Shown here in pieces: positions 1 through 64,000 of a stretch of 64,000 nt of DNA. The notes below the pieces were generated by a model. It made no database searches and was not told where the DNA came from. It worked only from the letters and a program-made list of their open reading frames with translations. Each line of letters opens with the position of its first letter. Within the stretch, counting starts at the first letter, position 1. Origin of the DNA: Lingula anatina (lineage: Eukaryota; Animalia; Brachiopoda); assembly GCA_051362555.1 (NCBI GenBank), contig CM120641.1, positions 29,766,401 to 29,830,400 on the forward strand, given 5' to 3'. A program made the translations under genes and the position numbers.

Positions 1-2290
1 TAGATCCCAGGTTTGACGCCTTTGTGGAAACTGCTTTCTTATTGGTAGAAACACCTGTCAATCAAAGTGAAATGGTGATCTGAAATAATCTGCTACAAAA
101 TTAGTAATATGAAAGTCTATGTGCAAGTTAAATTATTTGATATGGTCATGATTCAAAAATTTCTACATTCACCTTTAGTATGATTCTTTTTAAGTCGACA
201 TTTAAATACTAGAAATACTAAAAAGCATCAATTAATAATAATGCATTTGCCTAACTGTGAGACTCACAAAGTATGGTGGCCCGTGAGGATCGAAACACAA
301 CCTAGTCTACAAACTAATCCTCACTTAACAAATAAAAAGAACCAGCTAAATTTAAACTCCTCTGAGATGCCTAAGAAACCAGTAACTAGAACTATACCTT
401 TCAAGTGTTTTTAATCTTAATGTTTCCCATATTTTCAAAAAATTGAAAATCTTCTGACTTGTAAACATTTTTCACTTGCCTAAAGACAATATCGAATAAT
501 TATGACATTAAAATCATTTACATAAAAGAAAATTCTACTTACCATGTGGTTTTTAATTTCTGATATGCACTTGACACTACCCACAAAGTGACTGGAAGTT
601 TTAATGAGGATTTGTTTTACACTTTTTTAAAAAAACATATATGCACTCTTAAAAAACATATCAGATTTAGTTGAAAGATGGAGCTAATTATCTTTAATTT
701 TTTTCTTCACAAATACTCCATCTGATTGCACAAATATATCTTTGCTAACTCAAAAAGTTGCCAAGCTGTTATAAAAATTAGCATGCATGATATTTTTTCG
801 AATGAAGTAATTCAGACTAATTCTAAGAATAAGTGGGAGAAAACCCGTGATAGTAATGATATGTGTACAAATTGCTGCTTGTGTAGAAACTGCTACTTTG
901 TAGAGTGATAATAAAATCAAATTGCCAAAATTTATTGCATATATAAGGAAAAGAGTGTACAAAAATAAACCAAACATTTGAGAAACAAAAACATTTTATT
1001 ACTGTTTATTACTATAGCTCAGTAACACCACATGCAATATTCAAAATGCCAGTGCAATATTTTACTGAATATGATGGCCTAACATATAATTTTGTAGGTT
1101 CAAAAAATCAACAAAAGGGTGCTTGGCTTTGAAATTTTAACATGATCAAGAACTGCCCCATTAACCAACTTTTTAAATAAAAACATACAACGTATGTTAT
1201 AACACAAAACCAGTAAGTCTGGAGAAAGAAAGCACGGATCAACATGTCATGATATTATCATTAGAAATATGCTTTATTGTTTCTTATTTAAAATGCTGAC
1301 CCCATGTCCTTCTACAGGGGTCATCCACAGCTGAAAGTTATTGTGGTTCCTCAGATACTGGTGTTCACAGGTACAACCAAGCACAGCAATATGTGTATTA
1401 AGTATAACTCCTGAACCTGAAAATTCCTGCATACAGTTAAGTCAACTACATCTCCCATCTATTATGTTTTAATTAAATCACATGAGCAAAAATGATGTTC
1501 AAAGTTTGTGGATGAAGTTAGTTCGACAATTTTATCAGACAAAAATAACAAATAATGCTGATGACTCCTCACAACTTGCTTCATGTACATGTAGCTCTCT
1601 AGAATAGGTTTGAGCCATTATAAATGACTACATTTGACAAACAGCTTTTTTCCAGTTTTATTTATAACAAATGCTTTTTATATAAATAAGCAATATCTTC
1701 AGTTTTATTCACAGTCTCAAATGCTACCTCTTAAGCTCAGCCACATCCCCTTCTGCTTGGCCTTAATCTCCATTTTACATGTACAAGTCATGTGCTAAAA
1801 CACTTAATCAAAAAATTCACTTTTATCTCACTGACAATTTTGCTTTTGTCATTAAATACCTGGTATAAGTCTAAATTTGAAAACAAAACAAAAATGCAGC
1901 AGTAGTTTAAGCTACTGTCAAAGTGCCCTTGTTTCAGATGTCCCACTTTTAGATATGAAGTGGCCACACATTTCACACGTCACATGTATCTTTTGCCTTC
2001 ACCATACTTTAAAAGATTATAAATAAATAAATACATACAATGATGTGGCCTCTTTTTTCCTTCATGCCCTATGTCAATTTCATCTCCTTTCAATCAAAAC
2101 AATACATCCATTTTCAATACAAGTCTCAATGCTTACACTATTCATGAAGTTGAAATGTTTTGAACATGACTTGTTAATATATGTGATGAATTGCTATCAC
2201 AAATTTCCCATTATTTTGATACAAATAATTTGCATCTTATGCATTTTATCTTTTTCCCCATTACAGTCAGTGGAGAGTTACTTGCCCTTC

Positions 2291-3679
2291 TCATGAGTCC
2301 CATTTTTCGAAGTTATCCAATGGATAGTATTCTCTGTATTTAGAAACATGTCCCTTCATTTCTTCCATTTGTCTTTTTAAGTGCAAGGGCACCTCATCAT
2401 ACACGTCACTAAACATGAGCTCTGGGTTAGGTTTTTTCTTCTTCTCTGCCTTTTGAAACGCTTCCATTACCTGCAAACAAGATGTTTACAGTCAGGTAAT
2501 CTTATATAAATCAAAGGTATGAATTTTATGACAGTACTAGACAATACTTTTTTGTCACAAACCAATTACTAATTACTAGAAGGGAGACTGATGAAGATGG
2601 CCAATGGTCCATTGAAATATTTCATGTGAGTGATTCAATTTTGTAAATAGTTATAGACAAGAATCTATTCTACTAATATCATCCACCAAACTGATAAAAC
2701 TGTTTTAACATAAATGAACTTATGACATATTCACACCCAGAGCCACTGGAATATAATTTTTGGTTTTACAAATGATTTTAGCTATATAATGATCAACAAT
2801 TTTACAAACAAATTTTGTATATTTTTAATTTTTATTCAAATAGAATAGATAAATCACTGACAAAAAAAATCAAGTTATAAAGTGAACATTAATTTGGTTG
2901 AATTACTTAGAAAGAACATTTTTACCTGTTTTCTTGATTCTTTCATCCATTCCTTCTCCATGTCATCATTCCACCAGCCCTTGTTGACCATGTAGTAGCG
3001 TAGTCTGGATATGGGATGGTCCTGCTTGTCCCAGTAGTTGACCTCATCCACTGACCTGTACACTGTGCTGTCATCTGAGGTGCTGTGATGACCCAACCTA
3101 AAAGGTGGCAGTTTATACATATATACATTAATCTGTCCAAAATAATTTTCTTTAACAATGTCTGTGTCATACATATACATGTTCTGTGTCATTCATAATT
3201 CTCAAAATCTGAACCATTATTAGCAAAACAGAAGTTCATATACAACAAAAGGTTTTATTACAAGTGCATACTTATGTTAAGAGTATTACACAAAATTATG
3301 TAATCATTACTTAAATCAAGTAACTTCTACTTTCATTCATATATTTTGTTGTTCAATTTTCCACATAGCACAAACAAAGAAGGTTTTCACCTATATGTCA
3401 TGGCCTCTATAAGTATAGGTCTGCTTCCCTCAACTGCTAATTTTCTTGCTTCCTTTGTGACATTATACATTGCAAAAACATCGTTACCATCGACTCTAAC
3501 AGCTGCCATACCATAGCCTGGGCCACGTGCCGCTGAAATGTACCAGTTAACCTTCAACATGTGCTTCATTTGAAGAAATCGGACAAGGTTATACTATGTT
3601 CATAATACTATGTTTGATTGATAATATCTAAAAAGACAATTCAAAAACTTCTATGAGTTAACTTTTAGTCAGAAAGTAT

Positions 3680-3726
<47 letters not shown>

Positions 3727-6700
3727 CCTATCAGGACATGTACTTTTGAATAAAAATTGAATTCACATGGAAAATGTCATTATTCAGAAATATATGTTCA
3801 ACCCCTTTTTACAGATTTTGATTGAAATTGAAATTCTTACTAGAGTAATAATGACTGATTTTTTTCAAAACAGGGAACAACTAAAACTGGCTGAATCTTC
3901 AAATAAATAAATAAATTAATTAATTCATTAATTAATCAAAATAACATAAACAAGATATTACAATTTTAAACTTCAATAACATATATTTTTATGTTTTCCA
4001 TGTTCAAATTTCCATGTAAGAGCAATTCATACACCAATGGCGAGATTCAATTTAAGGAAATTGGCAATCTGCCGGGATAAGGTGTCAATTGAGATTTCCC
4101 CCCAAGCAATCAAGATTCATAACCAAATGCACCTAAATGTCAAACTATCAGTTCCAAATAGTTAAAGGGATAATAACTCTTCGTATGAGATCTATATTTC
4201 ACAATAAAACATTGTGAATAACTCACAGAAATATAATACAATATATTCTGTTTTACCACAAGAATGGCAGTTATAGCTATTATTCTGATATCTGAGCTCC
4301 TCTTTAGACCACGTGACCTCCATTGATGGCTATACTCTGTTAAAATTAAGTTAAAAGATTTTAACAAAAAAACCAAACTTTTTAGAAAAAAACCAGGGAC
4401 CAACTTTGAATGTAAAAATGGATTCATTAACCATTGGTAAGTATGGGAAAATTGTTGTTTACTCGAGAAAAATTCATTTTTTGGCAGAAACGAAGAGTTA
4501 TTATCCCTTTAAAAACTGTGGCTTATCCATTTATATAAGACAACATATTATTATCTGGGGCTTTTATCTTTAAAAATATTTTCTCATTTTGTTTCCCTTG
4601 GCTAAAATCATTTCAATGTACAACTGACATTGCACGGGGAAGTCCAACTCTAACTTATATTTCACATGAAGTGCTAGCTAGTATAGGCTCACATATTGCC
4701 TTGAGAAAGAAACAGGTATTCATTAGAGCAAGAGTGCCATGTCCAGTCTCGTCATGTCTCATGGTATAAAAATGTTGACACTACACATGCCATCTGTATT
4801 ACTCACCTATACCATCCCCTCTGTACTGATCTTTTGTTGGTGTAGAAATAGCATAACCATTATTACGACTGTAAAACAAAAGATATATATGCAGGTGTGG
4901 TGACTCTGTTGCTAAAACAACACAAATGTCTGCCTCTAACCAAGGATCCAATACAGCTCTAACTTATCAAAGAAAATTTACTTACCCATAAAAATTCAAC
5001 TGAAAAACTGCAGATATCAAAATAAATTAATCTTAAAACACATAGTGCCAAGACATGATTTATTAGCAAAAATGTGACTTAGAAGAGGAAAATTTGAGAG
5101 ATTTTATTTTGTGAATTTTGTATAACAAATGTTATTGTTTTAAGTGCAAGTCATTAGCTTTTCCTTTTAAACTAAACAGACCTTTTTATTAAACAAAAGC
5201 TATTTTTTTCTGAAACATGCCTGTTCTTCATTATTAAATAGGGGCAAGATATCATTCCAACCACAAGTTCTTCCTTTTTATGGCGGGTACTGACAAAAAA
5301 GGTTTTTTGTTAAACAAAACAGAAAGTTGGCAAATATAGTCTACAGACTGTGAACAAAATTGAAGCTGATGCAATTTTGATAACTGTACACTGCTGGAAC
5401 TAGATTTCAGGAATTTCAATGGCTTCCTTCTCAAACAAGTCTCAATTTATTGTGTTAGAGAAGATTAGGGTCATATTGAAGCATGATAGGTCAGGACATG
5501 GGGGCAGGTTGCAACTATTTTGAAAAATAATAAAATACTGCTTGATTTTACTGATTTTCAAACATGACCTGCAATTTGACCATACATATTTCAACTCAAA
5601 GTTATACATTTTGGAAAACATCATCAGCAGCTGATCAAAATCCTGAGCCTATATAAGTGTTGACATACATAAATAGTCAATCATTTCAAAATATACCATA
5701 TACATAGGTGCAAGTTTGAATTGTATGATGCTGTGCACCCTCATATGGCTTACCAAAAGAACAGCACAGGACAATCCAGGGTGGCAGCAAAGTTTAAAGC
5801 AGCATGTGCATCTCCCTCTGAGGCTGCTCCCTCACCAAAATAGCACATAACACAAAGTCCATTCTGTGCGCGCTTAAATGAGTATGCTGCTCCGGAAGCT
5901 ATGTAATGAACAACATACAAAAATATACTGACTTTGCATATAAATCTTGTAACATGTACAAGTAAAACATATATATATTCAGATATTTGCAAAGAAACAT
6001 TGTATTAATATCAAATTAATGCATTAAATATTCAGCCTTCTTAAAACACAATCATCTAATTCAATTCTCTGTTTACAGTAATTCTTACGTATTTTGAAAA
6101 TTTAAAAGTGCACAACACAATGATCAGGGGCGGACTGAGGCCGTCTTCTGGGTCTTTCAGAAGATGGTCAGATTTTCAAGTTTCCATTGACAGGTATCTA
6201 ATTTTTTCTGTCGGAAGACGGTCAAAAATGGAGGGTGGATCAACAAAGATAATTTAGAAGACTGTCAGGAAAAAGCTCTGGATCCGCCCCTGATGGTAGT
6301 GTAAAAAGTAATCTGAGATAAGAATGGGGTAGCAAGCACTGTGCATCATCTTGCATCCATCAACACTTTGACATTATTGCTGCTCTATAAGAGACAACAT
6401 TTTGCAAATGTCAAAGAATGAATGAAAGCAATAAATCCATTTACATGAGAAAAGCACATCAAAGATGGCACACATACAGACATTAAACAAAGGAATTAAA
6501 AGATACAGATTCAATTACATACAGGCAAGATGGGTATAGTAGCTTATGTTTGCTAAACTTAGTAGTTAAATTTGCCCTTGACAATATCTAAACTTTCAAC
6601 ATTCTTCTGCAAGAAAATTGTGAAGGAAATTCCAGACATTCTTAATACAGTCATTATGTTTTAAAGGCATTTTTGTGTGACTACTAGTAAATTAAATTCA

Positions 6701-7034
6701 AATCTATATTTTCAAAAAACTATGGTGACAACACAGAACAGACACTGATTATTAGAATAAATACAGGCACTATGTCTGTATATAATTATAGCAAGAATGA
6801 AATGAACAGTGCATCTAATGTGCACAAGAGATACAAATCATTACAACCAATTTAGTAATAGAACTACTGATACCTCACTATAATTGACCCATGCAAAAGT
6901 GTATATATAATGAGCACATTAAGCAATGAGAAGCATAATCAATAGTACATAATCAAGGTCAAATTGTAGTTATCAAGATTAAGCAAAGATTTGCACTTAT
7001 TTCTTTTCAAAAGTTTACAAAAAAGAAAAAGAAA

Positions 7035-7098
<64 letters not shown>

Positions 7099-10000
7099 AA
7101 ATTTGGCAACTAAAATTCAAACCAAACACAAATGGGGTAAATCAGTTGGAATTGATAATATTGATCATTGCAAAGCTTACCCTGACACATCTGAGTAGCT
7201 AATGTGGAGGAAATGGTAACAAAATGGAGATCTTTTGAGCCATAGTGCACTGGCATCTGTCGTCCCTTTGCACTATCTCCTATATTAGCATAACACTGGT
7301 CCATGAACTGCTCCAAGTGGAACCCCCTCCACATCAGCACCCCTTGGTGGAAACAAATATGCAAACTACCAGGAATTGTGTTTGGTCCAAATAAATACAT
7401 ACACAGAAATAAACCAATAAATAAAACAAAAATTATAGATGTCAAAACATTGTCAAAAGACAATGAATGAAACTGGTGAATCTGGGGTCAGCCTAAAATA
7501 GTTATTTGTTTAGTAGCTTAAAATTACTGCCTGAATTACATTGTATTTTCAATGAGCAGGGTAAGCCCAGAGAAAAGCCATCATGATTATAAGTCCGACT
7601 GGTCGTGTAAGCTTAAAGGTATCCTATCCAAGATTTTCCCACCAAATTAAATTTTCCTCAAAATTTTTTCTCTTCCTCATATAACAATGGGAACTGTCCC
7701 TGCAATTAGATTTTTATATCATTTTTAATCAAACAATTTAGTTCTTAATGACCACCAAGTCATACATTTCAGAAGGAAATATCAATACCAAGTACTTTTA
7801 CTTGATGGGTTTTTATCATTAGTATAGTCTGAATAGGGAAAAGATAAGTAGTTGTGCAGGATTTGTAGACATCGAAAATATCACATTTTAAAATGCTGAT
7901 AGTATACCTTTAAGCACCACCAAAAGAAAGGCAAAGCAAGCAGATCCCTGAAATATAACAATAAGAAAATAAAAAAAGCGTTTCTTGTCCTTGCAATCAC
8001 TGGTTATCAAAGCAGCATGGAATAATGTGTGCTTATTTCTGGGTTGGTGTGTTAAAGCACTAAGAAGCATAAAAAACAACAACAACAACAAAAAAAATGT
8101 CAAACTTCTTAACCTTGGGGAAGTTGCGTCCCTAGTGGCGAGGATATAGTGACAAAGTTAAACTCTCTTGAGCCATAGTGCACTGGCATCTGCCGTCCAT
8201 GAGCTGCATCGTCTACATTGCCGTAGCACTGAGACATACAATTGTACAGGGAGAAGCCTCGCCACAATAAAACCCCTGTTAAGGATGAGCCAAAAGTTAT
8301 TCAGCAAGATCTATCCTTCAAATATTCAAGTTATGTACATGCCGGCCACTTTAAAGATGGAGATTATTTCTGGAAGTACTCATGAAAGATTTATTTTACA
8401 AGAATACTAAAATAATCACTCCACAAAAAAAGTAAGTATTCATTTCACAAAAAATATACAAAGTAATCATTTGATAAATAACAACAATCTTCATGAACTA
8501 AACAGTGAAGTAGGCAAATATACAGACACTCAACAGAAAAAAAAACTAATTCCAAGGGATTGGGTTGGACCCTCAACCAAAGCTAGATTTTGGAGTGATT
8601 AATTAGCAATTACAATTCAGCCAATTAAGTATAATAAGTAAATGAAAAATCATTAATATTAATGAGAACGCAGCAGCATTGAGGGGGGGGGAGTATGCAC
8701 TCTCTGAGTGCTTTCCTTGTTTATGCAATGGAATCCTGCTGCATATACAGTAGTAAACCTACAATGTTAATGCATTGGAAGTGTAAGATACGCAATGTAC
8801 ATAGCGCACAGAGGTGAATACAGATGTGACAGACAGACAGGTGAAAATCGACAGTAAACATCTAGTGCAGTATTAATAAACAGGAGTATACAAAGTAAGG
8901 ATTTTTAATTTAATTTATAATTTGTTACATGCTAGTTAATTATACCTTTAGTCACAGTTTGTATTCATTTAATTTTTTTTTATTTATTTTATTTTTGGAC
9001 AGCACCTGATGATCAACAAGTTTCCAAAGCACTCTACTTGAATTACAAATGAACTCTTTATCTACAGAATCAGTGCAGGTTTTCCCAGTAACATACAAAA
9101 TGGCCCGAATAGCAAGTAGATTGCTTGTTAAATGGTTTCTGTGAGAGATATCAACAACAAATCACTAATCCAGCAGGTGGCCTTTTTGCCTGCCAAAACC
9201 AGCAGAATCCAGTCTATGATGGAAAACTTCTGGCACAGACAGAGAAGTGTGACGTGGCACCACAACATTTAATGTAATTAAAATTATTGAAATTAAAATT
9301 TACTGAAACATAAAAATAGTTTGGCAGTTATATTGTTAACAAATGTGTCAGACAGTGACAGTGACTACACTGATATATACAGGTAATCAGAATATATACA
9401 AACACTGAGTGTATGTATATAAAAACTCAAAACTGGTCTATTTCTAAAAAAAAAAAAGAATACATACGTTTAATAAAATTAACATCTTTGCAGCAAAAAT
9501 TTTTCAATTCTTACAACTAAAATTGTTTTTCTATTATATTTTTTTCAAAAAGCAAATATTCTAACAACCCCTCCCTCCCCCTAAAAAATACTTCCAAAAA
9601 ATCTAAATGAATGTAAATCATACTATACTTGTATTTCACAAAGCCGTTTTATTTAAAACTTTCACTTTCAGTAAATCCGATTTACTGAAAGTTCATTTTG
9701 TATAAATCCACTGAATATCTCCACTTGATGTATGTTTTGTCCAGCTGCTCTGCTGACTTGACTACATCTGAGGAGGAGGTGGCTGTGATGGGGCAGTCAC
9801 AAAGTCTACCAGTTGTTGTTGCTTCTGGGATTTTTTGTGAAGAAAAGTCATCAAACACAGGTATTCTGTGGATCCATATAAATTGAACTTTCTTTCCATA
9901 TTACTATATTACTATCCGGTGGAGTTATTTGGGCTCCTATATACGATTTATTTCACTTACCTGCTTCCCTGTACTGTCCAAACACAAGGTCTTTGTCATT

Positions 10001-11055
10001 CAGAGCTGCTGCTGACCCAATATGTGTAGCCTCTTCTCCAAAGTTTGTCATGTAAAATGAAATTCTACCTTGCCGCTGGGATTCATATAAAACTCTGTCC
10101 ATGGTGTTTAACAAAGTCATTTTCCTGTACATATTTGTTACCATCTCCTGGCTCAGCTGTAATAAATATATATTCATTTCATTTAAAAAGGGTGAATCAT
10201 AAGTTTATGATTTTCTTCCAAATTTATTCATCAAGGAAACATTTTATTACATTTCAAAAAAATTCTCATTCATTCTCATTATAAATAAGGCTTCCATTAT
10301 ATGTCCTGTTTCTCTTGCTATGCTTATCAATGTTTTTCTAATTACAGATATGTGATGATTTTTATCACCGTCTCTGCTACTACACTATAATAATTTATCA
10401 CTGCTTTAACAAGAAACTTTCAACCTCACTGATCAATGACATTACATCACTCTAATACATCAGCTCTCATTATTTCTGATTGTTTTGTAAAAACACAGAA
10501 AAATCAGTTAGTAAAGTATATCATATTCAATATCATATTAAAATAACAGAAACAAAGTCACCACATAATTACATTTTTTAAACATAGAAAAAGAAGGATG
10601 TATTGAATCCATTTCTTATATGAAAATTATTGGAAGATCATCATTTACTGGTATATAGCACTGCACTGCATATGAATATAATTGATAAACTGAGAGTGGG
10701 TGGTCTAGGGAAGCTTTATCTTTTATGTACTTTTGCCAGAGTTATTTAGGAGTGGACATGGGTCTAACACATTCATTACTCTTTTTCACTGGACATCAAC
10801 TCAATATGGGACCAGGGTCCCATATGTTCAGGGACCAGAGGATTCCTCTACCCCTGCAACAAGGACAGAGCTTCAGCTCCTCAGGATTTCAAAGTCACAT
10901 TTGGGAAATCTAAATTTGTGAAAAATGAAAAATTTGCAAAACACTTCATATGCCTTAGAGTCAAGCAGGTTTCTACTCAAAATCAAGCTTCCTTTCAGTC
11001 CTTGTTTATCATTTAAAGTCACATGGTTTTCCTTCCATTGTGTTTACTATCAAAA

Positions 11056-11106
<51 letters not shown>

Positions 11107-14100
11107 AACCCAGAAAAGTGCAAGGTGACACCAACAGCACCACCAACAGGATACATACAGCAAAAACAGATGCAGGTGAGGGTTATATGTCCAGACACAT
11201 TGTGTCTGTCCACAAAATGTCAACACGATTATAATCCTATTATACAAAATGCACACTTTTAAAACATAAAATCATATTGGTGTGAACCATAATCATGGTC
11301 TTTTTTTCTTTTTAATTCACCTGTGGATCTTGGCTCTGGTCGAGAATCTTGCCCTCTCTGTTCATCACCCTATACACTGGAATCCCATCATAGATGTCAG
11401 GTTGTGTAAATTCGAGCTTTTCACTCCAGCTTCTTGTTTTAGAACCAGGAAACTGTGGCCTGTCCTCAATGTAGCTCTGTTTAATGGGAGCCGTATGCTT
11501 TGGAGGAACTGATGATGTTTTCCACTGAAAATAATTTGAAGGTCATCATATTATACACTTTAACTGCTAACTATAGGGTTAATTTCATGTATCAACTTTT
11601 TTAGTATAATGCAAAGTAGTACAGCTGCAATTACATCATCACTGCTGCAAGAATCCAAATTTAATTAAATATTGGCAATGATGCTTTTTCCATTTTGACC
11701 TTTTTATGTAGAACCTAAAAAGGGTAATTTGACTGCATCATGTCATGCAAAGACCAAATTCAGTATCTTTGCACATAAATTTTAGACTGCCATAATGATA
11801 TGTGAAAACTTGGATCTATGCTTTACTGACAAACAATTCATTTACATAGCTAGAATCCCAAGGTTGTTTTTTGGCCAGTTCTGACAAGTTTTTTTTAACC
11901 CTCATCATTACAATATCATTTGGTTGATTACGTTTGGTTGATCAGGTTTACCAAATTTGAGCATCCACTGCAGGCATCCATTGCAGGTGTGCAAACTGGT
12001 ATTTATTTAATTTTAAATGACTTTGTATTCATGCATTTGCACGTCCAGTACATATCAGAATCATCAATAGGAGTGCTAAGGCACGAGTTTTGTGCTATAA
12101 GAATGCCATCATCAAGAACTGCTATTACTGTGAGTGGTATTTTGGTATTTGGTGATACTCTGGTCTAAGTGTTAGCTAGGCAAGCCTTGAGATTTCGTCT
12201 TTTCATGAAAAAAACTAAGAAGAACACTAACACTTAAAATAGTATGTGTAATAAGTTCGAAGTACACTTAAAATAATATGTGCACGGAGGAAAGACGAAT
12301 CTTGGGTTTCTTCATTTCAAAAGTGCCCATAAAAGTTAGCGTGGCTGCCAAATTATTGTCTGATATTTTATGCTTCGATAAAACGGCGATGATACATGTA
12401 CATTTACTAGTCTACCATGCAGATTGCAATAATTCTTACAGTCGGTTACAGGATTACTGAACCCAGAACGAGGCTCTCATTTTGGACTAGGGTAAAACAT
12501 TGGCTTGCGCCCATTACTCTCAATGTTAAATTGGTGAACTTTGATCGTTCATATCAAGCAGACCAGAGGACAATTACTTGTGACAACCACTTGGTTATAT
12601 TCACTAGAGTTTTTAGCGTCAGTCAATGGGCCTCAGGAGGATTTTCTAGAGCTGATGGTGATTTTATCAGCGATAATACCAACACTCCTCCAACGGGCTG
12701 CAATTTCAGTTTACACCAGATGCATGTTGTAATAGGTATATTTTATCGTCTGTATCAAGTATATCTGTGAACAAATACGCATGACAACTGTTTGTTGATA
12801 TTCACTTACGTATTTAGCTCAGGGAAATTGCCATCAAAAGGATTTTCTAGCGTCAGTGGCGACTTTATCAACGATGCTAGTGTACTATTTTTAAAGCAAT
12901 TTTTCCTACTGGGACACTATGACCTATACGCACCCAGTTCATTAATATACAGTCAGAATTCTTGTATAATAAAATCATTATCTAAACAAAGAAAACTATT
13001 ATATTCATATTGCTTTTAGAGGTCTCAGTTTGAAAGATTTGATAAGCTAGAAAAGGAGGCTTGGGTAGCACTGCTCAGTCCTGTCGTGTTCGAAGCAGGT
13101 GTCTCAAGTAATGCAATTAATGTGCTTTCAAAAAGAATTTTAATTTGTCACTGCTGTGTTTTTCATTAAAATTTATTTTTCTACTGTTGTCTGGATTATG
13201 TTTGAAGAGACTATGAAATACTTTTTTAGCTTTTATAATTTCTGCAAAAACGTAAAAAATTTCATTAGAGGCCTGCCAAAATTATTTTTCATAAATAGAT
13301 TCATCCATAATTATCCAATTAAACAAAAAGTTTTGAATGAAAGCCTCACTTTAATCTTTATAAATTGTCAAAATCTACAAATCATTTTTGACTCTGATGC
13401 TAAATGAAGTTCATGGTGTTTTTTTTTTTTTTTTTTTTAGAAAATAATATAAATTTATACAGTAGTGATTTCATTTTCATTTTTAGAACATCAGACTCAA
13501 TATCACAATACAAAGTATGATCTATAAAAATCTGAATTGAATGCATATTTAACCGTCATAAATCACTTTGAATTCTTAAACAAAATGCAAAATGAAAGAT
13601 ACAATAAAACTTGTTGACTTTAAATTTACATTTTATTTCTATCTACATGTATAAGGTATGTAAGAAAGGAGTTATAAAATTCCTTGACATATGCTGTAAA
13701 GTTCCATTCTGAATTAACATTTGTACAGTAAAAATGAATTAGAATTTCTATATCACACTTAAGCAAATATAACAGTAGTGTCCAATCCATAACAAAAATT
13801 TGATTGCTGAGTGTTTTTTTCTAATTGCATGGGTTAATAGATTTTACTCAGCAAACAGCTCCACCCGCTTGTTTCTTCCAGTTAATCATATACTGGAGTA
13901 TGTGCATTGATAGCCTTTCTTGCGTTCTATCCTCTTGATGAAAGTGTGCAACATCACAAAGATAAGGTATTACTTATCTGTTCCAATAGCACATTATTGC
14001 CATTTACACACTTCATAGTACAATAATTAAATGATTTATTGAGTATGTAAAAATTTCATTCTGTCCATGATCTCAATTCTGTCTGCAGCAACATGGGTAT

Positions 14101-14920
14101 TAAAAAATTACTAGAAAAAATTGTTCAAATTCTCAAAATGGCATGTACTTTCAGTAATAAAATCAGACTAGTAAATTGTCATTAAAGCTTTCTTTCAGCC
14201 CCCCTTTTCAAAGACAAATACAATGACCACACCTGTGAAGATCATATCTGTTTTAGTTCTATTTGCTACAATGACACCAACTGATAAGATCACTTTCTTC
14301 CCATGAAACCACCTCAAAGGGCTCTATGATTGTTTGAGGATCCAGGTAAGTTCTGTTCAATCGCTGTCAGTGGACAGATTCATCCGATAACAAAGCCATT
14401 GGAACTTCTTACCTGAAAAACAATCAGAACTGTAACTGCAGCTCATATAATTACAGTGTAAGAGAGGTGCATTTCAATCACTGATAAAATCGGCATCAAT
14501 GCTAGAAAAGGTCCTTGATGGCCATTTCCTGACACTAAATACCTATGTTGATATAATTAAACAGTTGTCAAGTTTAATTATCTACTGGTGTGAGAGATAC
14601 AGACGATCAAAGTTGATCATTTTAACATGGGGAGTAATGGAGCTTACAGATTGTTTTACCCTAGTCCGGGCGTGGCGGCCATCTTGTGACGTCATGCCGA
14701 CTGTAAGAATTTGGTGTGCATTTAGTATTTACAGTGAGTCTTCTGTTGCATTTATTTTTGCTTTGCCCATTTATGCTTTGCCCATAACGCAAACCAAATC
14801 CCCTAATTCAAGGTTATATCTTACTCTTTTTGTAGCAATCACGCTCGTGGATCGAAATGACCATGTGTCTGCACATCTATAATGCTTGAGGATGTGCAGT
14901 GCCCTGCACGTCGAAGCCAT
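2291..14920 (-). CDS. BCKDHA: Branched-chain alpha-keto acid dehydrogenase E1 alpha subunit, mitochondrial (9 coding exon positions, ~452 aa; exon 4 present as two alternative copies)
   Basis: Coding exons in transcript order: 14825-14920 ([32 protein letters not shown], transit-peptide-like, least certain), 11321-11524 (..[17 protein letters not shown]), 9961-10156 ([26 protein letters not shown]), 8114-8275 or 7181-7342, 5754-5898 ([16 protein letters not shown] motif), 4807-4868 ([11 protein letters not shown]), 3391-3532, 2926-3097 (GHHSTSDDS phosphorylation loop), 2291-2470. All junctions are GT-AG with matching phases; CDS is 1359 nt. Confidence 0.96.
3682..3721. repeat. (AAT)n microsatellite
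   Basis: Direct reading. Confidence 0.95.
4166..4508. mobile_element. Non-autonomous TTAA-targeting DNA element (Kolobok-like), copy 1
   Basis: ttaa|agggataataactcttcgt ... acgaagagttattatccct|ttaa; internal sequence shared with 45953-46300 and 35641-36008. Confidence 0.8.
6125..6292. mobile_element. MITE family A (CAGGGGCGGA TIR, 5-bp TSD)
   Basis: caggggcgga...tccgcccctg flanked by atgat/atggt. Confidence 0.78.
7032..7095. repeat. Poly(A) followed by (AT)n microsatellite
   Basis: Direct reading. Confidence 0.95.
7181..7342 (-). CDS. BCKDHA: BCKDHA alternative exon 4b (162 nt, phase 1-1): [54 protein letters not shown]
   Basis: Lies within ORF 7110..7463; acceptor ccaccaag|, donor CAGG|gtaagc. 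Confidence 0.92.
8114..8275 (-). CDS. BCKDHA: BCKDHA alternative exon 4a (162 nt, phase 1-1): [54 protein letters not shown]
   Basis: Hand translation of the reverse complement gives an open frame with acceptor ttaacag| and donor CAAG|gttaag. Same length and phase as exon 4b. Not in the ORF track. Confidence 0.85.
11053..11107. repeat. (AAAT)n microsatellite
   Basis: Direct reading. Confidence 0.95.
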
Positions 14921-15316
14921 TATCATCAACACGGGTACTACGTCATGAAAGGTGTTGTTACTGTTGGTTGTCAATTTGTCTTGTCTTGGTAAACGTAGAT
15001 TTTGCTGCCATCTATTAGTGGCAAGATCTCGAATAATGGTGACGTTTGTTACAAATCTGGGAAAATATTTCACACAAAAAAGCTGTCATTTCGATATTGA
15101 ATTTTAAGTTGGAGAGTGTTGTAAAAACTCTGGCGATTGTCTGGTAGAGCTCTGCAAGTACTGTTAAACTCACGGAAAATGTCAAATGTTACCTAGATCT
15201 AGAAGTCGGAAGAGATTTGGGAAGGAAAACAAATGAACTGTATTGACGCTGCGGCAGCTTTGTCATATTTATTTAGAATTCTTAGCAGCGTGTTGAACCG
15301 GTGTCTGACATAAATA
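14921..15316. promoter_or_regulatory. Probable bidirectional promoter and 5'UTRs of BCKDHA and DESI2
   Basis: Only 396 bp separate the divergent start codons at 14920 (-) and 15317 (+); CpG is locally more frequent than in the introns. Confidence 0.65.
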
Positions 15317-20277
<4,961 letters not shown>

Positions 20278-21478
20278 CAATACACACAGTACCTCAGCTA
20301 ATATAGCGTTAGTATTGCAGTCAAAACCTTTTATAAGACTGGTTTGAAGTGATTTGCTATGTGTCACACAATGGAATCTATTTTACAGATATGGGATGTG
20401 TATTAGCCTCTCCCTGTGCAGAGAATGGGTTGAAATGGAGAGATTGCTGTGCCTCAGACAATCGAGTTCCTGGTGATTAAATGATGTGTTTAAGAGTCAC
20501 AACAATAGTTATTTGAAGCTGGTTTGAATGGGGCTCAAAATAACCAGTTCCTAGTCACAGAACAGGATACTCTTTCTCAGCATGGTCTTTGAAGAAGGCA
20601 TCAACCTTTAACCTGCTGTTACAACCAAGACATCTGGTCATATCAATTTATCAAAGTCATCAAATCTATGTAGAGAAATAACAGCTGGCAGTGATCTTTG
20701 AGGTGGTCAAAAAAATATATTAATCATGTTTCATAGTACAAGTGATGGGTTGCCAACATTTACGTTCATTTCCCAAAATTGTATATCTGTTGTTTTATCA
20801 TGTTATTGTTTCAGTTAAAACACCTAATATTTACGAAGGGAATTCACAGCCTAAAATGTGTAGACTATTCATCACTAATGCTTAAATAGCAACCCAGGGA
20901 ATTTATGTGGAACATAGTATTGGGTTTTTCTAAATGATAGTTGATAGGTACAGGTAGGTTAGTTTAAAGATCCCCATCCCCGCATATTAAGCTCTGTTAT
21001 GCACCCATTGTGTTCACCTTCAGGTGGGTGTGAGCTGTTGCACCAGTTTATGTTTGCACTCCACTGAGCCAGTTTGAGATAATGGGAGGTTTACCATCAT
21101 TGCAGCTGTCGAAAAGTCACTGTGTAAAACTGTTGTTAAAGATGCTATAGCAGAATTTGATTTGAAAAGAAATAAGAAAGGGGATAGTCAAAATTATGTA
21201 GAATTTGTGAAATACATTCTACAGAATATTTATGCCATCAGCCTAAGCGGATGATAAATTTTTTAAATTACACGGCTGTTAAGGACAGTACTGAGAGTTC
21301 AAAAGGAAATGGGCAGTGTTTGAGCTGATAACATTTTGTTAAAAGCATGGTACAAAAATGAAGTAGGTGGTCAAAAGGAGAGGGAAATATTATAGTAAGC
21401 ATAAAGGCTTCAGTTGAATTTAGAAGAATTCAGTTGAGGTAGATATGGACCACAGATCAGGAAAAAAAAATGGGGCTA

Positions 21479-21770
21479 CTCTCTGGATCCTAATTGCCAT
21501 ACGATTTGGAATAGTAGTACAGTGTGACTGGATGTGATTGCGTATATGTCCTGAAATGCACTGCTGTCACAATCCAGAGTAAACACAGGGTGCTGCCATG
21601 ATGGATCTGGCTTGAGTGTTAAAATGGGTCAATATACGTATGTGGTGTACAAATAGGTCAGGGGAAACTTAGATTTTTAATAAGCGTAAAGTTTCGAATA
21701 AGGCCAGACAGTGTGGAATTTTTAGTCCAAATGAATGCCCGTACATGTATGGCAATTAGGAACCAGAGAG
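21479..21770. mobile_element. MITE with TA target duplication (Tc1/mariner superfamily-like)
   Basis: TA|ctctctggatcctaattgccatac ... gtatggcaattaggaaccagagag|TA. Confidence 0.75.
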
Positions 21771-24737
21771 TAATCAACATTTTAATGGATTTGCCTTTCC
21801 AACATTAAAATGTTAAAAAGTTTAGTGTTAAAAGAAATAAGTTAGCCTTCTTATTTAGTTTTAATTTATCATTTAAAATGATCTGCTTTTAAAGCATGTA
21901 AACCATTTTTCAGTGGAAAAAGAAAACTAGTATATTTATATGAGTAGCATCTTTATATGATATTTGTGGATCTGTAAGGAAATGCTCATTTTAACCCATA
22001 AATTCAAATGATGTTATATTTATTTTAGATATTACTACTGGTGCATAATAGTATGGTGTATATGTGAGGAAGAAGCTCAAGAATATTTAAATTTGTACAA
22101 GTAACTGTGACTGAAGTAGTTAGTCTGTGTTCAAACTGTTCTCAAATGTAATGAATCTGATTATCTTTTAACTATTTGAGCAAGCTATCACATAATTTAT
22201 AAAGCATTGAATATTAAGCTGAATTGAGGGGAAATCAGTATTGGGTTCCAGTTGCTTGTTTAGACTTTTTATTTGATTTCATTTTCAAAATTTACTAGTT
22301 TGGAAGATAAAGTTAAGCTAAAGGGGGTGCTAGTAGAACTTTGCATTTTTTTTTTCTCATAACGTGAGCCAGACCAAGTTGGATAAAGGTGACTCAAATA
22401 TAATCCAGATATGCTGTCAGGCCTCCTTGTCCTGGTTTTTACATGAAGCACTGGCTGTCATTAGTCTGTAGGGTTGTAGTTACAAATGGTGCTGCTTGAA
22501 CATGGTTTATACATGGATATCAACTTGAGAATGATGTTATCGGAACTACATGGATGTACATGTGAATTGATTCACGATGTATATACATGGTCATCAGTTC
22601 TTTTTTATCCTACTGTTGATCATGGTGATTTTTCAAGTGAAATAGCAGTTATTTGGTAGATTTTGTAAACTATTTGATACCAGGTGCTTGAAGATATTCA
22701 AATAATTTACTGAGTTTGATATATTTTCAACAATAAGTTCACTAACAATTTAAGGATTAAAGAAGTTTTTGGTAGAACTATCTAAAATTAAAGGATGAAT
22801 GGATGACAAAATATTTAGAAATAAATAAATATTGGGTAATTATGAAAGGCTGATACTCCACATTCAGACCGGACTATGTAGCTTTTTTAGTTTTCATGTT
22901 TTGAAAAAGAATTATATAAATATTAATTGGTTTCTTGCTATGTTGAGCTGACTAAATTTGAAATCTGGATTTACTACATAAAGCAGTCACAACAATAATT
23001 ATAATAAACTGCCAGTATATTTTAACATTTGAATCACATCTAAAGACTGCAATATGCATGTTATTTTATCCTTCGGGCAGAATTTTTAGCAAATACTAGC
23101 ATGCTCACAAAAAAGAAAATAAAAAGTTGTCAAAATATTTTGCCCTTCACAATTATTATTATTTTTTAATCTAAATTGCTAAGAAACATTTTTAAGGGAT
23201 TTCATACTGACACATCTTGCGACAGATCTAACCTATGCCTTGTATTTTTAACTTTCAATCCAGCATTTAGATTATTTTGGGGCCATCACTTTGGTATTTA
23301 CCATTTTTGATAAAGGCTTGTCAGGGCAAACTCTTCTTTGTTTACACATATAAAAGGTTTAATATTTAAGACTTTGAAGGCAAATATTTTTTGTTAAAAT
23401 CAAGTTTTAACTTTACAAAAGGAGGTTTCATATGGATGTTTATCAAATTAAAAGATTGCAGTGGACTTTGATTGGGATAAACTGATGCAATATATGGTTA
23501 AGATGTAGGCTACTTTCTTGAATGAATAGATATAATAAAATTGACATTGGTTTTCATGGAGAGGTGCATATGATTAAAATCTGTTTTATTGTAGTATTCT
23601 GTGCCAATAATTTACCCCAGTCATTAATAATTACAGAAACAATTGTTTCATTATTTCGCTACAAAATGAATAAATTCAGGTACTGCAACTTCACAGATCA
23701 TATTGTTTTCTATTTTCTGTTCTGTATGTTTTAATAATTTTGTAATGTATGATATATATATATATATAAGCATGGAATACAGAAATTCAGAGTCTGATAA
23801 AACGCAATATCTACGTATTTCTGGCACCAAACATGATATTAGCCTATGATGTGATCTATGTTTTTGGTCAATCAGAGTGAAGGAAACAACATAAAGATGA
23901 CTGTCCAATCAGAATAATTATTATTATTCATCTTATTATTATTATTATTCTTTTTATTATTGTATTATTAGTCCAAGTTTCACAATTAATTTTTTGAAAA
24001 CTTTAGAAAAGGGTATATTGCAACAATGTTCTTTTTGATATAACCTAACTCTATAAAAACACAGAAAAAGACCAGATACCATTTCAACACCCGTGATCTC
24101 ACCAGGAGTATCCAATTCGGGAACATAAATCCCGAGCTCTAAACTAGAAATCTTGAACTCACGCATTTGCATATATACAATGTTGCTGCAATTCCGTTCC
24201 ATGACTTGATAATGCACCTGAAGTACCGCCAGGTTTTCTCCTAGGCATTATATCCTTGCATCACTTGTGGATGTTTGAAATTGAATACCAATTGCCGGAC
24301 TTCACTTTTGAGGGAGGAACTGTCGTATGCTGATGGAAAAGTACTTTTTTTGATCGGGTACGTACGGATAAAATTTAGTCCCAAAATATTACACGTCCCT
24401 ATAATCCCGTTACCGATAGATACATAAAGGAAAAACTGAAAAAACGTCTTTTTAGATTTAAATACCGATAGATCCGATTTTTTACTGCTGTCCAATATAT
24501 TTGCGTTCCTATAGATACGACGTCCTCATAAACCCACGTCCTTTAAATCCACATACCTATAGATCCACGTATTTTGAGATCCAAATACCGATAGATCCAT
24601 TACAGGTATGCTTTTGCTCAAAATGGTTGGTATACTACTCAGTACATAAAATGCACTTCTTTAAAACGACAGTACACATATAAATCCTTTCAGCAATATA
24701 TTATTCTACTAGATCGTTTTCACACAATACTCAGTGA

Positions 24738-25035
24738 AAGAACATAAAAAGAACAAAAATGTGTTCTATATTTCACAACGCTTACTGTTCTAGCGTCAGA
24801 ACACTGTTTAATGCGTTCTCAAAATGTAACATTCGAACACGTAAAAAGTGTTCTGAATTTACATGTAAATGCACGTGTTCTAACAAAACAAAACAAAAAA
24901 AGAACATAAAAATGTGTTCTATATTTCACAACACTCAGTGCTCTGGTGCCAGAACACTGTTTAAAGCGTTCTCAAAATGTAATATTTGCACACTTAAAAT
25001 GTGTTCTGTTTCATGTTTACGACGCGTTCCCGAAC
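24738..25035. repeat. Tandem duplication of a ~140-bp unit
   Basis: aaaaatgtgttctatatttcacaac..cagaacactgtttaa.gcgttctcaaaatgtaa occurs twice. Confidence 0.85.
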
Positions 25036-25657
25036 TTTAGAGTGTGATAGACGTGTAGACGCGAACGTACATGTATGTCCTGTTTGAACACCTAATAAAT
25101 ATATAAATACATAAATAAATTTATAAATAATAAATATCAGGTTGTAATTAAGTCAGATCACTAAGTGGATCAGTATATTTTATTGGGACGTTTATCTATA
25201 TGGCGGACCCCTTTTGATCAACCTGGCCAACATGGGATATAAAACAACATCTCCAACGTCTAAAACTCGTGTTTAAGTCAGTTTTGTGTGGTGCCATTTA
25301 GGTGTTCGCTAGGAAAATTATAGAATACTACGTGAAATATATATATAGCCCAGGCATTCCATGATGTACTCCGGTAAGCAATGCAATTTCACCATGTAAT
25401 ATTTTGTTCTGACAGTTTTAACAGAATATAACTTGACCAGAATTGTATGAACATCTTTTAATCTGATTTCTGTTGCCTCTGTTTCCAGCCCCTTTCTGTG
25501 AGTGTAGATAGAAGCCTCCTTGGAAACGAGGCTTGAACTAGTAGTAAAGGAATAATGTTCACTAAACCAGCTCTGGGCTGATGTAACCGGTGTAAGTCAG
25601 TTGTCACGTGATTGTCTGCAATCCTTTGAAAACACGCGTGTGGTATCCTTTCGAAAA

Positions 25658-27672
25658 ATGGGCGTCCACGGACTCCTGACATACTGCCTTGGTCATTCTG
25701 AAACTACACACTATTTGGACTTGGTTGAGATAGCCCGTGAAAAAAATGGAATTGAAATCCTTGTGGATTACCTCGCTTTCCGAGCTTTTGTAGTAGGAGC
25801 AATTCACAAGGTTCTTGCACTGCAGCAATCAAATCAATTTATTGGGATTTTAGGGGGCGAATATGCGGTCTACGACCAGTACTTCGTAGACTTGATAAAA
25901 ATTCTCAAAGTAAAGGGAATTAACCTAGTGTTTTTCGTTGATGGATGCAGGGGCACTGGGCGCAACACTTCCAGGTATAAATTCTCGACATGGAGGTCGA
26001 GATCTGTAAAATCTATCCAGTATCTTCAAGATATATCTGATGTCTGCAAAGGCGAAAAGCACCTGCAAGACCTGGAGGATCACTTTGTACCCCCGACCCT
26101 GGTGGATGTGCAGATTCTGCAAACATTATCAAAAGCGGGTGCCACAGTTGTAAACTGTTGCCACGGAGAGGCGGACACCGTCCTTGCGAAGCAATTGCAT
26201 TTACGGTAAGAGGAAACTTTTCAGTTTTAGAAACGTGAAAAATAGTTTCCTGCAGTGTCCACAAATTATTTTTTGATTAAGCTACAAACTTAAAATTTGA
26301 TAAACAGATGAGTAAAGGGCTACAGAGACCTATATGAGTTTGAAAAAACTTTTAAGCCTGTGTCATCCGAGTGGTGATTTCACGGCCAAATTTCATTTTA
26401 GAAAGTTCCACATTGAAATGAAGTTATGTCCATGATTGGGAAAATCATTGTTCAGATGCCTCAGTTATAATAATATTACATGAAACTGTAAGGGTATTTT
26501 ATTTATTGGAAAGAGCTGTAACCAAGTTTTAAAGGATGTTTTCAGTTTTTAAGTATTGAATAACTTTAATCATGGCTTCACATCCCTATTTAAGTAAAAT
26601 CGGTCTAAGTTTAATTGTGTTAAACATTACTGGTGAATGTGTCTCAATTGGCTTTAATATATCTTGCTATAGGAATCACTTTAAGTGTAACAGTACGTCT
26701 AGAGAATACTTTGTATTGTCATTATATAGAGATTAGAGATCAGAGTAAGTTTGGTCAGTCAAGCCAACAGCTGGATTGTCCATGCTGTTTTAGGAGACTC
26801 TCAGCTGAACAGATGATCCACCGTCCAACTGGTCCGCGGTTCAACTATGGCCAACCCATGTATAACAGCACATTTTGGTAAGACCTGCTCTGACTGATTA
26901 AGGTGACAGCAGAGCCAAAAGAAGACTGGTTAATTTAAAGCCCACAGACACACTGCAGAATATATGCGCCATACAGCAAATATTTGCACATTCTGATTTC
27001 AAACTTAAAAGCTTTTAATTAATTTTTTTACAGTCCTAAAGCTTTTGCAGTGCTGAGTAATGATGGGGATTTCTGTGTTATGAAGAGGTGCACATTTATA
27101 CCTCTGCAGCTGTTTGATCTGGAAGGATATCTGAGGCCAAATTATAAAACTCTGTATCCCAGGGAAATAACCAGTTTGATTGTTGGTATAATAACTCCAC
27201 AAAGAGTTGTCAAAACTTTGAAGGTAATGTTTATAATAGAATTCTTACGTGGAAAAATGTGGATATTTCGTTGCATTTTGTTCCAAATAATTTATCATTT
27301 ATTTATGGTTAAAACTTGCAATGTACATTTAAGTAGTAGTAATTGCTTAAAAAGAAAAAAAATGAAATATTCAAATATTATTCACCAAAGAAAAATATAA
27401 TTCTGTGCACTTTTTATTTAAAAATTATGTCTGTCTTATTGTTTTTAGCTTCCAAACCTTGGTGCCTTGGTGGACCTAGCCATCATACAAGGCAATGACT
27501 TTACATCATCATTTATGAGCAATCTGGGTGTGTTGAGGAGTAAATTGAGCATTGGTCATGTCAGCCTGGAGACAATAGCCCAGTGGTTGAGATGGGGTGG
27601 CAGTGTGGAGAAAAATGAAGGACTGAGAGAAGATATGGTAAATGCATGTGTATTTACTATGTTACTTTATAG

Positions 27673-27718
<46 letters not shown>

Positions 27719-30700
27719 TCAGAGCTGATTTGGACCAGCTTCCATCCTTTTTAATTTTTGTATGTATGCATATCACCATCTGCATTTCATTGAAAAGTGT
27801 TTGATTGACTCTGAGGCTTAGCTAATCATGAGTATATTGATCATACTGCTACATCACATGTCATTCTGTGGAACCGTGCAGATAACTTAAGCCCCATTCA
27901 CACACAGCATGGCAATGTGTACAGTGTATACTTTTGACTGTATTTCAAACAAGTGCCATTTGGATACACAACAGTATCAGATTAAGTTTTTCACAACATG
28001 TATGCAGTTTTTACATTTTTCCACTGGACATTTGGACCAGCATGCATATCAATTAGCAGTAATTTTACCAGTCTGATACCAAAAGGGAAACTGCACGTTG
28101 GGCAACGTCCATGGCCTGAGACTTTTCAGAATCACTATACTTGCTTGAATTGTAGCAAATTCTCAGGGCACTTTCCTTAAAAGAATAGAAGTGAATATTT
28201 TATATATTTCAGTCTTGGGGAGTATAATGCTGAAATGTGCCCACATTTTACAGTGGCACTGGTTTTATCTTATAAAGTTTTCAAATTTACCTCTCCTTAT
28301 AAGTCAATGTTTAAAAACTTTTTAGAGAACAAATTCAAGTTTCCGTGAGGCAGTTCATTATACCAAGAACTTCTACAATCTGACTATGCCCCCAGACGGA
28401 GCGTGTTATCCTCAGACTCCATTGTCTGTTTTCTTGGAAAGCCAGGTGATTGCATTTTTGTAATTCCAATTAAGAATTATTTAAAAAATTTTAATTATGT
28501 AAAATATTAACATCAATTTTGACATCAGTTATTTGAAAAATATTGCCACTTCAGCCTCTTGTTTTATACATATTTTTATCAAAAACCTAAGTATATGCAA
28601 GTATCTCAGCAGATGATCAAATTGTTTCTTTAACCATGTCTTCAACTATTTAACTTCAAGGTACGTAATGGCCATCTGCCCAGTTCCGTACTAGCCATGC
28701 ATGGCAAGGTATATTGGCATCACTCTGTACTGGAAGACATACAGGGACCAAGCATTGAGATGTGCATGTTGGGACTGAGACGCATCATCTACAGAATGGT
28801 ACTGCCCAGTGGTCAAGTGGCTGTCCTGGAATATGGAAGAGTGCTGAGCCCTCAGTTTCAGGAGATAGAGGTTGAGTAGAACATAGAAAAGCCAGGCCCG
28901 TAGCCAGGGGGGTTTTGGGGGGTTCGAAAGAACCGCCCCTTTTGTCAAGAAAATGTCCATTTTGGGTAAAATTTGATCTAGGTACACATAAGTTTCATTG
29001 TAAAAGGTCCACTTTTTCAGAAAAAGAACCCCCCTTGTGAATTTGCTGGCTACGGGCCTGAAAGCTGTTGATTATATGGTACATCGGAAACAGGAGGATG
29101 GGCGTTAGATGTAGTCTGTTAATCTGATTGCATTCAGCAAGTGTCCCAGTGGAGTTAGTGTGCATGAGCTAGGTCGCCAAAATTCATTGTGAGCACTAGC
29201 TCCATATAACAGATGAGATAGATTAAAGTTATAATTAAAGCTATATGTTTTATAAAAGTTTGATCATGGCTTAATCATACATAATATTGCCAGTATTAAA
29301 TGAACTGTTGTGTTCATTGATAATAACTTAGGGACCATTCCCACAGATATTTGATCGATCTATCTCCCTGGGGAGTCTCACTAAATTGCTATCAACTTAA
29401 CTGGCTTAAATGTCAGTCACGCCTAGTAAGCTGTTAGGGAGTAATTATCTTTACACTCTAGCTGATTCAGTAGGCATGACAGACATTTAAGCCGGCAAGT
29501 TGAAAGCAATTTAGTGAGACTCCTAAGGGAGTTAGACCTAAAGATGGATCGATCTAGGCCTGGGAACCCAGACTTAAATATGAAAAGTATGCTGAGATGG
29601 TAGTGCGTATTGATTGGTTGGAAAACCAGAATATGTTGTGAAGATAGATGCACCATAGTGTACCTGCTGTTGTGAAAAATAATGCTTGTTTGAAATAAAT
29701 TAATCTGCTTTGAACTGTTTGGCACCCCACAATAATTGTCATTTTTGTTGCTTTGTAAATTGGTGATATATCATATTGCAATGTATCTTCTGAACTAAGT
29801 AAGATATTATTATGAAAATTGGCATGGTTGATGACTGTAGGGTGTGAATCACAATCTGATACCCATGTTTGATTTTTATTGGAATTGTTAGGAGATATGA
29901 CCCCCTAATTGTGATGTTCCATTATTCCGTCTCCTTACTGATAATAAAATCATGAGAATTTCCTGGTGCCATGTTGTAGTACTTACTGTTGTGATTAAAT
30001 AGGTGTGAAAATGGCTGGGGGGGGGGGGGGAGATCTGTTTGAAAGCAATGTTACGTAGTTTTCATCCCCAAAATGCTCTTGTTACATCATCAGCTTGCAT
30101 AAGCAAATTCACCCCCAATGTATTTTTGATGCAACAGATATGTCTCATGATAGACAAGTTTGTTTTTTGCAATATCTAAGCAGATAAGATAAAAAAATCT
30201 TGACGTGAGAATCTCCCTAAAATTGGGAATATATTTCATTTTGCTTTCTTTTTCTAGGTGACAGCTGCTTTGAATATCAACTACTTGAGGGCAGATAAAG
30301 TCATCCACTGCAACACTGATGACAAATTCAAACTATTTCACCATATTATGACCCACATGGAAAGTGAGTAGAAAGCTAGACTGTCAGTGTTTTTAACATA
30401 CAGATTAATTTGTTTAATCAGTTTGCTGACATAAGCTTATTTTTGCATTTTTTTATATTATTTGTGCACTGCACTGCTGAAGTCTGTCACTGTCAAATAT
30501 TTGAAAGTTAGTTCTCTAGGATATTAGAAGTAGTGATGAATACGTATTTAAATTTCATTATAGGTGAAAGCAAGTTTGAGAGTTTCTTTCAACACTTCGG
30601 TCAAAGAGAAGGCTTCATTTGCTATGTTTTGCGATACATTTTGTTGTTGGACACAGTTATAACTCCAAGCTTGGATCTACGCTGCTCAGAGTTTGATGCA

Positions 30701-31460
30701 CTGTTCGCTGCAGTGTTTTGTCTCTTGTCACATCAGAACATTAGTTTTACAGGTGCTCCTATTTGTATTAGACCCAGCATCAGATGTATCACAGTGGCCA
30801 ATTGGTTTCAGGTACTTATCCTTCCCTTTCAAAGAAAAAATATGCATCCTTCCTGTTTCCTTCTGTCAGTGATCATTATTTTAATTAATTAGTAAAAATA
30901 ATTTCGAATTACCATTATGGTTTAAAAACATTCATATAATATGTTCGTTTATTTCTCTTACTTTTTCAGATGACTGATATTATACTGCTTCCATTTCAGA
31001 CAGTGTATCTCTATGCATACAACTTTATTGGTCGACTGTTAAATATGGCGGAGGAATTCCCTCAGCCATTAGAAGTCTTCAGTGGCATAGTGTTCACAAA
31101 TTTTTACATGGCTTTAAACAAAAAAGGTCATTTTTAAATTTGTAAAAAAAAATTTTGAAAAATTTCCATCACACAGAACTTTGATCATTAATCAGCCATT
31201 AACAAATTATTAAGCTTAACTGCAGATGCTGCTTCGACATCACTCCTGAGCAATAACTGTCATGTTGATAAGAAATTCTAGGTCCCATTATTTATGCCTG
31301 ATGTGTAATAAACGTTGTAATTTTGACAATTTCTACACTTTCTATTTCAGGGACAAAACATCTGCTCCCAGGAGTTGTTGAAAAGATAGATTATGAAAAG
31401 AAAGAGATTCTGGCAGCTCATTTTGACAAGCATGCTGCCATTACACAAGGTTTAGTTTGA
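25658..31460 (+). CDS. Asteroid/FAM120-family PIN (XPG/FEN1-like) domain protein (9 exons, ~615 aa)
   Basis: Exons 25658-26205, 27034-27223, 27449-27637, 28326-28445, 28661-28870, 30258-30363, 30564-30811, 31000-31126, 31351-31460; phases consistent. Motifs MGVHGL, LVDY, GGEY, FVDG, GEAD, VLSNDGDF, QGNDF and an asteroid-like C-terminal segment (ANWFQ..LL..PQP..FSG). Exact orthology and the true last exon are uncertain. Confidence 0.85.
28893..29060. mobile_element. MITE family B (CAGGCCCGTAGCCAG TIR, 5-bp TSD)
   Basis: aaagc|caggcccgtagccag...ctggctacgggcctg|aaagc. Confidence 0.85.
29329..29577. mobile_element. Fold-back (largely palindromic) MITE family C
   Basis: Arms gagtctcactaaattgctatcaactt..ggcttaaatgtc / gacatttaagcc..aagttgaaagcaatttagtgagactc; second copy at 44203-44463. 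Confidence 0.72.
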
Positions 31461-31896
31461 ATGATCTATGAGGTTAGATGGCAACTTGTAAAACCTCGAT
31501 GTTAAAATGAAGTCTGAACATTTTTTAAAGAATTTGATGCAAATAATTAACTGGAAGTGAAACAGTTGATAAAAGATTTGAAGCAATGTTCCACAGGACT
31601 TTTTTTTTTGGGGGGGGGGGAACTTCAATGCATCAAAATAACAGTTGTTTCTGTTAAGAGATCTTTGCTGGAATATGAAAAAGAAAATCTGTGAAGAGTA
31701 GTTTAACTTTTAAAAGCCCTATTCAATTAGTTTTTATGTTTTCACAAGCGTGATAACATTAATTTAATTATGATATGATCTTTTTTAACTGTAATGTATG
31801 TTTTTCAACCTGCTTTTGTCTGACTGTGGAATTCCTTTCATGGGTTTCCTGGAAATGTTTAAGTTAGATTTAAGTGTTTATTTACAGTTTTATCAA

Positions 31897-32041
31897 CACT
31901 ATAGTTATTGACAGTTTTATCAATACTATAGTTTTTGTTTATCTATTAATTATAAGCACTTGGTCTGCACTATAGTTATTGAAAGTTTTATCTATACTAT
32001 AGTTCTTGTTTATCTATTAATTATAAGCACTTGGTCTGCAC
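31897..32041. repeat. Tandem duplication of a ~70-bp unit
   Basis: cactatagttattga.agttttatc..tactatagtt.ttgtttatctattaattataagcacttggtctgcac occurs twice. Confidence 0.85.
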
Positions 32042-32705
32042 TCCATCATTTTAAGTCAAAATGATAAGCAATTTCATTGTTATAAAATGTTAGAGTACAT
32101 TTTGAAAAATATAAAGTAGAGTATGTTACATATACCAGTATATGTAGTACATATTTAACTTTTTTCAGCTTTCTAAATATAGTGTACAGTTTAATTTATT
32201 GTTAAACGTTCTTTAAACAGGTTCTGACAAGTGACAAAAGAACACTTGCATTATTTTTGTTCTGTTACAACAAGTCTTATACTTTGTCCCCTTACCAGGG
32301 CAATTTTACTACAATACATAGGGCACGGGGTGGAAAAAGGCTTTGTTTTGACTCATTTAGCTACTTGTACAGATTCTTTTTGAGGGAACATGCATTTGAC
32401 ATCTCCCTAATCTGTAATTGCATAAGTTTGCTTTTACCCTATGAATTAGGCAATATATATATATAAAAGGCTTGAAAGAATAAAAATAATACTTTATTTT
32501 GATTTTGACTGATTCAAGTAACTTTCTCTTATTATATTCTAGAATTTCTTTGTTAAATATTTGCAATATCCAATATTGTAACTATTACTGGATTAGAAGA
32601 ATTTTATTTTACAACCAAAGTCTGTTTATGTTTCCAGGCAATAACAGCTATCAATGGTGTATCATTGTATACTAAACTGCTTTGGCAACAGAAAAGTATT
32701 GGCAT

Positions 32706-35700
32706 TCAAACTTCGATATCTGGATCTGACTGCCGACCAGTCTTTTTTAATTTGTCTTCATTCTTTAACTTCGGTTTTTCTGTTCTTGTGTGCCACACCA
32801 ATACCTGGTTTGAAAAATGCATCAATATGAATAAAACAGCAATTTATACTCGGGCCCGTAGCCAGCAATTTCAGAAGGGGGGGTTCGTTTTCTGAAAAAG
32901 TGGACCTTTTACCATAAAATCCTCAAGTACATAAATCAAATTTTACCCAGAGTGGACCTTTTCCAAGCAAAAAGGGTGGTTCTTTCGAACCCCCCGAACC
33001 CCCCCTGGCTACGGGCCTGATACTGTGCACTGACAAACTATAGAAATCAAAATGCTTCCAATATTTGAAATTGCAGTTTAATTAAGAGAAAAAAGAATCC
33101 ATCATCTGTAACTCTTGTTCTTGAAAATTACCTTACCAATGCTGCAGCATTTATAATCTGCCCCACAACCCCCAGGAGCAGATGGAGGATGCCTTCTGGG
33201 TCTCAGAAGATGGCCAGAATTTTTCAAGTTAACATAAACGTGCATCTAATTTTATTCTGTCAGAAGATGGTCAGAATTTAGAGAATGGGTCAACAATGAT
33301 AATTTGGAAGGCTGTTAGAAAATAGCTCTGGATCTGCCCCTGACCCCCTACCTTTGAGCAATTTTCAGCTTTAGGTTCCAGATCTTGCATGGTGACCAGA
33401 TGTTTCAACAGCTCGGACTCCTGGTAACCTCTGGGCACCCGGATTTTGAAGTTTGCTTGTGGATTCTTTAATATCAGCTGTAGATTTATTGCAAAGCCTG
33501 CCATATCCATAGCAAATGGTCGCTCTGGTTTCCAGTATGTGAACCAGCCTGTTACCTGGATACAAAAAACAAGTAATACATATTCAAACAAGTTGATCTC
33601 AATGATTAATGTAAACAATCAAGAAAGCACAGATTTAGATGTATCCTTATCTGAAAATAATCTCTTTTCTAACAGATGAATAAGTCTATAATTGTTTCAC
33701 ATTAAAATAAAAAGTTTGTTGCAAATAGATATTTACTTAAGGACCAGAGAGGCAATAATGCCTCCTGGGTATATACCACCAACTGGATTAGGTGTATAAA
33801 AGGGATAATAAATAACCAAATAATATATAACCAAAAAGAGTTATAGAGTTTACAATACTATAATGGCCGGCTGACACAACCATGTATGGGACACAAAAAT
33901 GTATAGACTTATGAAGAATATAAAATGCAAGCCCTAACCCATCCACAAGATAAAAAAGTGATTGATCACCAGAGTTGTGTTTGTTCCTCCTTTCAATTTC
34001 TGTAAAAACAAACTTTTTACTTTTATAATTGAGATAACTCACAAGTTAAGAGACTAAGTGTACTGCCCACATACAATCATTTTTGTTTTATTTCTTAGAG
34101 AACACCACTCTCCCCCCAAGTAAAAAAGTTCAAACGTACATGTATTGCATCACTAGATAAAGCAATCGGTGGCATAAAAAATTCCCATGCTGATGGGATT
34201 TTTCTGAATAACTTAATAGCAACATTCCAAAATGTATGCTTTAAGTAACTCATAATAATAAGGGAGTATTTCTGTTTGTGTAACATATCATTTCAAAAGC
34301 TGTACATATATTATATGTACGGATTTATTTCAGATGATAATTACACTCAATCCCACAGTTATCCTCCTCTGCTGCTGAGCCAGGGTTTAAGGGCAGGTGT
34401 AGGGGCAGGGTAGTTGTGTAAGAATAGACAGCTTGATTGGGTGAGATCTCACAAGGGTCTCTTCTTCAATTCTGAACCCTGTGATATATCAGAGGGAAGC
34501 AACTTTAAACATTTTTTTTCTATTTGAAACAAGACTTACCTTTCCATTGTGGACCACTGGACTTTCATACCTCAATGCTCCCACCAGCCCCACTGGCCAA
34601 ACAGACACTTTCTTGGTGGACCTCATCTAAATGCAAAAAAAAAGGCGTATTTGAAATACAATTCCTTAGTTCTATAAACGGGGGCGTCTCGATAGTCCGA
34701 AGGTCCATTGGTCCGAAGGTTCATTGGTCCGAAGGTTCTATAGTGAACCATCGGACCAATGAACCTTCGGACTATCACTACTGCCCCCTATAAACAGATG
34801 TGTATATTCATTACCTTTAAAATTACAGTTCAAGGTCTGTTTAAGTAACTTTAAATATATGCAAGTGTCGCCTGTACAATGAAATATTAATGGGTACCTC
34901 ATCAAATAACTTGAGATCATAAGTATTGTCATCATCTGCAAAATAAACAACTCCCTGCTTGTTGTCAACATCAAGATTGTCCCTTAGCCATTTTAATGCA
35001 ATGTTTCTCTGCAATACTCCTCTGGGTTTCAACCAGTTTGGATCATTTTCTTGTAATTTATGGTCTTCTGGTGTAGCTATATTCAAGTGTGTGTAAATCA
35101 GTCCACAGTTTCTGAGAAAATTAGTGACAAGAGGGGTCTTTTCTATTGCATCTTCTACCACTATCCAGTGAAAATTTCTCACATGAAGAAATGTTTGTGA
35201 TAATCTTGTAAGCTCTGCTTTTTGAACACATCTTGCATAAGTGGGAGTAATGGCATAAATAGTAGGAAGGTCTTTAATGAAACTCTGTTGTTGTTTGAGC
35301 ATTGACACAGCACTATTTGAGTAGGTTTTGTTGAGTTCTTTCTCAAGGTGCAATAGTCTCTCCTCTTGTAATTGCAATCTTCTCTCCTTGGCAGAAAGTT
35401 CCAATACTTTTTTTGATACCCACTTCACTTCTTCATCAATGTCCATGTTGCTGCAGAAATATCCTTCAAATGATATACAAAAATATTTTATTTCAAACTA
35501 TTTAAAGTTAAATATTTATACATATATTAATTTTGGTTGAATAAAATACAAAGATACTACAGCTAATTTAATATTTAATAGAAACAAAAACAAAACTGTG
35601 TAAAATACTTGCCTCTTAACTAATGCAAGTGGTTACTTAAAGGGATATACATGTAAAACAACTGTTCGTTTTGATCAAATAACTTTTCTCCTGGGATAAA

Positions 35701-35773
35701 CAATGATTTTCCCATGCTAACCAATGGTTAATGAATCCATTTCTCCATTCACACGTACTTCAAAATTTTTTCT

Positions 35774-35823
<50 letters not shown>

Positions 35824-36363
35824 AATAATCTCTTAAGAGATTATTTCTGAGGTGTAGCCATCTATGAAGGTCTCTGATGACCAGCATAGATTGTAGAATA
35901 ATTGTGACAACTGCTGTTTTGGTGGTAAAATGGAATTTATATTTCTTTGAGTTGTTTACAATGTATTAATTGTGAAATATGGATCTCATAGGAACAGTTG
36001 TTCTCCCTTTAATTACTAGCCCTGTATGTCTCACAAATACATGTGCTGTATATATACATGTAAGCCTGCATGAAAATCCATGCATTAGCATTCCCATTTA
36101 AGAATCTTTTAATTACCGTAAATAGGACTACTAACTGTATATAGGAGTGCTCACAGTAAGAAACAACTTCTGCGTGAATTTTCGTGCTGGCCGCGTGCAA
36201 TTCACATACATGTAAGTATGCAATATGGTATATACATATGCACATTTTATATATAGCGTACTGTGCATTGGTCATTACCTTGGGAAAGTAACATAATGAA
36301 AAGGAAAATGAGCAGCAACACCAAAAACAATGCAAACCGCCGCTTGAATATAATAACAGCCAT
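32706..36363 (-). CDS. B3GAT3: Galactosylgalactosylxylosylprotein 3-beta-glucuronosyltransferase (GlcAT-I, GT43; 5 exons, 346 aa)
   Basis: Exons 36279-36363 ([28 protein letters not shown], type II anchor), 34898-35463 ([39 protein letters not shown]), 34540-34626 (SVWPVGLVG), 33352-33555 ([21 protein letters not shown]), 32706-32804 ([14 protein letters not shown]). 1041 nt. May be co-orthologous to vertebrate B3GAT1-3. Confidence 0.93.
32851..33019. mobile_element. MITE family B, inverted copy
   Basis: atact|cgggcccgtagccag...ctggctacgggcctg|atact; interior is the reverse complement of 28893-29060. Confidence 0.85.
33173..33342. mobile_element. MITE family A, diverged copy
   Basis: Internal similarity to 6125-6292; TSD acccc/acccc. 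Confidence 0.72.
34680..34788. mobile_element. Small TIR element with internal ~16-bp repeats (ggtccgaaggttcatt) in B3GAT3 intron 2
   Basis: tataaac|gggggc..gatagtccgaagg ... ccttcggactatc..gccccc|tataaac (7-8 bp TSD). Confidence 0.72.
35641..36008. mobile_element. TTAA-targeting element, diverged copy containing a long poly(T), in B3GAT3 intron 1
   Basis: ttaa|aggga...tccct|ttaa; shares ccaatggttaatgaatccattt and attgtgaaatat.gatctcata with the other copies. Confidence 0.65.
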
Positions 36364-36875
36364 GGACAATAGCTGATTGCATTTTTACAATGCATGCTAT
36401 TTAGATGACAAAATTCATTATATCCCCCACCTGTCTTACAAACACCGGAGATGAAACAACGTGGATTTGTTTGTGAGGTTCAGCGGTAATGAATAATAAT
36501 CAAGACGAGCCACATATGAAAATATAAAGGATTACTGTTTTTGTTTATAAACATATAATGTAAAACATATAATAGTGGCTCCCACATTAATGATATAGGC
36601 TCTAGAGTTTGACTGTTTTAAAAAACAAAAATAAAAGGTGGAAACTTTTCGGGAGATTTTAGCTTTCTGAATTACAGATTCACTGCCTTACATATGGAGA
36701 ACTTACCACGGGAAAGAGCAGTAAGCCAAAAGAGCTAACTAAGCCAAACGTGATTGGGGACTTGGTTGTCTAAGTTTATATTTTGGTGTGCTATAGCAAT
36801 TGTTTATTCTCAACATGAAGTAACTCTGTACGATTTTGGATTAATGCTTTTGGATCGTTTGAAAAGGTGCATGAC
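36364..36875. promoter_or_regulatory. Probable bidirectional promoter and 5'UTRs of B3GAT3 and ATXN3
   Basis: 512 bp separate the divergent ATGs at 36363 (-) and 36876 (+). Confidence 0.65.
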
Positions 36876-39800
36876 ATGGACGCAATATTTCACGAGAGAG
36901 TAAGTAAGAAATGACCAGCCCTAATAATATTCTCTACATGTAGTTGGAGGGCTGTGGCTCATTACAGAGAGATAATGATTTAGAAGGGATGTCACTAAAT
37001 ACCGAGGTAACACGAAAGGATACCATTCTGTTGCTTTAAACATCAAAGTAACTTGCTATCCAGGGGCGGATCCATGCAGAGATATTTTCTGACAGTCTTC
37101 CAGATTTTCTTTGTTAATTCGTCCTTAATTTTTGACCGTCTTCCGACAGAAAATATTAGATACCCGTCAATGTAAACTTAAAAATCTGACCGTCTTCCGG
37201 AAGACCCAGAAGACGGCCTAAATCCGCCCCTGCTATCTGTACTCTGCCCCCCAAATTTCATTGATCTTGAACTCAATCAATGTTTATCCTATAGTGTAGG
37301 TCTACCAGGTGCCGAATGTTAACTTTGGGCCCTATTATTACCGGTGTCACGTGTACGGTTCGTTCTGCATGAACCATGCATCCTGACCGAATGTACACGC
37401 AGCGAACGCGTGTATGAACTGTTCCGTGAATGATCCGTAGTTACTAGTATTCACCTGTACTGTAATATTGTACAGTATGTTCTCAACAGTGTATGTTTAT
37501 TTAAGTCTAAGAATGTACACACCGGAAGTCTCTCAGATTTGCTTGCGCTTCGTGCGCACGAGCAGAACAGATGGTTCATGCTCCAAACGATTTATGCCAC
37601 ATCAGTACTTGATCATGGTGTTATGAGTGCATGTAGTTCGTTTTCAGTGCACATTTAACCCATAAATAAGCAATCTATCATACATTTATATGTCTTTTAG
37701 AAGTAAGTTATATTTGAAGAAGAGTCTTGACTGAAAGGAACAGTAATTAAATCCTAGCTTACACTTGGGTGCTAGTCTATGTTTTAAATTAGTCAGAATA
37801 AATTTATAGTCTCTCGAGCTTTACCTTTTGAGTTATGGGGAAAAGTTTTAAATACGTACATAACTTAAGACATGCATTTTAGCTCAGACTGGAGAACATC
37901 TAGAACAAGTACATGTGTGTTTGTGCACGTGAAGAAAATTTGAACAGGCATTTCCAGTATATACACACTTTAATTACCACTGCATCATTAATACCAGTAC
38001 ATTTATCTTTTACATGTTTCATTGTTCGGTTTCAGCAAGAAGGCTCTCTGTGTGCCCAGCATTGTCTAAATGCACTCCTTCAGGGCCCTTACTTCACTGC
38101 AGTGGATCTGGCAGAGATAGCCAGGCAGTTGGATGAATCTGAAAGGAGGCACATGGCAGTGGCAGGAGAAGACTCAGAAGATTACAGAAGATTTTTGGAG
38201 GTATGCTGAAGTCTTGTTAAGGTGATGGATAAGCTGAATAATTATCGGAAATACAATTGTTTGATATTTTACAATAGGGTGTTAAGTTTGGAAGGTTATT
38301 TTCAAGCAACACTGCACAATGCTTAAATTTGTTGTTGTGATAAATCTTACAAAATAATCCATCTTTTAAAGATGTCCGTTTAAGATGTGTTTACCTTGGA
38401 ATATAGGAGTTTATATATATCATATATTAGTTATTTAAAACAGTTTTATTTGTGTCATATATTTCTTGCAGCAAGGATCTACTAATATGGATGACAGTGG
38501 TTTCTTCTCAATACAAGTGATCAACAAGGCACTGGAGGTGTGGGCCTTGGACATGATTCCATACAATAGTCCAGATCCTGTGGCTGTTGGTGCAAGAGAA
38601 AACCCAGTGTAAGTTTGGTGTCAGATTGGTTCAAAATTCATGCATTTATTATACCAATCCTTTTTACTGGATATGTACTGGATGTGCTAAAGTATGAAAG
38701 GAAAGGCTTAAAAAAAGAAAAAGAAAAAAAGAAAAAAAAAAACAAAAAACAAAAAAAAACATGAAGTGATGACCAGTCTGTGCATCCACTGGGATGCTGG
38801 AGCTTTCAAATCTCTATCTTAATGACTTCTCATCTCCTCAACTTGCACACCTATGAAAAGCCATCCAGTTTTCCAATCAACATGACCATTATTAAGATAA
38901 GATTCATTTGCTTGTTAACCAGTTAGGAGATGGGAGGTGAGTTTAATGTAAAAGAGCTCCTGCTCGTTGACATTGTTTTACATTAGTTTCTTTTAAAAAT
39001 GAACCCTTCTTAGTCTCTGTACACCAGTTCTAGATGCAAAAACCAAATTGATCTTTTCCTGTTACAAATATATCAATCATTGCTCAAGTGTGTTGCACAT
39101 CAAATGAAACTTTCTAATCTCTTCTTTAAATTAAGTTCTTACAAATATTTATTGTCTGCCAATATTGGCTGCTGACAGACACATTAAGATCCTTACTCAG
39201 TGTGACCATTTGACCCCATAAATTTTGCATGTGGGCTTTTAGCAGTTATCTCTCCCTAGGCATTTATTTTTGTCTGCATAAAAATGTAGCAAAGACTATA
39301 TGAGACTGGAATTTGCATCAATTTCTAATAATTTGAGCCACTGATTAACTACTTTACACCTGAGCAGATGAACATCCATTGAATACTAAACATTGTATAA
39401 AAAAAGCCTTATTTAATTTGGTATGGAGCAAATGTAGTTGTAATGCAATCTATATTTGCTCAATATCTCATTTGAAGCTATTGGTTTGTTATTCTACTGT
39501 TTGTGATTATTATATGCTGCATATCACCTTTGTATTATTTAATTGACAGCAGTGTTTTTTTTTTTTTTTAAATAAAATCTGACCTGTATATATTTGACTT
39601 CTTTTTTCACCCTTGTTTTTATTGCAGAGAACAACAGGCTTTCATTTGTAACTTCAAGGAACATTGGTTGTCTATCAGAAAACTTGGCCATCAGTGGTTT
39701 AATTTGAACTCTTTGCTCACAGAACCAGAACTTGTTTCTGATACTTTTCTTGCCATGTTTCTTATGCAATTACAACAAGAAGGTACGTTAATAGATAATT

Positions 39801-42800
39801 TGAAAATTTTTCAAAGTTTAGAAATTGTATTTTGATATGTAGTCAAGAGAAATCCTGTAGGTGCATGGTAATTATAGGAATAATTTGAAAATTTAGATAT
39901 TATATTTTGATTTTCCTTTTATTTATTTATACCTTCCTACCTGCCTGAAAAAGAAAGTGTTCAATGCTTGTGTGCTGCCGGCAATCACCTATGGTTCAGA
40001 GACCTGGGCACTGAATGCCTCCATGGAACACAAGCTTCAAGTAGCTCAGAGAAAGATGGAAAGAATTATGTTGAACATCAATCCAAGAGAGCGGAAAACG
40101 AATGTATGGTTACGTGAACAGACCAAAGTTAAGGACGTACTGCTCACAGTTAAAGAAATGAAATGGAGGTGGGCAGGACATGTCAAAAGAATGAAGGACA
40201 ATAGGTGGACAATCAGGCTTACAGAATGGACCCCAAGGTATGGACAAAGAAAAAGAGGAAGGCCGGTCAAACGATGGAGGGATGAATTAGATGACTACTG
40301 GAAGTCTTGGAAGAAGAAACCTTGGCCAAACTGGAAATCTGAGGCTCAGGATAGGAAACAATGGAAAAAGCATGCTGAGGCCTTTGTCCAACAGTGGAAC
40401 ACTATAGGCTCTAAATGATGATGATGATTATACAGGATGGCCCAAAATGTTTCCATTCTGATTGTACACTATTTAAAATCTGCATACTTTAATAATTATT
40501 TTCAGAAAAGTGTCACAGAAGCATGAAGTTTTTATTGGAAACGAAAAGTCTCCAATTTTCTCATTATTTCAGAACACAGGTCATTATCAGCCTATGCACC
40601 CTTTCTCTGAATTTCATTTGCTACATGGTGCATGGATTGAGCATGTCATTAAAGAAGGATATCTATTTGTAATTATAAGATTATATTGGATGTGGAGGGT
40701 GCCCTTTTTGACATTGTTTGATATTATTTTTTCATAGTAATGTAATTGTATTTCATCATTAATGTGTAAAAATAAATGAAATGAAAAAGTTTTCTTGTTT
40801 TGTATGTACAGTAAACTGTCTTGTAAATGACAGTAAGTTGCCCTCATTTACATTCAAAAAGTCCTCGAAAAGTATTTGATTTTAGAGCCTAAAAATTTGT
40901 AATATGTTCTGTATGAACCATCATTTAATGCTTAGGCTTCTGGGGAATGTAAAGAAGTTCTTTATTTATATTTATATTTCTTTTAATAACACATTCCAGG
41001 CTACTCAATATTTGTCATAACTGGGCACCTACCAGACTGCGAGGCTGACCAGCTATTACAACTGACCCCAGCTGTCCAGCCAATCAAGCCAAAGCTGATC
41101 ACAGAATCTCAAGATGCCCAAGCTGGCAGTAGTGCAGAACAAGATGATAGTGCCAGATATCAGTTTAGGCAGTCAGACTTGGAGAAGGCCCTTGCAGAAA
41201 GTGCCAAAACACTTGAGGGAACTGAGGAAGATGACCTCCAAAAGGCCCTAAAGCTTAGTGTGGAAGGTGAAAGGGTTTATTTTGAAATTGATCTATGTTT
41301 TTATTGTTAAATATGCTGTAACATTTACTATTAAAGGTTCATGGAGGTCTTGTGTGGATTTGCTTTATTTTGCATACTCCATTTCTGATTAATCATTAAA
41401 AGAAAAAAAATTGTTTAAAAAGGTTGGATGCAAAATGAAATTATTTCCTTCTTTTAAGACACCACTGGCTAATAACACCTTGAAACACAGTGTAAGGGAA
41501 TGAAATCGAGCATTAATTAATGTTGAGCAGTACTCACTATTGTAGGGCCTAACTTGGACCTATTTAAAACTCTAGGTCTTCACATCTTTTAAATGTGGGA
41601 CCCAAATACATTAGCGACAGACGAGTAAAAAAAAATCAACTTAAACCTGATAACTCTTCATTGCAGGTATACTACCAGGTAGCAGTGAGGATACTGTTGA
41701 TGGTGGTGCTGTTGAAAGTGACGTTCATTCAGTCACAGATGGTGCCGATAAGAACTGTGATACCAGTAGTGGAAATAACATAGTCACAGCCGAGGAGATA
41801 CGGCTACGGAGATTAGCATATTTAGACAAACCTGAACATGGAACAGATACTCCAGGCAAGTTTGAGTGCAAAGCTACAAGTTCTTATAACTTGACATACA
41901 GTTTTATTTATTTCATATCCAGGCAGTTAGAGCTAAGAGGACTGGTTTTTAGCTGTAACTTGAAAAATGTGCAACCTTATCCCTGGCATGGAAGTACAAC
42001 TGGTGTCAGCACACAATTTTCACACACCTTACAGGATTTTTGAGTTTACAGTTCTTTCTATGACAAAAAACATGTTAATGTTTGATTTTTCATTATGCTC
42101 AAGTGTGCAGTGGATTATGTTGTTTTAATTTTTTCTTTAATTAATTAGTTAATTTTATTGGAGTGGTAAAATTGAACATTAGTCACATGGTTTAACTCAT
42201 ATTTATGCCAACTTTTTAAGCATGTTTTCAATATGTTAAATGATGGAAAATGATGAATTGACAATTGGTGTTTTATGAAAAAACTAGTATTATGTTGTGC
42301 AAGAATGTATAAAAGAACTTCAATATAATAAGTGGTCTAGGTTTTAGTTGCTTTATTATCATGGCACTTGCACTGGTACATTATTGGGAGGTTGAGACTG
42401 TGCCTCTGAAAAAAAGACGCTCTTGTCCACAGGGTTTTCTTTTTCTACAGGATCATAAAACTCGTTCACATCGTCCTCAATCTCTATGACATAGTCATCA
42501 CTCTTAACTATATCGCATTCTGCTAAAATATTGTCCAACTTGCCAATAACAAGAGAGTTAATGTATTGCGCCACCTTGCATCTGGTTTGTGCCAGTTTGT
42601 TCTGGCATGTTCTCACAAGACTGCTCTGTGGATTGCCACAGGTGACCCCATTGCGCTGGCCTGTCACACGTTGTCTTTGTCCTGCCCCTTAACACACATC
42701 TGACATCAGACCTCCACCAGATTCTATCAGACACAAGGTTTTTCCACAAAAAAAAGCAGAATTCTGCATTTTTTAATTCAATTCTGATGGTTCCTGAGAT

Positions 42801-43055
42801 TCATCAAGGTTGAGTGTTGGATCCCATGATAAATGGGCTTTTTTAAACCTAGGCTCATTTCTGTTCTATTCCATCCCACTTGTACTTCCATGTCCTGGGG
42901 AACACTAGCACCCATTTCAAATATATTGTTAATTCAGCCACACATCAAGATTTTGCACAGAACAAGAATAATACTGATTTTTATTTTTTTTTTCAGAAAA
43001 AACTGAAGAGGAGGACTTGCAACAAGCTATCAAAATGTCAATGGAGAGCACCTGA
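36876..43055 (+). CDS. ATXN3: Ataxin-3, Josephin-domain deubiquitinase (7 exons, 331 aa)
   Basis: Exons 36876-36899 (MDAIFHER), 38036-38200 (QEGSLCAQHCLN, catalytic Cys), 38472-38608 (NMDDSGFFSIQVI), 39628-39782 (EHW..QWFNLNS, catalytic His and Asn), 41000-41266 (GYSIFV..LPDCEADQLL; UIM-like DLEKALAES and DLQKALKLS), 41667-41855 (EEIRLRRLAYLD, VCP-binding motif; GC donor), 42997-43055 (EEEDLQQAIKMSME, UIM3). 996 nt. Confidence 0.95.
37061..37232. mobile_element. MITE family A, inverted copy in ATXN3 intron 1
   Basis: Reverse complement of 6125-6292; TSD ctatc/ctatc. Confidence 0.82.
39930..40428 (+). mobile_element. 5'-truncated RTE-clade non-LTR retrotransposon in ATXN3 intron 4
   Basis: ORF 39957..40418 has RTE C-terminal signatures (CVLPAITYGSETW, AQRKMER, KWRWAGHV.R, RKRGRP..RW.D) and is followed directly by a (TGA)n tail. 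Confidence 0.92.
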
Positions 43056-44202
43056 TCTTTTCAGCCTTGCCCTGCCTGGCCTGAACATGGATGACCATGG
43101 TCCATCTAACAATTCAGCAGCAGAGCTATATGTCTGTGCCATTGCCTTTCCACAGACGTTGCAAGCTTCTAACTGAATGTATTTGATATAGCAACAGTGC
43201 ATGTTCATTATAAGTAAAGCAACATTGCATGACCATTATGAAGTAAAACAAAAGGAAACCAGATGGATGACTAATGCTAATTTCTCTTAATGAGCCAGCT
43301 GAATGTGTATCGTGCAGAAGATTTGAATTAGTAGATATTGATTAATATTTAGATGCATTAAGGGGGCATCTAATGTTATGTTGACAGAAAAGCTAACTAC
43401 TGCTACTAGTGCTGAAGGTTTCAGTTTGCAGGGTTTTACACAGTAGTAGTATAGGCAGCTGATTATTGGCCAGTATCAATTATAATTAATTTTTGTCTGA
43501 GCACAAATGGTAGATGTGCTTGGTAAAGCTAATGTTTACTTCTTGAAGATCAGTGATATTGGTATTTGTTATCAGTTAAGCTTAAAGTGAACTTTTTATC
43601 TTTAGATTACTCCGTTTGCTGCAAAAGTAATTCATTTATATTTCTTGTAAGTAGAAGCATACATATTTATTTGGGAATTACATGACAACTTATATAATTT
43701 TTTCATGGTTTTGTAATACATTCAGTAAAAGTTTATTTACCTCTTGTTTTGTCTTACAAAACATCAACAAGTAGATAACAAAAACAAAAGAAAAATGAAA
43801 ATTAATTAAAAATTACTTCATTTTTGAAATCAAAGAACTTGCCCATAGCATTTGGTGAAAATAGACATATAGCTTGAGCCTAGCCTTAACAATTAACAAT
43901 ATCTTTGTGAAGATGGAGTGAAATAGTGTGTTCACCTCACTTCCTTGAGTGGGATTTTTTTTATGTAACCTTAAACATGGTTATGTCATTCTCCAGTTAA
44001 CTTAAACAAATTCAGATGTTGTTTTGCAAATTTGTTAATTTTTTTATTTCTTTTGAAACCACTATACTTCAATAACATTTTATGCATTGTATTTTCAAAT
44101 ACAATCTGTTTATTTATAACAAAATATATAATGTACAAAAGTGACAAAATTCTACTGTGCAAATTTTTACATGCAACTTTTGTCTGAAAATTTTCAGCCA
44201 AC

Positions 44203-44463
44203 TTAGAGACCATTCCCAGAAACTATGGTACTAACTTTGGATAGATCTATCACCAAAGGGGCTCTCACTAAATTGCTATCAACTTCAGCAGCTTAGATGT
44301 CTTGCACATCCACTGAAGCTGTTAGAGGGTAATTAACTATCGTTTAGCAGCTTCAGAAGGCATGCCAGACATAAGCCGTTTAAGCTAAAGTCAATTTAGC
44401 AAGAATCCCCTTGGAGATGGGTTGATCCAGTTAGATTGATCTAGGCATGGGAACCCAGTCTAA
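44203..44463. mobile_element. Fold-back MITE family C, second copy
   Basis: Same orientation as 29329-29577; shares ctcactaaattgctatcaactt and gatctaggc.tgggaacccag. Confidence 0.68.
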
Positions 44464-45639
44464 ATGCTTATAATGAAGCACCCCAAACTGAATCCATTAT
44501 CTGTTAACTACATTAATGATATAAGAAACAAAGAACAAACTGCATCTCAGCACCCACTTGTTTGAGCATAAAACCATCCTGTGTGTAGATTACAGTCCAT
44601 TTATGCTATTCAGAAGATCTGCATTAATTATTTCAATCGGTCCTTATGCCAAAGCTGAAAATGGCATGCACAACAACTCTTCCACACTGCTCAGTAAACC
44701 AATAGGAAAATTTAATATAACCTGGTATTTGTTGAAATCTGAGATCTACACAGTTAATAATGTATGTCCATTCCAATCTAATACAGGAGGTTCTGCAAGT
44801 AGATTTAGATAGATATTTTTTGCCATATCTCCTGATGTAAAAGGCTTTCCTTACTTTAGCTGAGAAGGTTCCATGGAATATGAGCTGACTATAGCTACCC
44901 CCTCTTCCCCAGTGATAAGTCCTTTTGAATGAGAAAGAAATACAGTTGATAAGCTAACTCTCTATTATTAGTTGACTGGATTCCATATTAAAATATTAAA
45001 AGACTAGCTACATTTGACAGCATCTCTGACTAAAAGATCTACAATACTGACTTTTTTGATTTTTTTTTCAAACATGCCCCATTTTAAACTGTCTCCATAA
45101 ACAATTGTCTTCATACTTTAAATTTCTCATTTTCTGTTTATCTGCTAATCAGAATCACTGCAAATTAAAATAGTAGCATGTTTTTAACTTTTTTACACAT
45201 AAAATAATAATATCTAAGTATGATGAAGTACACTTAACTTCATTGCATCATGTGGTGAATATTTATTACCACATTATTTAAAAGTTAACTTTATGCAGAT
45301 GAAGTAAGAGAGTTTAACCAGTAATACCATTAAAAACTGACAAAACTTACTGATCACTCTTAACAACAGTCAATAAGATTAAAAGATATGACTCTCCTTC
45401 CTTAAAATAGACAAAAACATTTATCTTCTTACATTTGTTTCAAAATAAGAAATTATTTTCTTAACATTGTATGAATGGGGCCATTGCACCAAATGTGCAA
45501 TTTTCAATAGCTCCTAAAGTACAGTTACTAAAATAACTAATATTCTCATTTAAGTAGTCCCTAATACTGATTTCAATTTCAACAAGAGGATCAGAAAGGC
45601 GATGATGCATGACGGGTATGTAACTGATAGGCACTGATA

Positions 45640-45814
45640 GGCCCCATACAGAATAGGGGACTAACTAGTCTGAGGGGTAAATATGGTGACCCACTACAAA
45701 GCTTGCCGTCAAATCTGCTAATAGACACTGAACAGATATCATGTGGGGAAGTATTCAATTGTGTCAGCCATATTTGACCATCAGACTAGTTAGTTCCCTA
45801 TTCTGAATGGGGCC
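45640..45814. mobile_element. PIF/Harbinger-like MITE (GGCCCC TIR, 3-bp TSD ATA)
   Basis: ata|ggccccatacagaataggggactaactagtctga ... tcagactagttagttccctattctgaatggggcc|ata. Confidence 0.78.
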
Positions 45815-45952
45815 ATAGACCCCAAACTCATGTAGCTGACAGGTGACACCATATATACATTTCCACTGTTATATAACACGCACTGACTAACAGTATGGTT
45901 ACTGAAAACCAACAAAAACAACTTTTATCAATGAAAGTACAAATATTATTAA

Positions 45953-46300
45953 AAGGATAATTAATAACTCTTCGTTTTGGCCTAAAAATTAATTTTCCTG
46001 GAGTAAACAACAATTTTTCAATACTTACCAATGGTTAATGAATCCATTTTTACATTCTGATTCAAAGTTAGTCCCTGGTTTTTTTCAAAACAGTTTGGTT
46101 TTTTTGCTAAAATCTCTTAACAGATTATAACTGAGTACAGCCATCAATGGAGATCACGTGATCTGAAGACAAGCTCAGATATCTGAATAATAGCTATAAC
46201 TGCCTTTTTTGTGGTAAAACAGAATATGTTATATTTCTATGAGTTGTTCACGATGTTTTTATTGTGAAATATAGATATCATACGAAGAGTTATTATCCCT
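45953..46300. mobile_element. TTAA-targeting element, copy inverted relative to 4166-4508
   Basis: Close reverse-complement match to 4166-4508; ends acgaagagttattatccct|ttaa. Confidence 0.8.
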
Positions 46301-46742
46301 TTAACTGACCCTCAAAAAAGGACAAGGTTCAAAATAATGCAACATCAATTTCAAAACCTAAACCTTTGAAATCAGTTTTGTCTTCTTCAGTAAATTTTCC
46401 CACATTTCCTTATGCTTGGGAGATATTTCACATTTGATTAAAAATATTCAACAAAGGTGCATTGCAACAAATGTCACACCCACTAGTATGCACATGCACT
46501 GACTGACCCCAAAACTTTGCAGCTGCAAGTTGAGATAAAATCATTATGTGACCTTTTTTCCATAAAATGAGGATGCCTCAGTAGTTTATAAGGAGATGCT
46601 GTTACACTTAACAGTGACTTGTATCAACCAACAATAAGCATCAGATGCAATGGTTTGGAGGTAAAAACCAAGCTACCCCCAGCACTCATGCTGGTGGTAC
46701 AATTAACTACAATCCTATTTGCACCAATATCACCAGTCTCAG

Positions 46743-46970
46743 CTATATGGGTCTTGCCTCACTGTCCACAATAGTACGTTTGTCTGAGACATCTGACTCG
46801 ATGTAGCTTCCCTCTGCTGCACGTGCCCTCCTGTTACGAACAATCCTCAAAATGCATAACACTAGCTGTGCTGCCAGTACAAGAAAACAAACCCATGATG
46901 CTGTCTAATAAAGTAAAAGAAAGATAGATTAAATACATGTGGACCCACACACACATTCATGCATAGGCAC

Positions 46971-47058
<88 letters not shown>

Positions 47059-48991
47059 GAGGGGAAAAAGCATACAAAATTTTTAAAATATTTAAATAAC
47101 TAATTAACTCAAAAGTTATAACAGATTACATCCATGTGGTCCTCAATTCAAAAATCATGTCTGAAAACACAAAGTTAAAAGGGGTTGTACATCTATAAAA
47201 CCATCTCTTACAATATTCAATTTAAGTTGTAAGCATGATGTTTATACTTTTTTTTTAAAGATTGGTAGCAATATCTTATATCAACTTCTACTGAGGTACT
47301 TGTCTTACTTGTGCAGTAGTGAAAAAGTTGAAGTAAGTCCCAAAATAAACATTTTTCCCTGCAGAATTCCAACTGGCTGCCCAGTCACTTTTCTGTCCAT
47401 CAACACAACTGAAACAGTGACAAATGTGTTTTTCTCAACAAACCACACTCTTCAGATGTGCTATAAAGAATTGCATGTGATTAAATATACTGTACAGCCC
47501 AGATATCATCATAGAATTAACTCATTTCTATTAAAAGGCAGCTTTTCAAGAACTTTTTCAATGATCTTTGAATCTAAATGACAGAACTGCACTTTTAAGC
47601 ACTATTATATCATCACAGAATAAAATCATCTACCTTTTTACATTGGCACCACTGTCCTTTCCTTTACGAAAGGTTCCACAAAACTGATAAAAGCCCACAC
47701 TAACAATGCAGGACACGATAAACGTTAGGATGGTAAGGACCGAGTTGATCAGAGCAAAGGGCCACACCCACATCTGAGACCTGGAATATAAATATAATAT
47801 AATATTTATAGATATCAGCAAGGCTAGAACATATTCAATCATAAACAAATTAAAGATGCAAGTTCAATATTGGATTAAAATCAATTGTCTAAAGTTAGTC
47901 TAGAAGACTTGCACTTAAATATGAACTCGGCTGATCGTTCAGGATTTTTGCATAATATATTTCAGGTATTATTAATTATATTAATTTTCAGACTTGAAGT
48001 TGATCAGTATTGTTTAAAGTTTGTAATTATGATACATAATATGTGGAAGTGAGTCATCAGATTATTTTGTATTATACATACATGAAAAAAAAAACACTTC
48101 ACAAAATAAAACTGTGAACTATCTATGTGCTGAATTCAATACTTGACTTTGCTCAGCATCTACATATCACATACCCTATGTCTTTGTCCCTCTGGCACAA
48201 GGCATACACACCATACAGACCTACTGCAATACCATATAGTATGATAGCCACCACAAAATAAACCACCAAAAAGTGACAGACACCACCAACAGTCAGGGAA
48301 GGTGTGAACTGGGTTGAGTTCCAGACAACTTTGCCATATAATAAGCACTCTCCTTGAAAATTTGTCTGAAATGAATGACAGAAAATTTAAAATGAGTGTA
48401 TGAGAAATGAGTATCAATGGTTTAAATGTTTATTGTCATGGAGTTAATTATAGGTGCCTGAGTAACTGCCAATGATAATTGCTGACATGAACTTGAAGTA
48501 CTCAGTGGTGTCATTAACCTGTGTTTAGACAGCGTTTGTAGGTGCACAAGTAAAGGTATTTATCTGTATGACCCCTTGATTCATGTTAATAAACCTACAT
48601 TAAGCTAACATGTCAAAAGGTTGAATTTGGACGCCAGAAATTATTTTGCACATGAAGTTTTTTTTCACAGTTGAATCTTGTTCAGGCAGCTACCTGGATA
48701 CTTTGAGAAAATGTATCGCACTGGTATCAATATTAAAGCACACAAAATTTTCTGAATTATCTCAAATTGGAGTAGACTAGAGATTCGAAGCCTCTTGAAA
48801 AGTTTATTTTACCGACGCGAAATTTATAGTAACAAGTTATTTACACTTCCGTATCGAGTTAACAAAATTAATTACAGGTTACTTACCGTTGTTACACCTA
48901 TAGGTACTGCAGTAATCATGCCAATCAGTGCAATGACAAAATACAGCACAGTTTGTGCAAGCAGATGATAATCAAGGGGCGGTAGCTCCAT
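46743..48991 (-). CDS. TMEM179: Transmembrane protein 179 (4 TM segments; 5 exons, 234 aa)
   Basis: Exons 48887-48991, 48175-48365 (NFQGECLLYG..C), 47634-47780 (..SCIVSVGFYQFC), 47309-47408 (SCVDGQ..YFNFFTTAQ), 46743-46904 (TASWVCFLV..*). Phases consistent, 705 nt; Cys pattern and hydrophobic profile match the TMEM179 family. Confidence 0.85.
46974..47055. repeat. (AT)n microsatellite; further (AT)n tracts at ~19021-19057 and ~27674-27715
   Basis: Direct reading. Confidence 0.95.
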
Positions 48992-49420
48992 TTTGCACTT
49001 CTTGAGTTCAGCGATAATGAAAGAGTGGTATTGTCTCCATGTAAACATCAAAATAGTAGGAGAATTCTCCATTTAAGGTGGGAATGTAGGTTTGAGATTT
49101 TCTCTTAAAATAAAGGTCTTAGCTTTTTTATTCCTGTCATATTCATTTAATGTATCTTCAAAATATCTAATTATGCTTGGAACACAACTCCAACTTCATC
49201 GTGTGACGTAATTTATTGGGATTTTGGGGACAAAAACACCATTTTTTTATACACCTGATTTTCTCAGGCACCTGGACAGCTATAAACTTGCTGTTAATGG
49301 CATCATAACACTTGAACAAAGTACTACAGGATGGAGTCAGGGATTCATTTATTTATTAATAATGGTAGTACTTTCTTTATTCGATTCGTTATACACGCCG
49401 AGGCGAGTTTATACACAACA

Positions 49421-50950
49421 TTAAGTAGTGATATCGGTCTTAGGTTGTTTAACGTACGAGTTGGTGGGCTTATTATGTTTTGGTAGAAGGACGATTATAC
49501 CCCGGGTAAGAGTTATAGGTAGTTTGTCTTTTTCGTATGCCTCGTTTATACATCTTATTAAAAAACTATTCAGTTCTTTCCAAAAGAATTTGAAAAATTC
49601 GTAAGTAAACCCATCGGTACCTGGGCTCTTTTCATTTTTCGTTTGTCTTAATACTGTATAGAGTTCAGCGTAGCTTATCTCTCCTTCGAGTGAGGATGCT
49701 TCGGCTTCGGACAATTTTGGAGTTTCAATATTTTCCAATCGAGTTTTTATGTCTACTGATTCGTGATTTTGTTTCTTAAATAAATTTTCGTAAAAGCGTG
49801 CGGTTTCTTTGAGAATCTCATTTTGTTCAGTAAGAATATTTCCGTTATCTGTTACCAGTTTAGTTATCGACTTTTTTGTAAAATTGCAATTTCCCAGTGC
49901 CAAAAAATATTTTGATGGTTTTTCTCCGTATTCGATCCATCTTTCTTTTGATCTTATCATTATACCTTTTACTTTTATTTTTCTTATATTTTCCAGTTTC
50001 ATCTTTTCCTTATTTATCATTTCAAGAATTTCTTCTTTTTTGTCTAATTCGGCCTCATTTTTAAGATCATTCTCTAGATCGTTTATAGTGTTTTCCACTT
50101 GTTTTTCCTCAGACTCTCTTTTCTTTTTTTATCCTAGCACCAAAAGCAATCGTTTTCCCCCTAATTTTCATTAAAAGAGTTTCGAGAAATAGCCCATTGC
50201 TTATAGTTAACTGTAAAGAATGCCTGTCAATATTCAGTATGTTATCTCTATTATAGGGCGCTGCTGCATACTCTAAGATAGTTTCATTGATTATCTGCTT
50301 TACCATATCGACATACTCACTTTCATATAAGTGGGAGTTATTAAATTTCCAAAAACCTTTTCCGTGTTTAATTTTCCTTTTTAACTGTAAGTCCAGAGTA
50401 ATAATGGACTGGTCACTCTTATAACCTGGAATAATCTGACTATCTTCGATAAAGTTTGTAATGGTTGTGGAAACAATAAAATAATCTAACCTCGCCTGTT
50501 TGAAAGGCGTAGGCTGCCGCCATGTATACTGTCTAACTTCCTTATGCATTTCCCTCCATATATCATGCCAGTTATGCAAGTCCATTAAGGTATAAAGCTG
50601 ATTAGAGGCCTTGGGGTTATTTTTATGTTTATAGTTATACGTGTCCTTCTCTTGGTTTAATACTAAGTTAAAGTTCCCACAAATAATATGATCCTGATTT
50701 CCAAATTTCATTATTATCTCGTGTATTTTTAAGAAAAATTCAGGTGAATCATTATTGGGACCATACAGATTTATGAGTGAAATGTCTTTTTAATCTACTG
50801 TCATACTAAGAGCAATAAAGTTTCCGCTAGTGTCTTTCTCAACCTCTTCAATTTTATATTCAAAGTTATTGTTAACCAGTATTGCAACTCCTCTTGAGTT
50901 AGAGGTTCCATAAGATACCGCGAATAGAAAATAGATTTTTAGAAAATAGA
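49421..50950 (-). mobile_element. Decayed L1/Tx1-clade LINE ORF2 fragment (APE endonuclease, linker, start of RT)
   Basis: Motifs SNSRGVAIL, NLYGPN, ICGNFN, YTW, ARLDYF, SDQS, WKFN, RSK..W.E.GEKPSKYF, KSPGTDG..YEFFK. In-frame stop at ~50790, frameshift at ~50105, and truncation before the RT core. Confidence 0.92.
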
Positions 50951-51373
50951 CATTGCCTTTGGCTTCGTTCACATGGAAAGTCTATTTTCTAAAAATCTAT
51001 TTTCTATTCGCGGTACATCTTGTGATCACGGTCTGTGCCCTGAATGTCCCGCGGCGTAATTACTGGCAGCGCGAGCCAGTAACTATAAGTTACTGTAAGA
51101 CTTCCAATCGTAGATTGTCGGCTGGGGACGTTGCTGTCGCCACCATCCTGTCAGTTTGGACGCGAGGGTGTCGTATGAGAGTAAGACCCAAATTTCATAA
51201 TTGTATTGTATATACACCTACGTTTGAAATGTAATCAGCGTTTTCATACCTTAACTTTTTTGTTTAAAAAGAAAGAACACGCATTTACTTCGGAGGATAT
51301 AGAAACCACGCATGCCTCTCCCCCAATTATGATTGACAGTGTCCTTCCATCTTGTTGACATGGTATCAACCTG

Positions 51374-51515
51374 GGCCCCGTATCTCTAAAGCATCGCGCA
51401 TTGCGACCGTGCGCAAGCGTCTCGATTCCATAACTCGCCCATACTCGCCCCATATAATACAGTGTAGCCTCTATGTGATATCGCTATTCGCGCGATGCTT
51501 TCAAGATACGGGGCC
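51374..51515. mobile_element. PIF/Harbinger-like MITE (GGCCCC TIR, 3-bp TSD CTG), CpG-rich
   Basis: ctg|ggccccgtatctctaaagcatcgcgc ... gcgcgatgctttcaagatacggggcc|ctg. Confidence 0.75.
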
Positions 51516-51947
51516 CTGAAGTTTACCAAGAAGTTATAATGATTTATAACTTCTTGAGTTTACTAACCTGCCCCAGGCCATCATTGGACGACTTTGTCTG
51601 CGTACACTAGAACACTTATCCACAATATATATTGATCCACAATGCACTTTGAAGAAACTTTCATTTCTTCTTATACACGATGATAATAAAGATAAAGTGA
51701 TAATACATTTTTTGTTATAAACATATAGGCTATGTGGAGTTGTCCAGTTTTTTGGTTGCTTTGATTTTGCAAGGAGAAAGGATAACGAAAGGATGATTAA
51801 CTTGGTGTGATTTATTGTTTTAGTTACTTTTTACTTTTGCTTAAACATTTTAACTATTTCTTATATTTGCTTGAAAGAAGATGGCATACAGGGCTCCATA
51901 TAGTCCCCCTTTTCACTGTTCAGAACTAGCATGGTTTAAAAAACTTT

Positions 51948-51996
51948 CGCGCGCGCGCGCGCGCGCGCGCGTGTGTGTGTGTGTGGGGGGGGGGGG
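51948..51996. repeat. Compound (CG)12(TG)7 tract followed by a G run
   Basis: Direct reading. Confidence 0.95.
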
Positions 51997-54531
51997 TAGG
52001 GAGTAACCTTTCTCAGATCCTGTGATCTTTTATGTTCTTTAATTACCGAAATAAACAGGTCTGTAGCCGGAAAGAGGGGGTCGAACACGGTCAACAAGGT
52101 CAACTTTTCCAGGAAATGACACCCTCTCCTTTGAAATGGCTGGGTACAGGCCTGATAGTCAACAATTTCTCTTTCCTTCTTTCAATTTCCTTACTAATTA
52201 GTTGGATATTGAAAAAAAAACCGTCACGTTTTGATAATCTACATCTCCTACAATTACCCAAATGGTCTTTTATTTAAAAAAATTAACAAAAAGAATACAA
52301 CCATATAATGAAGAGGACATTGTACATTTTATCAGAAGACTGAGTCTCTAATAACCAAAATAAAAAAGTACATACTTTTCGCTGAAGATGGAGTTAAACA
52401 ATCTGCCTCAACGGGTTCAGGGGTAGGGGTGAGAAGTAAAAAAAGTCGAAAGCCAAAATGATGAAATAACCTTAACATGATATTACACACAGCTAACACG
52501 AGGCATATTTGTTCTGACTGGCGTGGAGTTTTCATTTTTACCACATGGAATTTAATGTAAGCGATATTTAGACTATCTGTTCAATACCTGCTAGAGATAC
52601 CTTTACGCAGCAAGAACACAAGGCGGGGACATGGATAGACGGCAGAGAGTTACAGGTGGTGCCCCCCCCCCCCCTCCGAAAATGGAGGGTAAGTCAATTA
52701 AGTATTGGACTTAAAGAATTAACAGTTGATGAAACATGTACCGTTAATCACTTTTCTATTTCAATGGTGTGATGTGTGTAAAATAGGTGGTTTTGCTACT
52801 TAAAGATGAAGCCTATTCTGTGATGTCAATCAAATAACGGGGGATTGTGAAAAATGGGTAATTGAAGGTCTGATCATTCCCCTACTTCTAAGCCCTAATT
52901 AAGATCCTTTCTGTAATTGCCTTCGAATAGGTCGGCCCAAGAATTGTTAACGTTGTAGGCAAACGTATTTTCATATGGCAGAAGTAGAAAAAAAACATAA
53001 TACCTCAACAGCACACATTCATTTATTTTAATAAATTTGTTAAAACAAATGCTACATAAATGTCGATAAATGCAAAAAATACTATGCGCCTCTCTTGAAA
53101 CTTTGGGCACAAATCCATTTTTAGGGGGAGGGGGTCGGAGTCCGAGCGTATTCTTTGGCGCCAAGTCAGTGTCGGGCTCGAAATACCTATTGGCGTTACT
53201 TGCCCGCCGCAAGTACGTAAGAAATATTACTCAAAGATGATGAAGTATACGATCTCATACAATAAGTCATTTATAAAAAATGAAAGTCTTGAATTGAGAG
53301 AGTTTGTTTCGGTGGTGAATAATGCCAAAAAATAAGGTTGGCTGGGGTTTCGACAAACACATGCAATTTATACTAGATTTAATTTGTCTTCATTTGTAAA
53401 TATACATATAAGTATAGGAAAATAACTAAAATCAGACATTTCTTTGGTTTAACTTTGTATTTTATTCAATAGCTGTCAAAAGTAACACATTCAATTAATT
53501 TTCAGTTTTGTGCTTTTACAGATACAGATCATAAATAAAAGTATTTATTTGAAAAACATTTAAAACCATTTACACTGTAACCACCCTCAAATGCGCACTG
53601 CAATACTGTGAAATGTGACAGTTGCAAGGATGAAATACCTTCTTTGATGCATAGACAAAATAGCCATTTTGTCCATGCTTATTAAGGATATAAATATGGA
53701 ACTCAAAGGAAAGAATTATAGCACAAAAATACAGCTTTAGTTGGAGAACCAGTGTCATTGGTTAATTTTTTTCGTGTGTGTGTGTGTGAAAATTAAAATT
53801 TTCACGTACTGGCATTATCAAGGTGTGACTTTGAACCTCCATGGGCTTGAAGACCTTGGCTAGTCACATTTTCTGAATATCCATGGTAGTTATATTTCAT
53901 TATTAAAAATTGATGGTCATTATGCTTAACATGTTATCAAACAAATGCCTTCTTCTTATTGATAGCTCTATAATTATATATCATTTCTTTTGGCTTGCTT
54001 AAACGTTCTTTTCCTATTTTATTCAATAATTCAATGAACTGAATGGTGCCTGATTAATAGAAGCCTATGGCGCGTTATTTATTTTTGGTAAAAACAAACC
54101 CAGTAAATAAATAAATAACATGACCATTATTGAGGAACGAATTTAAGTTTAAGAACATTTCTTCAAAAAATCACAAACAAGAGATGCATGGAAGAGCTGC
54201 ACATAAAATTTAAAATGAAACATCGACCATGTTTTAAGTGTCAGTTCTGGGTTGAGAAGGGGGGGGGGGAGCATGTTTTTGAATAAATTGTATTACAGAT
54301 AACTTTAAAATCTTGAATTGTGTTTTGGATGTAACTCTAGCTCTGTGCTGTGTAGGAGTAATCGGTGTGCGAGAGTAGGGCTGCAGGGATGTATTATATT
54401 TTTTTTTATTTTGCGAAAAGTGTTACAGCACGGGATTCAAGTTAAGAATTGTGTTTTGGATGTGATGTTTTAACCAATGGGAATATTTGAGTAACGGTGT
54501 AGGGATGTAGCCATTTTAAACATGTACACAC

Positions 54532-54761
54532 CAGGGGCAGATCCAGGATTATTTGAAGGGGGTGTCCGCAGATGTCGTTGGGTTCGGGGCCCGTTGAAGG
54601 GCCTTGGAAATTTTTGGTATTTTAGAGGGCAAACAGTGCCATTTGGTACGGTTTAGGACTATGATTCAGCTAGACACAATGCTAATTTCAAGAGGGGACC
54701 AGAAATCGAAGGGGGGGGGGGGGGGGTCAGGACCCCCCCCCCCCCTCTAAATCCGCCACTG
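54532..54761. mobile_element. MITE with family-A-type termini and a different interior
   Basis: caggggcagatccagga...aaatccgccactg, flanks cacac/catac. Confidence 0.65.
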
Positions 54762-57067
54762 CATACCTTGTCTTTATCTATTCATTTATTATTATTTTTC
54801 AATTTTTTTTTAAAATTTAACTTGAATTTTTGAAACAAAATTGAGCAGATTGGCTTGTCACAACTGCTTTTGCGACCGTTCAGGTTGGAATATGAATTTT
54901 TCCATTTCAGTGGGCCAATTACAGCAAACTGAGAATATGAGAGACGAATACATGGATTTTAAACAACAACCAGAAAATGATTTCCTATTTTTTAATTACT
55001 ACCTTAAAATATGTTGCATTTGTTTAACAACAGTTCATATATTGCAACAGGATATAAAAGCTCAAAAGTAATCTGTAAATGTGAATCTTTCTGGAGGTCC
55101 ACATTTCACAACCTATTAAAACAAGCTTACTATATATATGTATATATTATGCTCTTGCCTGTAAAGCCATGACACTACCAAAGCATTAACAACTCCAATA
55201 ACAAGATGTTAACAAAAGGTGCATGACAATTATTATTGAAATATTTTTATGCTTTTTTCCCTCATATACTTTTGCTCTAAAATTTCCTTTTTATTAAAAA
55301 AGTACAAGCAAAACACTGCAGTCTATATAAAGTAAAATATATTTGATCACAACACTTGTTCTTTACTGAAAAGTTTACCATATTCTTTTCATTGCACACA
55401 AAAAGCTCTTTACAAGATAAACGGATGTTTACTATGCCTAAAAGATGAAATATTAGATATAAGTGAGCCAAACTAAAAGTACTGCTGATATTTTGACAAC
55501 CTTAAATATAAAAAGATGAAACAAAGCATCCCCATGTGTCTTTGGAATAACGGGTCATGTACAGTTGTCACCATCCAATTTACTAAAAAATATCATATTA
55601 AAGGAATCAGCAGATACCAAGGTCTCGTAACTGTCAGTAATGAAATGATAATTGCACTAATTTAGGCCCAAATCAGTAATAACGATAATAAAATGTTATG
55701 ATTATCTGAACATTTCACTTAGTGTTAACAGAAAAAAATATTTCTTAATTGCAAATCATAAATTAAAAAATATATATATATTTATCTGAAAGAAAAACAT
55801 TCCTGAACTAAGCAACACTGATTATTGAATTCAAGTTCAGCAATCTTCCAACTTCAACGTAAATTTTTCGAAATAAGAAATGCATCTATTTAAGCACAAT
55901 TCTTCAAGTGCAACTTGACAGATGTTAGATAACCTGATAGTTTGCCTGACACTCATGTACTCATTTTAATCTAGTATTAATTGGTTGAGACATCATGAAA
56001 AAGTGAGTATAACTTTGTAAAATAACAAATGCATATATTTCTCATAGGAAATGGCATTTATGTTTAGGAACGTTTGGACAAATTTTCAGCCATGGCAAAA
56101 AGCTAATAGTTCAATTTGGGACTTTATCCTTAAAAAAAAAAACTTGTTATTTAATTTTTGATTTAAATAAATCTTTCAACAGGTTTCAAACTTAAAACTT
56201 TTTGATAGCATATTATTTGACACATTAAATAATTTACAAGGATGCAAGCTAATAAATAATAAAATATATTAACATAATATATCTAAACACTGTGACCATT
56301 TTGTACCTTATATTTTATGTGAAAAAACCCATGGTTAACATTATATGAACAATTATGTATGTGGCTGTAACAATGAGTGAAAAATCTTCATATATGAAAA
56401 TATAAATTATCTTGTATCAAAGTGATATTCAAATTTCAGGATCACATTGCATAATCTAGATTAGAAGTTAAATCAACAGACATGTAACAGCACAACAGCA
56501 CAGTATTAACCTATATGAATCGTCATTGCCAGTTACACTTGCATTATATAAGTATATAAAGTCATAAATGTGCAATGAGTTTGATTATATTCTTTATGAT
56601 CAAACTCAACCATTTCCCCAGTTATCAATAAATTAATGTTGAAATGACTAGTAGTGTATATTACAAAAGATACTACAAATACTTACTTCATTATTTTTTT
56701 TAAGAAGATCAGTCATTTTGATTTTTTTGCTGTAAAAAATTAATTAAGTGGAAAAAAGATTCCAAATATTTTATAAAGTATTTATTCATAATCCCTTTGC
56801 AAATACCTTTCAAGAATATCAAACTTTTGTCAATTAGAAGACATCTCATTCTCGAGAGTCTTGTCTTTTGTCCAGAAACTGCTCTAACAACCACTCATTT
56901 CTTGGATATAATTAAAGAAATGTGCAAAAATTATCACAAAATGCACAAACCTTTTTAACAGATAATTATTTATAAAGAGCCACCAGAAAGATAAGAAAGT
57001 ATAGCAGTATAATCACAAAAAGTGCATTTCTTCAAGTAAACTCAAGTTTCCAGAGTTTTCAGCAATA

Positions 57068-57116
<49 letters not shown>
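57068..57116. repeat. Poly(A) tract of ~48 nt
   Basis: Direct reading. Confidence 0.9.
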
Positions 57117-57118
<2 letters not shown>

Positions 57119-57514
57119 CCATTACTTTCCCTGAGTATTAAAAGAACTACATTTTCATGGCAAGATGATTTCTAGTATTAAATGCCCTTTAACAGTTGAC
57201 AATACCAGCGTACTATTACTTCTTATGAATTTGAACGTAGCAAAGATGGCCATCTGTCTATCTATCTATCTATATGTAGACATATTACAGTTACTGAAGT
57301 TGCAATTAGTCATTATACTATTACTATCAATAAAATACTGCTTGCTTTTTTTTGCTTTTATTAACAGGTGTGACAGTTGTGGAAAACTTCTGTGTTTAGG
57401 TTGTTAATTCTGTGACTATTAAAATGATCGCAGTTCTACGCTGCATAATTAAAAGAGAGAAAGATACTCATCAGTGCACCTCATATCTTTTTCTTTTTAT
57501 GGAGAACTCTGAGA

Positions 57515-60500
57515 CTAAAAGTGACCCAATGTTGCCATAGCTGACTGTCGTATGTGTGGATCTCTGACCATGAAGGTAGCAGCACGTTTGATCTCGGAAG
57601 AGGTGAGATTCCCATTGTCATTGTACAGAAAGGCAAGGTCCCCAGCAGGACTGGCTGGCTCTTCTGCTGAAAGTATTCACACAGATTTTAAATGTACAAA
57701 AACAATTGGGAATTAGGTGAAAAAGTGTGTTTACTCAACTGAAAGTCTGTGTAATGAATGAATACAGTACGTATTATAAATAATAAAGTAAAAAAATAAT
57801 ATAGTAAAGATCATGTATTAAAGTTTACAAGCCTCATAACAAACAGACACTTGTTTTACCAACTCTGTGAATTCACTTTACAGACCAAAATCGCAAAACT
57901 TTCATAATTATTATAAAACTAAAAAAACTTCTCAATATTAAGGTTACATGGGTAAGGGATAAAAAAGAAATTTGCACTTATGACAATATGTATTAGGTGA
58001 AACTCTGATGAAGTCCACATATTATGTGGTTATTATTTGCCATATATCAATCATTAAGTGCAAATGTTATTGAAAGTTATTTCCTTTACGTGAAGGTGAT
58101 ACTACTCTTCATCTTCCCTTATTGTAACTATTAGTCTTACCAGATAATCCACATCCAACTTTTGATTAGGTATAGGTAACTGTCATAGATGATTATTAAT
58201 AATTGTGTGGATTTCTTATTAACCATCTATTAATTTGGATTAATTATTGTAAGTAGCATTTCTAACTAGAGGACAAATATACAGACATAAAACAAATAAA
58301 TTCAAAGAAACAAAAATGACATCTAGGTAAGATAGATGGTGAAATTGCCTCTTTTGCACACAAAAAAATGACAGGGTGTTTTGTATCTGTGTTGTGTATA
58401 ATACAACCTAACAATGGCTACCTGAAGAGGCTGAGAAGATAATAATGACACAAGGTACTCTTCAAATAAACTTTCATCAAAACGGTTTTGTCTTTAGAGT
58501 CCGAATTGGGGAAATATAAGAAGCTTTACAGGACATAAATATGATTGTGGGGGATTTTCAAAAGCGGGAGGAGAATATCTTAATATTGGCAGGAAAATCA
58601 CATGAAGTGGCCCTTTAAAGGGACAGCTGTGACAGATGGTGACGACACAGGCAGACACAGTGATCAGATTATATACAAATTATATACAAAGTGTCTGTAT
58701 ATAATAAAAAGAAAAATTTTTATTATATATATAGTAAAAACTATGTGCAGTTTTTATTTCACTAAATGTTATTTAGCAAGAATGAAACAATATTTTAATA
58801 TTGTTAAAACAAAAATCATCTATAAACACAAAACTATATAAAGTGTTAAAATATGCATCAGCAAAAATTTCATTTCCTGAATAAATCTTTTAAAATCCTG
58901 TCTCATGTTTCACCCTTGAAAATCATAAAATGCCACCAAAGTTTACTAAATGTGTATCATTTTACATGAATATTTAAGTTCAAAAGGTAACAACCTTTCA
59001 TAATGAAAGTAATGTGCACATTTTACATAAATGTGTCACAAAACAACTTGCAATGTCAAGCATTTAACGATCAGAGCAAAACTAATTCTACAAAGCAAAA
59101 GCTATCATGATGACAATAACTAAATATTGATCATATTAAAACTCAAATGAATTTAAATCGTCAAAGTATATAATGTTTATATGGGAGATAACATGCACAA
59201 GAATTATAAATCAACAGAAATGGTAATGGCACCAACGACTTGTTTGGGTGATAGTGGACATGATATCAATGGAGACCTGCAATAAAGGGTAAAAAAAAAA
59301 AGAAAATTTAACTAGACAACAATGCTTGCAAATATACAGACACCATACAGGAAAAAAGGCAGCAAAGCTGTCAAATTTTCACACATTATGTAGAAAAAAG
59401 TGCACAAAATAAATGTTCAATTTGGATGCACTGTTACATACATAATGCTTTAAAACAGCAAAACCACCCTAACATTATGTACTACAGGTAAAATGGACAT
59501 TTATAAATTAGCAAGAATTCAGTCCCATGGGATATAAAAGCCACTGAAAATGCTAATGTGTGAAAAATGAAAATTTCACAAAATTAAAAAAAAAAATCAG
59601 GTTAATACCTTAATTTTAGTACTTGGGATCATTTCTTGAGAAAAATAAGTAACACTGCTTTTCTTTTCTTGTTTACATTATAATGCACAAAATGATTTGT
59701 CAATTTTGACACAATATCACATAATGATTGACAGCATTATCACCACTGATTTAAATCATTTACTACAGGTAACACAGACTTTCAGAAAATGTAACAAGCA
59801 CAGGTCTGTGTCCTTTTGCCAAGAAAAGCTACGCCCCGGGTAATAAATGATCTAAGAACACAAAGGTTTAATGGTAAAAGATACACTTCTTCAGAAAGAG
59901 CCCCCCCCCCCCCCCGACACTGCTGGGCATAGGGCTCCATGTCCATGGGATTTCAAAACCACACACTGAAAATGTCAAAATGTGAACTAAACAGCAAAGC
60001 TGACAAATATACAGACACTAAACAGAAACCAGAATAATTACCATAAATGTAAACTTATTATGCTAATTTTCAAAAGCGACTTGCCTTTTTACTAAACAAA
60101 GCTAACAAGTTAATCTAAAGTAAAATAAAATATGGTATGGCAGTTACGGGGCCAATGTCACCAAAATTGTGCAAAAAACCAAAACAATACCGTTCATGTA
60201 AACCAATCATGTTGATTTTTTGAAAGCAACCTGTCTCTTTACCAAACAAAGCCACTCAGCAAATTTTAAGTAAAACAAAAATACGGTTTGGTAGTTATGG
60301 AACGAATGTCACGTGTCGGACAGCAACAGCGATGGCAATGACATGGACAGACTGACTGATCAGATCAGATACAGTATCCATGAATAAAAATAATAGTTTT
60401 ACAAAAGATGCCTCTGCTATATCAACCCCAGCATTCCTTCTGCAAACCATGTTTGATAGTGAGGTAATCATTTGGTACAATACAAGGGGCAGATATTACT

Positions 60501-63500
60501 GATGAGAACTTGGTTTGACTTATTTTGCCTCGTTTAAAGAGAGTCATTGATGACACTGAAAGTGAAACAACTGACAAAAAAGCAGCATCATAATGAAGCT
60601 GTTCACAGGCTTGCCTGTTGCATGTTGTCATGAAAAAATTAGGCCTACAGACTCCCAAGATTTACATTAATTTTATTTGAATGTTTGGCACAATTACAAA
60701 ATAATCATGAACCAATAATTTTTTTTTTCTTCAGATCATCCGCAAGTCATCTGGAAAAGAGCTAGCAGGTAAAGTTTATCTATTAATCATCTAAATCAGC
60801 CAAATGTGGAAACTGTTATCTGTATATTGCAAGTACCCACTCAAAGGGATTCACTATTGCTCCAATCAAGGTTGTTATCAGCAAGGCTCTCCTGACTGAA
60901 GTTTCATCACCCTAATAACACAGGTGCCCTTCAGCTTGGGCAAACAACCCGGCTGTGCATGAAGAAATGAAAAATAATTACGTTGGTGGACAATCGTCTT
61001 TTGAAAAGGTTTTTACCCTGTAGGGCCAGATATATCAGAAAATGACAGTGAGGACGATGACAAAGACAGGTACAGTGATCAGAATATATATACAGAACCA
61101 TACAGTGTCTGTATATAATAATGAATTTCACAGGCTTGACAGCTAGCCATTACAAAAACTGCAAGCAACATTCTATTTGTACTGCAAACACGACTAGGCA
61201 AAACATCAACTGACACTGTTTGCAAGTATCATTTTATATCAAGAGAAAACTCTTAGGTCCTCCTAGCATCAAACTGACTGCAACACCAATTTTACAGGAA
61301 AAAATTAATGATTTAAGTCCCAAGACATGCAAAGACTGTGACCCCAAAAGAACTGTTGACCCCAAAAGAACCTCTTCCATCATCACCATGCATACCTAGA
61401 TCTGTTAAGAAGCCAAAACAAAATGCTAGGTCACAGTTAAAATGGTTGGGGCTTTCCGTTACCTTTCCTGATCATACACTTAAATCAGTCAATAAACCTT
61501 TCATCAGTGGAGACAGTTCATTTGGATTAGAACTAAGTACTGAAAGTGGAAAGAAGTGCTGGTAATAAAGGCCGGTTTTTCATTTTCAATAGAAAACAAG
61601 GCAGCAAAGCTGTCAAATGTACAGACAAAAAGCAGGAAATAACAAAATAGGCTACTGTCAATTCTGATGCAAAAGTACATTATGTTAAACTGCAAATTCA
61701 ACATCAAATTTTAATTATGCTCAACAGGTAATACCAATGTAAGTAAAATGTGAAACAAGCATAAAGCTTCAGGCCCATGGGAGTTCAAGTTCACACTTTG
61801 AAAATGTAAAACTTCCAGAAAAAGAAGTCAATTAGACTGCTTTTCCAACTCAGGCTGCATTTCAGTCCTGTATTTCTTTTTTGAAAGTTTGGCAATCATA
61901 AGTAACATGGTTTTCCCATAATGGTCATCATGGCAGCAGCACCCAAAATTGTGTTTTCTTCTATTCTGATGCAATATTACATAATGGTTAACAGCATAAT
62001 GACAATCAATTTTTAATAACAAAATATATGTATCATGGATTTTCAGAAAATGTGACTAGCCTGGGTCTTCAAGCCTGTGGAACTTCAAAGTCACACCTTG
62101 AAAATGCCAATATGTGAAAAACTAAATTTTCACAAAAAAAAAAAAAAAACTGTTTATCTGGCAGATTGCATTGCCTACTGAAGCTGTATTTTAGTCCCAT
62201 GTTTCTTTCCTGTAAGTTTGAGAACAGTAAGTGACATGGTTTTTCTTAAAAGGTAATCATGGGAGCAGTGCCCAAAATAGTTTTTTTTCAAATTTTGATG
62301 CAATGTTACATAATGTTTAACAGCATAATGACCATCAATTTTTAATAAAAAAATATTAGTATCATGGATATTCAGAAAATGTGACTAGCAAAGGTCTTCA
62401 GGCCCATGGAACTTCAAAGTCACAACTTGAAATACCAAAATGTAAACAAGACAGCACTGTTCTGAAATGTTTTTTTCCCCATTTTTAACAATTTTTAACA
62501 TAAAACAAAATTAACAGTTTACTGCCATTTTTACATGATCAACTAAGAAAATTGATGAGATGAGAAAAGTATCAACAGAGCAGTGTTAAATGTCCAATTT
62601 CTTCCATTCTGAGATTCTGAACATAGTGGATGATTGAATCTGACAAACTGCAATGATATGAGTTTATTTCCATTTTTGAAACTTTATTACACAATACACG
62701 ATAACATGTTTACCATCATTTTTACAAAATCAACTAACAATGTTGTAAAGATGCAGGAAATGTCAAACAAACACTTTCACATATCTTATTAGTTTAATAA
62801 TGAGACTGTTGACATGCCTAAAAATTGAATCTGAGGAAATGTGAAAAAACAGCATACCTTCTAAAATAATGGCACGATTATGCTGATTTACGAACTCAAC
62901 CTGCATTTTAGTAAAATTGACCACTCCTGTGACTTTCATGACAATTGGCCCATCTGTTTTTCTTATATTGTGTTTACAGTGTTGCATATATGCTGAAAAG
63001 TGTAAAAAACAGCATAACTAGTAAAATGGTGGCCCGATCATGCCGATTTTCGAACTTGACCTGCGTTTTAGTAAAATTGATTACTCCTGTGAGTTTCATG
63101 ACAACAGGTCTATCGGTTTTCCTTGAAATGTGTTAACAGTGTTGCATATATGCTGAAAACAGCATAACTACTAAAATAGTGGCCCGATCATGCCGATTTT
63201 CGAACTTGGTCTGCGTTTTAGTAAGACTGATTACTCCTGTGAGTTTCATGACAACAGGCCTATCGGTTTTCCTTGAAATGTGTTAACAGTGTTGCATATA
63301 TGCTAAAAAGTGAAAAAAAACAGCATAAATTCTACAATAATGGCCCGATCATGCTGATTTTCGAACTTGACCTGCGTTTTATGAATATTAGTCAGCTCTG
63401 TAAATATAAAGCCAAAAAGTAAAACTGTCTTCCACTTATGGTGTTAACGCTGAAAGTGCACGGCGACGGCGACAGCGACGGCGACATGATCGGCGACGGC

Positions 63501-63981
63501 GACGACAGACGCAGGTGATGGCAATATGTACAGACACATCTGTGTCTGTACATAAAAATTATACAGTATGTGGCATGGAGTGAAAAATGAAGAGGGAACC
63601 AACAAAGCTACATGATATTTCTGATGCAAATGAAATTAACACACAAATGATGAAAAAAATATGTGTTAAGAAACCATCCCAAACGTATTCCTTTTGTTTT
63701 TTCACAGAGATAAATTGTTGAACATTCCCCTTCCTTCTGATTTATCAATTAAATTGAAAAAAAAGCAACAAATACAGTTTATTGTCATCATTTCATCCAT
63801 AGATTTAATATATATTTTACAAAGGCGCAATTCCTACCTGTTGATCTTGCCTTCTTCTTTCTATTTAGCTTCAGTGTTTGGGCCCTTCTCATATAATTCT
63901 TCTTTGCATACACTGCATTCTTCATGATGATTGGCATTTGACACTCAATCTTTTGTTCCGACGCAACAGTTTCAAAGTATC
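57515..63981 (-). CDS. 3' end of an unidentified protein-coding gene entering from beyond the window (last two coding exons)
   Basis: Exon 63838-63981 (ttttcaag|..YFETVASEQKIECQMPIIMKNAVYAKKNYMRRAQTLKLNRKKKARST|gtagg, phase 1-1) joins in phase to terminal exon 57515-57666 (ctttcag|AEEPASPAGDLAFLYNDNGNLTSSEIKRAATFMVRDPHIRQSAMATLGHF*). Product not recognised. Confidence 0.6.
61760..62440. repeat. Tandem ~330-bp unit (2 copies), with an inverted dispersed copy at ~53590-53930
   Basis: aacagcataatgac.atcaatttttaataa at 61990 and 62319; ttcagaaaatgtgactagc..ggtcttca.gcc..tggaacttcaaagtcaca repeated; reverse complement at 53818-53925. Confidence 0.85.
62848..63385. repeat. Tandem array of ~150-160-bp units (about 3.4 copies)
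   Basis: aacagcata..tggcccgatcatgccgattttcgaacttg..ctcctgtgagtttcatgacaa recurs at 62848, 63008, 63158 and 63319. Confidence 0.92.
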
Positions 63982-64000
63982 CTTGAAAACAATAACATTA

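What the first reader, a model, noticed from the sequence alone, without database searches (positions are those of the whole stretch)
7181..8275. Tandemly duplicated active-site exon in BCKDHA: candidate mutually exclusive splicing switch producing two E1-alpha isoenzymes
Seen in sequence: two exons 771 nt apart, each exactly 162 nt, phase 1-1, bounded by AG/GT and free of stops, encode the same segment. 4a is [54 protein letters not shown] and 4b is [54 protein letters not shown]; 35/54 residues are identical by hand count. Many identical residues use different codons (GTT/GTG, TTA/CTG, CGA/AGG, ACT/ACC, ATA/ATT, ACG/ACT), there are no indels, and I saw no similarity in the flanking introns. 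That pattern fits an old duplication with both copies kept under selection, not an assembly artefact or dead copy. Established (from recall, to be verified): this segment matches the 162-nt human BCKDHA exon, which carries the GRQMPVHYG segment near the substrate pocket and the SSPLATQ loop that binds the structural K+ ion and the thiamine diphosphate pyrimidine. Mutually exclusive exons tune enzymes such as PKM and OGDH. Inference: including both copies would repeat a core structural element, so they are probably mutually exclusive. The differences in the cofactor loop (SPLGTQLP vs STLATQMC) could alter K+/ThDP affinity, keto-acid preference or redox sensitivity. I am not aware of such a switch being described for BCKDHA.
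Basis: partly seen in the sequence, partly recalled or inferred. Interest (0 to 1): 0.92.

Follow-up and report, generated by a model that had tools for sequence, protein, structure and literature searches.

The report
Swappable cofactor-loop exons in BCKDHA
The gene for the branched-chain keto-acid dehydrogenase alpha subunit of the brachiopod Lingula holds two old, intact copies of the exon for its potassium-binding loop, RNA uses mostly one and rarely enters the other, and another, unidentified organism holds four copies of the same exon, so the gene likely makes a major and a minor enzyme form whose functional difference is untested.

Summary
The window is Lingula anatina BCKDHA. Two 162-nt, phase 1-1 exons lie 771 nt apart, with 35/54 residues identical and synonymous sites saturated. 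RefSeq already models both as 454-aa isoforms X1 (4b) and X2 (4a).

RNA shows 4b is the major form: 56 exon 3→4b junction reads against 3 exon 3→4a reads in four runs. The 4a→5 junction was not seen, and the intron around 4a is under-spliced. 4a looks constrained as protein: 4 of 5 listed population differences are synonymous.

The proposed loop switch is weak. 4a keeps all 21 near-invariant residues, and the loop variants are common in single-copy orthologs; only 4b's Pro169→Cys is unique.

New here: metagenome loci L016/L017, from an unplaced organism (likely an animal), carry four intact, conserved tandem copies of the same exon. These form their own clade, so the duplication likely recurred.

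Verdict: a new member of a known kind (OGDH/PKM-like), function untested. No paper on it turned up, and this scan had no earlier BCKDHA note.

The parts
14825..14926 (-). BCKDHA exon 1 (coding part, transit peptide)
   Evidence: tblastn of RefSeq X1/X2; boundary read from the sequence
11321..11524 (-). exon 2
   Evidence: RNA joint 10156-11321
9961..10156 (-). exon 3, common upstream exon, donor GTAAGT
   Evidence: RNA joints to 4b and to 4a
8276..9960 (-). intron between exon 3 and 4a, under-spliced in poly(A) RNA (patchy depth up to about 6, against near 0 in other introns)
8114..8275 (-). exon 4a, minor copy (RefSeq X2, XP_013400822.1); CAG acceptor, weak GTTAAG donor
   Evidence: 3 junction reads from 2 starts in run X9; 4 synonymous and 1 non-synonymous population difference
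8054..8113 (-). U-rich tract right after the 4a donor (62% U at +6..+60, against 24-45% in the other 8 introns); read-through gives Gly then a stop at once
   Evidence: enhancer role inferred
7343..8113 (-). 771-nt intron between the copies; 32 AG dinucleotides, AG-free zone only 21 nt; covered by reads in all four runs (patchily in X5)
7181..7342 (-). exon 4b, major copy (RefSeq X1, XP_013400821.1); AAG acceptor, GTAAGC donor; carries the unique Cys at human position 169
5754..5898 (-). exon 5, common downstream exon
   Evidence: RNA joint 5898-7181 in 4 of 4 runs
4807..4868 (-). exon 6
3391..3532 (-). exon 7
2926..3097 (-). exon 8
2291..2470 (-). exon 9 (coding part, to the stop codon)

Best explanation
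Lingula BCKDHA carries an old tandem duplicate of the exon that encodes human-numbered residues 117-170, and the two copies are likely mutually exclusive: 4b is the default exon and 4a a rare, likely cell- or condition-restricted alternative that would give a second, same-length, likely active E1-alpha. Shown: the anatomy, dominance of 4b, use of the 4a acceptor, constraint on 4a, and conservation of the near-invariant loop and pocket residues. Inferred mechanism of choice: splice-site competition. 4b has a near-consensus donor and is defined by default. 4a has a good acceptor but a weak donor followed by a U-rich tract, so it would need a U-binding enhancer of the TIA-1 type (by analogy with OGDH). 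Slow resolution of this choice would explain the under-spliced intron. Inferred effect on the enzyme: modest second-shell tuning (stability, K+/ThDP affinity or Cys-based redox sensitivity through Pro169/Cys and residues 125-142), not a new substrate range. The same exon was multiplied, likely independently, to four copies in another organism (L016/L017).
For: Both isoforms are 454 aa and differ only in this segment. Exon 3→4b joints were seen in all 7 distinct runs laid: X1 5, X4 6, X7 20, X9 13, X8 17, X2 21, X5 5. Exon 3→4a had 3 reads from 2 starts in X9, and no 4a→4b joint was listed. Of the 5 listed population differences in 4a, 4 are synonymous (binomial P=0.011). Reads over the neighbouring intron carry 8-10 other differences each, against 0-3 for reads over 4a. 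4a keeps 21 of 21 columns that are at least 97% invariant, and 4b keeps 20 of 21. AlphaFold2 models are alike (pLDDT 82.6 and 82.7, pTM 0.82), and the 4a model matches human E1b. Pfam E1_dh scores are 359 and 352 bits. L016/L017 have four AG/GT-bounded copies, with 3 differences in 639 exon nt against 19 in 516 intron nt (P=9e-5), and the copies form a clade at 96/90.
Against: The 4a→5 junction was not seen: it is not among the 15 of 48 joints shown, and no loose end at 8114 is among the 24 of 26 shown. Depth over 4a (0.3-5.5) is no higher than over the intron beside it, so most 4a reads come from unspliced RNA. The selection test rests on 5 sites, and only 40 of 99 differences were displayed. 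Only 6-30% of each run was read, the tissues are unknown, and the runs were linked by species label only. No enforcing mechanism was found. No second brachiopod was available. L016/L017 have no RNA evidence and no taxon.
Confidence: 0.55

Rival explanations
1. One reading: 4a and 4b are regulated isoenzymes with clearly different K+/ThDP affinity, keto-acid preference or redox control, and 4a dominates in some tissue or stage.
For: 4a reaches 3 of 16 junction reads in X9 but none is listed in three other runs. The copies are less alike (35/54) than most spiralian orthologs are to each other (median 44; 13 of 253 pairs at 35 or less). 4b's Cys169 occurs in 0 of 260 orthologs. The exon was also multiplied in L016/L017. 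OGDH exons 4a/4b are a precedent (PMC7969005, abstract and sections).
Against: The loop variants are common in single-copy orthologs. Each copy has only 3 rare residues, and 73 of 285 single-copy segments have 3 or more. The pocket and K+-site residues are identical. No run had 4a dominant.
Confidence: 0.2
2. 4a works mainly as a splicing decoy or poison exon. Its acceptor captures some transcripts, its weak donor fails, and the retained intron gives an immediate stop, which would lower BCKDH output.
For: Only the 4a acceptor junction was seen. Depth continues from 4a into the downstream intron. Read-through after 4a gives Gly then a stop. This intron region alone is under-spliced.
Against: A decoy would not need amino-acid constraint, yet 4a keeps all 21 invariant residues and its changes are mostly synonymous. 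RefSeq models a 3-4a-5 transcript, although I did not see its support.
Confidence: 0.15
3. 4a is a redundant duplicate that is slowly decaying, and its splicing is noise.
For: Inclusion is very low. 4a has a long branch (0.72) and is further from spiralian orthologs than 4b (median 38 against 42 of 54; 4b is closer in 20 of 23).
Against: Synonymous sites are saturated against 4b, yet there is no stop, indel or lost invariant residue. Recent population differences are mostly synonymous.
Confidence: 0.08
4. Assembly artefact (two haplotypes or paralogs collapsed in tandem).
For: No DNA run or second assembly was checked; no genome is held.
Against: The copies are only 66% identical in DNA. RNA reads from other populations cover both exons and the intron between them, and exon 3 splices to both.
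Confidence: 0.02

Closest known systems
[quoted passage not shown]
   Same: A tandem-duplicated exon pair in the E1 component of a mitochondrial 2-oxoacid dehydrogenase complex, with a U-rich tract after the first donor.
   Different: OGDH exclusion is enforced by distant branch points 25-41 nt from the donor, a size-restricted intron and a long AG-free zone, and it changes Ca2+ sensitivity. Here the intron is 771 nt with 32 AGs, co-inclusion stays in frame, the segment is the K+/cofactor loop, and no functional difference is shown.
PKM1/PKM2 and tandem duplicated exon substitutions in general (10.1101/292813, PMC9741552, PMC9013439, PMC5740500; passages read)
   Same: Same-length homologous exons that substitute one segment of a metabolic enzyme, with the core ligand residues mostly conserved.
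   Different: PKM has validated isoforms with a defined allosteric switch. 'BCKDH' occurs 0 times in the main text of each of these four papers; their supplements were not searched.
RefSeq Lingula anatina XP_013400821.1 (X1) and XP_013400822.1 (X2)
   Same: These are exactly the 4b and 4a isoforms.
   Different: They are automatic predictions with no description, usage estimate, selection test or comparison.
Human BCKDHA / E1b alpha (PDB 1DTW and relatives)
   Same: The same segment (residues 118-170) and the same 3' exon boundary; Thr166 (p.Thr211) lies in the K+ pocket.
   Different: No either-or isoform pair of this exon was found in the vertebrate or other animal proteins examined.

Membership tests
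Mutually exclusive tandem exons (criteria of PMC5740500) | Neighbouring homologous exons of the same length and phase | tested here: met
Mutually exclusive tandem exons (criteria of PMC5740500) | Junction from the upstream exon to the second copy, bridging the first (3→4b) | tested here: met
   5-21 reads in each of 7 distinct runs
Mutually exclusive tandem exons (criteria of PMC5740500) | Junction from the first copy to the downstream exon, bridging the second (4a→5) | tested here: inconclusive
   Not among the shown joints or loose ends (33 joints and 2 loose ends hidden; threshold 3 reads). It is present only in the RefSeq X2 model.
Mutually exclusive tandem exons (criteria of PMC5740500) | No junction joining the two copies (4a→4b) | tested here: inconclusive
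   None listed in 4 of 4 runs, but 4a use is too low for power
Mutually exclusive tandem exons | Both copies under purifying selection | tested here: met
   pS 0.76 against pN 0.22; 4 of 5 listed 4a differences synonymous, P=0.011; no 4b difference among the 40 shown
Functional isoenzyme switch (OGDH/PKM type) | Regulated use and different enzymatic properties | not testable with these tools
   Tissues of the runs are unknown and there is no assay
OGDH-type steric exclusion | Distant branch point under about 50 nt from the first donor, with a long AG-free zone to the second acceptor | tested here: not met
   TTGAC at +11 exists, but 32 AGs lie in the intron and the AG-free zone is 21 nt
Frame/NMD-enforced exclusion | Co-inclusion shifts the frame | tested here: not met
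   162+162 nt stays in frame
Docking-site/selector exclusion (Dscam type) | One intronic site able to pair with a selector beside each copy, conserved across species | tested here: inconclusive
   The best shared helix was 10 bp for both upstream and downstream docks, against 9-13 in 40 shuffles each. Cross-species conservation was not testable.
BCKDHA (E1-alpha of branched-chain 2-oxoacid dehydrogenase) | E1_dh domain, fold, and closest solved relatives are BCKD alpha chains | tested here: met
   PF00676 at 359 and 352 bits; Foldseek top hits are human E1b, 66% identity (4a model only)

The most novel reading that the evidence does not exclude
The K+/thiamine-diphosphate loop exon of BCKDHA is a recurrent, unrecognised splicing module in invertebrates. 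It was duplicated independently in Lingula (2 copies) and in another lineage (4 copies, L016/L017), so one gene makes branched-chain dehydrogenases tuned to different ionic, oxygen or redox conditions. In both clusters one copy has lost the near-invariant Pro169 and another carries Gly165 (noticed after the fact). Further hidden copies may lie unannotated in molluscs, where the Pro/Thr163 variants are scattered across the tree.
Probability: 0.25. Interest if true: 0.72.

Novelty: new member of a known kind. Interest (0 to 1): 0.45.

Why it matters
From general knowledge, BCKDH is the committed step of leucine, isoleucine and valine breakdown, and its known control is phosphorylation of a single E1-alpha. 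A splice-level choice of the K+/cofactor loop would be a second layer of control, parallel to OGDH 4a/4b. It is directly testable with two recombinant enzymes. The natural variants, including Cys at the near-invariant Pro169 two residues from Gln167, fall in a segment where human maple syrup urine disease variants lie (p.Thr211Met). Finding the same exon multiplied in a second lineage suggests this is not a one-off. If the enzymes prove equivalent, it is an ordinary minor alternative exon that RefSeq already lists.

Tried and rejected
- No genome is held for the window, so no second assembly or genome-wide paralog check was possible.
- The run search listed no indexed RNA holder; nine raw-read runs were offered by species label. 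Seven were laid (X1, X2, X4, X5, X7, X8, X9); X3 and X6 were not.
- One search was crowded by repeats at about 4160-4510 and 6125-6293, so 33 of 48 joints were hidden. One search avoided the repeats but left out exon 5, so 4a→5 could show only as a loose end.
- Steric branch-point exclusion, frame/NMD exclusion and docking/selector pairing were tested and not supported. A duplex-energy version timed out.
- Isoform pairs elsewhere: 30 clusters were looked up. Among 314 testable proteins of 416, 283 pairs had at most 3 flank differences, and only the Lingula pair had a strongly divergent segment (19/54; the others at most 8). This covers annotated proteins only.
- No other brachiopod or phoronid protein was recognised (tree).
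- The exon tree has 53 columns. It neither groups 4a with 4b nor rejects that grouping (p-AU 0.39), and it does not reject 4a with L017 copy 1 (p-AU 0.19).
- L017 could not be placed: best identity 74%, no starred group.
- Structure models do not separate the isoforms.
- Paper searches for the K+ ligand list and substrate-pocket residues found nothing usable, apart from the Thr166 passage. The other residue roles are recalled.
- A search for Lingula physiology linked to branched-chain metabolism gave no relevant listing.
- Five look-ups in earlier scan notes found no BCKDHA exon case.
- No complex prediction was run.

Full report
Identity and anatomy. The window is from the brachiopod Lingula anatina: exon 4a matches RefSeq XP_013400822.1 at 100%. 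The cluster look-up shows a second 454-aa RefSeq isoform, XP_013400821.1, which carries 4b instead. Outside the 54-residue segment the isoforms are identical in the flanks compared (0 of 120 residues differ). The gene runs on the minus strand from 14926 to 2291 in nine coding exons plus the alternative copy. RNA joints confirm the introns between exons 2-3, 5-6, 6-7, 7-8 and 8-9. Both copies are 162 nt and phase 1-1, with 35/54 residues and 107/162 nt identical; pS is 0.76 and pN 0.22. They match human E1b alpha residues 118-170. The human variant c.647-1G>C is a splice-acceptor change, which places a human intron at the same 3' boundary, and p.Thr211Met affects the K+ pocket (PMC11570613, passages). 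The 45-residue offset to mature numbering follows from the alias Tyr438/Tyr393 (PMC8102797, passage). The human 5' boundary was not verified; that this is human exon 5 is recalled.

Splicing. Nine raw RNA runs were offered by species label. Seven were laid, each read to only 6-30%. In one search (X1, X4, X7, X9) the 3→4b joint had 5, 6, 20 and 13 reads and 4b→5 had 11, 3, 11 and 10. These totals (44 and 35) are close to those of constitutive joints (47-61). Only 15 of 48 joints were shown, the weakest with 10 reads in total. One search (X9, X8, X2, X5; window 7110-10200) listed two joints only: 3→4b with 13, 17, 21 and 5 reads, and 3→4a with 3 reads from 2 starts in X9 and 0 in the other three. 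That is 3 of 59 overall and 3 of 16 in X9; zeros may hide counts under 3. No 4a→4b joint was listed. Loose ends at 7181 read as exon 5 in all four runs. No loose end at 8114 was among the 24 of 26 shown, so 4a→5 is unobserved. Depth over 4a was 3.8, 5.5, 0.3 and 1.7, against 24, 23, 19 and 3 over 4b, and was similar to the intron next to it. In one search, bins in the introns after exons 2, 5 and 6 had depth 0-0.6 and bins in the 4b-5 intron 0-1, so the 3-4a-4b region is specifically under-spliced. By the criteria of PMC5740500 (passage) this is a candidate with one criterion met and two open. RefSeq's X2 model implies 4a→5, but I did not see its support.

Is 4a alive? Runs X8 and X9 come from a divergent population. 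Of the 40 differences shown (of 99), five fall in 4a: four synonymous and one Ser→Cys at a variable column (binomial P=0.011). Reads over the adjacent intron carry at least 8-10 other differences each, against 0-3 in 4a. Exon 3 shows six differences (four synonymous) and 4b none among those shown (Fisher P=0.034). 4a keeps all 21 columns that are at least 97% invariant in 285 ortholog segments, and 4b departs only at Cys169. AlphaFold2 gives near-identical models (pLDDT 82.6 and 82.7). Foldseek places the 4a model with human E1b. 4a is the more derived copy: median identity to 23 spiralian orthologs is 38/54, against 42/54 for 4b.

Does the swap change the active site? Among 260 distinct ortholog segments (chosen by similarity to the Lingula sequences, so biased), position 163 is Pro in 202 and Thr in 58. 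Position 165 is Ala in 180 and Gly in 51, and position 168 is Met in 171, Ile in 49 and Leu in 40. The exact 4a loop occurs 12 times. M146, H149, S161, S162, L164, T166 and Q167 are the same in both copies. Their roles as substrate-pocket, K+ and ThDP contacts are recalled, except Thr166; searches to confirm the rest found nothing usable. Each copy has three rare residues (4a: Tyr127, His142, Phe155; 4b: His125, Ser140, Cys169), which is within the single-copy range. Oddly, the only unique loop change, Pro169→Cys (0 of 260), is in the major exon. I therefore infer modest tuning at most.

How exclusion would be enforced. Co-inclusion stays in frame. OGDH-type steric exclusion needs a branch point under about 50 nt from the first donor and a long AG-free zone (PMC7969005, sections 17, 24, 29). 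Here the 771-nt intron has 32 AGs and a 21-nt zone. A docking/selector search scored at shuffle level. What remains is asymmetry. 4a has a CAG acceptor and a weak GTTAAG donor, followed by the most U-rich donor flank of the nine introns (62% against 24-45%). 4b has an AAG acceptor and a GTAAGC donor. I infer default definition of 4b and enhancer-dependent use of 4a, by analogy with TIA-1/PUF60 control of OGDH (abstract). Read-through after 4a hits a stop at once, which keeps a decoy reading open.

A second lineage. In L017 the copies lie at 813-977 (165 nt, one extra codon), 1129-1290, 1442-1603 and 1821-1982. Each is AG/GT-bounded in phase 1-1 and free of stops, between single upstream and downstream exons. 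The introns between them are 151-217 nt, and all four donors are non-consensus. L016 and L017 are 94.6% identical overall but differ at only 3 of 639 exon nt (2 synonymous), against 19 of 516 intron nt (P=9e-5). Copies 2-4 share 37-42 of 53 residues. The four form one clade (96/90) apart from the Lingula copies, so the expansion is likely independent, though the 53-column tree is weak and does not reject alternatives for 4a. The organism is unplaced (best identity 74%); it is likely an animal, given its intron positions and best hits. It has no RNA data here, so mutual exclusion there is inferred. Among annotated proteins no other either-or pair was found (314 proteins), and no other brachiopod was sampled.

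Prior knowledge. Searches for BCKDHA with mutually exclusive exons (2 listings, unrelated by title and abstract), Lingula with mutually exclusive splicing (9 listings), and BCKDHA with exon-duplication terms (none of the top 25 contains BCKDHA) found no description. The main texts of four papers on such exons do not mention BCKDH. Their supplements and subscription journals were not searched, and the MetazExp database (listing only) may hold the event. Both Lingula isoforms are in RefSeq as automatic predictions.

Verdict. The feature is real and old, and probably a mutually exclusive pair with a dominant 4b and a rare but constrained 4a. It works like OGDH 4a/4b or PKM in layout, but not in the enforcing mechanism, and no functional switch is shown. 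It is a new member of a known kind, made more interesting by a four-copy cluster of the same exon in a second lineage. Interest 0.45.

Noticed in passing
L017 813-1982 and L016 285-1464: Four intact tandem copies of the same BCKDHA exon in an unplaced organism (likely an animal), conserved relative to their introns; all four donors are non-consensus.
   Followed up: partly
window 7181-7342: No nucleotide difference was listed in exon 4b between divergent populations, against six in exon 3 (Fisher P=0.034); this may reflect splicing elements inside 4b.
   Followed up: partly
window 7343-9960: This intron region has poly(A) RNA coverage while other BCKDHA introns have almost none, suggesting a detained or slowly spliced intron.
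   Followed up: partly
RNA runs X7, X8, X9 against the window: Reads under the same species label carry 8-10 or more differences per read in introns and many fixed exon differences, which suggests a strongly divergent population or cryptic species.
   Followed up: no
window 33274-35497, minus strand: Exons of a glycosyltransferase family 43 gene (PF03360).
   Followed up: no
window 40990-42040, plus strand: Exons with a weak ubiquitin-interaction-motif hit (below the Pfam cut-off); from recall they resemble an ataxin-3-like gene.
   Followed up: no
window 49424-50789, minus strand: Fragments of a LINE-like endonuclease/reverse-transcriptase ORF (weak PF14529 hit).
   Followed up: no
window about 4160-4510, 6125-6293, 12400-13000 and 61800-63450: Dispersed repeats and tandem repeat arrays; the first two attract hundreds to thousands of RNA reads from other loci.
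   Followed up: no
   Followed up: no
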